Below, in pieces: positions 1 through 64,000 of a stretch of 64,000 bases of DNA (its first letter is position 1; every line of letters starts with the position of its first letter). A program made the translations under genes and the position numbers. Source of the stretch: Patescibacteria group bacterium (GTDB lineage: Bacteria; Patescibacteriota; Patescibacteriia; Magasanikbacterales; GWA2-37-8); contig JBAZNA010000001.1 in the NCBI GenBank assembly GCA_041649475.1, forward strand, positions 197,022-261,021, given 5' to 3'. The notes beneath the pieces are model-generated. The model saw nothing but the letters and a program-made list of their open reading frames with translations. It had not been told where the DNA came from and ran no database searches.

Positions 1-1269
1 GTTGGTCATATATTTATCGGCCAGTTTGGCCGCCGCTTCAATGGCTTCGCCCGTAATTTTCAAGTGGTGATAATTTTCGTAATTGGTTTTTATGCCGTTT
101 AAAATTTTTATGGTGTCGCCAACGCTTGATTCTTTGATATAAATTGGTTGAAACCGACGCTCCAGGGCGGCATCGCTTTCAATGTACTTTTTAAATTCCG
201 CGGGGGTGGTGGCGCCAATGCATCGCAGTTGTCCGCGTGCCAAAACCGGTTTTAAAATATTTGACGCGTCCAGTGTGCCTTGGTTGGAGCCGGCTCCGAC
301 AATATTATGCAGTTCATCAATAAACAGTATGATGTCAGGATTGTTGGCCACGTCTTCAATTATTTGCCGCAGTCGCGCTTCAAATTCACCGCGATAGGTC
401 GTGCCGGCAATTAGCAGTCCCATATCCAGGGCGTATATCTTTTTGCCCCGCAAAATATCCGGTACGTCGCCGGAGACGATTTTTTTAGCCAAACCTTCCA
501 CAATGGCGGTCTTGCCAACGCCCGGATCGCCTAAAAGCACCGGATTGTTTTTAGTGCGTCGGCAGATTATTTGAATCATTCTTTCAATTTCGGTCTCGCG
601 ACCGATAACCGGGTCAATGTTTGTTTGAATTTCCGGACTGGTCAGGTTGGCGGCAAAAAAATCCAGGGCTGATTCCTTTTTTTTGCCTTTTTTTGATAAT
701 TGGGAAAGATTGTTAAGTCCAAGCGGTTCTTCGCCCAAACTCAAACTGTCTTGCAACTTATCAATCATTTCCGGTACGTCATTTATCTGCGGAAACCCCG
801 CAACATTATTCATGACCGTTTCCAACTGGCTTTGCAGATCTTCTGTTTTTAAACTGTGATGCTGGAAAAATTTATCCAGCCACTCATCTTGCGTGGCCAA
901 AAGGGCGGATAATAGATGTTCGGTGCCAATATAGTTGTGGCCATTTTCCTGGGCGATCAGCATGGCTTTCTCTAAAGCCATTTTTGAAGACAAAGAAAAA
1001 GGAGATAAGCTGATTTGGTCTGTTTCCGGACTGTTTGTGGTTGGGTCTTGCGGTACGCTCTCGTCATAACTTAACATGGCCCGTTCAATTTTTTTGGAAT
1101 CAACCTTATATTTGACGAGCAGTTCATTGGCCACTGAGCCCTTTTGCAAAGAAATCGCAAAAAACAGATGCATCGGCTCAACTGATGTGTTTTTGAGTTC
1201 GGTGGCGAGACGAATGCTTCTGATTAAGACCTCGCGCAAATGGGTGGAAAATCTATCTATGATATTCAT
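1..1269 (-). CDS. ClpC/ClpB-family AAA+ ATPase chaperone, N-terminal part (truncated by window edge)
   Basis: Reverse-strand translation starts [15 protein letters not shown] at 1269 and carries Clp_N-like repeats, then a Walker A motif [15 protein letters not shown], then FIDELH and GATT motifs. The ORF runs off the window start. Confidence 0.8.
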
Positions 1270-1336
1270 AATAGTTGCTTTCATTTATATTGTATAATAT
1301 AATGATTTTAGCTTAATTTGTCAAAAAAATAACGCT

Positions 1337-2704
1337 ATGATAACAATATCTCCAGGAATTTTTAAAGCATACGATATCAGGGGGGTTTATGAAGTGGAAT
1401 TGGATGAGGATTTGGCTTACCGGGTGGGCAAGGCGTTTGCGGAATTTATTAAGAAAGATGCCGGTAAAAACGACTTAACAGTCGCGGTCGGGCAAGATAT
1501 GAGAATTTCTTCGCCGACCTTGTTTGAAGCGGTGGTAAAAGGCATAACCGAACAGGGTGTTAATGTGGTGGATATTGGTTTGGTTTCCACGCCGACTTTT
1601 TATTTTGGCGTCAGCTTCTACGGTTATGACGGCGGTTTGCAGGTTTCGGCTTCGCACAATCCGGCAAAGTATAATGGTTTTAAAATGGTGCGGGCCAGGG
1701 CGGTGCCCATCAGCGGGGAAACCGGAATAATGGAAATCCGGGATATGGCGATTAAAAATGAGTTTGTCGCGGCGCCGGAAAAGGGAAATGTGACAAAGCG
1801 CGAAGGTGTTTTGGAGGAGCAAATAAAATTTGCTTTGCAGTATGTTGATCTCCAAAAAATAAAACCGTTTAAAATTGTCATTGACACGGCCAACGGCATG
1901 GGTGGGCCGATGATGGAAGAATTATTTAAACATTTGCCGTGTAAATTGGAAAAATTATATTTTGAATTGGATGGAACCTTCCCCAATCACGAGGCCGATC
2001 CGTTAAAAGAAGAAAACATGAAGGACTTGCAGAAGCGAGTACTTGAAACCAAAGCGGATTTGGGAATTTCTTTAGATGGCGACGCGGACAGATTATTTTT
2101 TGTTGATGATAAGGGCGTAACCATTGAGCCGGCCATGGTGCGCGGAATTTTGGCCAAGATATTTTTGCGGGATAATCCGGGCGCGAAGATTTGCTATGAC
2201 ATCCGACCGGGAAAAATTACCATTGATATGATTGAAGAGGGCGGGGGCGTGCCGATTGTCACCCGCGTCGGTCATTCTTTGATCAAAGAAAAAATGGCCG
2301 AGGTCGGTTCGGTATTCGCCGGGGAGTCATCCGGGCATTTCTTTTTGAAAATGCCGCACGGAATTTTTGAAGCGCCGGAAATTATGATTTTAAAGATTTT
2401 ACAGGAGTTGTCGGAGAGTGGCCAGAGTTTTAGCGAGTACACCGCGCCCCTGTATAAGTATTTTCATTCCGGTGAAATTAATTTTGAAGTGAAAGACAAA
2501 CAAGCGGTGTTTGATAAGTTGCGGGAAAAATACGGAGCGAATTTGCAGTATGATTTTGACGGTTTGTCATTCCAGTGGCCGGAGTGGTGGTTTAATGTTC
2601 GGGCAAGTAACACAGAGAATAAAATGCGTTTGAATTTGGAAGCGACTAGTGAAGAGATTATGAAAGAGAAAGTTATGGAAGTAAGTGGACTTATTAAATT
2701 TTAA
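1337..2704 (+). CDS. phosphomannomutase/phosphoglucomutase (alpha-D-phosphohexomutase family)
   Basis: 455 aa ORF with the active-site serine motif SASHNPAKYNGFK and the conserved ISLDGDADR and GESSGHFF motifs of the family. Confidence 0.85.
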   Translation: MITISPGIFKAYDIRGVYEVELDEDLAYRVGKAFAEFIKKDAGKNDLTVAVGQDMRISSPTLFEAVVKGITEQGVNVVDIGLVSTPTFYFGVSFYGYDGGLQVSASHNPAKYNGFKMVRARAVPISGETGIMEIRDMAIKNEFVAAPEKGNVTKREGVLEEQIKFALQYVDLQKIKPFKIVIDTANGMGGPMMEELFKHLPCKLEKLYFELDGTFPNHEADPLKEENMKDLQKRVLETKADLGISLDGDADRLFFVDDKGVTIEPAMVRGILAKIFLRDNPGAKICYDIRPGKITIDMIEEGGGVPIVTRVGHSLIKEKMAEVGSVFAGESSGHFFLKMPHGIFEAPEIMILKILQELSESGQSFSEYTAPLYKYFHSGEINFEVKDKQAVFDKLREKYGANLQYDFDGLSFQWPEWWFNVRASNTENKMRLNLEATSEEIMKEKVMEVSGLIKF

Positions 2705-2729
2705 TTTATTTATATTTAATTTTTAGAAT

Positions 2730-3035
2730 ATGGCGTATGCAGAAAAAAATTTAATAGATAAATTACAAGATGAGATTAGGAATAAGAAGGATAAACAAAT
2801 GGAGGGGTTACGCAGGGCTTTTGAAATTTCTTTTTGGAAATATTGGGATGATCATAGTGAATATCCTAATCTTAATAATGACCAGGATGTTAATCTTTAT
2901 CTTGAGGGCCGTCCAGATTTAAAAGCTGCTGTTTTTAAACTGGATTTGGTTTTGCCTAGAGTGAAAGAAATTGCTTTTGAAATTCTTGAGAATTTAAGGA
3001 AAACAGGGGTAAGAAAAGGTGCGAAGAAGAAATAA
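2730..3035 (+). CDS. hypothetical small protein
   Basis: 101 aa ORF in host-like composition with no recognisable motif. Confidence 0.4.
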   Translation: MAYAEKNLIDKLQDEIRNKKDKQMEGLRRAFEISFWKYWDDHSEYPNLNNDQDVNLYLEGRPDLKAAVFKLDLVLPRVKEIAFEILENLRKTGVRKGAKKK

Positions 3036-3162
3036 GAGTTAAACAATTTCTAAAAATATTTTTAGTGGCCATACCCACTGTTTCACTGTGGTGGGCAACT
3101 CCAACAACTTCGTAAAGTTTGCCTTTGTAGCGCTCGTATTTGCCTAATTTTAGCATAAATAT

Positions 3163-4047
3163 TTACGCCATCCCTCTTAATTTTTTGATTCTGTCTTCAA
3201 TCGGCGGATGAGTGGAGAAAAGATTGGAAACTTTTTTACCGCTAAACGGGCTTGCCAGAAATAAATGGGCAGTGGCCTGATTGGCGTGTGCCAATGGTTG
3301 ATTTTCAGCCGCAATTTTTTCCAAAGCCCGAGCCAAACCTTCGGGATAGCGGGTGAGCAATGATCCGGAAGCATCAGCCAAATACTCTCGCCGGCGGGAA
3401 ATAGCCAATTTTATCAGTTCGGCAATAATTGGAGATAAGATCGCCAAGATAATTCCCACCACCATAAAGATAATGCCGAGATCTCCGCCTTCGCGGTTGT
3501 TGTTTCTTCTCGGCAGCCAACGGCTTCGTAAAAAAATATTTGATAAAATCGCAATTGCTCCCACCATCACCGCCACCAAAGTCATGAAGCGAATGTCATA
3601 GTTCTTAACGTGGGAAAGTTCATGAGCGATTACGCCTTCCAATTCTACGCTTTCTAATTTTTCAATCGCGCCGCGGGTGATGGCAATGGTGGCCATGTCC
3701 GGTTTGCGGCCCGTGGCAAAAGCGTTGATGGCAGGATCTTCCATTATGTATACCTTTGGCACCGGCAAACCGGCAGTGATGCATAAATTTTCAACCAGAT
3801 GATACACATATGGATTTTCATCATGTTCAATCGGGTGGGCGCCGTTTGTCCAAAGCGCAATTTTGTCGCCCTGGAAATATGAAATCGCCGTCATGCCCAG
3901 AGAAAAAATAATCGCAAAGAAAACACCGCCATAACTTCCGGAACCGGAGGCCTGATCAAACACAAACCCCAAAGCAATGATGACCACAATAAAAATCATC
4001 ATCAAAATTATGGATTTTCGTTTGTTGGAATCTATCTCGTTATACAT
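3163..4047 (-). CDS. htpX: zinc metalloprotease HtpX (M48 family)
   Basis: N-terminal transmembrane segments and the HELSH zinc-binding HExxH motif. The size and layout are typical of HtpX, and it sits directly downstream of lemA on the same strand. Confidence 0.85.
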   Translation of the reverse strand: MYNEIDSNKRKSIILMMIFIVVIIALGFVFDQASGSGSYGGVFFAIIFSLGMTAISYFQGDKIALWTNGAHPIEHDENPYVYHLVENLCITAGLPVPKVYIMEDPAINAFATGRKPDMATIAITRGAIEKLESVELEGVIAHELSHVKNYDIRFMTLVAVMVGAIAILSNIFLRSRWLPRRNNNREGGDLGIIFMVVGIILAILSPIIAELIKLAISRRREYLADASGSLLTRYPEGLARALEKIAAENQPLAHANQATAHLFLASPFSGKKVSNLFSTHPPIEDRIKKLRGMA

Positions 4048-4062
4048 TTTATGTGTGGCCAG

Positions 4063-4614
4063 CTAGAATTTCACTTGCACGTTTTCCTTTTCCGCCGCAT
4101 CCGCCTGGAAGAAATCGTATTTTTTGAAATTCATCATGCCGGCAAAAATATTTGTCGGGAAGACCTGAATTTGGGTGTTGAAGTCGCGCACGTTGCCGTT
4201 GTAGAAGCGGCGGGAGGCCTGAATTTTATTTTCCGTATCGCTAATTTCACCTTGTAATTGCAAGAAATTCTGATTGGCTTTTAAGTCCGGGTAATTTTCA
4301 CTGACGGCAAACAAGGTTTTTAAGGTGCCTGATAATTGATTTTCCGCTTGTTCGCGTTCAGCCATTGAACCGCCTTTGGCCGACATAGCCGCGGTTCTGG
4401 CTTCAGTTAATTGAACCAAAGTGTCGTGTTCATGGGTCATGTAGCCCTTTACCGTTTCCACTAAATTCGGAATCAAGTCATAGCGGCGTTTCAATTGGAC
4501 GTCAATATCGCTAAAGGCCTCATCCACGCGGTTTTTTGACTTAATTAAACCGTTGTATATGGCTATAATCCAAAAAACGATCACGGCCACTATTGCCAAA
4601 ATTACCCAAAGCAT
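4063..4614 (-). CDS. lemA: LemA family protein
   Basis: 183 aa with an N-terminal transmembrane helix and a LemA-type sequence (NGLIKSKNRVDEAFSDIDVQLKRRYDLIPNLVETVKGY). LemA-HtpX pairing is a common operon. Confidence 0.85.
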   Translation of the reverse strand: MLWVILAIVAVIVFWIIAIYNGLIKSKNRVDEAFSDIDVQLKRRYDLIPNLVETVKGYMTHEHDTLVQLTEARTAAMSAKGGSMAEREQAENQLSGTLKTLFAVSENYPDLKANQNFLQLQGEISDTENKIQASRRFYNGNVRDFNTQIQVFPTNIFAGMMNFKKYDFFQADAAEKENVQVKF

Positions 4615-4727
4615 ATGATTAAGATTAAAATTAAGTTATATTTTCTGCCCGCAGGGCAGCTATTGGCTTTTTCGTGAGTTTATTATATGATATAGCAATA
4701 AAATAAGCAAGATTTTCTCTTTATTGT

Positions 4728-6026
4728 ATGATTACCCTATTAATCTTTTTGGCCATCTTGGCAATTTTGGTTTTATCCCATGAATTTGGGCATTTTGTTG
4801 CCGCGCGCCGAAGCGGGATGAAGGTTTATGAGTTTGGTTTTGGCTTTCCGCCAAGGTTATTTGGCATCCAACTGCTCAAAAGCAGAAAACCGGCTAAAAT
4901 TGGTGAAATTCAAGAAACAGATATAAAAATTGAAGATATAAAAACAGCGGACGGCCAGGAGGTTGTGACCGAAACAGTGACGACAGACACTAAGACAATA
5001 GTTCAAACCACGAAAAAGTGGCGTTTTATTTGGTGGAATAAGGATGTTGTACCTGAAGAAGGAGACAGCACGCTGGAACATGGCACGGTTTATTCTTTTA
5101 ATCTGATTCCCCTGGGCGGTTTTGTGCGTATCAAAGGTGAAGAAGGCGACGAAACAGGTCCGGATAGTTTTAATACGCAAAAAACTTGGAAAAAGGCCAT
5201 CACGCTGGTTGCCGGCGTGGCCATGAATGTGGTTTTAGCCGCGATTTTGCTTTCAATCGGGTTTATGACCGGCATACCGCAAGCGGTTGATGATTCTACG
5301 GTTGGAGTGAGAAACAGGCACGTGGAAATCGTCCAGGTTTTGCCGGGCAAGCCGGCCGAGCTGGCTGGTTTAAAAGCCGGCGATGAATTTTTAAAAATTG
5401 ATAATATAAATTCTCCCAGTTCAAAACAATTGCAGGATTATTTAAATGCCAATAAAGATAAAAATATTAATGTCGTTGTAAACCGGAATGGCCAGCTTAT
5501 TACAAAAGATATTCATCCAATTATTTATCCGGATACGGGCAAGGCGGGTTTGGGTGTGTCCATAGTTGATGTCGGCGTGGTTGGTTATCCGTGGTATAAA
5601 GCCATATATTATGGAATAATAACCACCGGATTTTATTTGAAAGAAATCGTGTTGGCGTTTTACGGTTTGATTAAAGGGCTCTTTGTCGGCGCGCCGGTGG
5701 GTGATGCTGTTTCCGGGCCGGTGGGCATTGCGGTTATGACCGGGCAAGTGGCTAAACTTGGTTTTGCTTATTTGTTAAATTTTACCGCCTTATTATCATT
5801 GAATTTGGCAATCATAAATATTTTGCCGATCCCGGCTTTAGATGGCGGTCGGTTGTTATTTCTGGTAATCAATAAATTTAAACGCAAGCAAATTAATCCC
5901 AAGCATGAACAGTTGGCGCATACCATCGGTTTTGCCCTGTTGATGCTTCTGGTGGTGGTGGTGACGGTAAAAGACATCGGCGCGTTTAGCGGTTCAATCG
6001 TGAACTTCTTTAAAAATTTATTTTAA
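4728..6026 (+). CDS. rseP: RseP-type site-2 protease (M50 family) with PDZ domain
   Basis: An HEFGHF zinc motif close to the N-terminus, multiple transmembrane segments, a central PDZ-like region and a C-terminal LDGG motif. Confidence 0.8.
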   Translation: MITLLIFLAILAILVLSHEFGHFVAARRSGMKVYEFGFGFPPRLFGIQLLKSRKPAKIGEIQETDIKIEDIKTADGQEVVTETVTTDTKTIVQTTKKWRFIWWNKDVVPEEGDSTLEHGTVYSFNLIPLGGFVRIKGEEGDETGPDSFNTQKTWKKAITLVAGVAMNVVLAAILLSIGFMTGIPQAVDDSTVGVRNRHVEIVQVLPGKPAELAGLKAGDEFLKIDNINSPSSKQLQDYLNANKDKNINVVVNRNGQLITKDIHPIIYPDTGKAGLGVSIVDVGVVGYPWYKAIYYGIITTGFYLKEIVLAFYGLIKGLFVGAPVGDAVSGPVGIAVMTGQVAKLGFAYLLNFTALLSLNLAIINILPIPALDGGRLLFLVINKFKRKQINPKHEQLAHTIGFALLMLLVVVVTVKDIGAFSGSIVNFFKNLF

Positions 6027-6034
6027 TTTTAAAT

Positions 6035-7066
6035 ATGCAATCTAAACTGCAGAAATTAAAAACCGAAGCCCTGCTGGCGATAAAATCCGCAAAAGATAAA
6101 TTGGAAGTTGAGGCCTTGGAACAGAAATTATTCGGCCGCAAGGGCGGAGAGATGACGGATATCTTGAAAGGCATAAAAGATTTGAGCGAAGATGCAAAAA
6201 AAGAAATCGGGCAATTGGCCAATGAAGTGAAAAAAGAAATTGAAAACGCGCTGGCCGCAAAAAAACAAGAGGTTTTGTCAAAAAGTTTTGCCGGCGCCTT
6301 GGAAAAAGAGCGAGTGGATTTAACCCAGCCGGCTTTGCCGCATCAAGAACGCGGGCATCTTCATCCGGTGTCAGTAATTCAAAATCAGTTGGAGGATTTA
6401 TTTGCGTCAATGGGTTTTATGGTTTTAGACGGTTCGGAATTGGAAAGCGATTATTATAATTTTTCAGCGGTAAATATTCCGGAAGATCATCCGGCGCGCG
6501 ACATGCAGGATACTTTTTATATTAAAAACCATCCGGATTGGGTGATGCGAACCCACACTTCTTCAATGCAGGTGCGGGGAATGCAAAAATACGGCGCGCC
6601 GCTTCGGGCGATTATTCCGGGCAAGTGTTACCGGAATGAAGCCACCGATGTCAGGCATGAACACACCTTTTATCAAATGGAGGGGTATGTTGTTGATAAA
6701 AATATCAACTTCGGGCACATGAAAGCGGTTTTGGAAACCGTGGCCAAAAATTTGTACGGCGCGGAAACCCAGGTTCGGCTGCGGCCGAAGTTTTATCCGT
6801 TTGTGGAGCCGGGCGTCAACGGCGAAGTGACTTGTTTTTTGTGTCATGGCAACGGTTGCCGGTTGTGTAAAAACAGCGGCTGGCTGGAGATTTTTGGCGC
6901 CGGTATGATTCACCCCAATGTTTTAAAAGAAGCCAATATTGATTCGAAAATTTATTCCGGTTTTGCTTTTGGCTTTGGTCTCACCCGTTTGGTGATGCTT
7001 AAATACGGCATTGAAGACATCCGCCTGCTCCAAAGCGGGGAGATGAAATTTTTAGAACAATTTTAA
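6035..7066 (+). CDS. pheS: phenylalanine--tRNA ligase alpha subunit
   Basis: 343 aa with class II aminoacyl-tRNA synthetase core motifs (FPFVEPG, GAGMIHPNVL), located immediately upstream of pheT. Confidence 0.9.
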   Translation: MQSKLQKLKTEALLAIKSAKDKLEVEALEQKLFGRKGGEMTDILKGIKDLSEDAKKEIGQLANEVKKEIENALAAKKQEVLSKSFAGALEKERVDLTQPALPHQERGHLHPVSVIQNQLEDLFASMGFMVLDGSELESDYYNFSAVNIPEDHPARDMQDTFYIKNHPDWVMRTHTSSMQVRGMQKYGAPLRAIIPGKCYRNEATDVRHEHTFYQMEGYVVDKNINFGHMKAVLETVAKNLYGAETQVRLRPKFYPFVEPGVNGEVTCFLCHGNGCRLCKNSGWLEIFGAGMIHPNVLKEANIDSKIYSGFAFGFGLTRLVMLKYGIEDIRLLQSGEMKFLEQF

Positions 7067-7084
7067 CTTTCTTTCACACAGAAT

Positions 7085-9532
7085 ATGCTTATCTCTTTTA
7101 ACTGGTTAAAAAAATACGTCAAGTTACCTGATTCGGTTAGTGCCGAGGATGTAGCTGAAAAATTAAAGCAAAGCACGGTGGAAATTGAAAAAGTGGCCAG
7201 TCGCGCCAAGGATTTGGAAAATATTGTAGTTGGAAAAGTTGTGTCTTGCGATAAACATCCGAATGCCGATAAATTACAGGTTTGCAAAGTCAGCGTCGGC
7301 AATGAAGAAGTGGAAGTTGTTTGCGGAGGCAGTAATGTGAAAGAAGGAATGCTGGTGGCGCTGGCAAAAGTTGGCGCCAAAGTGCGCTGGCATGGAGCCG
7401 GGGAGTTGGTTGAGCTTGCGCCAACAGAGATTCGCGGCGTGAAATCATTCGGGATGATTTGCGCGTCAACTGAAATCGGTCTGGCTGACATGTTTCCTTT
7501 AAAAAGCGAAAAAGAAATTTTGGATTTGAGCGGCGTGAAAGCAAAGCCGGGCGCGCCTTTAAACAAAGCGTTGGGTTTGGATGATGCGGTTTTAGAAATT
7601 GATAATAAATCTTTGAGCAACCGGCCCGATCTGTGGGGGCATTACGGCCTGGCGCGTGAAGTGGCCGCGTTATATAAAAAGGATTTAAAAGCATACGAGG
7701 TCAAGAAAATAAAATCGGGCAAGGGCCTGAAAGTGAAAGTAGAAATTGAAGATAAAAAGTTGTGTCCGCGGTATATGGCCGTGGCCGTCTCGGGAATTAA
7801 GGTGAAAGAGTCCCCGGAGTGGCTAAAGAAAAGTTTGTTAGCAGTGGGCCTGCGACCAATAAACAACATCGTTGATATCACCAATTATGTGATGATGGAT
7901 TTGGGTCAGCCCATGCATGCGTTTGATGCCAAGGTTTTATCTGGCGATAAGAAACAGGCCGCGATTGTGGTGCGGCGTGCGAAAGACGGCGAAGAATTCG
8001 TTACTTTGGATGAACAGAAAAGAAAATTGGATTCGTCAATGCTTATGATTGCCAATCCGGAAAAATCGTTGGCCATTGCCGGCGTAATGGGCGGGATGGA
8101 AAGCGGAATTAATGCCGGTACTGATACTATAATTTTTGAATCCGCCAATTTTGATGCTTCATCAATAAGAAAAACGTCTACTAAATTGGGTTTGCGCACT
8201 GATTCATCGGCTCGTTTTGAAAAAAGTTTGGATCCGAATTTGTGCGTGTCGGCTTTAAGCAAAGCCGTCCAATTGGCGCTGGAATTAAATCCCGGCGCCG
8301 GTGTAGGCGGTAATATTGCCGATGAAGCAAATTTTCATCTTAGCACGGGTCCAATAGGATTTGGCCTGGAATATTTGAAGAAAATTGCCGGAGTGGAAAT
8401 TTCCAAAAAAGAAGCGGTAAGCATTTTAGAACGATTGGGTTTTGCGGTCACCGGTAAAGGCGATGAAATGAAAGTAAAAATTCCCAGCTGGCGCGCCACC
8501 AAAGACATCTCTCTTCCCGAGGACTTGGTTGAAGAAATTGTGCGTATTTATGGCTATGAAAATATATTGTCTGCGATGCCGACGTTTCCGATAAACCCGC
8601 CGGAAGAAAACAAAGTGCGTAAACTGGAAAGACAAATTAGGGATTTGCTGGTAAAAGAAATGTCATATACGGATATGTATAATTATTCTTTTGTCAGTCC
8701 GCAGATGATTGCCAAAATGAATGATGATGTTAAAAAATATATTGAACTTGATAATCCAATTTCGCAGGAACGGCCGTATGTGCGCCGGCATTTAATCACT
8801 AACCTGTTGGAAAATATTTTAAAAAATATTGATAATCATCCCACTTTGCGTTTATTTGAAATCGGTAAAACCTTTATAAGTGAAAAGCCGGGGCAAAGAA
8901 CAATGGCCAACAATGACGATCTGCTTCCGCGCCAGGACACCTGGCTGACAAGTGTGTTTGTGGAAAAGAAAAATGCGGCGCCGTTTTGGCAGGCACGCCG
9001 GGTAGTGGAAAATATTCTGGGCGATTTGGGGCAAAATTTTGAAGTGAAGGTGCCGAAAGAAATTTATCCGTGGCAGCATAAAGCGCGCGTGGCCAGAGTA
9101 ATGGTTGCCGGAGAAGATGTGGGTTCGGTTTATGAACTTAATCCGGCCGCGGGAGCCAACTTAGGTTTAGAGTGGAGCGTGGGCGTGGCGGCGTTAAACA
9201 TTGATAAGCTGGCAATGCTGCCTGTGTCTGACAAAAAATATAAACCACTGTCAGAATATCCGGCCATAGAACGGGATTTGGCGATTTTGGTGAAAAAAGA
9301 AGTTTCACACGGTGAAATTATTTCAGCCCTGGCGCACACTGATCCGATTTTAGCATCTGTGGATCTGTTTGACGTCTATGAAGGAGAGAACATCGGCGCC
9401 GGTTACAAAAGCATGGCTTATCATTTTGTCTATCGCGACCTTAAGCGAACCCTTACGGCCGGAGAGGTTGAAAAAGTGCACAGTAAAATTTTAAAAATTC
9501 TTCAGGAAAAATTTAAAGCGAGCGTGAGATAG
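7085..9532 (+). CDS. pheT: phenylalanine--tRNA ligase beta subunit
   Basis: 815 aa with an N-terminal tRNA-binding domain (MLISFNWLKKYV, CDKHPNADKLQVC), B3/B4 and B5 regions and a C-terminal FDVY anticodon-binding domain. Confidence 0.9.
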   Translation: MLISFNWLKKYVKLPDSVSAEDVAEKLKQSTVEIEKVASRAKDLENIVVGKVVSCDKHPNADKLQVCKVSVGNEEVEVVCGGSNVKEGMLVALAKVGAKVRWHGAGELVELAPTEIRGVKSFGMICASTEIGLADMFPLKSEKEILDLSGVKAKPGAPLNKALGLDDAVLEIDNKSLSNRPDLWGHYGLAREVAALYKKDLKAYEVKKIKSGKGLKVKVEIEDKKLCPRYMAVAVSGIKVKESPEWLKKSLLAVGLRPINNIVDITNYVMMDLGQPMHAFDAKVLSGDKKQAAIVVRRAKDGEEFVTLDEQKRKLDSSMLMIANPEKSLAIAGVMGGMESGINAGTDTIIFESANFDASSIRKTSTKLGLRTDSSARFEKSLDPNLCVSALSKAVQLALELNPGAGVGGNIADEANFHLSTGPIGFGLEYLKKIAGVEISKKEAVSILERLGFAVTGKGDEMKVKIPSWRATKDISLPEDLVEEIVRIYGYENILSAMPTFPINPPEENKVRKLERQIRDLLVKEMSYTDMYNYSFVSPQMIAKMNDDVKKYIELDNPISQERPYVRRHLITNLLENILKNIDNHPTLRLFEIGKTFISEKPGQRTMANNDDLLPRQDTWLTSVFVEKKNAAPFWQARRVVENILGDLGQNFEVKVPKEIYPWQHKARVARVMVAGEDVGSVYELNPAAGANLGLEWSVGVAALNIDKLAMLPVSDKKYKPLSEYPAIERDLAILVKKEVSHGEIISALAHTDPILASVDLFDVYEGENIGAGYKSMAYHFVYRDLKRTLTAGEVEKVHSKILKILQEKFKASVR

Positions 9533-9607
9533 TAAAAAATTTGTTGCATCTTTAAATTTGTGCTATAATATCTTCAGATTATTTTTATTTTTAATTTAAG
9601 GAGCGGT

Positions 9608-9994
9608 ATGATAGAAACTTCCAAAGATATTTTATACCTGGTCATCGCGTTTTGTGTTTTGTGGCTGACGGTTTTTCTCTGCTGGACGTTTTTCTACGTG
9701 GTGAAAATTTTAAAGAACACCAACCGGGTGGTTGAAGAATTTCGCTCGCGCCTGCAACTGCTAACTGAAACCATAAATTATGTGCGCGGCAAGGTGGAAA
9801 GCATTCATGCTTTGATTGGTTTAGCCGGCGGCAATGTAGCCAATGCCGTAAAAAATATCGTGAGCAAGAAAGCCAAAGAATGGGTTGATAGCGGTTCTAA
9901 AAAAATGAATACTTCAGCTAAAGACGCGGTGGACTTTGCGGTAAAAGCGACTGCAAAGGGCATGAGCAAGGTAGCAAAGAAGATTAGAAGATAA
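9608..9994 (+). CDS. hypothetical small membrane protein
   Basis: 128 aa with an N-terminal transmembrane helix and a Lys-rich C-terminus. It is preceded by an extended -10 (tgcTATAAT) and an AAGGAG ribosome-binding site, and followed by a terminator hairpin. Confidence 0.5.
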   Translation: MIETSKDILYLVIAFCVLWLTVFLCWTFFYVVKILKNTNRVVEEFRSRLQLLTETINYVRGKVESIHALIGLAGGNVANAVKNIVSKKAKEWVDSGSKKMNTSAKDAVDFAVKATAKGMSKVAKKIRR

Positions 9995-10008
9995 AATAAA
10001 TTTAAACA

Positions 10009-10033
10009 AGAGAGCCCACCCGGGCTCTTTTAA
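10009..10033 (+). terminator. intrinsic terminator hairpin agagcccacccgggctct followed by a T-tract
   Basis: Perfect GC-rich inverted repeat followed by ttttaag. Confidence 0.6.
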
Positions 10034-10046
10034 GTTGCCTCCTATC

Positions 10047-10075
10047 TTGACAAAAAAATATTTTTAGTGTATTCT
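10047..10075 (+). promoter_or_regulatory. sigma70-like promoter (TTGACA -17- TATTCT) driving GC-rich cassette A
   Basis: Consensus -35 TTGACA, a 17-nt AT-rich spacer and -10 tattct. A structured GC-rich leader with a strong GAAGGAG ribosome-binding site lies downstream. Confidence 0.5.
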
Positions 10076-10149
10076 TGGTGATTATTCCTTAGGTAAGGAA
10101 GCCCGGACCATTCCGGTTCGGGTATGATGATAGAGGAAGGAGAAAAAAG

Positions 10150-10497
10150 ATGGGAATGCGCGCGAAGGACTGGGAGGCGGCCCAGGCCGTTTTCTTGAAA
10201 GAGGCCGGTGCCGACCCTGACCCCGACGATTCGTGGACCGTAGTTCGGTCGCCGAGTTTGCAGGAGCTTCTGCTGGCAAAGGAGCAGGAGTTCCCGGTTG
10301 AGCTCGAGCTCTCCGACGGCCGCAAGATGACCGTGTTCGTCGAGGATATCAAGGACCCCGACGCGCACGGCGAAGTGGAGGTGTACGTAATGTACGTCGC
10401 CAACGGCAACCGGCGCCGGCGGTACCTGCACTTCACCCCCGACGTCTACGAGCCCAGGGTCAACGTCTACCCCGAGCCCAAGGAATCCGTGGGCTGA
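10150..10497 (+). CDS. hypothetical protein, compositionally foreign GC-rich cassette A (115 aa)
   Basis: ATG preceded by a GAAGGAGAAAAAAG ribosome-binding site. Codon third positions are strongly G/C-biased, and the first 60 nt count about 63% GC against about 28-40% in neighbouring genes. Its own promoter is upstream and an intrinsic terminator is downstream. No recognisable domain. Confidence 0.6.
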   Translation: MGMRAKDWEAAQAVFLKEAGADPDPDDSWTVVRSPSLQELLLAKEQEFPVELELSDGRKMTVFVEDIKDPDAHGEVEVYVMYVANGNRRRRYLHFTPDVYEPRVNVYPEPKESVG

Positions 10498-10520
10498 CCC
10501 CACTTCCTCCCTCGTCTCAC

Positions 10521-10549
10521 GCCCAAGCATCTGCTTGGGCCTTTTTTTG
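10521..10549 (+). terminator. intrinsic terminator gcccaagcatctgcttgggc + T7
   Basis: 9-bp GC stem followed by ctttttttg. Confidence 0.7.
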
Positions 10550-10587
10550 TTGATTTTGTTATGGCTTTCGGGTAAGATACGAGCACT

Positions 10588-13500
10588 ATGCCCGACTTTG
10601 TTCACCTCCATGTCCACAGCCATTATTCGCTTTTAGATGGCCTGCCAAAAATTGACGAGCTAGTTAAGCATGCCAAAAGTTTGGGCATGACTGCCCTTGC
10701 CCTCACCGATCATGGTAATATGTATGGCGCCATTGAGTTTTATGAGCGGTGTCAGAAAGAGGGAATAAAACCGATCATCGGCATGGAGGCATACTTGGCT
10801 CCGGGCAGTCGTTTTGATAAAAATCAAAATGACAAGTATTATCATCTGGTGTTGTTGGCTTTGGATTATACCGGTTATAGAAATTTGATGAAGCTGGCTT
10901 CGCTGGCTCATCTGGAGGGGTTCTATTACAAACCCCGTGTTGATAAAGAACTTCTAAAACAATATCATGAAGGTTTGGTTGCTTCATCTGCCTGTTTTGG
11001 CGGCGAGATTCCTTGGATTTTGCGCAAAGAAGATAATTTTGAGAAAGCCAAAAAAGTGGCGTTGGAATACGAAGAAATTTTTGGCAAAGGAAATTTTTAT
11101 CTGGAACTGCAGGACTTGCCGGGTTTGGAAGGTCAGATGGAGATGAATACAAAATTAATTAAGCTTTCCCAAGATACTGGCGTCCCGCTTATTGTCACCC
11201 GTGACGTGCATTATTTGAAACCGGAGGACGCCGAAGCCCAGGATATTTTAACCTGCATCCGCGACGGCCGGACTTTGGATGAACCCAATCGCCAGACCAT
11301 GAATGCGGTTGATTGTTCAATGGCTAGCGTCAAAGAAATCGCCGGCCGCTTTAAACATATTCCTGAAGCATTGGAGAACACGGTTAAGATTGCCGAAAGA
11401 GCGAATCTGGTTTTAGAACTTAATAAATGGCATTTTCCGCCTCTTGAGCTTCCGGTCGGGCAGACCGCCGACAGTTATTTGCGCGAGCAGGTTTATGAAA
11501 GATTGCCGAAGCTGTTGCAGATAACCGAGGAGGTGAAAAAAAGAGTTGACTATGAGTTGGAAATTATCGCCAAAAAAGGTTATTCTCCGTATTTTTTAAC
11601 AGTTGCCGATTATGTGCAGTATGCGCGCGACCACGGCATTGCCGAAACGACCAGGGGCTCGGCTGCTGGTTCAATCGTTTCTTACGCTATAGGAATCGTC
11701 ACTGTTAATCCGCTGTATTTCAAATTGCCGTTTGAAAGATTTTTAAATCCATTCCGTCCCAGCCCGCCGGATATTGACGCGGACTTCGCCGACGACCGCC
11801 GCGACGACATGATTGCTTATGTCACGCAAAAATATGGTGCGGACAAAGTGGCGCAGATTATTACCTTCGGAACGATGATGGCGCGCGGAGCGGTGCGCGA
11901 TGTGGGCCGAGCGCTGGGCTATACCTATTCTTTTTGCGATCAGATTTCAAAAATGATTCCTTTTGGCGCGCAGGGTTTTCACATGAATATTGCCAAAGCC
12001 ATGGAGCTGGAGCCGGATTTAAAAAAATTATACGATCAAAATCCGCAAGCCCACCGTTTATTGGATTTGGCGCAAAAAGTGGAGGGCTGCGCCCGACACA
12101 CTTCCATACACGCGGCCGGAGTGGTGATTTCACCGACGCCGCTTACGGATTTTACTCCGGTTCAGCGCGAAACCGGCGGTGAGAGAATTACCACTCAATA
12201 TGAAATGCACGCGGTGGAGGCGGCTGGAGTTTTGAAAATGGACTTTTTGGGGATCCGCAATTTATCTATTTTGGGTCATGCCGTGGAAATTATAGAAAAA
12301 ACAACCGGCCAGAAAATTGATATCTACAAATTGCCCTGGGATGACAAAAAAACCTATGAAATGCTGGCGCGCGGTGAAACTATCGGTGTGTTCCAGCTTT
12401 CCGGATCTGGCATGACCAGATATTTGAAAGAATTAAAGCCGGCCAGCATCTTTGATATTATGGCCATGGTGGCACTGTTTCGCCCCGGGCCAATGGAATC
12501 AATTCCCGAATATATAAAAAGAAAAAATCATCCGGAACTGATTGAATATCTTGATCCGCGCATGGAAAATTATCTTGATCAGTCCCTGGGCTTGATTGTT
12601 TATCAGGACGACGTTTTGCTTACGGCTATAAATTTGGCCGGATACAATTGGGAGGAAGCGGATAAATTCAGAAAAGCGATGGGCAAGAAAATTCCGGAAG
12701 AAATGGCCAAGCAGAAAGAGAAATTTTTTAAGGGCTGCCGTGAATTCGGGCATTTGTCCGAAGCAAAAATCAACACCCTGTGGGAACGCATTGAGCCGTT
12801 TGCCGCTTATGGTTTTAACAAGGCCCATGCCTGCAGTTATGGAGTTGTGGCCTATCAGACCGCCTATCTGAAAGCTAATTTTCCGGTGCAGTATATGACC
12901 GCGATTTTGATTGCGGAAAGCGGCGACATTGATAAAGTGCCGGAAATTATTCATGAGTGCGAGAGAATCGGCATAAAGGTCTTACCGCCCGATGTTAATG
13001 AAAGTTTTAAAAATTTCGCCATGATTTCGCCGGAAGACGGATCCGAGCCGCACATTAGGTTCGGTTTAAACGGCATAAAAAATCTGGGCGAGCATATTGC
13101 CGAAGTGATTTACCGCGAACGCAAAGAACATGGCACGTATAAAGACCTGCAGGATTTGCTCACGCGTGTAAATGATAAGGATTTAAACAAAAAGTCCCTG
13201 GAAAGTTTGGCTAAATGTGGCGCGCTTGATTGTTTTGGCCATGACCGGGGATTGCTTTTGGCCAACACGGACAACCTTTTGGGTTTTGTCAGGCAGATGC
13301 ATGAGAAAACCCAATCAAACCAGAATTCGCTTTTTTCAGGCACAACGATTGATTTGTCCGCCAAAGTTCAGCTTAATCCGGCGCCCCTGGCCGATGAAGC
13401 CGACAAGCTGATTTGGGAAAAAGAATTGCTGGGACTCTTCGTCACTTCCCATCCATTTAAGTATTTTGAAAAAATTATGAACGGCGTGCTGACACCGATT

Positions 13501-14055
13501 AAGGACTTGCCCAATCAGCCGCGCAACAGCCGGGTGGTGGTGGGCGGATTTATTGATTCCACCAAGAAAAAAATTACCAGAAGCGGCAAGGCGATGATGT
13601 TCGCCAAAATTCAGGATCTAAGCGGTGGGTTGGAACTTTTGATTTTCCCGCGCACCTTTGAAACCACCAAAGATGTTTGGCAAGAAGGAAAACCGGTTTG
13701 CGTGGTGGGCAAGACATCAGAAGAAGAAGGGGATGACAAACTGTTTGTGGACCGGGCGTATATTTTAACCAAAGAAAACGCGGCTACGCTGGCCATGCAA
13801 ATGAATATCAATCAGGGTGCGCCGTCTTTGCGCCAGTATGCGCCGAATTTTGTCAGTCCGGAAGAAGAGGGCTTTGAAGTTGTGGTCAGCCCGGCCAAGA
13901 TAAAAACCGAATCAGATAATATTAAAAAAATTCTAGGGAGGTATCCGGGCGATAAGGTGGTGTATATAAAAGTGGGGAATAAAAAAATAAAAAGCGGCTA
14001 CCGGGTGGACGGCTGCACAGAGTTGAAAGAAGAACTTAAACAATTTTCCAATTAG
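10588..14055 (+). CDS. dnaE: DNA polymerase III alpha subunit
   Basis: 1155 aa with an N-terminal PHP domain (HLHVHSHYSLLDG) and the polymerase core. The length and motifs are typical of DnaE. Confidence 0.95.
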   Translation: MPDFVHLHVHSHYSLLDGLPKIDELVKHAKSLGMTALALTDHGNMYGAIEFYERCQKEGIKPIIGMEAYLAPGSRFDKNQNDKYYHLVLLALDYTGYRNLMKLASLAHLEGFYYKPRVDKELLKQYHEGLVASSACFGGEIPWILRKEDNFEKAKKVALEYEEIFGKGNFYLELQDLPGLEGQMEMNTKLIKLSQDTGVPLIVTRDVHYLKPEDAEAQDILTCIRDGRTLDEPNRQTMNAVDCSMASVKEIAGRFKHIPEALENTVKIAERANLVLELNKWHFPPLELPVGQTADSYLREQVYERLPKLLQITEEVKKRVDYELEIIAKKGYSPYFLTVADYVQYARDHGIAETTRGSAAGSIVSYAIGIVTVNPLYFKLPFERFLNPFRPSPPDIDADFADDRRDDMIAYVTQKYGADKVAQIITFGTMMARGAVRDVGRALGYTYSFCDQISKMIPFGAQGFHMNIAKAMELEPDLKKLYDQNPQAHRLLDLAQKVEGCARHTSIHAAGVVISPTPLTDFTPVQRETGGERITTQYEMHAVEAAGVLKMDFLGIRNLSILGHAVEIIEKTTGQKIDIYKLPWDDKKTYEMLARGETIGVFQLSGSGMTRYLKELKPASIFDIMAMVALFRPGPMESIPEYIKRKNHPELIEYLDPRMENYLDQSLGLIVYQDDVLLTAINLAGYNWEEADKFRKAMGKKIPEEMAKQKEKFFKGCREFGHLSEAKINTLWERIEPFAAYGFNKAHACSYGVVAYQTAYLKANFPVQYMTAILIAESGDIDKVPEIIHECERIGIKVLPPDVNESFKNFAMISPEDGSEPHIRFGLNGIKNLGEHIAEVIYRERKEHGTYKDLQDLLTRVNDKDLNKKSLESLAKCGALDCFGHDRGLLLANTDNLLGFVRQMHEKTQSNQNSLFSGTTIDLSAKVQLNPAPLADEADKLIWEKELLGLFVTSHPFKYFEKIMNGVLTPIKDLPNQPRNSRVVVGGFIDSTKKKITRSGKAMMFAKIQDLSGGLELLIFPRTFETTKDVWQEGKPVCVVGKTSEEEGDDKLFVDRAYILTKENAATLAMQMNINQGAPSLRQYAPNFVSPEEEGFEVVVSPAKIKTESDNIKKILGRYPGDKVVYIKVGNKKIKSGYRVDGCTELKEELKQFSN

Positions 14056-15034
14056 GGTCGGCCTTAAGGTTCCGCCAATTTGTAAAATCTTCTTTAAGGG
14101 TATGATAATATCCGGCCACGGCAATCATGGCCGCGTTGTCCATGCAGTATTTTAAGTCCGGATATTTTATGTTGCTGCCGGAAAGTGCATCGGCGAAGGT
14201 TTCCCGCAGTTTTAAATTTGCGCTCACGCCGCCGCCAACCACGATTGTCTTCGGCCGGAATTCTTGCACCGCTTTGACGGTTTTAGAAACCAAAACATCA
14301 ACAATGGCCTGTTCCAAACTGGCGCAAAAATCTTCCAGTGTAATTTTTTTATTGATTTTATGATCTCTTAACCAATAAAGAGCCGAGGTTTTCAGTCCGG
14401 CAAAACTAAAATTATAATTATCATCATTTATCATCGGCCGCGGAAATTTTATCGCCTGCGGATTTCCGTTTTTTCCCAGTTTAGAAATTTGCGGACCGCC
14501 CGGATAGGGGAGATCAACCAGCTTGGCCACCTTATCAAAACATTCTCCGGCTGCGTCGTCACGGGTCGCGCCCAGTAGTTTATATTGCCTGGGTTTTTTT
14601 ATTAAAATTAATTCGGTATGGCCGCCGCTCACCACCAAACACAAAGCTGGAAATTCTATCTTGGAGTCGGCCGCGATCTCCGTAGAATAAATATGGCCTT
14701 CAATATGATTTACTGCCACCACCGGAATTTTTAAAGCGTACGATAAAGTTCTGGCCGCTTCCACGCCTACCAATAATCCGGTAATCAGCCCGGGTCCGGC
14801 CGTGACCGCAATCGCATCCGGCTGGGGCTGGTTTTCCAAAATGAGTTCAATCAGCGGCGTAATTTTTTCCGCATGCGCCCGGCCGGCGATTTCCGGCACC
14901 ACCCCGCCGTATTTTTTGTGAATGTCAATTTGCGAAGCGGTTTTTTCCGATACCACAACGCAACCTTGGCTTGAACAATTGAGCAAGGCCACCGAAGTAT
15001 CGTCACAGGAACTTTCTATACCAAGAATAAGCAT
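14036..15034 (-). CDS. tsaD: tRNA N6-adenosine threonylcarbamoyltransferase TsaD
   Basis: Kae1/TsaD family motifs (MLILGIESSCDDTSVAL, HIEGHI). The true start is placed at the MLILGIE methionine (15034). The ORF-track extension to 15151 runs into the downstream hairpin of cassette B. Its 3' end overlaps the dnaE 3' end by 20 nt. Confidence 0.9.
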   Translation of the reverse strand: MLILGIESSCDDTSVALLNCSSQGCVVVSEKTASQIDIHKKYGGVVPEIAGRAHAEKITPLIELILENQPQPDAIAVTAGPGLITGLLVGVEAARTLSYALKIPVVAVNHIEGHIYSTEIAADSKIEFPALCLVVSGGHTELILIKKPRQYKLLGATRDDAAGECFDKVAKLVDLPYPGGPQISKLGKNGNPQAIKFPRPMINDDNYNFSFAGLKTSALYWLRDHKINKKITLEDFCASLEQAIVDVLVSKTVKAVQEFRPKTIVVGGGVSANLKLRETFADALSGSNIKYPDLKYCMDNAAMIAVAGYYHTLKEDFTNWRNLKADPNWKIV

Positions 15035-15117
15035 ATTTTTCGCAATACCGAATTTCCTATTTAGAAACTCGGTATTACGGAGGAAGACGTGTGTCTTCCT
15101 CGACTCCTTATGTCTCC

Positions 15118-15564
15118 TTATGGCCAGTTGAGTTCCGCCGGCATAGGCCAATCACTGGCGTCGAAACTCACGAATCCCGGCGTCCATTTGAACTTGGACG
15201 CTTCTCCCGGACCAGAAGTGCCCGTGAGCTCGTGAATTTTTTTAGAACTGAGCACCTTGAGCGGCGACATCTCTTTCGGCTCCGGGCTATCGATAGTGGC
15301 CTGGAGAGAATAACCAATCCCTTTCGTGGGATTGTAGAGGAGAAGTTGCGTGGCGACTTTTGCCCGTTTGTGCTCAAGGCAGTCCCACACCATCTTCAAG
15401 AGCGGCTTCTCCACTACGACCACAGGTTCATTATCCTCTGCAGTCAGAGCTGGGAATACACCCATCAGTCCGTGTTCGATCAGCAGTAGGTAACCGTACC
15501 GAAGCTGCCATCCGCTCAGATCCTTTTCGAAGATGCTTCCCAGCGCCGGTCCTTGTTTGCTCAT
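15118..15564 (-). CDS. hypothetical protein, GC-rich cassette B (148 aa)
   Basis: Start chosen at MSKQGPALG because it is preceded by TTGGAGGAAACC-ATG (GGAGG ribosome-binding site). The coding sequence is GC-rich, unlike the host. It lies 33 nt downstream of the 3' end of tRNA-Met on the same strand and is followed by a GC hairpin. No recognisable domain. Confidence 0.55.
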   Translation of the reverse strand: MSKQGPALGSIFEKDLSGWQLRYGYLLLIEHGLMGVFPALTAEDNEPVVVVEKPLLKMVWDCLEHKRAKVATQLLLYNPTKGIGYSLQATIDSPEPKEMSPLKVLSSKKIHELTGTSGPGEASKFKWTPGFVSFDASDWPMPAELNWP

Positions 15565-15597
15565 GGTTTCCTCCAAGATCGAGATCGTTTTCCCGAG

Positions 15598-15671
15598 TGT
15601 CAGGGGAGGGAGTCGGACCCTCGACCTTAGGGTTATGAATCCTACGCTCTTACCAACTGAGCTACCCTGAC
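15598..15671 (-). tRNA. tRNA-Met (anticodon CAT; could also be a lysidine-modified tRNA-Ile2)
   Basis: The reverse complement folds as a cloverleaf. It has a 7-bp acceptor stem GTCAGGG/CCCTGAC, a D-arm GCTC-AGTTGGTAA-GAGC, an anticodon loop TTCATAA and a T-arm GAGGG-TCCGACT-CCCTC. There is no encoded CCA. G1-C72 is paired, so it is an elongator type. Confidence 0.75.
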
Positions 15672-15680
15672 ATTACCGAA

Positions 15681-15709
15681 AGTATACAAAAAAAAATGGC
15701 TTTAGTCAA
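15681..15709 (-). promoter_or_regulatory. sigma70-like promoter (TTGACT -17- TATACT) for tRNA-Met, with probable read-through into cassette B
   Basis: On the reverse strand: ttgact aaagccatttttttttg tatact, placed 7-10 nt before the tRNA 5' end. Confidence 0.55.
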
Positions 15710-15755
15710 TGTTGATTTTGGCTCTGTTCTGTGATAGTGTAAATTCAATAATTTT

Positions 15756-16796
15756 GTGATTATGTTGGAAAAAAGGCCTTATGAAAACTCAATACCGCTT
15801 GTCGGCCAGAATCGGCCGTCTTTTGCTGTGGAAAAAGTTGTTTTGGGGCAGAAAAGAGAAGCCAGGGAGTGTTTGAGACGCTGTTATGAATATCGCGACA
15901 GCAAGGGTGAATTTATCGCCCAGGGGTTGGTTGATGTAAATGCCAAACCGTTTCCTATTGAATCGCCGGATCCAAAGCTTGGATTTTACAACGGCTGGAA
16001 GCTGGAGTCCTTTATTATTATATCCAAAGAAGGAAAAAAGCGTGACGTATTAAAAAATTTAAACAAAGACGGCCAGCCGCTGCCGGATATAGTCATAGAC
16101 GATTTGGTGGAGCAATGTGGGTATATCAATGAACCAAAAAAGATGATAGTCGTGCCGCCGCTTAAGTCCGCCAAAGAAATTGAAGAGTTGGTGCATGAAA
16201 ATATGCACGCACAACAGGATAATAACAGCCATTTTAAACCACTTTTGGATTTGTATGAATGGTCGGAGATGGATGCCGGTGCGCTTGGCGAGGCGGAAGT
16301 GGAAAAACGGTTGCGTGAAATTTTGCGGGCGGTTTCCCATTTTGGCGAAGCAAAAAAGTTTGCCAAGCAATTGAAGGATGATGTTACTTTTTTTGAAGGC
16401 GCACTGCGGTCTGGCAAAGTGCCGGCCTCTGAAGTGCCAAAGATGATGGAAGAGCGGGTCAAACGGATACAAAAAATGTTTTCTTTACCAATGCAGATAT
16501 GTGAGATAGACGCCGAAGACGGGGGATTAAAAGGGTTGGAAGAAATTAAAGAAACCATAGGCGCTGATTTTTTGGCGCCGTTTATCTGGACACCGTCAGT
16601 GATTGCCGACACCCCGCACTCCAGAGCGCTGGACGCGGAAGAAGAAAACCGCTTTGAGGTGTTGGGAACATCTGATTTATACGAGCAAAAGAAAAAATTT
16701 GAGCACGGCAAGCCGTCAGTCACCAGTGTGCCGGCGATTGTCAAAATGTATCTTGAATCCGTGGGCGCTTTGCCGGCGCCATGGGAAAAAGGTTGA
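15756..16796 (+). CDS. hypothetical protein with HExxH motif (possible metallopeptidase-like)
   Basis: 346 aa in host-like composition. The only recognisable feature is the HENMH motif. Confidence 0.45.
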   Translation: MIMLEKRPYENSIPLVGQNRPSFAVEKVVLGQKREARECLRRCYEYRDSKGEFIAQGLVDVNAKPFPIESPDPKLGFYNGWKLESFIIISKEGKKRDVLKNLNKDGQPLPDIVIDDLVEQCGYINEPKKMIVVPPLKSAKEIEELVHENMHAQQDNNSHFKPLLDLYEWSEMDAGALGEAEVEKRLREILRAVSHFGEAKKFAKQLKDDVTFFEGALRSGKVPASEVPKMMEERVKRIQKMFSLPMQICEIDAEDGGLKGLEEIKETIGADFLAPFIWTPSVIADTPHSRALDAEEENRFEVLGTSDLYEQKKKFEHGKPSVTSVPAIVKMYLESVGALPAPWEKG

Positions 16797-16834
16797 CTTT
16801 CACCGAATTTTCTGGTATCATAATGCCGCACTAT

Positions 16835-16909
16835 GGCCCCATCGTCTAGTGGTTAGGACATCTCGCTTTCAATGAGAAAACACGGGTCCGATTCCCGTTG
16901 GGGCTACCA
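16835..16909 (+). tRNA. tRNA-Glu (anticodon TTC), CCA encoded
   Basis: Cloverleaf with acceptor GGCCCCA/TGGGGCT (G1-U72 wobble), D-arm GTCT-AGTGGTTAG-GGAC, anticodon loop CTTTCAA and T-arm CGGG-TCCGATT-CCCG, followed by ACCA. Confidence 0.85.
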
Positions 16910-16913
16910 ATAC

Positions 16914-16945
16914 AAAAGATTCCGGAGAACCGGAATCTTTTGTTA
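16914..16945. terminator. bidirectional intrinsic terminator gattccggagaaccggaatc flanked by A/T runs
   Basis: Perfect 8-bp stem with aaaa upstream and tttt downstream, lying between tRNA-Glu (+) and a convergent lipoprotein gene (-). Confidence 0.65.
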
Positions 16946-16955
16946 CGGGCGATGG

Positions 16956-17666
16956 CTAGAGGCCGAGCTTTGTTTTACAAGTTTTCGTAATAGCTTCTTT
17001 TGTCACACCGTATTTTGCCGCAAGCATATACCAATAATTATACAATCTTTGGGCATTTAACATGGCTACAAAAATATTATGGGAACGAACGTCGGCCGAT
17101 TGGGCCAGCTCCAGCATTTTTTGACACTCTCCGGTTGTCACTGTCCCGCCCAGATTAAACGGTTCATCAATTCTCATCATGACAAGTGCCTGACATTCCG
17201 CTCCTTCCACCAAGTTAATGCTAAGGGCCAGTTTGTCCTTTGTAACTACCATGATATTACCCGACAACGCTATCTTGTAACCGTGTTTTTTAAAGGCGTT
17301 TTCCAGTTTCGCTGTTGTCGGTTTGATTTTGACAACATACATTAGGGCATCTCCGACCTGATCGCCTTGTCCGATATTGGCGGAAAAAATTATTTCACCG
17401 CCGGCTTCGCTGTAAATTGATTTTAATTCTTTGGCCAACCCATTGGGAACCTCTGCTTCTGTGGCTGAATTGCACATATCCCCGGAATCTTTGTTATCAT
17501 CCGGCGGTTCCGTCGCAGTGCTGTTCGGAGACTGTTGGTTGACAGCCGGCGGGTAAATGTTCTCCTGCTTTGAATTTTGAGCGGGACTTTTATTAATACA
17601 TCCGGCGCCGGTTAAAATCAAAATACTGCCTAAAACAAACGCAATACCAAGAATTTTTTTGTTCAT
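16956..17666 (-). CDS. hypothetical lipoprotein
   Basis: Signal peptide with lipobox LTGAGC followed by a Pro/Gln-rich linker, 236 aa. Confidence 0.6.
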   Translation of the reverse strand: MNKKILGIAFVLGSILILTGAGCINKSPAQNSKQENIYPPAVNQQSPNSTATEPPDDNKDSGDMCNSATEAEVPNGLAKELKSIYSEAGGEIIFSANIGQGDQVGDALMYVVKIKPTTAKLENAFKKHGYKIALSGNIMVVTKDKLALSINLVEGAECQALVMMRIDEPFNLGGTVTTGECQKMLELAQSADVRSHNIFVAMLNAQRLYNYWYMLAAKYGVTKEAITKTCKTKLGL

Positions 17667-17840
17667 ATTTGAAATTAGTGCATTAATAAATTTAGCAAGG
17701 AAAATTTTTGGCTGATATAATTATATCATTTTATGTTAAGAATAACAAAAATCGTCTACAAACCAAACTCCACCCATAAGGTGGAGTTTGTGATATAATA
17801 CAAATATCAATAATTTAATTTTTTATTCTTAACAAACACT

Positions 17841-18014
17841 ATGACCAAACATCAAGGCGTCTCAAGCGGAATCTACGGCCTGGCATTCATCGGCGCTCTT
17901 ATTTATTATATCCAACACGCCACCACATTCTGGATGGGCGTGCTGGGATTTTTGAAGGCCCTGGTTTGGCCGGCATTTTTGATTTATAAATTGTTGGAAT
18001 TTTTACACATGTAA
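17841..18014 (+). CDS. putative small membrane protein (57 aa, below the ORF-track cutoff)
   Basis: ATG at 17841 preceded by an extended -10 (tgaTATAAT at about 17786-17794). It encodes two predicted transmembrane helices (GIYGLAFIGALIYYI, WPAFLIYKLLEFL) and is followed by the 18021-18052 terminator. Confidence 0.3.
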   Translation: MTKHQGVSSGIYGLAFIGALIYYIQHATTFWMGVLGFLKALVWPAFLIYKLLEFLHM

Positions 18015-18020
18015 ATATAA

Positions 18021-18052
18021 AGATCCTGTTGCTTCGCAAGCAGGATCTCTTT
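18021..18052. terminator. bidirectional intrinsic terminator (gatcctgttgcttcgcaagcaggatc) with flanking T/A runs
   Basis: Imperfect 10-bp stem with a T-run on each strand. It ends the small + ORF and the minus-strand cassette C. Confidence 0.6.
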
Positions 18053-18073
18053 TTCTCCTTTCACATTATCCTT

Positions 18074-18400
18074 TCACAGGACCACTTCTTCGTAGTAGTC
18101 GGCCCGCTCGTGGCTAGCGTAGGGGCTTGATTTGGCATCCTTGAGCGCAGCTGCGGCGAACGGTTCGTCTATGGTGACCTCGGCAACGTTCTCGCACTTG
18201 GCGATCAACAGCTGACAACCATCACAGCCGAATCCGGTCACGGTTGCCAGAACCAGCGCCTCCTTGATCTTCGGTACCCGGCCCTCTTTGCGGATGGCTT
18301 CGGCCACATCGGCCGCGTTTTCTCCACCGCAGTCGGTCCAGAACTTGAAAACAACCTCATCACCCTTGCGCACACTAACGAGTCCGGTTTTTCCGTGCAT
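18074..18400 (-). CDS. hypothetical protein, GC-rich cassette C (108 aa, contains a GCDGC Cys pair)
   Basis: The ATG is preceded by a perfect AAGGAGG ribosome-binding site that overlaps the TAA stop of the upstream FAD oxidoreductase gene. The coding sequence is strongly GC-rich. It has no promoter of its own and ends at the terminator at 18021-18052. Confidence 0.55.
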   Translation of the reverse strand: MHGKTGLVSVRKGDEVVFKFWTDCGGENAADVAEAIRKEGRVPKIKEALVLATVTGFGCDGCQLLIAKCENVAEVTIDEPFAAAALKDAKSSPYASHERADYYEEVVL

Positions 18401-18411
18401 ATCACCCCTCC

Positions 18412-19713
18412 TTAGGTAACTTTACATGTTTTTTCATAAAGATCAAGAAAAATATCCTCCGGGTCAGTTTTCTTTTTAACCGCGTAATAATTATCTTTGT
18501 TCCAGGTTTTCCAAAAGTCATCTTCCGAATAATAGTTGGTGGAAATCAAGGTTTTGATGCCGCCAATAGCCATCAATTCTTCCTCAAACATTTTGTAATA
18601 GTTTTTGTCCGGCCGTTTTGGCAGTCCGTAGATGGCCAGATCTAAAAACAACTCGTCTTTCATTTTTTCAAAAAATTCTCCGGAAATCCATTCATAATGC
18701 CGGGCAATTTTATAAGGCACGCACCATAAAGGGAAAAAATTTATCTCTTTTTCATACCATTTCATAAAATTTTCACCTTCAGAAAACGGGATGAAGGTGT
18801 CAACCGTTACTGGTATCTTATCAGCCGGGATAACTTTGCGAAATTTTTGCACCAGTTTTAATAAGCTTGAAGAATTAATAAATTTACCAAAAAACAAACG
18901 TCCCAGAAATGATTTTGGGGTGACATTGGTCACACCTTTGTCATAGCGGAAAAAATAATCAATGGTTTTAAGATAATCTTCTTTTCGTATTTTTGTGCTT
19001 TTATAATATACCCTCATCCAGTCATAACTGTGGGTGTAGGGCGCCGTGTCAACAAAATTTCCTGTACTTAATACTAACTCGGTGGGGGAATGGATTATAC
19101 CATCCATAAAATCAACATCTTTTTTGGTGTAGTGATCCCAGATGGTAGCTTTATACTCCTTAATATCCACACATTTTTGATAAGTGACTTTAACAAACGG
19201 CTTGGCCGGAACCAATCTGAATTTGAGTTTAGCCAGAAGGCCCAAAGTGCCAAAGGTGCCGTGTATCATTTGAAATAATAAACTGTTGTCATTATCCGGA
19301 GAGCAGGTCAGAACCTCGCCTTGCGCGGTAATAATCTCATATTCCAGACAAGTGTCGTGGAAACCCCCATATTTGTATGACATTGATTCTAATGAACAGC
19401 CGGAAACCGCGCCACCGATGGTAATTGTTTTCAGTTCCGGTACAACAATCGGCACCAGGCCATATTTCAGAGTGGCTGTTGCCAAATCTACAAAAGTTAC
19501 GCCTGATTCGGCAACACAAGTCCGCGCATCAGGGTCAATACTGATAATTTCATTTAAATCACTGATGTCAATTTCTTCATTCCAGTATTTCTGTTCTTCA
19601 GGTTTGGGCACTACATGAGAAACCGCTTTCTTTTTAAATAATACCGGCTTGCCGTTTTTGTGCGCTTTCAGCTGTCCGGCAATTCTTTCAATTTTTTGTG
19701 CATGAGTTATCAT
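18412..19713 (-). CDS. FAD-binding oxidoreductase (FAD-linked oxidase, PCMH-type FAD-binding domain)
   Basis: 433 aa with an N-terminal FAD_binding_4-like region (IISIDPDARTCVAESGVTFVDL, TIGGAVSG) in host-like composition. Confidence 0.7.
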   Translation of the reverse strand: MITHAQKIERIAGQLKAHKNGKPVLFKKKAVSHVVPKPEEQKYWNEEIDISDLNEIISIDPDARTCVAESGVTFVDLATATLKYGLVPIVVPELKTITIGGAVSGCSLESMSYKYGGFHDTCLEYEIITAQGEVLTCSPDNDNSLLFQMIHGTFGTLGLLAKLKFRLVPAKPFVKVTYQKCVDIKEYKATIWDHYTKKDVDFMDGIIHSPTELVLSTGNFVDTAPYTHSYDWMRVYYKSTKIRKEDYLKTIDYFFRYDKGVTNVTPKSFLGRLFFGKFINSSSLLKLVQKFRKVIPADKIPVTVDTFIPFSEGENFMKWYEKEINFFPLWCVPYKIARHYEWISGEFFEKMKDELFLDLAIYGLPKRPDKNYYKMFEEELMAIGGIKTLISTNYYSEDDFWKTWNKDNYYAVKKKTDPEDIFLDLYEKTCKVT

Positions 19714-19878
19714 ATTTTTGATAACTTATCTTAGCAAAATTTTTCATTCTTAGCAAACTATAGGGAAGTTATCCACATCTCCTCAAAAAAAGTACGAAAT
19801 GTGCTATAATATACATAATTAATTAATTGCCGGGGTACTTGATTTTTTTAAGTATCCGCTGGCTATAGCAAGATACAT

Positions 19879-21693
19879 ATGAAAACATTTAAAATGTTTT
19901 CTGGAGTTGTAGGAATTTTTTTATTTATTCTTCTCGGTCTGGCCGGACCAAACACCGCGTATGCGGCAATAGCAACGTCTCCCAATCTTGGAGATGCAGC
20001 TAGTTTTTCAGTTTTGGCCGGTTTATCAATGAGCGCCGCCGGCGCCGGCACTACAATTTCCGGTGATTTGGGCCTAAGCCCAGGTCTTGAGACCTCAAAA
20101 ACCGGGCCTTGGACAGTGGGGGGATCACAATATTTTGGTACAACTGGTTTGTCCGCGACTGCTCAAGGGGCTGCTTTAATTGCTTATGGTAACCTGGCAG
20201 GTCAAACAACCAGCGGGGTGTGGGGTACAACCCCATGGACTCCGGTGCCGGGTGTGTGGACTTCAGCCAGTGATAAAACGTTTACCGGAACGATCTATCT
20301 TAACGGCACTTACGATGATGTTTGGGTTTTTCAGGTTGGGGGTGACTTTACGTTCAGTGGTTCAATTGTTTTGCAAGGCAATGCCCAGGCCTGTCATGTG
20401 TTTTGGCAGGTTGGCAGCAGTGCGACCATCGGTTCAGACAGTACTTTTGTCGGAACACTCATTGCGCAAACTTCTGTCACGCTGGTCTCTGGTGCAACTG
20501 TTAATGGCAGAATTATAGCTCTCAATGGTTCTTTAACAACAGACGGAAATAATATTTCCGGACCAACATGTGCGACTGCGCCTGTAGTTGCAACACCCGT
20601 ATCCGGTGGCCAGCGTTATGGAACGATTAGTGTTGTTAAAACAGTCATCAACGACAATGGCGGAACCAAGACCGTTGCTGATTTTCCACTGTTCGTTAAT
20701 GGCACAGCCGTTGTTTCTGGTCAGACCAACGTTTTCCCCGCGCCTGCCGGTGTGTATTCTATTACCGAAACCTCTGATCCTAATTACACCCAGACATTTT
20801 CCGGTGATTGCAACTCCACCGGGCATCTGGATCTTAATGTTGGCAATACCGCGGTCTGTATAATTACAAATGATGACATTGGCGCGCCGGTAGTTGTTCC
20901 GCCCGTACCACCACTCATTGATGTGATAAAAGTACCGGATCCTTTGGCTTTGCCGGCTGGTCCAGGTCCGGTGGCATACACCTACACGCTCCGTAATATT
21001 GGAACGGTTCCAGTAACCGACCTAACGATGGTTGGCGATACTTGTAGTCCAATAAATCTTATTTCCGGCGACACAAATGGCGATTCAAAGCTTGATATGG
21101 ATGAAACTTGGGTATACCGCTGTTCAACAACGCTTTCAGAAACTCACACCAACACCGTTGTCGCGACCGGATGGGCCAATGGCATCAGTGCGGTTGATAT
21201 CGCGCATGCTACGGTCGTTGTCGGCGCACCAATAATTCCACCTTTGATTCACATTACAAAAATTCCTAATCCGTTAACACTCTTGGCCGGAGGGGGAATG
21301 GTTACCTATACTAAACAAGTAACCAACCCGGGAACGGTTGCGTTAAGCAACGTCCGTGTTACTGATGATAAATGCAGTTCGGTGGTATATATTTCCGGCG
21401 ACACAAATAGCGATTCAAAGCTTGATCCAACCGAGACATGGACATATACCTGTCGGACCAGAATAACCAAAACTACGACTAACACCGCCGTGGTAACCGG
21501 TGAAGCCAATGGTCTGACTGTGAGAGATTTTGCAGTCGCCACTGTCGTTGTGACCGCGGTTGCTCCGAAATTACCAAATACCGGGGTTGCTTCCAGTGAA
21601 AATCATATTCCCTGGAATAGTATCATACTGGTTGGTGTCCTTATATTAATTTCAACTTCAACAATTGTCGTTCTAAAGAAACGCAGAATTTAA
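19879..21693 (+). CDS. LPXTG-anchored surface protein with an N-terminal ice-binding-like (DUF3494) domain and two DUF11-like repeats
   Basis: Signal peptide, then a DUF3494/IBP-like region (SFSVLAGLSMSAAGAGTTISGDLGLSPG, QACHVFWQVGSSATIG, VNGRIIALNGSLT), then two repeats of about 110 aa. The C-terminus is LPNTG followed by a hydrophobic helix and a KKRRI tail. Confidence 0.75.
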   Translation: MKTFKMFSGVVGIFLFILLGLAGPNTAYAAIATSPNLGDAASFSVLAGLSMSAAGAGTTISGDLGLSPGLETSKTGPWTVGGSQYFGTTGLSATAQGAALIAYGNLAGQTTSGVWGTTPWTPVPGVWTSASDKTFTGTIYLNGTYDDVWVFQVGGDFTFSGSIVLQGNAQACHVFWQVGSSATIGSDSTFVGTLIAQTSVTLVSGATVNGRIIALNGSLTTDGNNISGPTCATAPVVATPVSGGQRYGTISVVKTVINDNGGTKTVADFPLFVNGTAVVSGQTNVFPAPAGVYSITETSDPNYTQTFSGDCNSTGHLDLNVGNTAVCIITNDDIGAPVVVPPVPPLIDVIKVPDPLALPAGPGPVAYTYTLRNIGTVPVTDLTMVGDTCSPINLISGDTNGDSKLDMDETWVYRCSTTLSETHTNTVVATGWANGISAVDIAHATVVVGAPIIPPLIHITKIPNPLTLLAGGGMVTYTKQVTNPGTVALSNVRVTDDKCSSVVYISGDTNSDSKLDPTETWTYTCRTRITKTTTNTAVVTGEANGLTVRDFAVATVVVTAVAPKLPNTGVASSENHIPWNSIILVGVLILISTSTIVVLKKRRI

Positions 21694-21696
21694 GTT

Positions 21697-22359
21697 ATGC
21701 GTTCCGTAAGAAAATCTAGGCGATCCAAAAGTAAAAGTCCGTCAAAACGGTCCTTGTTTATCGTCAGTATTGTGGGGGTTGCATTTTTTCCGGCAACCAT
21801 TCTTTTTCCGACCCTACTTCCCGTTAGTCAAATTTCACAAATTAATCAAATCCCGCTAGGTGTAGTTGGAAATAAGTTAGCCGACGCCATCGTTTTACCG
21901 GAACAAATAAGTCCGGGAATTCCGATTCATCTCAAAATTCCGAAAATCCAGGTTGATACTGTTCTTGAACAAGTGGGCCTCCTGCCCAACGGAACAGTGG
22001 GTGTGCCGAAAGGCCCTGCTGCCGCCGGGTGGTTCAATCTTGGACCGCATCCCGGAGATATTGGCAGCGCAGTTATTGCCGGCCATTATGGTCGCTGGCA
22101 AAATGGTGCAAATTCAGTATTTAATAATTTAAATAAGTTGAGGAAAGGTGATAATTTATTCGTTGTTGATGAAAATGGAGCGACCACTACTTTTGTGGTA
22201 CGTGAAAGCCGAAAGTATGACCCGAACGCTGATGCTTCAGCTGTGTTTAGCTCCAATGACGACAAGTCACATCTTAACCTCATTACTTGTGAAGGAAGTT
22301 GGAATAAAGCTGCCAAAAGTTATTCCGGCCGGTTAGTAGTATTTGCAGATAGGCAGTAG
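21697..22359 (+). CDS. sortase (transpeptidase)
   Basis: N-terminal membrane anchor with a conserved His (VIAGHYG), the TLITC-type catalytic Cys motif (LNLITCEGSW) and a downstream Arg. It lies immediately downstream of an LPXTG substrate. Confidence 0.75.
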   Translation: MRSVRKSRRSKSKSPSKRSLFIVSIVGVAFFPATILFPTLLPVSQISQINQIPLGVVGNKLADAIVLPEQISPGIPIHLKIPKIQVDTVLEQVGLLPNGTVGVPKGPAAAGWFNLGPHPGDIGSAVIAGHYGRWQNGANSVFNNLNKLRKGDNLFVVDENGATTTFVVRESRKYDPNADASAVFSSNDDKSHLNLITCEGSWNKAAKSYSGRLVVFADRQ

Positions 22360-22368
22360 AGCTAAAGT

Positions 22369-23586
22369 ATGATTAAAAAAATTATCATTGGTTTGCTATC
22401 ATTAGCTGCGATTGGGGTTTTTGTATTCGCCGCGGTTTTTTATTATCAAAATCTGCAGGGAAACAGCGCCCCGGAGAGCAATACTATCAGTAGTGCAGCC
22501 GCAGTCGCTACCATTACCACATCGGATCCACCAAACAATCTGGGTCTTTCCCTGCCTGCCGGCATGTCGGTTAAAGTATTCGCGGAAAAGTTAAATAATC
22601 CCCGCGTCTTAAAATTAGACCCCAAAGGCAATTTAGTAGTCAGCGAATTTGCCGGCGGCCGCATAACCGTTTTAATTGATAAAAATGGTGATGGCAAAGT
22701 TGATAGCCAAAAAGTAATTTTGAAAAATTTGAACCAGCCGCATGGTTTTGAATTTTATTGTCTTAAGGGAAAATGTAAATTATACGTAGCCGAAAATGAC
22801 GCGGTTTCTGTGTATGATTACAATTCCAGCACCTTAACCGCCTCCAACCGCAAAAAAATCATTGATTTGCCTGCCGGCGGCGTACATGTGACGCGGACAT
22901 TATTAATTAAAGACAATAAATTATATATAGCCATTGGTTCCAGCTGTAATGTTTGTCATGAAAGCGATAACCACCGTGCCAAGGTTTTGGTCTCTAATTT
23001 GGATGGTTCGGGTTTAAAGGATTTCGCAACCGGCCTGCGCAATTCGGTGTTTATGGTCACCAATCCTCAAACCGGAGAAATCTGGGCCACGGAAAATGGA
23101 CGCGATTTGTTGGGTGATAATATTCCGCCTGATGAAATTAATATCTTGAAGCAAGGAAAAAATTACGGCTGGCCGATTTGTTATGGAAAAAATATTCATG
23201 ATACCGAGTTTGATAAAAATACTTATATCCGTAATCCCTGCATGGAGCCGTTTGAAACCCCAAGTTATATAAACATCCAGGCCCACAGCGCGCCTTTGGG
23301 GTTGGCTTTTGTGCCTAAAGACGGCTGGCCGCAAGCGTGGCAGGGGAGTTTGTTTGTGGCTTTTCACGGTTCCTGGAACCGTACTGTGCCCACGGGTTAT
23401 AAAATTGTCCGGTTTGATTTTAAAAGTAATGGCACGGCCGTGCAGACCGATTTTATTACTGGTTGGCTGAAGGGGGGCACTGCCTGGGGCCGGCCAGTTG
23501 ATATTTTGACCTTACCCGGTGGCATCATGTATGTGTCCGATGATACATCCAATGTGGTTTACCGGTTTACATATAAAATGTTATAA
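22369..23586 (+). CDS. PQQ-dependent sugar dehydrogenase (soluble glucose/sorbosone dehydrogenase family)
   Basis: Signal/anchor then a beta-propeller region with family motifs (ENGRDLLGDNIPPDEINILKQGKNYGWP, LGLAFVP). Confidence 0.7.
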   Translation: MIKKIIIGLLSLAAIGVFVFAAVFYYQNLQGNSAPESNTISSAAAVATITTSDPPNNLGLSLPAGMSVKVFAEKLNNPRVLKLDPKGNLVVSEFAGGRITVLIDKNGDGKVDSQKVILKNLNQPHGFEFYCLKGKCKLYVAENDAVSVYDYNSSTLTASNRKKIIDLPAGGVHVTRTLLIKDNKLYIAIGSSCNVCHESDNHRAKVLVSNLDGSGLKDFATGLRNSVFMVTNPQTGEIWATENGRDLLGDNIPPDEINILKQGKNYGWPICYGKNIHDTEFDKNTYIRNPCMEPFETPSYINIQAHSAPLGLAFVPKDGWPQAWQGSLFVAFHGSWNRTVPTGYKIVRFDFKSNGTAVQTDFITGWLKGGTAWGRPVDILTLPGGIMYVSDDTSNVVYRFTYKML

Positions 23587-23613
23587 TCTAACTAATAAAC
23601 GCCTGCAGAAGTT

Positions 23614-24366
23614 ATGAAGAAATACATAGCAATCGTATCGGTTTTGGTAGTAGCCTGTTTGGGCCTGTATCTTAATCGGGCCTATCGTCATATTTCTGTG
23701 TCTATTGGTGAAAAAAATTTAGCGAATCCGACTGTTCATCAAACCATCGTTTTACCGCCGGCCACAACCACATCAACCGCCAAAATAGTTTATGCGGCGC
23801 TGGGAGACAGCTTAACCGTCGGCGTTGGCGCGACTGCAGAGCAAAAAACATACCCATATCTTGTAGCCAAACTTTTGGCACAGGAAAAAAATATTCAAGT
23901 GACAGTTGCCAATTTAGGCATACCCGGAGCCACCAGCGCCGATGTTTTAAATCAGCAGGTGCCGCAAGCAGCAAAGCTTCACCCGGATATGGTTATATTG
24001 GCCGTTGGTATTAATGATATGTTAAACAGAGTGCCGACAGATGTGTTTGAAAAAAATATGGTTTCCATTGTTAACGGCTTGGCCGGCGCCGCTACACATA
24101 TAACTGTTATCAATATCCCGTATCTCGGGGGTAGCCAGGCATATTGGCCGCCATACAGATGCTATTTTGATTGGCAAACTAGACGTTATAATAATTTTTT
24201 AAACAAGGCGCTCGCCAATAAAAATGTTGCAGTTATTGATTTATATACCCTGACGCACGAGCAAGCGTTTAATGATAAAAATTACTATTCAGTTGACGGT
24301 TTTCATCCGTCAGATGAAGGATATCAATTTTGGAGCAATATAATTTATGGCAATCTTAATTACTGA
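23614..24366 (+). CDS. SGNH/GDSL hydrolase family protein
   Basis: Signal peptide and a GDSL block (VYAALGDSLTVGVGA), 250 aa. Confidence 0.75.
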   Translation: MKKYIAIVSVLVVACLGLYLNRAYRHISVSIGEKNLANPTVHQTIVLPPATTTSTAKIVYAALGDSLTVGVGATAEQKTYPYLVAKLLAQEKNIQVTVANLGIPGATSADVLNQQVPQAAKLHPDMVILAVGINDMLNRVPTDVFEKNMVSIVNGLAGAATHITVINIPYLGGSQAYWPPYRCYFDWQTRRYNNFLNKALANKNVAVIDLYTLTHEQAFNDKNYYSVDGFHPSDEGYQFWSNIIYGNLNY

Positions 24367-25447
24367 TGCTTTAAGACAAAATTGGGTGGTGATAACGGGG
24401 CTACTATTGGCGCTAGTGGTATCAATACGCCGCACTAAAGACGACTCTTTTTTTCCACCGCAAACCACCACCGAACTCAAAGGTTTGGCGATTTTAATGG
24501 TGGTTTTTTCTCATATTGGTTATTTTTTAGTCAGCGATCGCCAGTTTTTAGTGCCGCTCTCCAATTATGCCGGCGTGGGGGTGGATTTATTTTTGGTATT
24601 GTCCGGTTATGGTTTGGTGGTTTCGGCCTTGAAAAAACCATTATCAATCGGTCAATTCTACTCTAAACGTTTGCGCCGTATTTATATACCCGTGGCCGTG
24701 ACCGTGGCGCTTTTTGTTCTGCTTGATTTCTTTTTTCTGCACCTAACCTATCCTTTAAAAACCGTTATAGAAAATTTATTGGGATTTTTTCCGCGCGCGG
24801 ATTTATATCAGGATATTAATTCGCCTTTGTGGTATATCACACCGCTTCTGGCGTATTACCTTCTTTTTCCGCTGATTTTTTGGAAGCGCTTTCCGGCGGT
24901 GTCTGCCATTGGTATGGCTTTAGTCGGGTGGCTGTTTATAAAATACTCTCCCCAATTTCATATTGTTTCCGTGGATATGATAAAGCTGTATAAACTTCAC
25001 TTTCTGTCATTTCCACTGGGCGTAGCTTTGGGGGCGTTAAGTCCGATGTTAAGCCGTCTGCGTCTGTCGGCCGTTTGGCGCTGGCTGATAATTATTTTAT
25101 CTTTGGGCGTGTTTGCCTATACCTATTCTCATTCGTTTGTGACTGATAGTGTGTTAAGAGATGCAGTCGCCAGTTTGATGACGGTGATGGCTGTCATAGC
25201 CCTGTTTGTTTATAAAAAGATCAATTTTAAAATCCTCGCCCTGTTAGGCGTGTTTTCTTTTGAAATATATTTATTGCACTGGCCGCTTCTCTATCGCTAT
25301 AATTTTTTATACGGCAAAATTCCGGCCGGCTTGGCCACGCTTATTTATCTCGCCTTGTTTTTGGGACTGGGATTTTTATACCAAAAATTACTCTCCTTGT
25401 TCTATCCCGTTAGGCGTCAGCCGGATGTTTCCGGTAAGTCCGTTTGA
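24347..25447 (+). CDS. acyltransferase family 3 membrane protein (O-acyltransferase)
   Basis: Polytopic membrane protein carrying the AT3 signature near its N-terminus (LKGLAILMVVFSHIGYF). Confidence 0.7.
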   Translation: MAILITDALRQNWVVITGLLLALVVSIRRTKDDSFFPPQTTTELKGLAILMVVFSHIGYFLVSDRQFLVPLSNYAGVGVDLFLVLSGYGLVVSALKKPLSIGQFYSKRLRRIYIPVAVTVALFVLLDFFFLHLTYPLKTVIENLLGFFPRADLYQDINSPLWYITPLLAYYLLFPLIFWKRFPAVSAIGMALVGWLFIKYSPQFHIVSVDMIKLYKLHFLSFPLGVALGALSPMLSRLRLSAVWRWLIIILSLGVFAYTYSHSFVTDSVLRDAVASLMTVMAVIALFVYKKINFKILALLGVFSFEIYLLHWPLLYRYNFLYGKIPAGLATLIYLALFLGLGFLYQKLLSLFYPVRRQPDVSGKSV

Positions 25448-25822
25448 AGTGCCTTCTAAAGTGGCGGTAATGGTGTAATAATTTGTGCCGCTGGTTGAAC
25501 TGTAAATATAATTTCCGGACTGCGGATCTTTCGGAACTTTTCCCATATAAGCGCCGACACAGCCGGTGGCTTGCCAGCCGTCGGAGTTGAGGCAGGCCGT
25601 ATCAGTGTTTCCTAAAGCTACGTCATCGCCAATCGGGTAATGGTTTTCGTCGTTATTATAAAGTTCCAGGGCCGTGCCAATTTGTCTAAGATCGGCCAGC
25701 CGCTTGGTGTCTCGCGACGCGGATTTGGCCGTGCCGTAGACCACAATCACAATTGTTGCCAGTAGTCCGATAATAGCGATCACAATCAGTAATTCTATTA
25801 AAGTGAAACCTTTTTTGGACAT
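25388..25822 (-). CDS. type IV pilin-like protein (prepilin with N-terminal methylation motif)
   Basis: True start placed at MSKKG|FTLIELLIVIAIIGLLA, the classic class III signal with Gly at -1, Phe at +1 and Glu at +5. The ORF-track extension upstream to 26044 is rejected. Confidence 0.7.
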   Translation of the reverse strand: MSKKGFTLIELLIVIAIIGLLATIVIVVYGTAKSASRDTKRLADLRQIGTALELYNNDENHYPIGDDVALGNTDTACLNSDGWQATGCVGAYMGKVPKDPQSGNYIYSSTSGTNYYTITATLEGTSNGLTGNIRLTPNGIEQGE

Positions 25823-25865
25823 AAATGATTTTAGTTTTTTAAATTCGGTTGAATACATTATAACA

Positions 25866-25906
25866 TAAAAAAAGAGGCAATTCCACCGGCGGCAGAACTG
25901 CCTTGA
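25866..25906 (-). terminator. intrinsic terminator downstream of cassette D
   Basis: The reverse strand shows GC hairpins (ggcagttctgcc, gaggcaattgcctc region) ending in ctcttttttta. Confidence 0.5.
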
Positions 25907-25928
25907 AACCTTCTTCTGGTCTTCCTCC

Positions 25929-26282
25929 TTAGGTGTCAACCGTCTCCACCGGAGGGTTGGGCACTGTTGGCCCCCAGAGAGGGACGAATTCCGTGCTCTG
26001 GAAGTTCTTGCGACACAACTCTTCAAGACCAGGGGTATCGCCATCGTAGATGACCCGGGAGGCCGTAATCACGGCCCGATCCTGCTTGGACCCGAACCCC
26101 ATCTGGGCGGCCAAGTTGTAGGCGTTCCTAGCCGAAGGGGCTTCACCGTTTTTTTGCACTTCCGCGCGAATTGCGTCAGCAAAACGCTTGGTGAGATTGC
26201 CGCCGCGGCCAACCACAACTTTCATCAAAACCACGTCGCCTCGGAAAACGATGACCATTCCCGGAACAGCAGTCGTGGACAT
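25929..26282 (-). CDS. hypothetical protein, GC-rich cassette D (117 aa)
   Basis: The ATG is preceded by AAGGAGG-attctcc. The coding sequence is GC-rich. It has its own consensus promoter and terminator. No recognisable domain. Confidence 0.55.
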   Translation of the reverse strand: MSTTAVPGMVIVFRGDVVLMKVVVGRGGNLTKRFADAIRAEVQKNGEAPSARNAYNLAAQMGFGSKQDRAVITASRVIYDGDTPGLEELCRKNFQSTEFVPLWGPTVPNPPVETVDT

Positions 26283-26318
26283 GGAGAATCCTCCTTATCG
26301 CAAACAAAGCGATGTTCA

Positions 26319-26347
26319 ATTTTAACATGGGAATTTGCCAGTGTCAA
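26319..26347 (-). promoter_or_regulatory. near-consensus sigma70 promoter TTGACA -17- TAAAAT for cassette D
   Basis: Reverse strand: ttgaca ctggcaaattcccatgt taaaat, lying between the hup terminator and the cassette D ribosome-binding site. Confidence 0.55.
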
Positions 26348-26361
26348 GATTCGTAAATAAC

Positions 26362-26390
26362 AAAAAATCCCCTTCGCAGGGGACTTTTGT
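26362..26390 (-). terminator. intrinsic terminator of hup (cccctgcgaagggg + T6)
   Basis: Reverse strand: gtcccctgcgaaggggattttttg, starting 20 nt after the hup stop codon. Confidence 0.65.
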
Positions 26391-26407
26391 TTTTGAAATG
26401 TTAGCTA

Positions 26408-26683
26408 TTATTTCAAAGCATCCTTTAAGGCCTTACCAGCTTTGAATTTTGGTACGGTCACGGCTGGGATTTGGATCTTTTGAGAAGGATTTTGTGGGTT
26501 CACACCCTGGCGGGCAGCGCGCTTTTTAGCGCTGAAAGCGCCAAAACCTGTCAAAACAACCTCTTCGCCTTTCTTTAACATGTCAGTAATTACCTCTACC
26601 ATTGAGTTTAGAGTATCTTCTGTCTGTCTCTTTGGTAAATTTAATTTTTCGGCTATAGCTTGAGCTAAATCTGCTTTATTCAT
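26408..26683 (-). CDS. hup: DNA-binding protein HU
   Basis: 91 aa with a typical HU/IHF sequence (MNKADLAQAIAEKLNLPKRQTEDTLNSMVEVITDML...GFGAF...RNPQT-like arm). Confidence 0.85.
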   Translation of the reverse strand: MNKADLAQAIAEKLNLPKRQTEDTLNSMVEVITDMLKKGEEVVLTGFGAFSAKKRAARQGVNPQNPSQKIQIPAVTVPKFKAGKALKDALK

Positions 26684-26804
26684 AGTGTCACCCCCTTTCT
26701 TTGGGAGATAAATAACATTAGTTTACGACAAGGTGTATTCTATCACATCTACACTATTTTGCCTATATTAAGCAAAACTAGTTGTCCACAGGTCAAAGAA
26801 CGCC

Positions 26805-28337
26805 TTATTTTGCGTATTCCACCACTCTGGTTTCACGAATTATGGTTACTCTGATTTCTCCAGGATACTGTAATTCTTGCTCAATTTTACGGGCAATGTC
26901 CTTGGCTAATTGGAAGGCAGAGTAATCATCAATTTCGTTTGGTTTAACGAAGATCCGTATTTCTCGTCCGGCTTGGATGGCATACACCTTTTCAATTCCC
27001 GGGAAGGAGGTGGCTGTTTTCTCCAGTTCTTCCAAGCGAGCGATGAATTGTTCATAACTGTCTTTGCGGGCGCCGATTCTGGCGCCGGAAATTGCATCCG
27101 CGGCTTTGGCAATGCTGGCAAAGATATTGAATGTTTTATCCAGGTGATGAGTCAAAGCTGTTTGGGCAATGTCTTCATCCATATTGAATTTTTTGAGGAT
27201 CATGTTGCCGATTTCCGGGTGAGAGCCCTGGGTTTCCTGATCAACTGATTTGCCGATATCATGAAAGAAGCCGCATTTTTTTGCTCTGGCGGCGTCCAGT
27301 CCAAGTTCGCTCGCAATCAAGGATGACAAATATCCCACTTCCATTGAATGGTTCAAGATGTTTTGTCCGTAACTGGTTCTGTATTTTAAGCGTCCGACAA
27401 TGCCGACCAGTTTTGGATCAATGCCGGTGATACCCATTTTATATAGGGCTTCTTCACCGGCTTTCTTTATATCAATGGCCAAATCCTGTTTGGCTTTTTC
27501 AATAAATTCTTCAATGCGGGCCGGCTGGATTCTGCCGTCGGCCATTAATTTTTCCAAAGCCAGTTTGGCAATTTGGCGTCTGATCGGGGAGAAGCCGGAA
27601 ACCATGATCGCGTCCGGAGTGTCGTCAATGATAAGTTCACAGCCGGTTAGTTTTTCAATGGTTTTAATGTTGCGGCCTTCTTTGCCGATGATGCGCCCCT
27701 TCATTTCCTCGCTGGGCAAGGACACGGTGGTTGAAGTGATTTCAGCCGCGTGCGAAGAGGCACAGCGCTGAATGGCTTCACCGATAATAGTGCGCGCCTT
27801 TTCTTCAAAGACCTCGCCGGATTCTTTTTCCAGTTTCATGATGCGGGCGGCCAAATCATTTTTACTTTCCTCTTCCACCCTAACTAAGAGTTCGGTCTTG
27901 GCTTCGTCTCTGGTCAGTCCGGCAATGCCCTGCAGTTTTTCAATTTCCTGATCGCGCATTTTTTCCAAATCCTGCTTGATTTGCTGGACTTTTTCCACTT
28001 TTTCCTGGAGTTTTTGCTGTTTGTCCTGGAATTCTAAAAGTTTCTGGTCAAACATATTTTCACGTTTTTCCAGACGCTGTTGCACGCTGTGCAATTCCTG
28101 GCGCAATTGTTTTTCTTCCCGTTTGGCTTCATCAATTATCTGCGCGCCTTTTTCTTTGGCTTGCAGGATGAATTCCTGCTGTTTGGTCTTGGCTTCGTTT
28201 AAAAGCTTTTCGGCTTTGGCTTCAATAGAGTTGGCCTGGGCCTGGGCTATTTTTTTACGTAAAATATACCCCAGCAAGAAGGCTATACCGACGCCGACCA
28301 GGGTGATGATCGCCCAGGTAAAATTAGTTAAATGCAT
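26805..28337 (-). CDS. rny: ribonuclease Y
   Basis: N-terminal transmembrane helix, a coiled-coil region, a KH domain (GRIIGKEGRNIKTIE) and an HD domain (FFHDIGK), 510 aa. Confidence 0.85.
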   Translation of the reverse strand: MHLTNFTWAIITLVGVGIAFLLGYILRKKIAQAQANSIEAKAEKLLNEAKTKQQEFILQAKEKGAQIIDEAKREEKQLRQELHSVQQRLEKRENMFDQKLLEFQDKQQKLQEKVEKVQQIKQDLEKMRDQEIEKLQGIAGLTRDEAKTELLVRVEEESKNDLAARIMKLEKESGEVFEEKARTIIGEAIQRCASSHAAEITSTTVSLPSEEMKGRIIGKEGRNIKTIEKLTGCELIIDDTPDAIMVSGFSPIRRQIAKLALEKLMADGRIQPARIEEFIEKAKQDLAIDIKKAGEEALYKMGITGIDPKLVGIVGRLKYRTSYGQNILNHSMEVGYLSSLIASELGLDAARAKKCGFFHDIGKSVDQETQGSHPEIGNMILKKFNMDEDIAQTALTHHLDKTFNIFASIAKAADAISGARIGARKDSYEQFIARLEELEKTATSFPGIEKVYAIQAGREIRIFVKPNEIDDYSAFQLAKDIARKIEQELQYPGEIRVTIIRETRVVEYAK

Positions 28338-28587
28338 AAAAACCTCAAGATTTTGAGGGCGTTATTCAATTGAAGAAGAGTAGCTTTAGATAAGCACAAA
28401 AACACCGGTCAAATCCATCTGATTTGCCCCGGAAAAGTGTTTGTTTAGGTGTTTATTTAGCATAAAGTTGACAATTCGGTTCGGTCTTAACTCTGCGAGT
28501 CAGCTTTCTTCTTAACTATTTAGAATAACGACTCAAAAATCAATTAATTATTTAGTGACTCTACTATAGCACTAAAGAGGTGTTTTG

Positions 28588-28797
28588 TCAATTGTTTCTG
28601 CCTTTGCCCCAGATTTTCCATTCCCAGACCCCTCTGTTTTCTTTTGGTTCTTCCGGCGAATTTTCACGTCTTTCTTCCTCAATGATAGGCATTTCCTCAT
28701 CATATATTCTTGGCCTCTCTTTTTCTCTCTCTTGCTCTTCGCGTCTCCTTATCTCTTCAATAATTAAATCATCCAGCGGACTAAGTTTTTTAGCCAT
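28588..28797 (-). CDS. putative small highly charged protein (69 aa)
   Basis: ORF starting 4 nt after the truB stop codon. It is extremely Glu/Arg-rich. No ribosome-binding site is evident, and it is supported only by its position. Confidence 0.3.
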   Translation of the reverse strand: MAKKLSPLDDLIIEEIRRREEQEREKERPRIYDEEMPIIEEERRENSPEEPKENRGVWEWKIWGKGRNN

Positions 28798-28801
28798 AAA
28801 A

Positions 28802-29440
28802 TTATGTTAAATTTATTGCGTTTTTTAAATAGTTTTCACCAATAGCCGTCCGTTCCAGTTCCTCGCAGTAAGCGCCAATGCCGAGTTTTTCGCCAATATC
28901 ATTGGCCAGGGAACGGATGTAGGTGCCTGTAGAGCATTTTACCTCAATTTTTAGAATTGGCCAAGAGTAGTCAAGCAGGTTGATTTCGTAAATTTCAATT
29001 TCGTTGGGCTGACGTTCAATTGTTTTGCCCTGTCTGGCCAGTTTATACAAACGCTGGCCGTTGATTTTTTTGGCTGAAAACATCGGCGGGGTTTGCAATT
29101 GTTTGCCGATAAAAGATTTTAAAATTGATGAGATGGTTTTTTTATCTGGAATTTTGGTTGGGTCTTTGGTTGGGTTTTGGTATTCGGAAATTTTGCCGGT
29201 CTTGTCATAAGTGTCAGAGGTTGCACCGAGTTTAATGGTGGCAATATATGTTTTCGGCAATTGTTTGAATTCATCCAATTTTTTAGTGCAGTCGCGGCCG
29301 ACGCCGACAATCAAAAGACCGGTCGCGAACGGATCAAGGGTGCCGGCATGACCAACTTTGATTTTTTTGTCGGTCCGGATATGCGCCACTACATCATGAC
29401 TGGTCCAGCCGGCGGGTTTGTTGATAAATAGAAATGGCAT
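28802..29440 (-). CDS. truB: tRNA pseudouridine(55) synthase TruB
   Basis: Catalytic-Asp motif region (GHAGTLDPFATGLLIVGVG), 212 aa. Confidence 0.85.
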   Translation of the reverse strand: MPFLFINKPAGWTSHDVVAHIRTDKKIKVGHAGTLDPFATGLLIVGVGRDCTKKLDEFKQLPKTYIATIKLGATSDTYDKTGKISEYQNPTKDPTKIPDKKTISSILKSFIGKQLQTPPMFSAKKINGQRLYKLARQGKTIERQPNEIEIYEINLLDYSWPILKIEVKCSTGTYIRSLANDIGEKLGIGAYCEELERTAIGENYLKNAINLT

Positions 29441-29471
29441 ACTATCCCTGCATTATAAACATAATTTTAAA

Positions 29472-29502
29472 ATAAAAAAAGAGCTTCCCTGGGGAGGGAA
29501 GT
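29472..29502 (-). terminator. intrinsic terminator downstream of cassette E (cttccctccccagggaag + T7)
   Basis: Reverse strand: cttccctccccagggaagctcttttttt. Confidence 0.65.
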
Positions 29503-29580
29503 TCAGTGGGGGTTGGCTCCGGTGTGATCGCCTGATGGCGAATTGGAGCACGGTAGGAAAGAGCAGGGCGGGGCGGCTGG

Positions 29581-29922
29581 CTAGCCGGCGGCGGAAGCGG
29601 CGATGGGGGCGATCTTGGGCTGGATGTCGATCACGGGGATCGGCTCGGGCAGACCGTCGAAGCGCTGGCGGAGCCAGTCGATCTCGGGCTCCGAGGCCTC
29701 GCCCATGAAGATCTCGATGTAGAACGTCCCCCTGATGAGGCCCTCGTACTTCAGCTTGAAGCCGGGGATCTCGTCGTCGAAGTCGGCCTTGTGCGGCCTG
29801 TTGACGTACCTGTTGAAGTCGTTGAGCGAGCAGTACCTGACGCTGCCGTCCACGAACTGGATCCGTACGGCCCTTGTCTGCAAGGTCGTGTCCGGGAACG
29901 TCATCAGCTTCTGGATCGGCAT
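29581..29922 (-). CDS. hypothetical protein, GC-rich cassette E (113 aa from MPIQKL)
   Basis: Start chosen at the methionine preceded by AAGGAGagggag. The ORF-track ORF extends to 29994 with an Arg-rich low-complexity N-terminus that is probably untranslated leader. The coding sequence is GC-rich, and both its 5' leader (about 105 nt) and its 3' UTR (about 90 nt) are long and GC-rich. Confidence 0.5.
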   Translation of the reverse strand: MPIQKLMTFPDTTLQTRAVRIQFVDGSVRYCSLNDFNRYVNRPHKADFDDEIPGFKLKYEGLIRGTFYIEIFMGEASEPEIDWLRQRFDGLPEPIPVIDIQPKIAPIAASAAG

Positions 29923-30037
29923 CTCCCTCTCCTTGGGACTACGAGCTCGTGTGACCATCTTGTTATGCCTCCCTTGTTTCCGTGTTGGGCCCAATGCCCC
30001 TAAACTTGTTGGCCTTGTCCAGGCCGTGATGGGCTAA

Positions 30038-30066
30038 ATGGTATCACAATAATACGATTATGTCAA
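30038..30066 (-). promoter_or_regulatory. candidate promoter TTGACA -17- TACCAT for cassette E
   Basis: Reverse strand: ttgaca taatcgtattattgtga taccat. The -10 element is weak. Confidence 0.35.
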
Positions 30067-30082
30067 GAAGAATGGCCAAAAA

Positions 30083-30111
30083 TTGACTAAATGCCAAGAT
30101 AAAGATATAAT
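30083..30111 (+). promoter_or_regulatory. consensus sigma70 promoter TTGACT -17- TATAAT for infB
   Basis: ttgact aaatgccaagataaaga tataat, lying 20 nt upstream of the infB ATG region. Confidence 0.6.
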
Positions 30112-30131
30112 ATAGTGTAATTAAATTAGGT

Positions 30132-32156
30132 ATGAATGTCAGTGAATTAGCCAGACAATTACGCGTACATCCGCAGAAACTCCTGCAAATTTTGCCCGAG
30201 TTCGGTTTTGATATTGGTGCGAAAGCAGTGAAGATTGACGACCGTGTAGCCCAACAGATTCAGCGCGATTGGCGAAAAATCAAATATATTATTGATGAAA
30301 GAGAACGCAAGGAGAAAGAAAAGCAGAAGGAACTGGAGAAAGAAGCCAGAAAAAGCACAGGCACTTCTGTGGCCATACCGCAAAAATTGACTGTCCGCGA
30401 ACTGGCTGATGCTTTGCAAATGCCGCCGACAAAACTGATAATGGAACTGATGAAAAATGGCATTCTGGCCACGCAAAATGAAAACATTGATCATGACACA
30501 GCCATGCTTATTGCCCAGGAATTTGGTTTTACCGTGACGGAAAAAACCGAAGACAACCACAAAGAAGACACCCATGTTCAGAATTTGGAAAATATTTTAA
30601 CCAGCGATGCGAGCGGTGAGAACAAAATTGCGCGTCCGCCGGTGGTGGTGGTTATGGGTCATGTTGATCATGGAAAAACAAAATTATTGGACGCGATCAG
30701 AAGCACGAACGTAGTTGATTCCGAGGCCGGAGGCATCACCCAGCATATTGGCGCCTATCAGGTTGTCTGGACCAATCCAAAAACCAAAGAAAAAACTCCG
30801 CTGACATTTATTGACACCCCGGGTCATGAGGCCTTTACGGTCATGCGCAGCCGCGGCGCCAAAGTGGCGGACATTGCCATATTGGTGGTGGCCGCCGATG
30901 ACAGCGTGAAGCCACAAACCATTGAAGCGATAAATATAATGAAGGCGGCCAAACTGTCAATCGTGGTGGCCATTAATAAAATAGATAAAGAAGGCGCTGA
31001 TCCGCAAAAAGTGCGGGTTGATTTGTCTCAACATAATATTATCTCCGAAGAATGGGGCGGCGATGTGCCGATGGTTGAGATTTCCGCCAAGCAGAAATTA
31101 AATATTGATAAATTATTGGATGTTTTACTCTTGGTTGCGGATTTGCATGCCGATGAAATAAAAGCTAACCCGGACAGATCGGCGGCCGGAACCGTGATTG
31201 AGGCCCACGTTGATAAGGGCGAGGGGCCGGTGGCCACAATCTTGGTGCAAACCGGAACTTTAAAAATCAATGATCCGTTGGTGGTAAACGGTGAAATTTA
31301 CGGAAAAGTTAAGGCCATGAGAAATTATAAAGGCGATATTTTGGAAACCGCCGGACCAAGCAACCCGGTTCGTATCCTAGGATTTAAAGTGGCCCCGCAA
31401 GTCGGAGATGTTTTGGATGTCGGCAGTTTTGAAACCGCCACTAACATAAACATAAAAGAAAAAAGATCAAAACAATCCGGAGCCGAACAAGGTTCCGCGT
31501 CCACAGTAGAGGTCACTGCCGAAGGCGAAGAGAAAAAGTTTTTGAATTTGGTGATTAAGGCGGATACTTTGGGGTCGCTTGAAGCCATCATTGGATCACT
31601 GGAAAAAATTAAGAATGACGAAGTGGGCGTGAAGGTAGTGGGGAAGGGTTTGGGCAATATTACCGCCGATGATGTGGCCAAAGCCGAAGCCGCGGGCGGA
31701 ATTATTTGCGGTTTTAATGTCGTGGCTATGCCTAACGCGCAAACCATGATTGCCGACAAAAACATCAGCTTCATGCAATACAAAATTATTTATGATTTGC
31801 TGGATTATATTAAAGAGGAGCTGCAAAAAATGTTAAATCCTGAAAAAATAATAACGGAGCTGGGCGCGGTAAAAATCATAGCTGTTTTTAGAACCGAGAA
31901 AAATTACATGATTGTTGGCGGTCGCGTAACATCCGGCAAACTTCGTAAAGATTGTTTGGTCAAGGTGATACGAAAAGGCGAAGCGGTTGGCGAGGGTAAA
32001 TTATCTCAATTACAAATTGCCAAACAGACGGTAAATGAGGTTGCTGAAGGCAATGAATGCGGAATGCAGTTTGACGGCAAATTACGACTGGAAGCTGGGG
32101 ATGTTTTGGAGGCCTATAAAGAAGAAATCAAAGAGAAAAAATTAATTTTAAATTAA
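30132..32156 (+). CDS. infB: translation initiation factor IF-2
   Basis: G domain (GHVDHGKTKLLDAIR, DTPGHEAF, NKID) followed by the beta-barrel C-terminal domains, 674 aa. Confidence 0.9.
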   Translation: MNVSELARQLRVHPQKLLQILPEFGFDIGAKAVKIDDRVAQQIQRDWRKIKYIIDERERKEKEKQKELEKEARKSTGTSVAIPQKLTVRELADALQMPPTKLIMELMKNGILATQNENIDHDTAMLIAQEFGFTVTEKTEDNHKEDTHVQNLENILTSDASGENKIARPPVVVVMGHVDHGKTKLLDAIRSTNVVDSEAGGITQHIGAYQVVWTNPKTKEKTPLTFIDTPGHEAFTVMRSRGAKVADIAILVVAADDSVKPQTIEAINIMKAAKLSIVVAINKIDKEGADPQKVRVDLSQHNIISEEWGGDVPMVEISAKQKLNIDKLLDVLLLVADLHADEIKANPDRSAAGTVIEAHVDKGEGPVATILVQTGTLKINDPLVVNGEIYGKVKAMRNYKGDILETAGPSNPVRILGFKVAPQVGDVLDVGSFETATNINIKEKRSKQSGAEQGSASTVEVTAEGEEKKFLNLVIKADTLGSLEAIIGSLEKIKNDEVGVKVVGKGLGNITADDVAKAEAAGGIICGFNVVAMPNAQTMIADKNISFMQYKIIYDLLDYIKEELQKMLNPEKIITELGAVKIIAVFRTEKNYMIVGGRVTSGKLRKDCLVKVIRKGEAVGEGKLSQLQIAKQTVNEVAEGNECGMQFDGKLRLEAGDVLEAYKEEIKEKKLILN

Positions 32157-32163
32157 TCTTCAT

Positions 32164-32487
32164 ATGGAGTACGTTTTTAATCAGGCAAATTTTAATGAGG
32201 AGGTTTTACGGTCAAAGGAGCCGGTGTTCGTGGATTTCTGGGCGCCCTGGTGCGGACCTTGCCAGACCATGGGACCGATGGTGGAAGAATTGGCCAAAGA
32301 ATTTGACGGAAAAAATATAAAAATCGGCAAATGCAATGTTGATGAAAACGGCGATATCGCCATGCAGTATAATATAATGAGCATCCCTTCATTTATTGTT
32401 TTTAAAGACGGACAGGTGGTTGATCAGATTGTCGGGGGAGTACAAAAAGAGAAGTTGAAGGAAATGATAGAAAAACAGGTGGGCTAA
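32164..32487 (+). CDS. trxA: thioredoxin
   Basis: 107 aa carrying the WAPWCGPC active-site motif. Confidence 0.85.
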   Translation: MEYVFNQANFNEEVLRSKEPVFVDFWAPWCGPCQTMGPMVEELAKEFDGKNIKIGKCNVDENGDIAMQYNIMSIPSFIVFKDGQVVDQIVGGVQKEKLKEMIEKQVG

Positions 32488-32502
32488 AACTTTTACTAAA
32501 AC

Positions 32503-32603
32503 AAAAGAGGGGCATCAGTTGTCTTTGAGCGGGTTTGAGCGCCGCAGCGCTCACCCTGAGCCTCGCGGCGAGGAAAGCGAAAAGATAACTGATGCCCCTT
32601 TTG
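32503..32603 (+). other. trxA terminator hairpin containing a nested GC-rich structured core of about 67 nt
   Basis: The outer stem gaggggcatcagtt / aactgatgcccc is flanked by aaaa and tttt. Its loop contains GC-rich sub-hairpins (tgagcgccgcagcgctca; cctcg-cgg-cgagg). It is not a tRNA: the acceptor-like stem is present but there is no D-arm or T-arm. Confidence 0.4.
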
Positions 32604-32660
32604 TTATAGTTTGATTTTTTCCATAGGATTAGGTAAAATGAATATTGGCTCTACAGTATT

Positions 32661-34979
32661 ATGCAAAAATATAATCCTAAGAAAATTGAGAAAAAATGGC
32701 AGAAGTTTTGGGAAGAAAACAAGACCTTTGAGGTTGCTGAAGAAAAAGCCAAGAATAAATTTTATGCCTTGATTGAGTTTCCGTATCCGAGCGGAGAGGG
32801 TTTGCATGTCGGCCATCCGCGGCCATTTACGGCCATGGATGTGATTGCGCGCAAAAAGAGAATGGAAGGTTTTAATGTTTTGTATCCGATCGGTTTTGAT
32901 TCATTTGGTTTGCCGACGGAAAATTATGCCATAAAGACCGGGAAAGCGCCGCAGGAGGTAACTGAAAAAAATATTGCCAATTTTACGCGCCAGTTAAAAA
33001 TGCTGGGCTACAGTTTTGATTGGTCGCGCGTGATTAATACCTCTGATCCAGAATATTATAAATGGACGCAGTGGCAATTTTTACAATTTTTTAAACACGG
33101 CTTGGCTTATAAAAAGAAAATAGCTATCAATTGGTGTCCGAAAGACAAAATCGGTCTGGCTAATGAAGAAGTGGTTGACGGCAAGTGCGAGCGGTGCGGT
33201 ACGCCGGTTGAAAAAAGGGATAAAGAGCAGTGGATGCTGGCCATCAGAAAATACGCGGATAAATTGTTGGCCGGTTTGAAGGATGTTGATTATATTGAAC
33301 GCGCAAAAATTCAACAGGAAAATTGGATTGGCCGGAGCGAAGGCGCGGAAGTGGATTTCAGTTTAAAAAAACATAAAGAAAAGATAAAAGTTTTTACCAC
33401 CCGGCCGGACACTTTGTTTGGCGCGACCTATATGGTTTTGTCGCCGGAGCATGAGTTGGTGCAGAAACTGAAACCGGAAATAAAAAATTGGAATAAAGTG
33501 GAAAAATATCTTGAAGAGGCCAAAAGAAAATCCGATCTGGAACGTACTGAATTGCAAAAAGAGAAAACTGGGGTTGAACTGCAGGGCATAAAGGCGATTA
33601 ACCCTGTTAATAATGAAGAGATTCCGGTTTGGGTGGCTGATTATGTTTTGACCAGCTATGGTACCGGCGCCATTATGGCCGTGCCGGCGCACGATGAAAG
33701 AGATAGAGAATTTGCGGAAAAGTTTAAGTTGGAAATCAGAGAGATGGTTCCCGAAAATATGGAAAAAATAATGAAATGGCTTGAAGAGAAAGGTGTTGGC
33801 AAGGCCGTTGTTAATTATAAACTTCGCGACTGGGTTTTTTCCCGACAAAGGTATTGGGGCGAGCCGATCCCATTGGTTTATTGTGAACATTGCGGCGGTT
33901 GGATTCCACTTCCCGAAGATCAGCTCCCACTAGAGCTTCCTAAAGTAAAAAAATACGAACCCACTGACACGGGCGAGTCGCCGCTCGCGGCCATGGAAAA
34001 ATGGGTGAACACCAAATGCCCAAAGTGCGGCGGTCCGGCGCGCCGGGAAACCGACACCATGCCCAATTGGGCCGGTTCCAGTTGGTATTTTTTAAGATAT
34101 TGCGATCCGCACAACGACCAAACATTTGCGGCGGCAGATAAATTGAGATATTGGATGCCGGTTGATTGGTATAACGGGGGCATGGAACACGTGGTTTTGC
34201 ATTTATTGTATTCAAGGTTTTGGAATCAGTTTTTATACGATATCGGCGAAGTACCCGCCAGCGAGCCGTATAAGAAACGCACTTCGCACGGTTTGATTTT
34301 AGCCAAAGGCGGCGAAAAAATGTCCAAATCAAAAGGCAATGTGATTAACCCGGATGAGATGGTTGAACAGTTCAGCGCCGACACCTTGCGCGCGTACATA
34401 ATGTTTATGGGTCCTTTTGATCAGGCGGTTGAGTGGGACACCAACGGCCTGGTGGGTGTGCAAAGATTTTTGGAAAAGGTTTGGCAGATGCAGGAAAAAT
34501 TAAGCGCCGAGTCATCGCCCAAACTGGTGGCTTTGCTTCATCAAACCATTGCCAAAGTTTCCGAAGACATTGACGGCATGAGATTTAACACGGCCATCGC
34601 CAAGATGATGGAACTGGTAAATGAAATGGTTGATCGTCAGGCGGTGTCAAAATCGGATTATGAAATTTTAATAAAATTATTATCACCGTTTGCTCCGCAT
34701 CTGGCCAATGAGATTTGGGAACTTTTGGGAAATAAATCCGATTTGGCTTTTGAACCATGGCCAAAATTCAATGCGGCACTGGCCAAAGACAGTGAATTTA
34801 CTTTGGCCGTGCAGGTGAACGGAAAATTGCGGGATGCAATTTTAGTTGATGCCGGAATCTCCGAAGCGGAGGCAAAACAAACCGCCTTAGCCAGCGAGAA
34901 AGTGCAAAAATGGCTGGAAGGAAAGAAACCTAAAAAAGTTATTTACGTCAAAGGCAAGTTAATTAGTATAGTTGTGTAA
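32661..34979 (+). CDS. leuS: leucine--tRNA ligase
   Basis: 772 aa carrying class I HIGH (HVGHP) and KMSKS motifs. Confidence 0.9.
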   Translation: MQKYNPKKIEKKWQKFWEENKTFEVAEEKAKNKFYALIEFPYPSGEGLHVGHPRPFTAMDVIARKKRMEGFNVLYPIGFDSFGLPTENYAIKTGKAPQEVTEKNIANFTRQLKMLGYSFDWSRVINTSDPEYYKWTQWQFLQFFKHGLAYKKKIAINWCPKDKIGLANEEVVDGKCERCGTPVEKRDKEQWMLAIRKYADKLLAGLKDVDYIERAKIQQENWIGRSEGAEVDFSLKKHKEKIKVFTTRPDTLFGATYMVLSPEHELVQKLKPEIKNWNKVEKYLEEAKRKSDLERTELQKEKTGVELQGIKAINPVNNEEIPVWVADYVLTSYGTGAIMAVPAHDERDREFAEKFKLEIREMVPENMEKIMKWLEEKGVGKAVVNYKLRDWVFSRQRYWGEPIPLVYCEHCGGWIPLPEDQLPLELPKVKKYEPTDTGESPLAAMEKWVNTKCPKCGGPARRETDTMPNWAGSSWYFLRYCDPHNDQTFAAADKLRYWMPVDWYNGGMEHVVLHLLYSRFWNQFLYDIGEVPASEPYKKRTSHGLILAKGGEKMSKSKGNVINPDEMVEQFSADTLRAYIMFMGPFDQAVEWDTNGLVGVQRFLEKVWQMQEKLSAESSPKLVALLHQTIAKVSEDIDGMRFNTAIAKMMELVNEMVDRQAVSKSDYEILIKLLSPFAPHLANEIWELLGNKSDLAFEPWPKFNAALAKDSEFTLAVQVNGKLRDAILVDAGISEAEAKQTALASEKVQKWLEGKKPKKVIYVKGKLISIVV

Positions 34980-34984
34980 TTATT

Positions 34985-35389
34985 ATGAATACAGAAATGG
35001 GTTCAGTAGAATCTATTCCAGGTGAAAATAGAAAAGATTTATCCTTAGGGATATCCGACCAGGCAGAAGCTAAGGACTACATTAATAAATTACTGGCGGG
35101 CGGGGTTAAGCCAAAAATTTCAGTGCCAAAGAGATTTTTGGAAAATGTTTTAAAGGAAGGTTCGCTTTCCGCAAAGAAATCATGGATACCAAAATTTTCA
35201 ATTTTAGTGGGGACCTTGAATATTGATCCATATTCATATAGCACAGATAAGGAAAGAGTGATATTTGAAGTGACTAATCCGGAAGTGCCGGTTGAACCGC
35301 GATTTACCGGCAAAGATAAAAAATTTCACGGAATAATATATTTTCCGGAAGGACACATTGATCTAAAAGATTTAAAGAGAGTTAATTAA
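34985..35389 (+). CDS. hypothetical protein
   Basis: 134 aa in host-like composition with no motif recognised. Confidence 0.4.
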   Translation: MNTEMGSVESIPGENRKDLSLGISDQAEAKDYINKLLAGGVKPKISVPKRFLENVLKEGSLSAKKSWIPKFSILVGTLNIDPYSYSTDKERVIFEVTNPEVPVEPRFTGKDKKFHGIIYFPEGHIDLKDLKRVN

Positions 35390-35392
35390 TTT

Positions 35393-36712
35393 ATGTTACA
35401 GGAGGGGTTAAAGAAAATTGCTGATTCCAAAAGCAAAATGTTTTTTATATTTTGCCTTTGTTTTATTATTGGGGTTGGTATTTTTACTTTTGACGTAAAG
35501 CCGCCCGACTCGCCCAAAAATATAAATTATTATAACGGCAGTCAAATGGAACTCACTGGCTATGTTTCCAGTGAACCGAATATTGGCCTAAGTAATACGC
35601 AATATATTTTAAAGACAAAAACAGGAAAAGTTCTGTTATCCGCGCCTCTTTACCCGCAGTATAATTACGGGGATGAATTGCAAGTAAAATGTATTTTGCA
35701 AGACACCAAAACATATTTGATCGCGCAAGGGGTGTGGTCAATATGCAATAGGCCAAAAATTTTATCAGTTTCAACCGGCACCGGCGGTTCAATTTTAATG
35801 AAAAAGATATTATGGTTTAAAGCAAAAATAAATAAGCAGTTAAATCAGTTGTGGCCCGAACCAGACAGCAGTTTTATGGCCGGATTATTATATGGCAGTA
35901 AAAGCGGCCTGCCTAAAGAACTTTCCGATAATTTTAGCCGCACCGGTGTGACTCACATTATCGCCGTGTCAGGGTTTAATATCAGTATTATTGTCAGTTT
36001 CCTGATGTCTATTTTGATTTTGATTGGATTATACAGACAGCAGGCCTTTTGGGTGGCCGTTTTTGGAATAATTTTATTTGTGATTTTTACCGGCGCCTCG
36101 GCTTCGGTGGTGCGGGCGGCAATTATGGGGATAATTGTTTTATTGAGCCAATATTTGGGCCGGCCGGCGCAGATAGGTAACACGTTGGTATTTACCGCCG
36201 CGCTCATGTCCGCCTTAAACCCTTATGTTTTGATTTGGGATGCCGGTTTTCAGTTGTCATTTTTAGCCACATTGGGTTTGATCTACTTATCGCCGATAGT
36301 TAATTCATATCTGACAAGATTAAAAATTCCTGAATTTATTCTGGAGAATCTCTCCACCACTTTGGCGGCCATTATTGCTACCCTGCCTTTGATTTTGTTT
36401 CAGTTCGGCCGGTTATCCATAGTGGCTCCGCTGGTAAATATCTTAATTTTATGGATAATACCCTGGCTGATGCTTTTTGGGTTTGTTTCTTTGGTCATAA
36501 GTTTTGTGGTTTTTCCTTTAGGACAGGTGGCGGCGTGGATAGCCGGATTGGGGTTGAATTATGTTATAATGGTAGTTAATTGGTTTGGCAATCAATCGTG
36601 GTCGGCCATTGATATACAAATTCCGTTTTGGGCCATGGTTTTGCTCTACATTTTAATTATTTATATTTATGTCAAAAAAAATAAAAGTGCTGTCGTCCGC
36701 AGAGGGGTATAA
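35393..36712 (+). CDS. ComEC/Rec2-family membrane protein (DUF4131 + competence domain, lacking the C-terminal lactamase domain)
   Basis: Competence domain signature FSRTGVTHIIAVSGFNISII and polytopic membrane topology. Confidence 0.7.
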   Translation: MLQEGLKKIADSKSKMFFIFCLCFIIGVGIFTFDVKPPDSPKNINYYNGSQMELTGYVSSEPNIGLSNTQYILKTKTGKVLLSAPLYPQYNYGDELQVKCILQDTKTYLIAQGVWSICNRPKILSVSTGTGGSILMKKILWFKAKINKQLNQLWPEPDSSFMAGLLYGSKSGLPKELSDNFSRTGVTHIIAVSGFNISIIVSFLMSILILIGLYRQQAFWVAVFGIILFVIFTGASASVVRAAIMGIIVLLSQYLGRPAQIGNTLVFTAALMSALNPYVLIWDAGFQLSFLATLGLIYLSPIVNSYLTRLKIPEFILENLSTTLAAIIATLPLILFQFGRLSIVAPLVNILILWIIPWLMLFGFVSLVISFVVFPLGQVAAWIAGLGLNYVIMVVNWFGNQSWSAIDIQIPFWAMVLLYILIIYIYVKKNKSAVVRRGV

Positions 36713-37280
36713 TTTAGCAGCCGATTATTACGATGAAAAGGAAAAATATTTAAACAGTTTTGAACAAGGCAAAATTTTGCCGATGCTTGGCGATGTGACC
36801 AATAAAAAGGTCTTGGATGTCGGCGCCGGCACCGGCCGCTTGGCGGTTTACCTGGCCAATAGGGGAGCCGAGGTCACGGCTTTAGATATTTCCGGAAAGA
36901 TGCTGGAAATGATTAAACGCAAACATAAAAAAATAGTCACCAAAATCGGGGATGCGGAAAATTTGCCGTTTAAAGATAGTTCCTTTGATATCGCGGTGGC
37001 GGCCTTTTTAATTGTGCATTTAAAAGATCCGAGGAGATTTTTTGATGAGGTCTATCGGGTTTTAAAAGATGACGGTATTTTTGTTGTCACCAATATCAAC
37101 CAGACAGACCCGCCCCTGGTTAAGACCAAGCAGGGAGAAATTATAATAGAATCCTTTTATCACCGGCCGGAAAAAATCAGGGAAATTCTGGAATCGCTGG
37201 CATTTAAGATAGAAAAGGAAACTTTTATAACACAAGGGGATGATGTTTGGATAAACCAAATTATAGTAGCAAGGAAATAG
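36669..37280 (+). CDS. class I SAM-dependent methyltransferase
   Basis: Motif I VLDVGAGTGRLAVYLA and post-I acidic residue (ALDIS). It overlaps the upstream ComEC-N gene by 44 nt. Confidence 0.7.
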   Translation: MSKKIKVLSSAEGYNLAADYYDEKEKYLNSFEQGKILPMLGDVTNKKVLDVGAGTGRLAVYLANRGAEVTALDISGKMLEMIKRKHKKIVTKIGDAENLPFKDSSFDIAVAAFLIVHLKDPRRFFDEVYRVLKDDGIFVVTNINQTDPPLVKTKQGEIIIESFYHRPEKIREILESLAFKIEKETFITQGDDVWINQIIVARK

Positions 37281-37296
37281 TTTACTTCATTGGCTT

Positions 37297-38148
37297 ATGA
37301 CAAAAAGGAGGGTTATTTTGTTTTTGTTTGTTATCCTGATAATGATTTTGGTCTTGTTTTTTTATATAAAACTTTCCCGATCCAATCCAAAATTCAGCGT
37401 CACTTTTTTCAACATCGGCCAAGGCGACGCGGCTTTGATTAAATTTAATAACGGTCAAAAAATGTTGGTTGATTGCGGTCCGGACAGAAAAATTTTAGCC
37501 AAACTCGGTGCGGTTCTGCCGTTTTATGACAAAACCATAGATTTTTTATTAATTTCTCATCCGGATGCCGACCATTACGGGGGTTGTGCTGATGTTTTGG
37601 ACAGATATGATGTTAAAAAAATTATTACCAATAGCACAAAAAAAGAAACGGACCCTTATTGGCGATATTTTGACCAAAAAGAAAAACAGGAGGGAGCAAA
37701 GATAAAAATTATGACCGGGCCGGAAGAATGGGTGATTGGTAGTTCAACTTTGGGGTTTTTAAATCCGGACAGCTCGCTCGCTTTGTCTGCCAAGGATGCA
37801 GAAGGGAACAATGCTTCAATTGTTTTTCGCCTGATTAATGACAATGAAAAATTTTTATTTACCGGCGATATGGAGGTTCCGCTTGAAGACGCGCTTGAAC
37901 AAAAGTATTGTTCATCAACCCCGCGTGATTGTCCAGCGCTTAAAGCCGATATTTTAAAAGTCGGCCATCATGGCAGTGATAGTTCTACCGGCCAGAAACT
38001 GCTAAGCGCCACAAATCCCAGAGAAACTATTGTGTCGGTTGGTCAGAACACCTTTGGCCATCCGTCTTTTCGGGTATTAAAAAAGCTGGAACGGGCCAAA
38101 ATAAAGGTGTTGCGCACTGACGAGATTGGTGATATATTTAAGTACTAG
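37297..38148 (+). CDS. membrane-anchored MBL-fold metallo-hydrolase (ComEC C-terminal lactamase-like domain as a separate protein)
   Basis: N-terminal transmembrane helix followed by a metallo-beta-lactamase signature (LISHPDADHYGG, VGHHGSD). Confidence 0.7.
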   Translation: MTKRRVILFLFVILIMILVLFFYIKLSRSNPKFSVTFFNIGQGDAALIKFNNGQKMLVDCGPDRKILAKLGAVLPFYDKTIDFLLISHPDADHYGGCADVLDRYDVKKIITNSTKKETDPYWRYFDQKEKQEGAKIKIMTGPEEWVIGSSTLGFLNPDSSLALSAKDAEGNNASIVFRLINDNEKFLFTGDMEVPLEDALEQKYCSSTPRDCPALKADILKVGHHGSDSSTGQKLLSATNPRETIVSVGQNTFGHPSFRVLKKLERAKIKVLRTDEIGDIFKY

Positions 38149-38154
38149 AGGTAT

Positions 38155-38796
38155 ATGAAAATTAAAAATGTCATTTGTATAATTTTTGTATCCACGTTGG
38201 TTTTTTTACCCAGTCGGCTTGTTTTTGCCGCCAGCACCTCAACTACACCGGTAACGGTTGATTTTGACAATGATGGTTTGGCAGATACCTTGGAGGTTGC
38301 CTTAGGTACTGATCTGCAAAATCCTGATACCGACAGTGATGGCTTTAAAGATGGTAATGAGGTATATAACGGGTTTAATCCTTTGGTGGGTAATAAAGAC
38401 CGGAGCATGCCGCGCAAAGTTGAAGTTGATTTGTCAAAACAGCAGTTGTATTATTATTTGAATGACGTCAAAATTGGTTCAATGCCGGTTTCTACGGGCT
38501 TGCCAAGAATGCCCACGCCAGTCGGAGATTTTAAGGTAATGCGCAAAGTAATGATTATAGATTATATTGGTCCGGGTTATAATCTGCCCAATACCAAGTG
38601 GAATATGGAATTTAAGAGGCATTTTTTCTTGCATGGCGCTTATTGGCATAATCAGTTTGGCATCAGGCCGATGAGCCATGGCTGTGTGAATATTGCCTAT
38701 AAAAATGCCCAAAAACTTTATGCTTTTGTAGATGCTGGCGATGCAGTTAAGATATATGGAAAAACACCCTTAGCAAGCGTTGCTTTAGCAAAATAG
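38155..38796 (+). CDS. L,D-transpeptidase (YkuD domain) with calcium-binding thrombospondin-type-3-like repeats
   Basis: Signal peptide, DxDxDG-type repeats (DFDNDGLADT, DTDSDGFKDG) and a catalytic HGC motif (SHGCVNI). Confidence 0.7.
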   Translation: MKIKNVICIIFVSTLVFLPSRLVFAASTSTTPVTVDFDNDGLADTLEVALGTDLQNPDTDSDGFKDGNEVYNGFNPLVGNKDRSMPRKVEVDLSKQQLYYYLNDVKIGSMPVSTGLPRMPTPVGDFKVMRKVMIIDYIGPGYNLPNTKWNMEFKRHFFLHGAYWHNQFGIRPMSHGCVNIAYKNAQKLYAFVDAGDAVKIYGKTPLASVALAK

Positions 38797-38842
38797 TTCC
38801 TTTTATGGTATAATATAGACGTTCTAAAATCGCATTTTCTCT

Positions 38843-39991
38843 ATGATCACTCACAGAGTAACAACTAAAGTGGCGCCGGAGCCGCCGGTACGTTTTTATC
38901 GCACCATTGCCATTTCTTTTTTAGTTATCACCCTCGCTCTTTTAGGAATTATTATTTTTTTTACCTCTAAAAGCGCCACGGTGGTGATTGTGGCTAAAAA
39001 TGACAACAAGAATATCAGTTTAAATGTTGATATCGGTTCAGATAATAGCAGCTTGTCTATTCCCGGTATTGTCACAACTACGGTTTTTTCCTGGAGTGAA
39101 AAATATTTTCCAACCGGCAGTGACGTGTCAGATGGCGTGGCCACGGGTAAAGCCATAATATACAATGAATCAAATATTTCTCAAACACTGGTAAAGACCA
39201 CCCGCCTCTTGACTTCTGCCGGCGTATTATTTAGATTATCAGAACGCGTTCTGGTTCCCGCGGGCGGCTCCGTGACAGCTGATGTTTATGCTGATCAAGC
39301 CGGCGCCAGCGGCGATATCGGGCCGAGCACCTTTACCGTTCCGGGTTTATCCGCGGACAGGCAGAAGTCAATTTATGCCAAGAGTACTTCAGCCATGAGC
39401 GGCGGAGTGAAGAAAGTTGGGATTCTAACCGATAATGATTTAAAAACAGCTGCCAAGGATTATGATGATAAAGTTGCCAAGGCGGTTAGCGAAGCCCTGG
39501 GGAACAGTCCGTATAATGCTTATGACGCAAAATTGGTCTCGGTAATTGATAAAAATGTTAAAGCCGATCATAAGGCCGGCGACGAAGTAAGTGAATTTAC
39601 TTTGTCCGGCACCAGTAGTGTGGCAGTGGTTTATTACAACAGAACATCTTTGCAAACGCTGGTGGAAAAATCCATCAAGGATAAAATTGATGTCACGACC
39701 GAGAGAATCCTGTCGGCCAGCAAAGATCCACAGGTCTCATTGGTTGATTACGACGTCAAAAAGAATGTCGCCCGGTTTTCCGTGTATCAGGATGTTTTAG
39801 TCACTTTGGATGCCAATGCCGATCGTCTGTCAGTCAGTAATTTTTTTGGAAAAAATAAAGATGATATTGAGAGATATGTTTTGAGTTTACCGCACGTGGT
39901 AGGGGTGGACGCGCAATTTTCACCGTCTTGGATGGGCAGCGCGCCGAGCGTGTCGGATAAGATAAAGGTGGTTGTAAAGAGCGTACAGTAG
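38843..39991 (+). CDS. hypothetical membrane-anchored protein
   Basis: 382 aa with an N-terminal transmembrane segment and no recognised domain. Confidence 0.45.
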   Translation: MITHRVTTKVAPEPPVRFYRTIAISFLVITLALLGIIIFFTSKSATVVIVAKNDNKNISLNVDIGSDNSSLSIPGIVTTTVFSWSEKYFPTGSDVSDGVATGKAIIYNESNISQTLVKTTRLLTSAGVLFRLSERVLVPAGGSVTADVYADQAGASGDIGPSTFTVPGLSADRQKSIYAKSTSAMSGGVKKVGILTDNDLKTAAKDYDDKVAKAVSEALGNSPYNAYDAKLVSVIDKNVKADHKAGDEVSEFTLSGTSSVAVVYYNRTSLQTLVEKSIKDKIDVTTERILSASKDPQVSLVDYDVKKNVARFSVYQDVLVTLDANADRLSVSNFFGKNKDDIERYVLSLPHVVGVDAQFSPSWMGSAPSVSDKIKVVVKSVQ

Positions 39992-39992
39992 T

Positions 39993-41795
39993 TTGATTAA
40001 TTATATGAATAATGAAAAATTGGAAATCATGAGGCATAGCTGCGCTCATTTGGTGGCGGCGGCTGTTTATGAGCTTTATCCGGACGCAAAGTTCGGCGTC
40101 GGGCCGGTGGTGGAAAACGGCTTTTATTATGATATAGATTTTAAGAAGCCAATCGGTGAAGCTGATTTGGAAAAGATTGAAGCCAAAGCCGGGGAATTGG
40201 CCAAAAAAGATCTAAAATTTGAACGCCAGGAGATGTCTCTTGATGAAGCGATTAAATTTTTCAAAAAAGAAAAACAGGATTATAAGGTTGAGCTTTTGCA
40301 GGATTTAAAAAAGCACGGCACCACCAACCTGAAAGACGTTGAAGAAATGAAAGATATGGATGTAAAAAATGTTTCTTTGTATAAAACTGGGGAGTTTGTT
40401 GATTTGTGCCGCGGACCGCACATCAAGTCCAGCAAGGAAATCGGCGCATTTAAAATCACCAAATTGGCCGGGGCTTATTGGCGCGGTAAAAATGAAAATC
40501 CGCAACTACAAAGAATTTACGGCGTTTGTTTTGCCAAAACATCCGAGCTTGAAGAGTATTTACACATGATGGAGGAGGCGGAGAAAAGAGATCACAGAAA
40601 GATTGGTCAGGAACAGAAATTATTTTTTATTGATGATTTAGTCGGCAAGGGCTTGATCATGTGGCAGCCGAATGGAACAATTATTAGAAATGAAATTGAA
40701 AAATTGGCGGTGGAAGAGGAAAACAAAGGCGGATACGTGCGCGTGGTGACTCCGCACATGGCCAAAGAGGAATTGTATTTAACTTCCAAACACTTGCCAT
40801 ATTACAAAGACAGCATGTATCCGGCCATGACAATGGATGACGGTGTGTATTATTTAAGAGGTATGAATTGTCCGCATCACCATTTGATTTACCGGCACGA
40901 AATGCGCAGCTATAGGGACTTGCCAATCAGAATTGCCGAGTATGGTACTGTTTATAGGAATGAATTGTCCGGAACTCTGGCTGGACTGCTTCGGGTGCGC
41001 GGATTGGCCATGAACGATGCTCATATTTATTGCCGCAAGGATCAAATCAAATCCGAATTTAAAGCCGTGATGGAGCTGACAATGAAATATTTTGACATTT
41101 TTGGGATGAATGACTATTGGTTCAGATTATCAAAATGGAGTCCAAAACATTTGGAAAAATATATCAATGAGCCGGCCAATTGGGAATATGCTCAAAATAT
41201 AATCAGGGAGGTCTTGGATGAAATGAAAGTTAAGTATGTTGAAATAGACGACGAAGCGGCATTTTATGGCCCGAAGGTGGATGTTCAATTAAAATCGGTA
41301 ATTGGCAGGGAAGAAACCATGTCAACCATTCAGCTGGATTTTGTTGCTAAGCAGAGATTTGGCTTGGCCTATACGGACGAGACCGGTAAAGAGAATAATG
41401 AGGTCTTTGTGATTCATCGCGCTCCACTTTCCACTCATGAAAGATTCATGGCGTTTTTAATAGAGCACTATGCCGGCAGTTGGCCGGTTTGGCTGTCTCC
41501 GGTTCAGGTTTTGCTGGCGCCGGTTTCAGAAAAACATGTTGACGGTGCAAAAAAGTTGGCCAAAGAATTGTTTGAAGTCGGAATTCGCGTAGAAATTGAT
41601 GATGCCAATGAAACGATTGGCAATAAAGTGCGCAAGGCCGTGGAACGGAAGATCCCATATATTGTGGTGGTGGGTGATAAAGAGTTGGGCGGGGAGGATT
41701 GGATGATTAGAGTGAGAGGACAGAAGGAGCAAGTGAAGATGTCAAAGGATGAATTTGTTAAAAAAGTAGCTGATGAAATAAGTAAAAGAAAGTAG
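39993..41795 (+). CDS. thrS: threonine--tRNA ligase
   Basis: 600 aa with an N-terminal editing-type region (HSCAHL), a class II core and a C-terminal anticodon-binding domain. Confidence 0.9.
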   Translation: MINYMNNEKLEIMRHSCAHLVAAAVYELYPDAKFGVGPVVENGFYYDIDFKKPIGEADLEKIEAKAGELAKKDLKFERQEMSLDEAIKFFKKEKQDYKVELLQDLKKHGTTNLKDVEEMKDMDVKNVSLYKTGEFVDLCRGPHIKSSKEIGAFKITKLAGAYWRGKNENPQLQRIYGVCFAKTSELEEYLHMMEEAEKRDHRKIGQEQKLFFIDDLVGKGLIMWQPNGTIIRNEIEKLAVEEENKGGYVRVVTPHMAKEELYLTSKHLPYYKDSMYPAMTMDDGVYYLRGMNCPHHHLIYRHEMRSYRDLPIRIAEYGTVYRNELSGTLAGLLRVRGLAMNDAHIYCRKDQIKSEFKAVMELTMKYFDIFGMNDYWFRLSKWSPKHLEKYINEPANWEYAQNIIREVLDEMKVKYVEIDDEAAFYGPKVDVQLKSVIGREETMSTIQLDFVAKQRFGLAYTDETGKENNEVFVIHRAPLSTHERFMAFLIEHYAGSWPVWLSPVQVLLAPVSEKHVDGAKKLAKELFEVGIRVEIDDANETIGNKVRKAVERKIPYIVVVGDKELGGEDWMIRVRGQKEQVKMSKDEFVKKVADEISKRK

Positions 41796-41805
41796 CTTTT
41801 AATAA

Positions 41806-41840
41806 AAAGAAAAAAGCACCCATTACCGGGTGTTTTTTTA
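41806..41840 (+). terminator. intrinsic terminator of thrS (gcacccattaccgggtg + T7)
   Basis: aaaaagcacccattaccgggtgttttttta. Confidence 0.65.
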
Positions 41841-41855
41841 TCCCCAGGTTTACCC

Positions 41856-41884
41856 TTGACCAATTGTCTTTTTTATGCTAAAGT
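41856..41884 (+). promoter_or_regulatory. sigma70-like promoter TTGACC -17- TAAAGT for cassette F
   Basis: ttgacc aattgtcttttttatgc taaagt, followed by the leader hairpin cctgccagagaaaggcagg and an AAGGAGG ribosome-binding site. Confidence 0.5.
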
Positions 41885-41931
41885 ATGTGGTTCCTGCCAG
41901 AGAAAGGCAGGTCAGAAAGGAGGCCTCTCGG

Positions 41932-42312
41932 ATGACACGGGTCATGAGTTTGATGGCTTTCTACGCGACTTATCGTCTCTTAAAGGTCGCGTACCGTGCG
42001 ACCGAGAGACAGCTTAGGCTATTCTTCGTCCCCAAGCCGGGGTGCGAGGGGGCCTACGAGGTGGATGAGCAAATCTTCGCCAAGGTTCGGACGCTCATCG
42101 TCAATTCCAGGTCGTTTCAGACCGAAATCTACCCGCTGAACGCCAGTGACGTGGGGGAAGATTTCCGCCTTGGCGACCAGGATTTCACCGGCTCGGTGAT
42201 GGTCTGGCTGAAGGAAGTAGATCCTTTAGACGCACTGTTTACCGACAGAATCAAGGAGGTTGTGTTCGGAGAGGAGAAAGAGTATCGCTTTCAGTGCGGT
42301 TCCCGCAACTAG
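41932..42312 (+). CDS. hypothetical protein, GC-rich cassette F (126 aa from MTRVMSL)
   Basis: Start chosen at the methionine 8 nt after the AAGGAGG ribosome-binding site. The ORF-track start at 41875 lies inside the leader. The coding sequence is GC-rich, and a GC hairpin follows the stop codon. Confidence 0.55.
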   Translation: MTRVMSLMAFYATYRLLKVAYRATERQLRLFFVPKPGCEGAYEVDEQIFAKVRTLIVNSRSFQTEIYPLNASDVGEDFRLGDQDFTGSVMVWLKEVDPLDALFTDRIKEVVFGEEKEYRFQCGSRN

Positions 42313-42406
42313 CATCTGGGCGCTCATCTTCACTCCTCTCCGGGCGCCTTTACTACTTGGACTCGGATTGGTATAATATATTTACTAAAATTTAATTTTA
42401 TATCAT

Positions 42407-42973
42407 ATGTTAAGCGAAGCATCAGCAAGAGCGGCAAAAGCCAGACAATTTCGCGCTAAAAATGCTGAAGTAACCGTACCTCATAGAGAGGCCGCCAGAA
42501 AACTTAAAGCCCAGATGAAGGAAGAAAAACAGGCAACAGCAAGAAATATGGTTCGTGAGGAAATTGAAACTTTGGCTGACAAATTGGAGGCGGAAGGAGA
42601 TAAAGCAATAAATGGAGTTTTAGGCACCATAATTGAAAATGGCGATGTTGATGATTTGGATGTTTTAAAAATGTTAGACGGTTTCTGTTATCTGAAAAGA
42701 ACAGAATTAGAACATGACAAAGTTGATAGAAGTATTTTGATGAGAGATGATACCTTGAGGGCGCAGGTGAAAAAAGCTTTAGAAAATTATAGCACCGGTG
42801 TTAAAAACCAAAAGAAAATTTTTGACGCCAGTGCGGGATTTGAAACCGGAAAGGAATACGCGCTTAAAGAAGGTGAAGACGCCATCAATGAACTTATGAG
42901 CCGGGCCCGTCAAAATATTGACGGTTTGATAACCGACAGAATCAACGAGATGGCTAACGAAGGAAAAAATTAA
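42407..42973 (+). CDS. hypothetical protein
   Basis: 188 aa, charged and helical, in host-like composition. Confidence 0.45.
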   Translation: MLSEASARAAKARQFRAKNAEVTVPHREAARKLKAQMKEEKQATARNMVREEIETLADKLEAEGDKAINGVLGTIIENGDVDDLDVLKMLDGFCYLKRTELEHDKVDRSILMRDDTLRAQVKKALENYSTGVKNQKKIFDASAGFETGKEYALKEGEDAINELMSRARQNIDGLITDRINEMANEGKN

Positions 42974-44259
42974 TGTCCGGTTTTTATCACATCACAACCT
43001 TCGGCTGTCAGATGAATAAAAATGACTCCGAGCGTCTTTCGGCTCTGTTAAATTCCCTTGGTTTACAAAACACAATTCGGCCGGAACAGGCCGATTTGTT
43101 GTTTATAAATACCTGCAGTGTCCGCCAGCATGCGGAAGACAGGGTGTTTGGCTTGGTGAGGGAATGGCAAAAATTACGGTCGGCCAAACCGAATTTGATT
43201 ATCGGCGTTACCGGCTGTATGCCGGGCAGAGACAAGGACGGAAAGCTGAAAGAAAAAATTCCGGGAGCGGATTTATTTTTTGGCATTGAAGAAATGGTGA
43301 TGTTGCCGAAATGGATCAGGGGATTAAATCCGGATTTGATTGCGCCAGCCAAGGGTTTAAGCGACTATCTTTTGATTAATCCGGTGAGAGAAAATAAAGC
43401 CAAGGCGTTTATTACGATTGCTACCGGCTGTAATAATTTTTGTACCTATTGCGTAGTGCCTTATGCGCGTGGCCGGGAAAAGAACAGGCCGGCTAAAGAT
43501 ATTTTAAATGAGATTAAGACCGCGGCTGTGGATGGCTGTAAAGAGGTAACTCTGCTGGGTCAGACCGTAAATAATTATAAAGATGGAGATTATGACTTTG
43601 TTGATTTGCTGGAGGATGTGAATAAAATTAGCGGGATTGAACGAATAAATTGGACGGCTCCGGATCCGCAGTATTTTAACGATCGTCAGATTGAGGCCTT
43701 AAAATTGCCCAAGCAAATGAATTATTTGCATTTACCAGCGCAAAGCGGGGATAATGAGATTTTAAGAAAAATGAATCGCAAATATACGCGTGAAGATTAT
43801 ATTAATTTGGTGAAAAAAATTCGCGCCGCTCGGCCGGAAATCGCTTTGGGCACTGATTTGATCGTTGGCTTTTGCGGAGAAACCGAAGAACAATTCCAAA
43901 ACACTTTGGATTTATATAAACAATGCGATTTTGATATTTCCTATCACGCCATGTATAGTTCAAGAAGCGGAACAGCCGCGGCCAAGGCGTTTAAAGATGA
44001 TGTGCTCCAGGAAGAAAAAAAGCGCCGTTGGCGCGCGGTTCAGGATTTGATGGAAGAAATTGTTTATCGGAAAAATCAAAAATATTTAAATCAGACAGTT
44101 TCGGTTTTGGTTGATTCGTGCGAAGAGGGGGTATGTAGCGGAAATTCCAGCGAGATGAAACTGGTTCAGTTTCCGGGCAATGAAGATTTAATTGGCCAGA
44201 TTATTGATGTTAAAATCACCAGGCCGGAGATGTGGGTGTTGAGAGGAGTGCTAGTTTAA
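42973..44259 (+). CDS. miaB: tRNA-i6A37 methylthiotransferase MiaB
   Basis: UPF0004 N-terminal domain (TFGCQMN), a radical-SAM CxxxCxxC motif (CNNFCTYC) and a TRAM domain, 428 aa. Confidence 0.85.
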   Translation: MSGFYHITTFGCQMNKNDSERLSALLNSLGLQNTIRPEQADLLFINTCSVRQHAEDRVFGLVREWQKLRSAKPNLIIGVTGCMPGRDKDGKLKEKIPGADLFFGIEEMVMLPKWIRGLNPDLIAPAKGLSDYLLINPVRENKAKAFITIATGCNNFCTYCVVPYARGREKNRPAKDILNEIKTAAVDGCKEVTLLGQTVNNYKDGDYDFVDLLEDVNKISGIERINWTAPDPQYFNDRQIEALKLPKQMNYLHLPAQSGDNEILRKMNRKYTREDYINLVKKIRAARPEIALGTDLIVGFCGETEEQFQNTLDLYKQCDFDISYHAMYSSRSGTAAAKAFKDDVLQEEKKRRWRAVQDLMEEIVYRKNQKYLNQTVSVLVDSCEEGVCSGNSSEMKLVQFPGNEDLIGQIIDVKITRPEMWVLRGVLV

Positions 44260-44286
44260 TTAGAATATTATTTGGTAGAGGGTACA

Positions 44287-45174
44287 CTAAAGTTTGATAC
44301 TTTTGAGAGATATTTTTAAATATAAATTTGAAGTCTTGTTTATTAAGAATTTTAATGTTTTGGGCAATACCCTGTCTAATAATGCAAGAAACGAGATAGT
44401 ATATATTAAGGTTAAAAAATTATTTTTAAGTATCGTGATTATAAAATTTGGTTTATAATCCATCTTCCAGAATATTATATAAAGAATAAAATGTAATATG
44501 CAGAAGAATGCTATTGGCCAGAATGGAGCTTTAAAACCAAGTAGATCCCATTTTTCTGGCTCACCGAATTGGTTATTACTTTCGGGCGAGTTATAAATTT
44601 TATCATTCTTCATAATCCTTGACCAAATATCAGTGAATTTGGTTCCAGATATTATAAGTAGTAACCATTGAAAGCAGTCAGATATAAATTTTATAATATC
44701 GGTTATAATTACCCTCCAAAATAATAATTTTAACCTAAGTTTAAAACCCTTTAGTGGCATGGTTGGTTTTGTATGAAGCAAGTATAGCTCGTCGAGTAAC
44801 ATATTTGCTGTTATTTCTTTATTTTTTTTATAAAATTTGTTCAAGATAACATCATAAAAATACTCATCATTTGAAGTAAAATCTATCGGGCCAGTAACTT
44901 TTTTTATTTTATCTTGGTTACTCAATGATATGTAAGATCCTTTGTCATCTTCTTTAAGTTTTCCATAGCTAACCCTTATGGATAGGGGTTTAATGTTGCC
45001 ATCCTTCAGTACATTTTCATTACTGATGTAAATATAGAATATTGATCCCCAATCGTCTGAACCCATTTTTCTAATTATACTAAAGCCAAATTTGCAATCT
45101 TTTAAAGGAGTGAGATTCAAAAATAATCCATTAGTTCCTATATTAAAATCTTTTATGAAATCTTGATTTTCCAT
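44287..45174 (-). CDS. hypothetical membrane protein encoded by an AT-rich insert between miaB and miaA
   Basis: 295 aa. The N-terminal half of about 190 aa is soluble and Lys/Asn/Ile-rich. The C-terminal part carries about three predicted transmembrane helices. GC is visibly lower than in the flanking genes. Confidence 0.5.
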   Translation of the reverse strand: MENQDFIKDFNIGTNGLFLNLTPLKDCKFGFSIIRKMGSDDWGSIFYIYISNENVLKDGNIKPLSIRVSYGKLKEDDKGSYISLSNQDKIKKVTGPIDFTSNDEYFYDVILNKFYKKNKEITANMLLDELYLLHTKPTMPLKGFKLRLKLLFWRVIITDIIKFISDCFQWLLLIISGTKFTDIWSRIMKNDKIYNSPESNNQFGEPEKWDLLGFKAPFWPIAFFCILHFILYIIFWKMDYKPNFIITILKNNFLTLIYTISFLALLDRVLPKTLKFLINKTSNLYLKISLKSIKL

Positions 45175-45291
45175 ATATAAATTTTATGTTAATAAATTGT
45201 AATCAATTTTTGCTTATTTCCATTAAAACTGCTAGAATGTTTAAAGTTATTCAGATTATATAGTAATTGTGTAGTTAAGTCAAAAATTCAC

Positions 45292-46188
45292 ATGGACCGA
45301 ACCCTGCCAAAATTAATCGTCATCCTCGGTCCCACCGGCTCCGGGAAAACGGATCTGGGGATTGCGGTTGCCAAAAAGTATAATGGCGAAATTATTTCGG
45401 CTGATTCAAGACAGATTTACAAACAAATGAACATCGGCACGGCCAAGCCCAAGGGGGAGTGGCAGGACGGCGCTTATACTGTAAACGGCGTTCCGCACTA
45501 TCTAATGGATATAATCAATCCGGATGAAAATTTCACGGTGGCGGATTTTAAAGAGCAGGCCACTTTCCATATCAATGACATTTTAAAACGTAAAAAATTA
45601 CCTATTATTGTCGGCGGCACCGGATTGTATATTCAATCAATTGTAGATAATTTGGATATTCCTAAAGTGGCGCCCAGCACCGAGCTAAGATCAGAATTAG
45701 AAAAGAAAACCCAGCCGGAACTTATAGAAATATTAAAACAACTTGATCCGGAATCTGCCGAAAAAATAGATTTAAAAAATCCGCGCCGGGTTTTGCGGGC
45801 GCTGGAAGTGGCAATGATAACCGGTGAATCATTTTTTAATCAAAGAAAGAAGCAAGTGCCACTTTATGACGCCAAAGAATTTGGTATCAACATTTCCAAA
45901 GAGGAATTATATAGACGACTGGACGCCAGAGTGGACCAACAAATCAAAGACGGGCTGGTTGAAGAAGTAAAAAATTTATCTCAAAAATACAGTTGGGATT
46001 TGCCCAGCATGAGCGGAATTGGTTATAAACAGATCGGCTGCTTCCTGCGTGGCGAAATGACTTTGGAACAGGCAATTGAAGTTTTAAAGAGAGATACCAG
46101 AAGATATGCCAAGCGCCAAATGACCTGGTTTAAAAAGGATCAGAGAATAAATTGGATTACTGATTTAGAAGAATTTCATCTCCCATGA
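45292..46188 (+). CDS. miaA: tRNA dimethylallyltransferase MiaA
   Basis: P-loop GPTGSGKT and the conserved SADSRQIYK motif, 298 aa. Confidence 0.9.
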   Translation: MDRTLPKLIVILGPTGSGKTDLGIAVAKKYNGEIISADSRQIYKQMNIGTAKPKGEWQDGAYTVNGVPHYLMDIINPDENFTVADFKEQATFHINDILKRKKLPIIVGGTGLYIQSIVDNLDIPKVAPSTELRSELEKKTQPELIEILKQLDPESAEKIDLKNPRRVLRALEVAMITGESFFNQRKKQVPLYDAKEFGINISKEELYRRLDARVDQQIKDGLVEEVKNLSQKYSWDLPSMSGIGYKQIGCFLRGEMTLEQAIEVLKRDTRRYAKRQMTWFKKDQRINWITDLEEFHLP

Positions 46189-47971
46189 AATCAAGACGCT
46201 GACCTGTCACAGTGTCATCGGCCTGAACATGAACCTTGGAAACAAGCGTATTTTGGGTAGGATTGAGTTTGCTTAAGATCAAGGTAAATGGCATAGCCAG
46301 GGTATCGGCGTTTTCCGGCATTTCCGGAATCGTCCAGGTAATTTTTTTAGCCGCGCTGTCAAAATTGAAAGTTCCGGCCGGAGCGGATGGCTGACCTTGC
46401 AAACTAACATCGCCGTAAACATCAGCCGTTAAAGTCACATTCTTCAAAGCATGAAAGTGGTTGGTCAGCACCCAGTTGATTTGATGGGTTTTGTTGTCGC
46501 CGGAAGCGCTGTCGCGCGGATCAAATTTTAAATCGGAATTTAAAGTGATCACAATCAGATTGCTGGAAATGGTGTGGCTGGCGCCGGTGGAATCAGTATA
46601 AGAGACCTCGGCGGCGGCATTTATTTGAAAGGCGGATAAATTGGAAAGATCAAAATTTTCTGAAGTTTTTATCGGAATCTTTGTATCAATGGTAATTTCA
46701 TCTCCTTTGTTAACCGCTCCCAAACCGGCAATCTGTGTTTTGCTAAAGGTCATCTCTCCGCGTCTTATAGTGTCGCTGATTTGTACGCCTTTGATGTCCG
46801 CGTTATATTTATCAACTTCCTGCGACCAATCCAAAACACTCTGCCGGTTTAAAGATGGCGCGTCCAAATTCAATTTAACAATCGCGTTTTTTAGATTACT
46901 GTTGCTGGTGTTTTTAAGATCAATCGTGATGTTAAGCATGTCCCCGGGCTGGGCATTGAAGTTAGCCATTGTTCCGTTCATGGTTAAACTGAATCCCAAA
47001 TCACTTTGCAAAAGTTCTGTGTTAAAGTCGGTTTTGGCCAATTGGAAAACTTTATCATTGGCCGAAGAACTCAAGATACCCGAAATTGTGTTCGCGGACG
47101 AAGAGCTGGAGAATTTGCCGAATAATTTAAAAGTGTAACCGGTGTTGGCTGTGGTTGAAGGGCCTGCGGCCAAATCAATTGACCATTTTTTATTTTTGTT
47201 TAAAACCGGTGTGGCTGAAGCGATGTGAAAATTAGCAGGCACTGAAGGAATTAAATCTAGTTTGCTGACTCGGGACGGGTTTTCTTGCTTGACGGTAAAG
47301 TCATACTCAACCAGATTGCCGATGGCCGCTTTGTCCGGGCCGGCTATAGTCAGAGAGAACGGAGAATTGGTGGTTTTAACTTCTAAAATCGCGGTTTTCT
47401 GAAATTCAGAATTAAAATTTTCCGGTTGATAGGTTAAGAAAGCCCGCCAGGATTGGCTCTGGTCGGTTGAGCCATAAGTGATGCCGGTGATGGTGATGGT
47501 TCCAACTTGGAAAGGGGACAGCTTGCCCAGATCCCATTGGGTATGGCCGGTGTTTTGCGCGTCCGGATTGCTGGAAATGAAGATAAAACCAGCCGGATAT
47601 TCAACATTTAAGACCGCGCTTTCAAGCGACAAGTTTTGGTTGTTTTTATAATCAATTTGGTAGGTGGTGGTTACTCCGGCCATGATGTTATCTGGACCGT
47701 TTACACTAAGATTGACTTTGTCGGCGGAGAATTTTCCGTTTCCGGGCATTAGGAAAAAGCCGATCCAGGCAATGGCGGCGAGTACCGCGCAAAAAATAAT
47801 AAAAATAACCAGAGTTTTTAAAAAAGAACGGCCTTTTTTAATTTTAATTTTTTTCATATCAGGCAAATTACCATGGTCATCTTCATAAATTGAAACCAGT
47901 TGTTTTTCAATCTGTGAGTTTTTAACACTGGCTAATTTTTTTGTCGTCATCCTTTTGCGCGGCGTAGGCAT
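46157..47971 (-). CDS. hypothetical single-pass membrane protein with a large extracytoplasmic beta-rich domain
   Basis: 604 aa with a Lys-rich cytoplasmic N-terminus and one transmembrane helix. It overlaps the miaA 3' end by 32 nt. Confidence 0.5.
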   Translation of the reverse strand: MPTPRKRMTTKKLASVKNSQIEKQLVSIYEDDHGNLPDMKKIKIKKGRSFLKTLVIFIIFCAVLAAIAWIGFFLMPGNGKFSADKVNLSVNGPDNIMAGVTTTYQIDYKNNQNLSLESAVLNVEYPAGFIFISSNPDAQNTGHTQWDLGKLSPFQVGTITITGITYGSTDQSQSWRAFLTYQPENFNSEFQKTAILEVKTTNSPFSLTIAGPDKAAIGNLVEYDFTVKQENPSRVSKLDLIPSVPANFHIASATPVLNKNKKWSIDLAAGPSTTANTGYTFKLFGKFSSSSSANTISGILSSSANDKVFQLAKTDFNTELLQSDLGFSLTMNGTMANFNAQPGDMLNITIDLKNTSNSNLKNAIVKLNLDAPSLNRQSVLDWSQEVDKYNADIKGVQISDTIRRGEMTFSKTQIAGLGAVNKGDEITIDTKIPIKTSENFDLSNLSAFQINAAAEVSYTDSTGASHTISSNLIVITLNSDLKFDPRDSASGDNKTHQINWVLTNHFHALKNVTLTADVYGDVSLQGQPSAPAGTFNFDSAAKKITWTIPEMPENADTLAMPFTLILSKLNPTQNTLVSKVHVQADDTVTGQRLDFMGDEILLNQ

Positions 47972-47979
47972 ATAGGTAA

Positions 47980-50382
47980 TTAATTTATTTTATTATCTTG
48001 ATTTAAAATCATGCTCCAAATCATGTCTTGATTTAGAAGCTGATTGTTGATTGTGGCTCCGTTGGAAGCGAGGGTTATGTTGGTTCCATCTTTCCAAACC
48101 GGATGCCAGAGGTCGGGGTAGATTATTTGATTGTCAAAGTTGCTGTCAATGCCGGATTGATTCTGGACTACCAGCTGGTATTTTGAACTCGGCACTGAAG
48201 ATTGGAAAATCCCGGCCCATTTGTTTGCCGGTTTATTTTGTTCCAGGTTAAATGCTTTAAACGGCAATTTGTAAACAAACTGCACTTCACTGGTTTGGCC
48301 CGGCAGAGTGGCAATCCAATTTCCAAAAGCGGTTTTACTGAATTCATTGGTTACCCTGGTGCCTGAAACCGGGTCAATGTTGATTTCTTTTTCAAATTCA
48401 TTAAGCATTTTATCCTCTGTAGTCCACTTATCGGGAACTTTTAAGTGCTGTTCATCGGGCCAGGAAAAGCCGCTGGCGCTAACGAGTTCACTGCCTTGCG
48501 GAACATAGACCCTGATATAATCAATATTCGTCTGACCGTATAATTGTTCTCCGGATACTCCGGTGTGTTCTCTTTTTACCACCACGCTGTCTAAAATTGT
48601 TCCGTCCGGCTGAACCACTGCCTGGTGGCTGATTGTCTGTTTAATTTTAGCATCGCTTTTTTGACCCTGGATGTTGGTATTTACCACCATCAGGTAATCT
48701 TGTCCGGCCGAGGTCTTGAGTATCTTTCCGCCCCAGCCGAAATTATTTATTGTCTCTTCGGTGTTGTTGTTGGTGAAATAGGCCTGGACCTCTTTTTGTT
48801 GTAAGGCCTCATGCAAATTTGTGAGAATCGGCAGAATATCCTGCGGTTTTATGTTTTTTAAATAATCCACAAACATCGGCGCCAGATCCGATAAAATTTG
48901 TTTTGGTTTGTTGTTGGCTTTGTCTGGTCCGTATTCAACGATATTTTGAATGGCCGGCAGGGCATTAGCCGCGGTTAAAGTGAGGTTGTATTTTTGGGCG
49001 GTAACCGGCCCGATAATAGAAAGAATGCGGTTTAAAACTGTGGCATTAATGGCAATGACGCCATCGGCCGTGATGTTGCGGCTGTGTCTGTAAAACCAGA
49101 GCATGTTTTGCGCGCTGGCAGGAAAATCCGGGAACCAATTTGAATCCTGAAATTCCCAGCGCTTATTGATAAATAACAGGGGGGTGGGCGGTTCTACCGA
49201 TTCAGAAAGCTGGCCTTGCAAATCATAAGATCCGCCGGCCGGAACATCCATGTTCGTAATTTTACCATCCACCACGTCCAGCAAAGCGAAACTGCCGGCA
49301 AAGCCCCCGGTCGCCCTTAGTTCTGCCGGATTTTGGAAAACCAGCAAATATCTGCGTAAACCCTTGCCGCCGAAAATTTCCTGCAAGGATTGATTTAAAT
49401 TTGATAAATTTTCCAGATCGCCGGAGAAAGCCGTGAAAATGGTTTTTAATTGGTTGAAAGAATTTTGATACTCAAAAGGCAGAACCTTCGGGTCAACCTG
49501 ACCTAAATTTTTTAGGGCCTCATTGTAGGTGGGAATGGCATACTGCAGATATGCGTTTAAGATGTTCATGCTCTCGGTGAGGGTGGAACTGGGAGAGTTT
49601 TTAATTTCCGCCAATCCTTTGACCATATAAGTGTTGCCGAGAGCAATACTTTGTCCGGCCAGAATTAGTTTTTGTCGGCTTTGAATTTCATTACCAATTA
49701 TTGGTAAAGTTGAAGCGATAGTTTGCACAAGCTGGTGGTTGCTGTTTAGAGTCGCAAGCGCGGCATCAAAGTTTTTCAAAGCATCGCCCAGTGATTTTTG
49801 GGCGTCATCAAGATTGCCGGCCATAATATCGGTGGTGGAATCCTGCAAGGCGATAAAACCTTGGGTGCTGTTTCCAGCCACTTTGTTTACGGTTGATTGC
49901 AGGTCGGTGTAATAGGACTGCGCGCTTGAGGGGAGAATGAATACCAGAGCAATAAGCGTGGCCAAGGCCACGGCGCGGCGGAGGGTGACGTGTTTAAAAT
50001 AATTCTTTTTGATTTTTGGTTTGTGAATTTTAGGAATTTTGGGGGAAAATGAAGGAATCTTAATTGGGGCCTGGTTTTTTATTTTAGGGGCTTCTTCCGG
50101 TTTATGGTGAAAATAATATTCCTGATTTGTGAGTTCTTCTTCCGGAGCGGCAGTGTCAACATTTTTCCAAATGTCATGATGCTGTTCTTTTAAATTGACA
50201 ACATGCGGTGAATCAGGGGAGTTGTAATTGACATGGTGGACAAAAAATTTAAACGGCTGGTTATCCCGTTTTTTTTCCTGGAGTTGTTCCGGACAGGTGG
50301 ATTTGTTGTGCCCAACTCTTTGGCAAATTGCACAGCGCCTAAGCTGGGGTTTTTTGGTTGTTTTTGGCATTTTTTCAAGCAC
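47980..50382 (-). CDS. DUF4012-like membrane protein with an N-terminal CCHC zinc-knuckle motif
   Basis: N-terminus CAICQRVGHNKSTC (C-x2-C-x4-H-x4-C), one transmembrane helix, and a DUF4012-type signature ELRATGGFAGSFALLDV. Confidence 0.55.
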   Translation of the reverse strand: MLEKMPKTTKKPQLRRCAICQRVGHNKSTCPEQLQEKKRDNQPFKFFVHHVNYNSPDSPHVVNLKEQHHDIWKNVDTAAPEEELTNQEYYFHHKPEEAPKIKNQAPIKIPSFSPKIPKIHKPKIKKNYFKHVTLRRAVALATLIALVFILPSSAQSYYTDLQSTVNKVAGNSTQGFIALQDSTTDIMAGNLDDAQKSLGDALKNFDAALATLNSNHQLVQTIASTLPIIGNEIQSRQKLILAGQSIALGNTYMVKGLAEIKNSPSSTLTESMNILNAYLQYAIPTYNEALKNLGQVDPKVLPFEYQNSFNQLKTIFTAFSGDLENLSNLNQSLQEIFGGKGLRRYLLVFQNPAELRATGGFAGSFALLDVVDGKITNMDVPAGGSYDLQGQLSESVEPPTPLLFINKRWEFQDSNWFPDFPASAQNMLWFYRHSRNITADGVIAINATVLNRILSIIGPVTAQKYNLTLTAANALPAIQNIVEYGPDKANNKPKQILSDLAPMFVDYLKNIKPQDILPILTNLHEALQQKEVQAYFTNNNTEETINNFGWGGKILKTSAGQDYLMVVNTNIQGQKSDAKIKQTISHQAVVQPDGTILDSVVVKREHTGVSGEQLYGQTNIDYIRVYVPQGSELVSASGFSWPDEQHLKVPDKWTTEDKMLNEFEKEINIDPVSGTRVTNEFSKTAFGNWIATLPGQTSEVQFVYKLPFKAFNLEQNKPANKWAGIFQSSVPSSKYQLVVQNQSGIDSNFDNQIIYPDLWHPVWKDGTNITLASNGATINNQLLNQDMIWSMILNQDNKIN

Positions 50383-50447
50383 TAAAAATTGCCGATAAAT
50401 ATTATGGTATTATACACCATTTTTACGTTCGGCGCACCCGGCAACTG

Positions 50448-51572
50448 TTAATAAGTTTTGTAGATTTGAAGCGTTCTTTTGGCGGTTTCCAGCCAGGAGT
50501 ATTTTTTGAGGATTTGTTGCGATTGTTGGATCAGATTAAGGCGCAAATTTTGGTTAGTAAAGCCGTTATAAAGGGCTTGAGTAATTTCTTCGGGGTTTTT
50601 GGGATCAAAATATAGCGCGGCGCTGCCGAGAATTTCCGGTAAGCAGGCGCTGTTTGCGGAAATTACCGGCACATGGTGGGTCATAGCTTCCAGTGGCGGC
50701 AGGCCAAACCCTTCATACAAGCTTGGGAACACATATAACATGGCTCCGGAGTAGATAGTGTTGAGTTCATCGTCATTTAGATAGTCAGTGAAGATTATAT
50801 TCTTGCATTGTTTAAATTTTTTGCTGTTAATCAAGCGATCATAAAAATAATTTTTCTTGCCAACCAAAATCAGCTGAAAATTGTCGCCGTATTTTTTTTC
50901 AAAATCATGCCAGGCGTCAACCAAGCCCTCCAGATTTTTGTGCGGATAGGCCACGCCGACATATAAGGCGTAGGGTTTGTTAATGTTGAATTTTTTAAAC
51001 AGTTCTTTGTGTGAGATATTATTTTGTTTTTGTTCCTGGGGCTGGGGGGACAGAAGGGTCACGAATATTTTTTGGAGCGGGATTTTAAGGGTTTTATGAA
51101 TGTCTTGTTTGGTAAATTCGGAAGGGGTAATTATTTTTTTGGCTTTTTTTGATATTTTTTTTATTAAAATTTTATGGGCCTGATGTTTAAGCCAATAAAC
51201 AATCACACTTCGCGTGCTGGCGCGGCGCGTCGGATAATGAAAAAGAATTAAATCGTGAATGGTTACCATAAACGGCCCGTTGTAAAAATAGGGGACATTC
51301 CAATGCGGAAAATGCATCAGATCAACTTTTTGCTGTTTTATTATTTTAGGTATCTTCGTTTGTTCGGCCAATCCGTACCAATAAACATCGGCTAAAACTT
51401 TTTTAAAGTTTGAATTGGCGGGCTGAAACTCTTCAAAATTTTCTTTGCGCAAAAAAATAATATATTCATTGGCTGAATCAATTTTTTCCAGATTTTTAAT
51501 CAATTGTTCAATGTATCGTCCCAAGCCGCCTTGTTTTGGGCCATACATTCTGGCGTCTATGCCGATGCGCAT
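50448..51572 (-). CDS. glycosyltransferase family 4
   Basis: GT4 C-terminal motif EGFGLPPLEAM. Confidence 0.75.
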   Translation of the reverse strand: MRIGIDARMYGPKQGGLGRYIEQLIKNLEKIDSANEYIIFLRKENFEEFQPANSNFKKVLADVYWYGLAEQTKIPKIIKQQKVDLMHFPHWNVPYFYNGPFMVTIHDLILFHYPTRRASTRSVIVYWLKHQAHKILIKKISKKAKKIITPSEFTKQDIHKTLKIPLQKIFVTLLSPQPQEQKQNNISHKELFKKFNINKPYALYVGVAYPHKNLEGLVDAWHDFEKKYGDNFQLILVGKKNYFYDRLINSKKFKQCKNIIFTDYLNDDELNTIYSGAMLYVFPSLYEGFGLPPLEAMTHHVPVISANSACLPEILGSAALYFDPKNPEEITQALYNGFTNQNLRLNLIQQSQQILKKYSWLETAKRTLQIYKTY

Positions 51573-51574
51573 AA

Positions 51575-52720
51575 TTATAAGTTAGTCACTATATTTAACC
51601 AGTTTTTGGCTGTAATTGTCCAGTTGAACTTGGTTGCCTGGGTCAGGCCTTTATTTTTAAAATACATTTTTAGATCGGTGCTGTTTAAGATTTTAATCAT
51701 GGCTTCGGCAAGAGAGCTGGTATCGGTTGGGTTGGTTAGCAGAGCTGCACCCTCGGTGATTTCCGGCAGTGAAGATCGGTTTGAGGTAATAACCGGCGTG
51801 CCCTCGGCCATAGCTTCTATTACCGGAAAGCCAAAACCTTCATAAAAACTGGGAAAGACAAATAATTCCGCCGCTTTATAAAGGGCGGGTTTGTCGGCCG
51901 AGTCAACGTAATCAATAAATTTTATCTGATCTTTAATTGGCGATGATTTTATTCTTTGAAAAATATGTTTATAGCGCCAACCCCTGGCGCCGGCAATCAC
52001 TAAAGAGCAGGGGAAAGCCAATTTTGGGAAAGCTTTCTCATAGGCCTCAATCAAGCCGATAATGTTTTTACGCGGTTCAAGAGTGCCTAAAAATAGGATA
52101 AATTTTTCCGGGAGATTATATTTTTGTTGGATATTTTGCGTGCCATTTGTGGAGGTATTAAAATTAGAATCCAAGCCCGGATATAAAGTTTTAATCTTTT
52201 CTCCGGCTATGGCGTATTTTTCCACTATGTCTTTTTTGGTATTTTCCGATGGCGTCAGAATTACATTTGCTTGTTCGCATTGTTTTTTAGCGTTGACTAT
52301 TTTATGCCAGAGGCGTTGTTTTAAAGAATAAAAATCAGGAAAAAATTCAAAAGACAAGTCGTGAATGGTAAGAATTATTTTTGTTTTATTGGCGAGCGAG
52401 GTGAAGTTAATGTTGGGCGAATAAAAAATATCAATGTTTTGCCTGGAAATCTTGGTTATCAGTTTATCCAGTCGCGGCCGTTTAAATACTTGTAAAGAAA
52501 AGTTAAATAATTTATTGGGCCATCTGGTGGTCACAAAATGCACGTTGTTTTGCTCCCACTTCGGGATAAATTTTGAAACATCAGCATGCGAATTATAAAA
52601 AAGAAAATATTGATTATTTTTATCAATTTCAAAAATAGCGTTGAGGAGTCCGTAGGTATACTCGCCAACGCCGGTGCGAACTAGTGACATTAACGGGCGG
52701 ATGTCTATGCCGATATTCAT
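51575..52720 (-). CDS. glycosyltransferase family 4
   Basis: GT4 motif EGFGFPVIEAMAEGTPVI. Confidence 0.75.
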   Translation of the reverse strand: MNIGIDIRPLMSLVRTGVGEYTYGLLNAIFEIDKNNQYFLFYNSHADVSKFIPKWEQNNVHFVTTRWPNKLFNFSLQVFKRPRLDKLITKISRQNIDIFYSPNINFTSLANKTKIILTIHDLSFEFFPDFYSLKQRLWHKIVNAKKQCEQANVILTPSENTKKDIVEKYAIAGEKIKTLYPGLDSNFNTSTNGTQNIQQKYNLPEKFILFLGTLEPRKNIIGLIEAYEKAFPKLAFPCSLVIAGARGWRYKHIFQRIKSSPIKDQIKFIDYVDSADKPALYKAAELFVFPSFYEGFGFPVIEAMAEGTPVITSNRSSLPEITEGAALLTNPTDTSSLAEAMIKILNSTDLKMYFKNKGLTQATKFNWTITAKNWLNIVTNL

Positions 52721-52785
52721 AAGCGAAATGAGTGAGAGAAATGAAATTATTTATAATTTCATTTCCGAACGAATGAGCTTATATC

Positions 52786-53130
52786 TTAATATAACTTTTT
52801 GTAACTTTCAAAATGTATCTTATCGTCTGTAAAAATTTCTATAACTTTATACTTTCCCTTAGTATAGCTTTCATTATCTTGTTTAAAATGTGTTGCCTCA
52901 ATTATGATTATGCCGGCCTTTGGTTTGGAGAGGTTTTCATTACCGGTTGTTTCAAGGAGCGGCAGTTCGCCATCCAGCCAATACAAACGTTGTCCCTTTT
53001 TTAAAAATGGATAGATCTCTCCGGTAATCAATTTTTCCGGAATGCACTCTTCAATTTTACGATTTCCAGCACGATATTCAGAAATATTTCGCAGGGCCAG
53101 ATCAGGATTAAATTCAAATTTAATACCCAT
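52786..53130 (-). CDS. hypothetical protein in glycan locus
   Basis: 114 aa with no motif recognised. Confidence 0.4.
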   Translation of the reverse strand: MGIKFEFNPDLALRNISEYRAGNRKIEECIPEKLITGEIYPFLKKGQRLYWLDGELPLLETTGNENLSKPKAGIIIIEATHFKQDNESYTKGKYKVIEIFTDDKIHFESYKKLY

Positions 53131-53134
53131 ATAA

Positions 53135-54256
53135 TTATTTTATTAAAACTTCCTGGTTCATGCCTTTTTTAAATTCCTCATGTCTGTCATTAATCTTTTT
53201 TTTGAAATTATTTTTAAAATTATTTACGTCAAATTTCAGAGCATGTTCGCGGATTTTGGCGCTGTCCCAATTTTCAAAATTAAAATTTAATAGGGCATCT
53301 AAAAGCGATTCCCAGCTTTGGCTGTGGAAAAATTTACCGGTTTCATTGGAGATAACCGTTTCCGTGGCTCCGCCTTGGCAGTAGGCGATTACCGGTCGGC
53401 CGCTGGCCATTGATTCAATGGCAGTGATGCCAAAATCCTCCAGTTGAGGATGAATATATGCTTTGGCACGGCTAAGCAGATCGGCTTTGGCCGTTTCCGA
53501 GATTTGTTCCAAAAATTCAATATTCGGTTTGGCTATTTTTTTTAAGGTTGATAATTCCGGACCGGTGCCAAAAATTTTAAGCGGCCAGCGCAGACGATTA
53601 AAAGCTTTAACAATTAAATCCGTGCGTTTATAAGGCACAAGTCGTCCGCCGGCTACAAAATAATCGCCGATGTTGGGTTGAATTTTGAAGTTTTGGGTGT
53701 CAACCGGCGGATAAATAACTTCGCTTTCGCGGCGGTAGTATTTATGGATTCTTTGTTGGACTGTTTTTGAGTTGGCTATAAAATAATCAACTCGGTCAAC
53801 ACTCATTTTATCCCAGATGCGCAAGTTATGGACCATGCCCGGTAAGAACAGTTTTATTAATCCATTTTGCCGCAGGTCGGAAATATATTCGCGATGATCG
53901 GCCCATAAAAATCTGGGCGGAGTGTGGCAGTATGAAATATGGAGAGTGCCGGGCGGGGTAATTACGCCTTTGGCAAACACGCTTGAGGTTGAAATAACCA
54001 CATCAAATCCATTCAGGTCTTGGCTTTCCGTGGCCACCGGCATCCAGGGTAAGTACCATTGGTAGCTGGTTCGGCCAAAAGGCAAACGGGCCAAAAAGGT
54101 CTCTTTGATATTTTTATCAGGAAAAGAAGTGATTTTTTTCTTGTTATGAAATAAAACAAAAATCGGCGCTTCCGGCCAGATTTCATGCATGGCTTTTAGC
54201 ACTCTTTCGGCCCCTCCATCTTGTGCCAGATAATCGTGAACAAGCGCGATTTTCAT
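53135..54256 (-). CDS. glycosyltransferase family 4
   Basis: N-terminal MKIALVHDYL...GGAERV and a C-terminal GT4 fold. Confidence 0.75.
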   Translation of the reverse strand: MKIALVHDYLAQDGGAERVLKAMHEIWPEAPIFVLFHNKKKITSFPDKNIKETFLARLPFGRTSYQWYLPWMPVATESQDLNGFDVVISTSSVFAKGVITPPGTLHISYCHTPPRFLWADHREYISDLRQNGLIKLFLPGMVHNLRIWDKMSVDRVDYFIANSKTVQQRIHKYYRRESEVIYPPVDTQNFKIQPNIGDYFVAGGRLVPYKRTDLIVKAFNRLRWPLKIFGTGPELSTLKKIAKPNIEFLEQISETAKADLLSRAKAYIHPQLEDFGITAIESMASGRPVIAYCQGGATETVISNETGKFFHSQSWESLLDALLNFNFENWDSAKIREHALKFDVNNFKNNFKKKINDRHEEFKKGMNQEVLIK

Positions 54257-54261
54257 ATTTT

Positions 54262-55680
54262 TTATAGGGAGCCGGTTTTTCTGATGACAACAAAAGGTGT
54301 TTTAATTAGAATTATGAGATCTAAAAATAAACTCCAGTTTTCTATATAAAATGTGTCCAGCTTTATTTCTTCTTCATAGCTTAAATTGCTGCGTCCGGAA
54401 ATTTGCGCCAAGCCGGTGATACCGGGTTTGATTTCTAAAACTATTTTATGCTTTCTTTCGTAATTTTCAACCTCCCGGGGCTGGTGCGGACGCGGGCCGA
54501 CCAAACTCATTTCACCTTTGAACACATTAAAGAATTGTGGCAATTCGTCTATGCTCCAGCGGCGGATAAACCGGCCAAACGGAGTGACACGCGGGTCATT
54601 TTTGATTTTGTAAATCGGACCGTTTTTTATGCTTTGTTTTTTGATCAGTTCCTGTTCTTTGGCCAAAGCCACGGTGGAAGCTTTTTTGCCAAACTGAATG
54701 CCGTTTGAATCTTTTTGATACATTGATCGAAATTTTAGCGTGAAGAATTTTTTATCGGCTTTGCCGACTCTTTCATTTTTGTAAATCACCGGCCGGCCGG
54801 TTTCAATTAAAATTATTAAAGAGATAATTAAATAAATTGGAGAGAGGATAATTATAAAAAATATACTGCCGATAATATCTATTAGTCGTTTGAAAATTCT
54901 GCCCCAACCCGTCAGCCGCGTTAAGCGCAGTTCAATAATCGGAATGCCGGTGATGGTGGAAACGGCCATGTTGGTGGAAATGGTTGAAAACAAATCAGCT
55001 GAATATTTGAAAGCGATGTGATGTTCGTTGGCAAAATCAATTGCTTCCAACGCCTCTTTTTCATTAGCTTTCGGATCCGTAAAAATTATTTCGTCCGGTT
55101 TTAGTTTTAAAATTGTTGGTTCGCTGGCGACATCAAAACCATCGTAGGTGGCCACCACTTTATAGCCAAATGACTTGTTGAGTAGTGATTGCTTGATTTC
55201 CTGGCCGATAATTTCTTTGCCGATAATAATTGTGCGGCGTAGTCCTACGCCGGCTTTGTGTAGCCAGATTTTTAAACCGGCGGTGAGGATGCGCCCCAGT
55301 GACACAAAGATAATGGCTAAAATCCAACCGACCAAAACCAAAAATCTGGAATCAAATTTTTGCAAGGTGAAAAAAACATAAATGGTGATGCCGGCAAAAC
55401 CGGTGGCGGTGGCCATGACCACTCGGGTGAGATCGCGGGCGAGCTTGCGGTTGGGGTTGGTGCTATATAACCCGGATAAAGCAAAAATAATAATCCAGGC
55501 CGCGGCTGTAAGCAAGACCAATGGCCAGTATCTTTGCCAGGAAAGATTAAACAAAACCGGCCGGATGGCTTTGGCAAAATCAGCAAAGCGAAGCGTGTAG
55601 GCAGTAAAGCCGGCCAGTATCAGCAGGGCAAAGTCAAGAGGAAGTTGGAGTAAGGTAAAAAAGAGTTCAAATTTTTTCAT
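54262..55680 (-). CDS. polyprenyl-phosphate glycosyl-1-phosphate transferase (bacterial sugar transferase, WbaP/CpsE-like)
   Basis: True start placed at MKKFELFF (55680). It has N-terminal transmembrane helices and a C-terminal sugar-transferase domain (PQFFNVFKGEMSLVGPRP). The ORF-track extension to 56025 runs into cassette G and is rejected. Confidence 0.8.
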   Translation of the reverse strand: MKKFELFFTLLQLPLDFALLILAGFTAYTLRFADFAKAIRPVLFNLSWQRYWPLVLLTAAAWIIIFALSGLYSTNPNRKLARDLTRVVMATATGFAGITIYVFFTLQKFDSRFLVLVGWILAIIFVSLGRILTAGLKIWLHKAGVGLRRTIIIGKEIIGQEIKQSLLNKSFGYKVVATYDGFDVASEPTILKLKPDEIIFTDPKANEKEALEAIDFANEHHIAFKYSADLFSTISTNMAVSTITGIPIIELRLTRLTGWGRIFKRLIDIIGSIFFIIILSPIYLIISLIILIETGRPVIYKNERVGKADKKFFTLKFRSMYQKDSNGIQFGKKASTVALAKEQELIKKQSIKNGPIYKIKNDPRVTPFGRFIRRWSIDELPQFFNVFKGEMSLVGPRPHQPREVENYERKHKIVLEIKPGITGLAQISGRSNLSYEEEIKLDTFYIENWSLFLDLIILIKTPFVVIRKTGSL

Positions 55681-55734
55681 AGTTGTGGGCGCGGTGCGCT
55701 TAGGTTGAGTATATTTTACGCCAACTGCCCAACA

Positions 55735-55763
55735 TTGACAAGAGAGCTGTTTTAGTGTTAATT
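55735..55763 (+). promoter_or_regulatory. sigma70-like promoter TTGACA -17- TTAATT for cassette G
   Basis: ttgaca agagagctgttttagtg ttaatt, followed by a leader of about 70 nt and an AAGGAG ribosome-binding site 7 nt before the ATG. Confidence 0.45.
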
Positions 55764-55838
55764 TAACGTGCTGTGGCGAAACCATTCTGGCCAAGCCCGA
55801 CAGCGTCTGTAAACACGGTCGTATAAAGGAGACAAAAC

Positions 55839-56504
55839 ATGGCGACCGCAAAACAGATTCCGTTTTTGATGGGAAGGTTGGTGGAGCATCAGTTTTACTT
55901 CTGTGCTTTGTCCACCGCAAGCGCCACGTGGGCGAGCCAAAACCCGAAAGACGCCATTGCCTTGTGCGTGGCGGCGATCGAGAATCGCCAAAAGGAGCGT
56001 CAGTCCGACCCGGCGCCTTCGCCACTCCTCACCTTGGTCGGTGCCGTCGTGATCTGGCTGGCCGTGAGGTTCGTTGCCAGTGAACACCTGGTGAAGAATA
56101 CCGAGAAGAACGCGCCGGTGAAGATTTCCTACATCTTCGATAAGGTCACCGTGTGGTTCCAGGGCAAGATCGAGGAGCGGGTCGAGGGCGAGATGGCTCT
56201 GTGCTGCCATACCCTGAACTCCGACTCGGACGATAACCTCATCATCAACCAGCTCGGCGGCGAGACCAAGGCCGAGACCGCCCTTGCCGAGGTCTTTGCC
56301 TGCTTGGAGAAGCAACCCAACGGCGAGGATGGTGCGCTACTCACTAACGGCCACGCGAACATCTTCTATGTTCGCAACACCGAAGGTGTGTTGTGCGTGA
56401 TCCAAGTGATCTGGCGCGGTGACGGTTGGACCTTCTACACCCGTTCGGTCGGTTCTCTGGACACATGTACCGAGGGCCGCCGGGTGTTCTCCCGCGCCGC
56501 ATAG
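55839..56504 (+). CDS. hypothetical protein, GC-rich cassette G (221 aa)
   Basis: GC-rich coding sequence with its own promoter and ribosome-binding site, followed by an intrinsic terminator. No recognisable domain. There is one hydrophobic segment (LLTLVGAVVIWLAV). Confidence 0.55.
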   Translation: MATAKQIPFLMGRLVEHQFYFCALSTASATWASQNPKDAIALCVAAIENRQKERQSDPAPSPLLTLVGAVVIWLAVRFVASEHLVKNTEKNAPVKISYIFDKVTVWFQGKIEERVEGEMALCCHTLNSDSDDNLIINQLGGETKAETALAEVFACLEKQPNGEDGALLTNGHANIFYVRNTEGVLCVIQVIWRGDGWTFYTRSVGSLDTCTEGRRVFSRAA

Positions 56505-56523
56505 TTTGTTCCTTCCTTCCAAG

Positions 56524-56558
56524 CGCCCCGCCTGTCAGATGGTGGGGCATTTTTTTAT
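56524..56558 (+). terminator. intrinsic terminator gccccgcctgtcagatggtggggc + T8
   Basis: 5-bp GC stem, a long loop and catttttttat. Confidence 0.6.
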
Positions 56559-56565
56559 CCAAATC

Positions 56566-56594
56566 TTGACAAAACCCCTCATTTGTGCTATAGT
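56566..56594 (+). promoter_or_regulatory. consensus-like promoter TTGACA -17- TATAGT for rnpB
   Basis: ttgaca aaacccctcatttgtgc tatagt, lying about 7 nt upstream of the RNase P RNA 5' end. Confidence 0.6.
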
Positions 56595-56600
56595 TAACCC

Positions 56601-56994
56601 ATTCATAGCGGATGATCGAGCCGACTTAGTCGGCTAGGAAAGTCCGAACACCCAAGATGGCAGTGGGTAACGCCCACCGCTACGGTGGCAACGCCGTGGT
56701 TGGGAAAGTGGCACAGAGACAATTCTAACCCCGACAAGCTCGGGGTAAAAGGTGAAAAGTGTATGGGGGATTTGGTTCTCGAGACCAAAGCTACTATACT
56801 CGGCTGATAGCAATATCAGTTCGTGCTAAACCCTGCCTGGTGCAAGAGCAGCGTTTCGCGGCGCAAAACCGCGGTTCGAAAAGTTCGCTCGCTAGAACGC
56901 GTTAGCAATAACGCGTCCAGATAAATGATCGTCACCTCGCCCCATTTTTAAACAAAATGGTGCGGAGCACAAAATTCGGCTTATAGCTATGAAT
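56601..56994 (+). ncRNA. rnpB: RNase P RNA (bacterial type A)
   Basis: P1 pairing ttcatagc/gctatgaa. P2 gagccga...tcggctt and a P3 hairpin ccgacttagtcgg. P4 5' strand AGGAAAGTCCG and 3' strand ACAAAATTCGGCTTA. Conserved GGGTAACGCC, GTGGCACAGAGACAAT and GGTAAAAGGTGAAAAGTG blocks match the E. coli M1 RNA pattern. Confidence 0.8.
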
Positions 56995-56995
56995 A

Positions 56996-57026
56996 AAAAA
57001 GACGACCCGCAAGGGCCGTCTTTTAA
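56996..57026. terminator. bidirectional intrinsic terminator (gacgacccgcaagggccgtc) flanked by A6 and T4
   Basis: aaaaaagacgacccgcaagggccgtctttt. It ends rnpB (+) and the convergent 57040-58578 gene (-). Confidence 0.65.
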
Positions 57027-57039
57027 TATATCCGCGGAT

Positions 57040-58578
57040 TTATGATGTTCCCGGCGCCATCGTTGGTTGCTGTTGCATCATCGGCTGTTGTGGTTGTTGT
57101 GGCATGTATTGTTGCATTCCCTGCGGCATTTGTACTTGTTTAAATTGTTGCGGCCCTTGTTCCCAAGGCATTATTTCTCCTTCTTGTCCGGTCAGTTCAT
57201 TAACCTTATTGCCAAAATCCTGTCTTAAATTTTCTAAGTCATCCAGGGCTGATGTAATCGTATCAACATCATAATTTTTACTCGCAATCAAATCTTTTAT
57301 TTCCTGTCCTTTTACTTTTATTTCATCCAGAATTGGTACAAGTTCGGATGTGTCTATCTTCTTTTTCTTTAATTGATTGATTGTTTGTTGCGCTTGATTG
57401 ACACTTTGTTTAAAGGTGGAATTGAAACTGCCCAGGTTACCCATCATCATTATAATCTGGTCATTCTGCATTATGTCATCCATTTGGCCGAAGAAATCAT
57501 TTTCCACGGTATCAAACGCGCCCTGTGAATCATCGGTGGCCATTTTGCTTACCGCGTCCGCTTTAACCGCTTTGAGTTTATTAACCGCCTCTTCAAATGC
57601 GTTGTAAACACTTTGGATGTCTATGCCCTTCTTAACTAATTTATCAGTGATTTGTTTGGCGCGTTTGAGCTCACGGGTAAGCATGGTGAGCTGTTTGTCC
57701 ATCTGTTTTAAGGTTTGCGGCCAGCGAGCCAGCATCTCCAGTGTCTGACGGTCTTGGTTTAAATTTTCCATTGCTTCAGACATTGAATTGAAATCAATAT
57801 CATTCAACTGATCGGCGGTGGTCGCGTTTTTTATACTGTTAATAATATTCCTTAGGTTAAGAATATTTTCTTGGGTGTTGGTCGGAATGGATATTTTTTG
57901 TTTTTGGAATTTGGCCACTTGTTTTTCAAACATATTAAGCTGCGATTCCATGCCTTTGATATTTCGTTTCATGTCCTGCAATCTTTGGTTTGCCTGAAAA
58001 ACATCCTGCCTATATTGGTCTAAGGATTGTGACAGATCCTGCATCTCGCCCATATCAACATTTTGCATTTCTTCCATGGTGCTCACATTGGAAGCGGCCG
58101 CGACCAAATCTTTTAATTTAACCAAATTTTGTTTGATATCATCCGGTACGGTGATTCCGCTTTTCTCCGATTGGGCTATCATCCGGTCGTATTCTTTAAT
58201 GGATCGTTGCAGTTGTTTTATACTATTTTTTATTTGTTTAAGCTGTTGTTCCGGACTTGGACCATAATTCGGTTGTTGCGGCGGCTGTTGTGGGGGTTGT
58301 GGTTGTGGCTGTGGTTGTGGCTGTGGTTCAGGACCCGGCTGTTGCGGGCCAGGGTTGGGCTCCGGAGATGGTTGAGGTGGAGTCGGGGGAGTTGGTTCGG
58401 GGGGAGCCGGAGCAATGACTTGTTGCTCTTCCGCTGAAGTATTGTTGGTGCCTAGCGTGCTTAAAAAGTTTTTTAATATTTGCGGAAGTTCTATATAAAA
58501 AGCTTTGGCTGGCATGGCAAATGAAAAAGTCACGGCCATGGCCACGGTTAGAATAGAAATGTTTATTATTTTTTTCAT
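57040..58578 (-). CDS. hypothetical secreted protein with a Pro/Gln-rich low-complexity region and coiled coils
   Basis: Signal peptide, then a (PQ)n/PEP-rich region, a long coiled-coil body and a Q/P/M-rich C-terminus, 512 aa. Confidence 0.5.
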   Translation of the reverse strand: MKKIINISILTVAMAVTFSFAMPAKAFYIELPQILKNFLSTLGTNNTSAEEQQVIAPAPPEPTPPTPPQPSPEPNPGPQQPGPEPQPQPQPQPQPPQQPPQQPNYGPSPEQQLKQIKNSIKQLQRSIKEYDRMIAQSEKSGITVPDDIKQNLVKLKDLVAAASNVSTMEEMQNVDMGEMQDLSQSLDQYRQDVFQANQRLQDMKRNIKGMESQLNMFEKQVAKFQKQKISIPTNTQENILNLRNIINSIKNATTADQLNDIDFNSMSEAMENLNQDRQTLEMLARWPQTLKQMDKQLTMLTRELKRAKQITDKLVKKGIDIQSVYNAFEEAVNKLKAVKADAVSKMATDDSQGAFDTVENDFFGQMDDIMQNDQIIMMMGNLGSFNSTFKQSVNQAQQTINQLKKKKIDTSELVPILDEIKVKGQEIKDLIASKNYDVDTITSALDDLENLRQDFGNKVNELTGQEGEIMPWEQGPQQFKQVQMPQGMQQYMPQQPQQPMMQQQPTMAPGTS

Positions 58579-58591
58579 AAGGTTTAGTTTT

Positions 58592-59539
58592 TTATTTGAC
58601 CCCGGATTGGTCCAGGGCAGTACGGATAATTTGAGCCGACCTTTTAAATTTTTTTAATTCTTCATTGTTTAATTTTATATCCAGCACTTTTTTTATGCCG
58701 GTGCGGCCAACTGTGCTGGGCAAAGAGATACAGACATCTTTTACGCCATATTGTCCGCTCATTAGGGAAGAAACCGAGTAAGCATGATCTTCGTCATTTA
58801 TAATTGATTTAACAATGCGGGCAACAGCGGCGGCGATTCCATAGTAGGTGGCGCCTTTTTTACGGATAATTTCCTGGGCTGAGTCCCTGGTTCGGGTATA
58901 AGCGGCGGCAACTGTTTTTTTATCGTATTTAGGCAGGGAAGCAATATTTTCTCCCATAACATTGGCATGGGAATAAACCGGCACTTCGCTGTCGCCATGT
59001 TCGCCGATTAAATACGCGCCCATGCTATGCGGGTCAACATTGAATTTTTTTGCCAATAAATAGCGGAAACGGGAAGAATCCAAAGTTGTGCCGGTGCCAA
59101 AGACCTGGTTTTTTGGGAATTTTGAAACTTTTAACGCGGTATAGGTCAAAACGTCCAAGGGATTTGTGACCATCAGAATAATGGCGTCTTTAGTATATTT
59201 GCAGACATTCTTTACTACTTCGGTAATAATTTTGACATTTGTTTTTGCCAATTCCAGTCGGGTTTGGCCCGGTTTTTGGTTTATACCGGCGGCAATCACC
59301 ACCACATCGGCGTCTTTACAATCTTTATAGTCGCCGGCCCAAACGTGGGAGTCCGGCGCAAAGGAAATGGCATGTTCTATGTCCAGCGCCTCGCCTTCAC
59401 ATTTCTTTTTGTTTACGTCAATCAAGACAATTTCCGAAGCTACGCCTTCAATCATCATAGTGTAGGCGGCGGTTGAGCCGACAAAACCCGTGCCGATTAC
59501 CACCACGCGGGTTGACTCCATTTTTTTTGGTTTGGGCAT
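58592..59539 (-). CDS. ldh: L-lactate dehydrogenase (LDH/MDH family)
   Basis: Rossmann motif VVVIGTGFVGS and the catalytic IGEHGDS region, 315 aa. Confidence 0.8.
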   Translation of the reverse strand: MPKPKKMESTRVVVIGTGFVGSTAAYTMMIEGVASEIVLIDVNKKKCEGEALDIEHAISFAPDSHVWAGDYKDCKDADVVVIAAGINQKPGQTRLELAKTNVKIITEVVKNVCKYTKDAIILMVTNPLDVLTYTALKVSKFPKNQVFGTGTTLDSSRFRYLLAKKFNVDPHSMGAYLIGEHGDSEVPVYSHANVMGENIASLPKYDKKTVAAAYTRTRDSAQEIIRKKGATYYGIAAAVARIVKSIINDEDHAYSVSSLMSGQYGVKDVCISLPSTVGRTGIKKVLDIKLNNEELKKFKRSAQIIRTALDQSGVK

Positions 59540-59544
59540 AAAAA

Positions 59545-59575
59545 AAGCATTATATTATTATAATGCCTTTATTAT
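59545..59575 (-). terminator. intrinsic terminator of rnj (gcattatattattataatgc + T7)
   Basis: Reverse strand: aaaggcattataataatataatgcttttttt. Confidence 0.55.
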
Positions 59576-59588
59576 ACAGGATTTATTC

Positions 59589-61373
59589 CTATACCTCAAT
59601 AACTACCGGCAGCACCATCGGACGTTTCTCGGTCTTGCTGAATAGGAACTGACCGACGTAATCGCGGATTTTGTTCCGGATATAATTGGTGTCTGCCCAA
59701 GACAGGGGATCAGAATCAATCACCAGCTTTTTTACGCGGTGGCGCAGATCCTCAATTAGTTCTTTATTCTCTTTTAAGAACACGAACCCGCGCGAGATGA
59801 TGTCAGGGTTTTGAATCAGTTTGCCGGTTTTGCTGTCAACGGTTGCAATAATTACAATCATTCCGTCTTCAGCCAATACCTGCCGGTCGCGCAAGACAAT
59901 GTTGGTTTCATCGCTTACGCCGAGCCCGTCAACGAACACATAATCAGCCGGCAGTTTTGTGGAAGTCATTTTACCGCTGCCATGCGAGAATTCAATCACT
60001 TGTCCGTTATCGGCAATGAAAATGTTTTCTTTGGGGAAACCCATCGACTGGGCGACTTTTGCATTGTAATGCAGTAAGAAGTGATTGCCTTCAATTGGAA
60101 TGAAGTATTTCGGATTTATCAACCTGATCATCAGTTTTACGTCATCAGATTTGGCATGGCCGCCGGCATGGACGTCCATCATTTGATAATGGATAACTTC
60201 CGCGCCTTTTCTAAACAGCGTGTCTTTCAAACGTTGGACAGTTCTTTCATTTCCCGGAATAACTGACGAAGAGAAAACAACCGTGTCGCCCGGGGTCAGA
60301 CGGATAAACCGGTGTTCGCCGCTCGCAATACGCATTAGCGATGCATTTTTTTCTCCCTGCGCGCCGGTGCAGATTATCACCACTTTGTTATCCGGATAAT
60401 CGCTGACTTTGTTTAGGTCAATTAAGGTTTTGGGAGAAAACTGCATGTAGCCGAGCTCTTTGGCTATGCCGACATTGCTTTTCATGCTGAAGCCGTCAAG
60501 CGCAACTATTTTACCCAGCTTTTCCGATATTTCAATAATCTGTTTGATACGGGAAAGCAGGGAAGAGAAAGTACCGATGATTAATCGTCCCGGCGCCTTG
60601 GAGATGATTTCATCCAGGTTGGTGCCGATTTCCATTTCGGAAATCTGGTGTCCGGGCTGGGAGGCATTGGTGCTGTCGCTTAAGAGTGCGAGCACACCTT
60701 GAGAGCCGATGCGGGCAATTTTCTGTAAGTCCGCCGGCTGTTCGCCTGATGGCTGATAATCAAATTTCCAATCGCCGGTGTGAACAATGACGCCCTCCGG
60801 AGTGTGGATCACCACACCCATTGAATCGGGAATATTGTGGTTTAAGTGGAAAAATTCCAACTCAAAACTTCCCAGCGTCAGTTTGTCATCAACGTTTAAA
60901 TTATTAATGTTGAGCGGGCGCAGGCCTTTGTAATCCTCTTGTCGCTTTTTGATAATCGCGTTGGTGAGCGGCAAGGCGTAAATCGGCGGGTATCCCAGTT
61001 GCGGAATCAAATGGGGGATGCCGCCGATATGGTCATAGTGGGCGTGCGTGATGATAACGCCGCGAATATGTTTTTCTTTGCCTTTGAGATAGCTCATGTT
61101 TGGAATGATGTAATCAATCCCGGGCATGTCTTCTTCGGGGAACTGCAAGCCCATGTCAATGATGATAATATCGCCATTGTATTCCAAAAGCGTGCAGTTG
61201 CGTCCGACTTCTTCCAGGCCGCCCAGCACGGCGATTTTTAATTTTGTTTCATCGCCGCGAAAGCGCGCGAAAGACGGGCCTCTTGGGGCCGGAACCGGTT
61301 GTCTGGGTCTTGCGTCCGTGTGATACGTCCGCTTGCCCCTACTGGATTTTTGTGTTTGTGTGTATCTGATCAT
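59589..61373 (-). CDS. rnj: ribonuclease J (beta-CASP metallo-beta-lactamase RNase)
   Basis: MBL motif ITHAHYDHIGG, a beta-CASP region and an RNase J C-terminal domain. An Arg/Lys-rich N-terminal extension precedes the MBL core, 594 aa. Confidence 0.85.
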   Translation of the reverse strand: MIRYTQTQKSSRGKRTYHTDARPRQPVPAPRGPSFARFRGDETKLKIAVLGGLEEVGRNCTLLEYNGDIIIIDMGLQFPEEDMPGIDYIIPNMSYLKGKEKHIRGVIITHAHYDHIGGIPHLIPQLGYPPIYALPLTNAIIKKRQEDYKGLRPLNINNLNVDDKLTLGSFELEFFHLNHNIPDSMGVVIHTPEGVIVHTGDWKFDYQPSGEQPADLQKIARIGSQGVLALLSDSTNASQPGHQISEMEIGTNLDEIISKAPGRLIIGTFSSLLSRIKQIIEISEKLGKIVALDGFSMKSNVGIAKELGYMQFSPKTLIDLNKVSDYPDNKVVIICTGAQGEKNASLMRIASGEHRFIRLTPGDTVVFSSSVIPGNERTVQRLKDTLFRKGAEVIHYQMMDVHAGGHAKSDDVKLMIRLINPKYFIPIEGNHFLLHYNAKVAQSMGFPKENIFIADNGQVIEFSHGSGKMTSTKLPADYVFVDGLGVSDETNIVLRDRQVLAEDGMIVIIATVDSKTGKLIQNPDIISRGFVFLKENKELIEDLRHRVKKLVIDSDPLSWADTNYIRNKIRDYVGQFLFSKTEKRPMVLPVVIEV

Positions 61374-61426
61374 ATATATTAATGAATTAAGAAGCCAAAA
61401 TATAATTTTGGAGTTTATTTAAATTG

Positions 61427-61508
61427 TGGGCGAGGAGGGATTTGAACCCTCATGACCGAAGTCATACGCTTCTGAGACGTACGCGTATACCAATTCCGCC
61501 ACTCGCCC
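61427..61508 (-). tRNA. tRNA-Leu (anticodon CAG), class II with long variable arm
   Basis: The reverse complement has acceptor GGGCGAG/CTCGCCC, anticodon loop CTCAGAA, a variable-arm hairpin tgacttcggtca and T-arm GAGGG-TTCAAAT-CCCTC. There is no encoded CCA. Confidence 0.8.
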
Positions 61509-61513
61509 TGAAG

Positions 61514-63415
61514 TTAGTTAAATTTCCAATGCCTGGTGGTTTTGATGTACCAGTTATTTAGATCATTATATCTGTCTGACGGTGAAACGATTTTATCTAA
61601 ATTTATTCCCCGCACTTCTTTGCTCACCGTGAAAGTGTAACTGGGTGTATACAAGAAGACAGCCGGAACGTCTTTGTTTAATGTGTTTTGAAAATCAGTA
61701 TACAAACTGGCGCGCTTACTGTCGTCTGTGGTTGATCTGGCCTCTTCAAGTATCTTATCAGCGCTCCTGTTGGAATACAAGGCCAAATTAAGACCCGGAT
61801 AATCAACTTGTGAGGAGTGCCAAAATGGATACGGATCCGGATCACCGCCAACTATTTCTCCATAGAGAATAACTTGATAATTGCGGTCTTTAATATTTGT
61901 TTTGGCAATTTCATGGCTGTCAACGTATTCTATTTTGGTTTGCACGCCAATGGCCTGCCACATTTTGGCTATGGACTCCGCGGCCTGATGATATTCCGGA
62001 GTGTCGGCTGTGGTAATCGTCAGTGTTAAAATATTGTTATTTTTATCTTCCCGGTAAAACGCCTGGCCGCTGTCCATTTCCTGGCGCGCCGCGTCGCCGA
62101 CTTCCTTTTGAATCTGTTCTATAGAAGAAGTGGCGTCCAGAGTTGTGGTTGAGGCGCGAATGTCATCTATTTCTGTCTGTCTGGTTTTAAGCAGGGCGTT
62201 ATATTTTAATTTGTAATAATCCTCCGGTTGGATGCGCTTCCATTTTTTATCCAGCAGGGTATTGGCCTTATCTATATCAAAAGCAATTGATTGTATTTTG
62301 TTGGAGAAGCCGACTTGACCGCGCAAAATCGGTGAATTTATTACTTCGCCATTGCCGCCCGTGGCGTCACTGGCAACTTTGTCTTTATTTATAGCCAGAG
62401 CCAAAGCATTTCGCAGGTCGCTATCCTGCAGATCAGCAGCAAAATTTTGGTTGAAAAATAAAGCGGTATATTGGGGCAATTGCAGTTTATGAAGTTCAAA
62501 ATTTTTATTGCCGATTTTATCGGCCAAATCCTGCGGAATGAAACTCAAAGCCATTATGTCCTGGCCCTTTAGAGCGCTGGCCGCTTGCGTGTAATCGGTA
62601 TAAAATTTAAAAGTGATTGTCTTCAGGTATGGCTGTTTTTGGTAATAATATTTGTTATGGACCAAAACATAATCTTGCAGATTGCCGTTTGAATCTTTTA
62701 TTAATTTATCAAACATCCACGGTCCGGTGCCTACCGGCTGTAGATTTTGTTGAGCCAGCTTAATGCTTGCCGGAGGGACATCCGACCAGGTGTGCTGGGG
62801 CAAAATGCCGACAGTCAAACTGCTTAAGAATGGCGCGTAAGGATTTTTTAAAATAAAGCGTATGGAATAATCGCCGGTTTTTTCAATCTGCACTCCCTGA
62901 AAAGCAGGATAGAGCGGGCTGTTTACTTCCGGATTTTCAATTGTTTCAAAAGTAAACAATACGTCATCGGCCGTAAAATTTTCACCGTCAGACCAGTGAA
63001 TATTTTGTTTTAAATTTATATCGTAAATTTTTCCGTCGGCGCTGATTTTATAATCAGTGGCCAGATCAGCGACCAGATTTTGGTTGTTGTCGTATTTGAA
63101 AAGTCCGGAGTAGATCAAATAGGTGATATCGGCGTCTACGTCATCGGTTGAGGAAAAGACCGGATTTATAAATTGCGGCTGGCCGATCAGACCCTCGCTG
63201 TAATCTCCGCCGGAGGCGGGGACGATGGTGTTGTTGTTGATAAAGAGTAGAACCACAAACGCGGCGAGGGCGCAAACCATCATCAGGGACATCAGTAAGA
63301 TAATTTTTTTCTCAAATTTTGTTAAAAACCGCGGCAAGTATTTTAGTTGCGCGAAGTTGGGAAAAAAATGATGCCTAACCCGCTTGAGTAACTTTTTGTC
63401 AAGATCCGAGTTCAT
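61514..63415 (-). CDS. ABC transporter substrate-binding protein (family 5, peptide/oligopeptide type)
   Basis: 633 aa with an N-terminal membrane anchor. The SBP_bac_5-like sequence is recognised by general similarity, which is moderate support. Confidence 0.65.
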   Translation of the reverse strand: MNSDLDKKLLKRVRHHFFPNFAQLKYLPRFLTKFEKKIILLMSLMMVCALAAFVVLLFINNNTIVPASGGDYSEGLIGQPQFINPVFSSTDDVDADITYLIYSGLFKYDNNQNLVADLATDYKISADGKIYDINLKQNIHWSDGENFTADDVLFTFETIENPEVNSPLYPAFQGVQIEKTGDYSIRFILKNPYAPFLSSLTVGILPQHTWSDVPPASIKLAQQNLQPVGTGPWMFDKLIKDSNGNLQDYVLVHNKYYYQKQPYLKTITFKFYTDYTQAASALKGQDIMALSFIPQDLADKIGNKNFELHKLQLPQYTALFFNQNFAADLQDSDLRNALALAINKDKVASDATGGNGEVINSPILRGQVGFSNKIQSIAFDIDKANTLLDKKWKRIQPEDYYKLKYNALLKTRQTEIDDIRASTTTLDATSSIEQIQKEVGDAARQEMDSGQAFYREDKNNNILTLTITTADTPEYHQAAESIAKMWQAIGVQTKIEYVDSHEIAKTNIKDRNYQVILYGEIVGGDPDPYPFWHSSQVDYPGLNLALYSNRSADKILEEARSTTDDSKRASLYTDFQNTLNKDVPAVFLYTPSYTFTVSKEVRGINLDKIVSPSDRYNDLNNWYIKTTRHWKFN

Positions 63416-63438
63416 TGAAGAAGATTTAAAATTGAGTT

Positions 63439-63705
63439 TTATAAGGCGAGGCGCAGTAAGGAAACGCCAAAGAAAATTATGGAAATAACAATCGTGCCGG
63501 TATGAAGAATTTTATCAACCCCCCGTTTGGTGCTGTAGATGTTGCTTGAACCGCCGAACACCCCGCCCAGTCCGGTGCCTTTTTGCTGGATAAGAATAAC
63601 CGCCACTAAGAAAGCCGCTAGAATGATTTGAATGATGTTAAAAAAAGTGTCCATAGAAGTATTAAATGATGTATACAGTATATCACTAATTTGGAAATTT
63701 GTCAA
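63439..63705 (-). CDS. secG: preprotein translocase subunit SecG
   Basis: Two transmembrane helices with the conserved LIQQKGTGLGG loop. The true start may be the internal MDTFFNII methionine (63654). Confidence 0.75.
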   Translation of the reverse strand: MTNFQISDILYTSFNTSMDTFFNIIQIILAAFLVAVILIQQKGTGLGGVFGGSSNIYSTKRGVDKILHTGTIVISIIFFGVSLLRLAL

Positions 63706-63782
63706 TGTTACGGTGGAGATCTTGTATTTTTACTCATTTGTATGTATAATACCGCAAATGCAAACATAACCTCTTCTTTAAT

Positions 63783-64000
63783 ATGGCAGACACCAACGGC
63801 ATAAATTTAAAATGGTATCAAAAGTGGTGGGGAGTATCGCTTATAGGTTTGATTGGTTTGGTGTCTGTAGCTTTAATTGTTTTCTTGGCTTTAACCGGTA
63901 AATATTGGTGGGATATCAAGCATGGCAAAGCAGAATTTTTAGCTCAAACCTTCTATTCTGGTTTTGCCAAGTCAACCTCAATTGCGGGTAACTCTAAAAT
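63783..64000 (+). CDS. hypothetical membrane protein (5' part, truncated by window edge)
   Basis: The ATG at 63783 is preceded by tgtaTGTATAAT (extended -10). One predicted transmembrane helix. The ORF runs off the window end. Confidence 0.35.
   Translation, partial: MADTNGINLKWYQKWWGVSLIGLIGLVSVALIVFLALTGKYWWDIKHGKAEFLAQTFYSGFAKSTSIAGNSK

Follow-up and report, generated by a model that had tools for sequence, protein, structure and literature searches.

Anti-phage membrane proteins are known in several forms, namely the transmembrane effectors of CBASS, Pycsar and retron systems and the membrane Abi proteins. So are phage "morons" and genomic islets of one gene that occupy hotspots bordered by core genes. 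Patescibacteria (CPR) have tiny genomes with few recognised defence systems, and their accessory genes are mostly unannotated. The moron concept is reportedly due to Juhala/Hendrix, in 2000.

Here we describe ORF295, a gene for a predicted membrane protein that lies between miaB and miaA in a patescibacterial genome, and compare it with these systems. The window, that is, the whole stretch of DNA analysed, is 64 kb long. Like the transmembrane effectors and the membrane Abi proteins, the predicted ORF295 protein is small, combines a soluble domain with few transmembrane helices, and belongs to a family of stand-alone proteins found in RM and defence islands and on mobile elements. Unlike them, it has no PADLOC or fold match and no recurring signalling-enzyme partner, and its function is only predicted. 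The likeness to a phage moron or a single-gene islet lies in the arrangement: a gene of foreign composition with a promoter-like site is set between genes that are adjacent in relatives, and the flanks are intact. The differences are that ORF295 is chromosomal and patescibacterial, and that neither a factor-independent terminator nor phage relatives were found.

The insert between miaB and miaA

The region is organised as follows.

42973..44259, plus strand: miaB, intact, the left flank (TIGR01574, 423 bits at a cut-off of 355)
44260..45291: the whole AT-rich insert, 1,032 bp, from the miaB stop to the miaA start
44260..44286: spacer that separates the stop codons of the convergent genes miaB and ORF295, 27 nt
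44287..45174, minus strand: ORF295 (ORF call), 295 aa, ATG start, intact; belongs to a large family of uncharacterised membrane proteins of ~300 aa
44290..44745, minus strand: C-terminal part of ORF295, codons 144-295, with three predicted hydrophobic helices and a Lys-rich tail (hydropathy and model)
44746..45174, minus strand: predicted N-terminal soluble alpha+beta domain, codons 1-143, with an antiparallel sheet and a helix at 123-134
45175..45291: divergent spacer from ORF295 to miaA, 117 nt, GC 0.197
45255..45283, minus strand: promoter-like site TTGACT-17-TATAAT, 11 of 12 matches in a consensus scan, lying 81 nt before the start codon of ORF295
45292..46188, plus strand: miaA, intact, the right flank (TIGR00174, 296 bits at a cut-off of 149)

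The original prediction of an antisense 295-aa ORF that separates miaB from miaA was right in its coordinates and gene calls, and so was the 27-nt gap at which this ORF was said to converge on miaB, measured here at 44260-44286. In Pfam, the MiaB protein has the Radical_SAM, UPF0004 and TRAM domains, and MiaA has the IPPT domain. Apart from miaB and miaA, the neighbours of ORF295 in the window are thrS and the genes of DUF11/DUF4012 surface proteins; no defence, integrase or phage gene adjoins it there. A search with the family profile found ORF295 to be single-copy in the window.

The 27-nt spacer has no terminator-like hairpin and is too short for an attC site. No factor-independent terminator-like hairpin was found 3' of ORF295, no Shine-Dalgarno sequence is evident upstream of its start, and Rfam yielded no match inside or near the insert. 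The promoter-like site is a consensus match rather than a functional proof, and the total number of such sites in the region is not above that in shuffled sequences.

ORF295 had been described as markedly more AT-rich than both neighbours, and its GC content and codon usage bear this out. The GC content is 0.279 (0.29, 0.26 and 0.28 at the three codon positions), compared with 0.430 in miaB and 0.418 in miaA. Over 888-bp windows covering all 64 kb, the mean GC is 0.435 with SD 0.039, and the minimum of 0.270, ~4 SD under the mean, falls inside ORF295. The ORF295 protein recoded with the host codon usage would have a GC of 0.337 versus the observed 0.279, and the amino acid content accounts for about two thirds of the GC deficit. 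The fraction of A/T-ending codons is 0.72 in ORF295 versus 0.54-0.57 in its neighbours. The composition of ORF295 is therefore foreign, as the GC minimum of the window is located here and the codon-level AT bias exceeds the amino-acid effect.

To place the junction among its relatives, we used a MiaA scan of species-representative genomes, which yielded 80 loci, nearly all from Patescibacteria; 44 of these also hold miaB. As judged by tblastn of the window proteins against the 80 loci, the thrS ... miaB-miaA block is widely conserved, and the gap between miaB and miaA does not exceed 60 nt in 33 of the 44 loci with both genes, in agreement with the view that the two are often adjacent or near each other. 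The same tblastn comparison found no ORF295 homologue in any of the 80 loci. In the closest relative found, L004 (73% identity in ThrRS and 63% in MiaA, with synteny of the DUF11 and DUF4012 genes downstream), the stop of miaB and the start of miaA share an ATGA, with no insert. Since these genes overlap in L004 and lie at most 60 nt apart in 33 of the 44 related patescibacterial loci, ORF295 is a lineage-specific insertion; since the overlap in L004 is at the same junction, the insert spans the interval from the miaB stop to the miaA ATG. The claim that this is an accessory gene is thus upheld by its absence from the junction in all 44 related loci and by the overlap in L004, and in none of these loci is a gene of this kind with host-like composition kept at the same position.

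In two other loci, L005 and L006, the junction holds 2.2 and 5.2 kb, respectively, of other small non-defence genes with host-like GC. From this variability, the miaB-miaA junction appears to be a recombination hotspot bordered by core genes. A search for flanking repeats as insertion scars revealed only short AT-rich repeats at chance level, and no tyrosine integrase was found in the 64-kb window by phmmer with the single query from L100, a search of low sensitivity. Taken together, we consider it very likely that ORF295 is a real, foreign, lineage-specific insertion and a member of a mobile family.

The arrangement, a 1.03-kb AT-rich module of one gene and a promoter-like site that exactly fills the space from the stop of miaB to the start of miaA, is the chromosomal equivalent of a phage moron. 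The module may bring its own promoter, the TTGACT-17-TATAAT site. As a side effect, miaA would be uncoupled from miaB, and miaB would face convergent transcription. Because the L004-type overlap is lost, miaA would need a new promoter, and the 117-nt spacer would now have to give miaA its own transcription and translation start signals.

One could also link ORF295 to tRNA modification, for instance, if its product regulated MiaA or MiaB or was a partner of either at the membrane. The sole point in favour of such a link is the position between the two genes, and we regard it as effectively refuted: no copy of ORF295 was found in the 80 MiaA-centred loci, 44 of them with miaB, miaA and miaB are absent from all 15 other contexts of the family, and the gene, foreign in composition, is encoded on the opposite strand. 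With a foreign gene set into an overlapping gene pair and neither flank damaged, the locus is a clean case. As an event, the insertion is of an ordinary type, namely a moron-like islet at a hotspot, and it is the gene family that is of interest.

The ORF295 family and its predicted structure

An exhaustive profile search recovered 423 homologous clusters (at 50% identity) with E <= 1e-3, of which 306 had E <= 1e-10 and 138 had E <= 1e-30; ORF295 is therefore not an orphan, as had been thought. Nearly all clusters of the family consist of proteins of 285-320 aa that align end to end, and ORF295 matches the family profile over its full length with 325 bits. A word-indexed protein search yielded three full-length relatives that are 53-55% identical to ORF295, a further one with 28% identity, and an NCBI entry identical to the ORF295 protein, "hypothetical protein WC526_01230".

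The original prediction also stated that the protein has no recognisable family. This holds for the curated libraries, as ORF295 has no match in Pfam, NCBIfam, PADLOC, PHROGs or the PDB sequences, and fails insofar as an uncharacterised family of 423 clusters exists. In an alignment of 101 family sequences, no member matches Pfam, and none matches PHROGs at E <= 1e-3. In PADLOC-DB v2, no family matches ORF295 at E <= 1, and one of the 101 family members has a marginal match (E = 1.7e-4) to PDC-M50A, a PADLOC candidate. The likeness to PDC-M50A is a lead only; ORF295 itself and the 100 other members have no match even at E <= 1. The family is thus sizeable, with a confidently predicted structure, and is unmatched in these libraries apart from this one marginal hit.

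The protein is rich in Leu (13%), Ile (12.5%), Lys (12%), Phe (8.5%) and Asn (7%). Long ORFs arise readily in very AT-rich sequence, and this, along with the lack of an evident Shine-Dalgarno sequence, would be in line with a spurious or decaying ORF of an AT-rich intergenic spacer. Such an origin is effectively refuted by the full-length alignment to the 101-sequence family with all near-invariant residues kept in ORF295 (G30-F31, P96, H134, G143, R147, G177, N251, F253, L254, and Y258), by the high-confidence predicted structure, and by dN/dS values of 0.07-0.17 for ORF295 versus its closest relatives (0.08-0.14 within the closest clade). A coding signal is therefore present, both in dN/dS and in the full-length family match, and, as judged from these sequence comparisons, ORF295 is a real gene under selection.

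The structure of ORF295 was predicted by AlphaFold with 101 homologues, yielding a pLDDT of 92.6 and a pTM of 0.83; this run supersedes the one with five sequences, which had a pLDDT of 54. In the model, the N-terminal domain comprises an antiparallel sheet, with strands between residues 18 and 121, followed by the helix 123-134. The C-terminal part comprises a long helix 144-176, a short helix 183-193, a beta-hairpin 208-217, and helices 218-237 and 243-289. The N-terminal half is soluble and rich in Lys, Asp, Asn and Ile, with conserved residues G30-F31-S32, Y70-G71, P96-x-D98, H134-x-K136-P-T138, and G143. In the C-terminal part, the conserved residues are R147, G177, H228, N251, F253, L254, Y258, and P271. 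We considered H134-x-K136 as a possible phospholipase-D HKD motif and rejected it, as the aspartate is missing at the required spacing.

Hydropathy of ORF295 and the family-mean profile both place hydrophobic segments at about 150-177, 217-240 and 245-271. The K/R charge per sequence is +4.5 before helix 144 and +5.7 in the C-terminal tail, and the 177-217 loop is neutral. By the positive-inside rule, a two-TM hairpin with an amphipathic helix would fit at least as well as three TM helices. Hence, of the predicted architecture with a soluble N-terminal domain and about three C-terminal TM helices, the three hydrophobic segments stand, while their number as membrane-spanning helices may be two or three. 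Foldseek gave no convincing structural neighbour: against PDB, no match reached an E value below 0.1 or a query-normalised TM-score (TMq) above 0.25, and against the viral structures of BFVD, there was no match at E <= 1e-3.

Genomic contexts of relatives and a possible route of transfer

We collected 16 independent contexts of the family, every one at a different site; clusters at 90% identity have one to three members each. All-against-all BLASTP of the ORFs within 4 kb at these 16 loci revealed no recurrent partner gene, and only the housekeeping zf_Tbcl and NUDIX genes recur near family members, twice each. Seven of the 14 contexts that have enough flanking sequence to be assessed have an RM, GmrSD, NYN, MORC-like or helicase-nuclease gene within one gene of the family member, a count given without a formal enrichment statistic:

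L091: a gap of 3 nt separates the relative from a type III Mod gene downstream (PADLOC, 2e-112), after which come Bflower, HEPN RiboL-PSP and type III Res
L090: the relative is followed by an EcoRI-like methyltransferase and then by a GmrSD_N/HNH type II restriction enzyme
L087: the relative comes directly after a GmrSD (HEC-06) gene
L001: an NYN nuclease gene precedes the relative, and an 821-aa ORF with SAM-methyltransferase-like motifs, read by eye, follows it
L095: an N6_Mtase/Eco57I/S-subunit gene ends 5 nt before the relative, and ResIII helicase, KilA-N and SLFN_AlbA_2 belong to the same co-directional cluster
L099: the relative follows a MORC-like GHKL ATPase, and the contig also encodes a primase, AAA_25 and a serine recombinase
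L100: the relative and the end of an AAA_11/AAA_12/MTES_1575 helicase-nuclease gene overlap; a tyrosine integrase lies two genes upstream, and the contig has a weak Terminase_2 match

About half of the contexts are plain housekeeping (L084, L089, L094, L097, and L101), with NUDIX/EF-P, HAD/zf_Tbcl, atpC/UvrD, PBP/IleRS and unknowns as neighbours. The 821-aa ORF of L001 was also considered as kin of the L095 methyltransferase, and this was rejected: the BLASTP comparison was not significant, the two sharing only a short motif-I-like stretch, ILDRCAGTG versus VLDPACGTG.

The gene had also been proposed to be phage-derived. No relatives of ORF295 were found in IMG/VR, in the 50,697 phage records of INPHARED (by tblastn) or in the 72,556 plasmids of PLSDB, none of the 101 family members matches PHROGs, and the ORF295 model has no match in BFVD, which speaks against this proposal. 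It is as a single gene that the family passes from genome to genome, and its members recur in or beside RM and other defence islands and integrative elements.

The GC content of family members is 0.21-0.34, and in all 13 loci checked it is below that of the rest of the respective locus (0.30-0.70). The gap is smallest in L002, a short, uniformly AT-rich contig (0.284 versus 0.301); in the extreme case, L094, the GC3 of the member is 0.34, compared with 0.86-0.99 in the flanking genes. This constant AT-richness, which persists even in a genome with the GC content of 0.70, is a striking mark of continual horizontal turnover, and it is not fully accounted for by any current explanation.

A possible route of transfer was seen in the three closest relatives (L001-L003, those at 53-55% identity). 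Directly after the stop codon, they have a conserved element of ~45 nt, TTTTTGCCACATCGCCTAACACGGTATATCCGATTCGCG..., which begins with GCCTAAC; it is 94% identical between L002 and L003 despite dS of 1.1 in the adjacent gene. In L002, the gene in addition starts 18 nt after a 98-nt imperfect palindrome GCCTAAC...GTTAGGC. Its two ends match the inverse-core/core consensus of integron attC sites (RYYYAAC/GTTRRRY). The bottom strand of the palindrome has the more stable fold (-22.1 kcal/mol, z = -4.2), in which an unpaired spacer of 3 nt lies between an R-box stem and an L-box stem, and L002 has a second such site at about 2380-2462 (z = -5.8). A strict attC scan of the window and 15 family loci had the first L002 site as its sole match, with a shuffle background of about 1 per Mb. 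In L002 and L003, the best pairing partners of the half-sites 3' of the gene lie on the far side of another ORF, a non-canonical attC anatomy.

These sites would be in line with the arrival of ORF295 as an integron gene cassette at a secondary site, with subsequent loss of attC; this concerns the route only and would fit any function. Integron cassettes can encode phage-defence genes (bioRxiv 10.1101/2024.07.02.601719), which also favours this route. At the same time, the window has no copy of the post-stop motif with up to three mismatches and no attC-like site in the strict scan, with only 27 nt left before miaB; attC-like sites are likewise absent from the other 13 loci scanned; an integron integrase was seen on no contig; and the downstream half-sites of L002 and L003 are atypical of attC. 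Compared with integron cassettes of unknown function (gcu), the family shares the compact single-ORF unit, the attC-like palindrome before the L002 relative and the GCCTAAC element of L001-L003, and the window copy differs in having neither attC nor space for it, and no integrase in sight. We therefore consider arrival as a cassette improbable for ORF295; the attC lead is a possible route for one clade and not an explanation of the window copy. If the attC-like sites are real, integron-type cassette traffic would reach the gene pool shared with CPR genomes.

Possible function

Our best reading is that of a moron-like islet whose single gene stands alone, is of defence type and acts at the membrane. 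There is good support for the acquisition; we infer the defence role from the neighbourhoods of relatives, and the reading as a whole is tentative. A role of ORF295 in conflict or defence, or in exclusion, is plausible, if somewhat short of probable. Under the best reading, the N-terminal domain, presumably cytoplasmic, may serve as a sensor or interaction module, and the C-terminal helices with the conserved polar residues H228, N251 and Y258 would act on the membrane, making ORF295 an exclusion or abortive-infection-type effector. That the mechanism is one of a membrane-perturbing effector seems rather doubtful on its own. The abortive-infection or defence effector of the original prediction is thus a putative one, drawn from the seven of 14 contexts of relatives near defence-type genes, and it is weakened by the window copy, which has no adjacent defence gene, and by PADLOC, with no family for ORF295 and the one marginal match among 101 members.

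The co-location of family members with defence genes in low-GC islands could also reflect shared integration hotspots rather than shared function. ORF295 might then be an accessory membrane protein of ordinary physiology, acting in the envelope, in transport or in episymbiotic host attachment, and acquired horizontally. The housekeeping contexts without a defence gene, about half of the total, agree with this, as do the non-defence inserts with host-like GC at the miaB-miaA junction of L005 and L006 and the lack of any catalytic or defence-type domain in ORF295. However, the members are far more AT-rich than every host and form clusters of only one to three, which implies rapid turnover, unusual for a physiological function, and several relatives have operon-like spacing of 3-8 nt to RM or helicase-nuclease genes, or overlap them. 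A physiological role is thus not very likely in our estimate.

Cargo of a mobile element with no defence function, such as a superinfection or entry-exclusion membrane protein left as the lone remnant of a lost prophage or integrative element, would agree with the moron-like anatomy of the insert, with its promoter-like site, foreign composition and placement between genes that abut in relatives, and with the two relatives on recombinase-bearing contigs (L099 and L100). We consider it unlikely, given the absence of relatives from the viral, phage and plasmid collections searched, the lack of PHROGs and BFVD matches, and a window copy without flanking element genes or att-like repeats.

Returning to the reading of ORF295 as a defence-type islet, the family as a whole, with more than 400 clusters at 50% identity, may be an undescribed, widespread group of anti-phage or exclusion proteins that are encoded by single genes, act at the membrane and have a fold not found in PDB. 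This possibility is one that we would put forward with considerable reserve. Its members would form a minimal AT-rich module that circulates in Patescibacteria and other uncultured bacteria, attaches to type I, II and III RM, GmrSD, MORC-like and helicase-nuclease systems, and, in one lineage or more, is carried as an integron-like cassette. The neighbours of the family, that is, RM, GmrSD, NYN, MORC-like and helicase-nuclease genes and integrases, mark the family as a candidate, open to testing, for a new function in defence or exclusion.

Settings of the family in other loci

The strongest compositional difference is seen in the metagenomic locus L094 (JGI 3300067033 Ga0606629_0003782), with a host genome GC of ~0.70 and genes adjoining the family member that have GC3 of 0.86-0.99, vs 0.34 in the member itself. 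The spacer 5' of this gene is AT-rich and contains a 13-nt inverted repeat, ATGATCCGGTCAC / GTGATCGGATCAT. The gene is flanked by atpC on one side and by a UvrD/PDDEXK helicase gene on the other.

L094:1146-2036, family member, GC 0.33, GC3 0.34

In L091, the family member is adjacent to a type III RM system with two proteins inserted between Mod and Res, one a 4-fold beta-flower (Bflower) protein, the other of the HEPN RiboL-PSP type (L091:5527-6575).

Two of the closest relatives, L002 and L003, come from short metagenomic contigs with palindromes resembling attC, the integron cassette recombination site (GCCTAAC...GTTAGGC), and a repeated 48-nt half-site, placed 3' of successive small low-GC genes. 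For some half-sites, the best pairing spans an intervening ORF, which is non-canonical for attC.

Integron attC-like imperfect palindromes or 48-nt half-sites:
L002:18-118
L002:~2380-2462
L003:633-680
L003:1917-1964

Other genes of unusual composition in the window

Four small ORFs have GC of 0.54-0.62 (GC3 up to 0.90), compared with 0.435 for the genome, and may be spurious or foreign. Three small genes of lower GC (0.33-0.36; 101-134 aa), each flanked by housekeeping genes, may be additional small acquired islets. The window also encodes an RNase P RNA.

10042-10623, minus strand, high-GC ORF
15118-15576, minus strand, high-GC ORF
18074-18400, minus strand, high-GC ORF
29581-29994, minus strand, high-GC ORF
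2730-3035, plus strand, lower-GC gene
34985-35389, plus strand, lower-GC gene
52786-53130, minus strand, lower-GC gene
56600-56999, plus strand, bacterial class A RNase P RNA, full-length match of 175 bits

The thrS-miaB spacer and the miaB-miaA junction

Directly 3' of miaA lie two genes for large surface or membrane proteins, and this synteny is kept at 39-49% identity in L006 and in L004, the closest relative found.

46157-47971, minus strand, DUF11 protein, 604 aa
47980-50382, minus strand, DUF4012 protein, 800 aa

Upstream, two ORFs separate thrS from miaB. The second is probably a coiled-coil protein, and its gene ends on the base with which miaB begins (42973). As neither ORF had a tblastn match in the 80 related loci, this spacer, too, is lineage-specific.

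41875-42312, 145-aa ORF, GC 0.54, GC3 0.70 (unusually high)
42407-42973, 188-aa ORF, Lys/Glu/Ala-rich

The second- and third-closest relatives ranked by MiaA identity, L005 and L006, have inserts of other small genes at the miaB-miaA junction, with host-like GC.

L005:3763-6000, junction insert, 2.2 kb
L006:845-6000, junction insert, 5.2 kb

Some genes are apparently common to both inserts, by eye from translations; examples are one for a ~130-aa protein containing 'ILITFSDP...' and, on the opposite strand, a lipoprotein-like gene of 211 aa. The presence of other small genes at the same position suggests that the miaB-miaA junction is a hotspot.

Follow-up and report, generated by a model that had tools for sequence, protein, structure and literature searches.

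Introduction

The pairing of a variable region (VR) with a template repeat (TR), in which the mismatches between the two copies are biased towards adenines of the TR, is the defining signature of a diversity-generating retroelement (DGR). The variable proteins of Patescibacteria/CPR DGRs are reportedly also treated by Paul et al. 2017 (Nat Microbiol 2:17045). Roux et al. 2021 (PMC8144416) number the Patescibacteria/CPR DGR clade as 'clade 2', and most CPR VRs were left as 'unknown VR' (UVR) classes by Wu et al. 2018 (PMC5758913). DGR finders that need a reverse transcriptase (RT) beside the VR miss stand-alone copies, a limitation stated by Roux et al. 2021 (PMC8144416). In the Bordetella phage BPP-1, a hairpin that follows the VR is required for retrohoming (Guo et al. 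2011, PMC3240598).

Here, we analysed a 221-aa ORF, referred to as cassette G, which lies on a contig of 963,177 bp in a Patescibacteria MAG. The term window is used for the whole stretch of DNA that was analysed, 64 kb in length. The cassette is compared below with the DGR variable proteins of Patescibacteria, and as a whole we consider it probable that it represents a stand-alone, most likely frozen, copy of such a protein.

Organization of the Locus

The features of the locus are listed in Table 1. The promoter, the leader, the RBS and the 221-aa ORF were all found where the first-pass annotation had placed them, as were the intrinsic terminator behind the ORF and the rnpB promoter that follows it. 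The −35 element of the cassette G promoter is perfect, while the −10 element agrees with TATAAT at three of its six positions, and the site is missing from a consensus promoter scan. An extended −10 element, TGTTAATTT, comprising TG (55756-57), one nucleotide and TAATTT at a spacing of 18 nt, may serve as the alternative. The promoter scan also identified a minus-strand promoter-like site for the sugar transferase (55741..55713), which overlaps the cassette G promoter. An Rfam search of the leader and ORF for riboswitches and sRNAs, at E ≤ 1, returned no family match for the leader, and the matches were otherwise at chance level. The stem-loop of the terminator (56525-56548) starts 20 nt past the stop codon. 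Of its 8 base pairs 7 are GC, and T7 comes directly behind it.

The neighbouring genes of the surface-glycan locus, which encode Bac_transf and GT4 proteins, are transcribed divergently from the 221-aa ORF. A 587-aa sugar-transferase ORF reaching to 56025 runs antisense through the cassette. Its N-terminal extension had been called an artefact of ORF finding, and we agree, because the real sugar transferase (PF02397) is 472 aa in length, a length that an independent gene call (L006) also gives. The other GC-rich ORFs of the window (cassettes A-F), considered as candidate paralogues of cassette G or candidate DGR targets, showed no similarity to cassette G and had no Pfam or NCBIfam matches, and no homologue of cassette D was found.

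Table 1. Coordinates of cassette G and the adjoining features, numbered from the first nucleotide of the window.
Feature	Position	Strand	Basis or remark
Cassette G promoter-like site, TTGACA-17-TTAATT	−35 55735-55740; −10 55758-55763	+	Read from the sequence
5' leader, about 70 nt	55764..55838	+	Sequence
RBS, AAGGAG	55826-55831	+	7 nt ahead of the ATG at 55839
221-aa ORF (NCBI MFA5061760.1, WC526_01275, 'hypothetical protein')	55839..56504	+	ORF; homologues
N-terminal region, residues 1-60	55839..56018	+	Helical at low confidence in AF2; alignments
Conserved domain, residues 61-221	56019..56501	+	Candidate divergent C-type-lectin-like fold
Hydrophobic stretch LLTLVGAVVIWLAVRFVAS, residues 63-81	56025..56081	+	KD19; first beta-hairpin of the domain in AF2
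VR-homologous region, residues 184-219, ~37 codons	56388..56495	+	VR/TR pairs of relatives
GTGTTCTCCCG, VR/TR 3' boundary, IMH-like	56484..56494	+	11-mer common to relatives
GC-rich hairpin GCCCCGCC...GGTGGGGC + T7	56525..56556	+	Intrinsic terminator; site of the family post-VR hairpin
rnpB promoter, TTGACA-17-TATAGT	56566-56594	+	11/12 consensus matches, TG upstream
rnpB, RNase P RNA	56600-56999	+	RF00010, 175 bits
Bac_transf priming sugar transferase, 472 aa (outside the element)	54262..55680	-	PF02397, E = 5e-64

Homologues of the 221-aa ORF and Their Association with DGRs

A protein search identified 10 homologues at 41-49% identity, all of them unnamed or annotated as 'hypothetical'. When 1.84 billion cluster representatives, in which the family is clustered at 50% identity, were searched with a family profile, 3,741 matched as family members at E ≤ 1e-3, and at E ≤ 1e-30 the number was 927. 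The 221-aa ORF is judged a real gene because of these 10 homologues and the 3,741 matching cluster representatives. In the alignment of the homologues, the C-terminal ~160 residues are conserved, while the N-terminal region (residues 1-60) is common to only part of the family (P0002, L013-L016). A scan of the GTDB species genomes found 170 relatives, of which 80 loci were fetched; nearly all were from Patescibacteria MAGs, and the family is essentially restricted to these.

The absence of a recognisable domain in the first-pass annotation held with respect to the domain libraries, since the ORF has no Pfam or NCBIfam match. Similarly, there were zero Pfam matches among 72 family members scanned, and the family profile yielded only noise against the PDB sequences. 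However, homology and genomic context place the protein in a family of DGR variable proteins. For five of the seven homologues with available context (P0006, P0011, P0009, P0002 and P0003), bAvd (PF22296) and/or RVT_1 was identified within about 0.3-1.5 kb on the 3' side, and across the 80 fetched loci an RT was present within 5 kb in 33 and an adenine-biased TR in about 38. In these relatives, the TR lies about 350 nt downstream of the gene, alongside bAvd and the reverse transcriptase.

At four loci (L001, L005, L007 and L009), the homologue's final 109-117 nt recur 454-477 nt downstream (start to start), and the mismatches in the core of the repeat sit at adenines of the downstream copy. 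The VR/TR pairs of these four and of 24 further loci map to the codons of the region marked as VR-homologous in Table 1, and mismatches nearly all at TR adenines were observed in the same four and about 34 further loci. At both L020 and L059, for example, the comparison of VR with TR gave 70 matches, 20 mismatches at A and 0 others. The alternative that these are ordinary repeats was tested, and the pairs of the relatives do show the adenine bias. As the VR/TR pairs differ at the adenines of the repeat, the homologues are DGR variable proteins and the repeat is their TR. Separately, at locus L002 a VR and a TR pair cleanly over 138 nt at a distance of 481 nt, and this pair belongs to a second, unrelated target gene.

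The 3' ends of the VRs share further elements. In L005 and L009, VR and TR alike end with the 11-mer GTGTTCTCCCG. A hairpin with a T-run is present 3' of the VR end in family members, both DGR-adjacent and orphan, mostly starting 30-94 nt after the VR end. In cassette G, the VR 3' boundary (56484-56494) and a GC-rich hairpin (56525-56548) are present as target-site elements, and the motif CAATTC is missing. Taken together, its homology indicates that the 221-aa ORF very probably belongs to the family of Patescibacteria DGR variable (target) proteins.

Cassette G is a Stand-Alone Copy

The window was searched for the remaining parts of a DGR. When RT and Avd proteins of relatives (three of each) served as tblastn queries, nothing was found in the window (best E value 0.1). 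An adenine-tolerant scan of both strands of the window for a cognate TR of 56380-56504 found none, and the window held no further member of the family. Nor did any of the other 10 matches of the protein search represent a paralogue on the 963-kb contig. Cassette G is therefore a stand-alone copy, with no TR, Avd or RT in the window and no paralogue on the contig. The spot at which the DGR-served relatives have their TR, Avd and RT is occupied by rnpB.

Such copies are frequent in the family. Of 66 classifiable loci, 39 were DGR-adjacent and 27 were free of DGR parts for at least 2.5 kb; the homologues P0010 and P0007 are orphans too. In two genomes, the VR of an orphan could be matched to a TR beside another family member. 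In Bacterium BMS3Abin15, the VR of orphan L036 is identical at 69 of 80 positions to the TR beside L014, located on another contig; of the mismatches, 10 are at adenines of the TR and 1 is not. In the MAG JBAZPC01, L027 and the TR beside L062 agree at 60 of 80 positions, and the mismatches comprise 18 at adenines and 2 elsewhere. On these mismatch patterns, L036 and L027 are demonstrably trans targets.

Diversification State of the VR

The codons of the VR-homologous region may bear a trace of diversification in the past. At 11 positions where the family TRs carry AAY, cassette G has NNY at 10 (background Y3 0.57, p about 0.02), and this signature suggests that the copy may once have been diversified. 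Codon 189 (CAA) misfits the AAY signature, as it is underivable from AAY through adenine mutagenesis. Furthermore, 5 of the 14 scaffold positions of the VR (I188, F199, T201, L207 and C210) are off the family consensus through non-adenine substitutions, compared with a maximum of 3 such deviations among the 39 DGR-adjacent members. The CAATTC that is conserved past the VR end in the family has become CGCCGC, and the hairpin differs from the one that is strongly conserved in the family. A Logan assembly across the VR was 100% identical over 8,753 bp, but as both assemblies probably derive from the same reads, this is weak with regard to population heterogeneity. Given family membership, we lean towards a cassette G copy that is no longer diversified and would at present be frozen.

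A less likely alternative is that the gene is an active remote target, with codons 184-219 diversified in trans by a DGR at some other site of the 963-kb genome. Targets that do not adjoin their DGR have been documented (PMC5758913), and the orphans L036 and L027 provide two cases in other genomes. However, in both of these proven cases the DGR also had an adjacent target of the same family, whereas the contig of cassette G carries no family paralogue and the window carries no RT, Avd or TR. For only 3 of the 27 sampled orphans did the same assembly also contain a retrieved DGR copy, and the rough base rate was put at about 30%. The NNY codons described above would fit an active target as well, and cassette G retains the VR-end 11-mer, a GC hairpin after the stop codon, an intact ORF and strong expression signals, but the replacement of CAATTC and the divergence of the hairpin from the family consensus count against it. 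With its CAA at codon 189 and five non-adenine changes in the scaffold, the copy also deviates from all the family TRs that were seen. Against this last point, cassette G also deviates at 7 of 37 positions of the non-VR scaffold; because the gene is divergent throughout, a co-diverged TR elsewhere could mirror the deviations of its VR.

The following mechanism is proposed for a frozen cassette G. In the relatives, an error-prone reverse transcriptase and bAvd would copy the TR downstream of the gene, with the template adenines randomised, and the cDNA would be written back over the VR, so that the rewriting diversifies a ligand-binding surface. In cassette G, with TR, Avd and RT missing, the gene would now encode an ordinary, no-longer-hypermutated binding protein. 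It would be transcribed from its own sigma-70-type promoter, and the terminator hairpin may at the same time be the former post-VR structure. The 221-aa protein may have a ligand-binding role, by analogy with Mtd and TvpA.

Base Composition

The GC-rich character that the first-pass annotation attributed to the ORF was evident, with a GC content of 0.59 and a GC3 of 0.78 in a window of 43.5% GC. Cassette G is an extreme outlier among the 40 ORFs of the window that start with ATG and reach 200 aa or more, as the other 39 have GC3 values of 0.28-0.57. The origin from a foreign, GC-rich source that was thereby implied does not follow, as the composition is a property of the family and is not peculiar to the cassette G locus. 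At each of 70 loci, the target gene had a higher GC content than its flanks (mean 0.538 vs. 0.422), and the non-VR part of the target genes had a GC content of 0.515 across the 70 loci, in hosts that range from 33 to 58% GC. In all 25 loci compared, the GC3 of the target outside the VR (0.684) exceeded that of the RT (0.446; Wilcoxon p = 6e-8). At 4-fold sites, the targets had A at 0.107 and C at 0.427, compared with 0.221 and 0.270, respectively, in the RT of the same cassettes. Homology with a known family at native composition had been named in advance as the finding that would speak against the first-pass description; the family is indeed recognisable, but its genes are GC-rich relative to their flanks in 70 of 70 genomes.

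Since the target genes of all 70 loci are GC-richer than their flanks while the RT is AT-rich, the GC-richness is a long-standing trait of the family and no evidence of a recent foreign origin. The GC3 bias could be caused by translational selection for C-ending codons, or could be a footprint, mutational or selective, linked to adenine mutagenesis. We regard it as improbable that the composition of the whole gene is a long-term footprint of DGR activity, or of selection linked to DGRs, extending beyond the VR (for example, through shifting TR/VR boundaries), or that cassette G is actively diversified by a DGR lacking a target beside it. If the footprint explanation were true, GC3-rich islands in AT-rich Patescibacteria genomes would mark genes that are or once were targets of hypermutation, among them cassette G as a fossil. 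The sections on GC content in a survey of DGRs discuss whole cassettes, as evidence for horizontal transfer (PMC5758913). The contrast between GC3-rich, A-poor targets and AT-rich RT genes was not found in the DGR literature checked and provides a cheap, testable marker, although on its own such a marker leaves the knowledge of the DGR mechanism unchanged.

A recently acquired cassette from a GC-rich donor, unrelated to the biology of the host, was rejected as highly improbable: the compositional contrast with the window, the cassette's own promoter and terminator and the several further GC-rich stand-alone ORFs in the window would fit such an import, but the family is essentially confined to Patescibacteria MAGs, is GC-rich in every locus compared across hosts of widely differing GC content, and is accompanied by AT-rich RT genes in the same cassettes.

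Predicted Fold and the Hydrophobic Segment

An AlphaFold2 (AF2) model of the 221-aa protein was built from a 72-sequence alignment and had a mean pLDDT of 86.4, with residues 61-221 above 90. These ~160 residues may adopt a divergent C-type-lectin-like fold. The N-terminus was modelled as helices (residues 7-14, 18-21, 27-34 and 36-53) at a pLDDT of 51-83. A Foldseek search of the model against the PDB and BFVD returned no significant match.

The first-pass annotation had described an internal hydrophobic helix. The hydrophobic stretch exists, with a Kyte-Doolittle 19-residue mean (KD19) of 2.19 at residues 63-81, which is over the usual threshold of 1.6, but a membrane helix is not supported. 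In AF2, the segment comes out as a beta-hairpin (strands at residues 64-74 and 77-79; pLDDT about 95), and the homologous segment in the relatives has a median KD value of only 1.01, compared with 2.15 for residues 62-80 of the 221-aa protein. In tandem relatives, the homologous segment opens each repeat (P0012, with five domains, and P0013, with two). On these three observations a TM protein was rejected, and the stretch is taken as the predicted first beta-hairpin of the domain and not as a conserved TM segment.

The suggestion of an envelope-related function, made from the membrane segment and the position next to the glycan locus, is unsupported because the hydrophobic segment is no conserved TM helix; in addition, on our reading of the sequence, the N-terminus appears to have no evident signal peptide. 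A single-pass membrane protein, or an envelope protein, with a function linked to the adjoining surface-glycan locus is thus very unlikely. The hydropathy above the usual threshold would favour it, but this is not conserved in the relatives and falls within a confidently predicted beta-hairpin inside the fold, at the start of each repeat in the tandem relatives. The Bac_transf and GT4 neighbours, and the location of P0007 (L012) near Bac_transf and epimerase genes, would also be consistent with such a role; however, the 221-aa gene is transcribed divergently from the glycan genes, and the contexts of the relatives are otherwise unrelated. A signal peptide is present in the two-domain relative P0013, whereas CPR DGR targets typically have no TM domains (PMC8144416).

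Comparison with Known Systems

The 221-aa protein has no detectable sequence similarity to TvpA of Treponema denticola (PDB 2y3c). TvpA is a surface lipoprotein with remote paralogous targets, while the 221-aa protein appears to have no signal peptide. Mtd of BPP-1 has a phage as its host, whereas the host of cassette G is a cell. The hairpin of cassette G has a loop of 8 nt compared with the 4-nt GRNA loop in BPP-1, and, unlike the BPP-1 hairpin, it precedes a T-run and is hence also an ordinary terminator. The (GC)14 IMH element of BPP-1 is not recognisable in cassette G.

The likeness to the Patescibacteria/CPR DGR variable proteins is closer, with 41-49% identity and a VR-homologous region in the C-terminal ~110 nt. 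As in other CPR DGR targets, the protein is small, has no recognisable Pfam domain or TM segment, and has its VR at the very C-terminal end, with a hairpin behind it. It differs from these targets in having no TR, Avd or RT in 64 kb and no paralogue on its contig, and from the DGR-adjacent members examined in the greater number of non-adenine substitutions in its VR scaffold.

An anonymous 'hypothetical protein' can in this way be placed within a defined system, that of the Patescibacteria DGR variable proteins. About 3,700 clusters (at 50% identity) have no Pfam or NCBIfam model, although context identifies the family unambiguously. Stand-alone copies of these genes reveal the duplication of targets, their service in trans and possibly their abandonment after loss of the retroelement. 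Cassette G is probably of a kind that is already known: a DGR variable protein, present as a non-adjacent and probably no-longer-diversified copy.

Base composition of the target genes and of other small ORFs

The diversity-generating retroelement (DGR) target genes of the family were richer in GC than their flanks at all 70 loci compared (drawn from L013-L092 and window 55839-56504, the cassette G ORF), and the adjoining reverse transcriptase (RT) genes were AT-rich. The GC3 was 0.684 in the targets versus 0.446 in the RT genes, with A at 0.107 versus 0.221 and C at 0.427 versus 0.270 of the four-fold sites. This contrast could mark the targets of hypermutation by their composition.

Besides cassette G, the window contains five stand-alone small ORFs rich in GC3 (0.67-0.90; Table), with both A3 and T3 depleted, in a genome of 43.5% GC. 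Each has a TTGACA-like -35 element, an AGGAG ribosome-binding site, and a hairpin followed by a T-run. All are annotated as hypothetical (WC526_01050, 01095, 01135, 01160 and 01215), none matched Pfam or NCBIfam, and none showed similarity to cassette G when compared. ORFs B and C are paralogues (38% identity, E 1e-6). No homologue of ORF D was identified among 5.8 billion proteins searched.

Table. Positions of the small GC3-rich ORFs and promoter-like sites in the window, and contigs of the orphan and DGR-adjacent pairs
Feature	Location	Strand	Detail
Small GC3-rich ORF	10150-10497	+
Small GC3-rich ORF B	18074-18400	-
Small GC3-rich ORF C	25929-26282	-
Small GC3-rich ORF D	29584-29922	-	GC3 0.90
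Small GC3-rich ORF	41875-42312	+
Promoter-like TTGTCA-17-TAAAAT	within 55713-55763	-	for sugar transferase
Promoter-like TTGACA-17-TTAATT	within 55713-55763	+	for cassette G ORF
Orphan L036 vs DGR-adjacent L014	BDTH01000055 vs BDTH01000035
Orphan L027 vs DGR-adjacent L062	JBAZPC010000004 vs JBAZPC010000002

Neighbourhood of cassette G

The two promoter-like sites upstream of the cassette G ORF lie back to back and have the TTGACA/TTGTCA core in common. On the other side, the gene for a 512-aa protein (57040-58578, minus strand) has its terminator at 57024-56997, adjoining the 3' end of rnpB in a back-to-back arrangement. The protein has a signal-peptide-like N-terminus, long coiled-coil-like regions and a low-complexity Pro/Gln-rich tract (PQPQPQ), the last forming a local GC island (58226-58475); its Pfam matches were all weak. 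P0007, an orphan family member with no DGR parts nearby, has surroundings of the surface-glycan type (L012, 2019-7218), with Bac_transf, peptidase S8 and epimerase genes, and in this setting it resembles the cassette G ORF. The shared setting may be coincidental.

Hairpin downstream of the variable region

A hairpin, TTGACCCTCGGTCTGCTTCGGCGGATTGGGGGTCAA, followed by a T-run was strongly conserved 3' of the variable region (VR) in many genomes (L021, L025, L026, L028, L030, L032, L033, L038, L042-L044, L049, L052, L070 and others). It lies 15-95 nt past the VR end and comprises a 15-16 bp stem and a 4-nt loop, usually TTCG, with short repeats of the CTTTG/CCTTGG type upstream. It is common to orphan and DGR-adjacent family members. 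The hairpin may serve at once as a terminator and as a structure for DGR target recognition.

Multi-domain relatives and probable targets in trans

P0012 (926 aa) carries five CLec-like domains in tandem, and P0013 (379 aa) carries two behind a signal-peptide-like N-terminal sequence; certain family members are thus probably secreted and multivalent.

One groundwater contig (L002) encodes a DGR with two distinct targets (coordinates 10994-11596 and 8988-9817), with a nucleotidyltransferase/HepT-like toxin-antitoxin pair directly upstream. P0011 represents the family among the two, and the second target is an unrelated gene of 200 aa with its VR at the 3' end. The best match of the template repeat (TR) was to the VR of this unrelated gene, over 138 nt, with all core mismatches at A.

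In two pairs (Table), the TR of a DGR-adjacent copy was matched by an orphan family member located on a different contig within one assembly, and the mismatches between orphan VR and TR were nearly all at TR adenines, which points to the existence of trans (non-adjacent) DGR targets in Patescibacteria.
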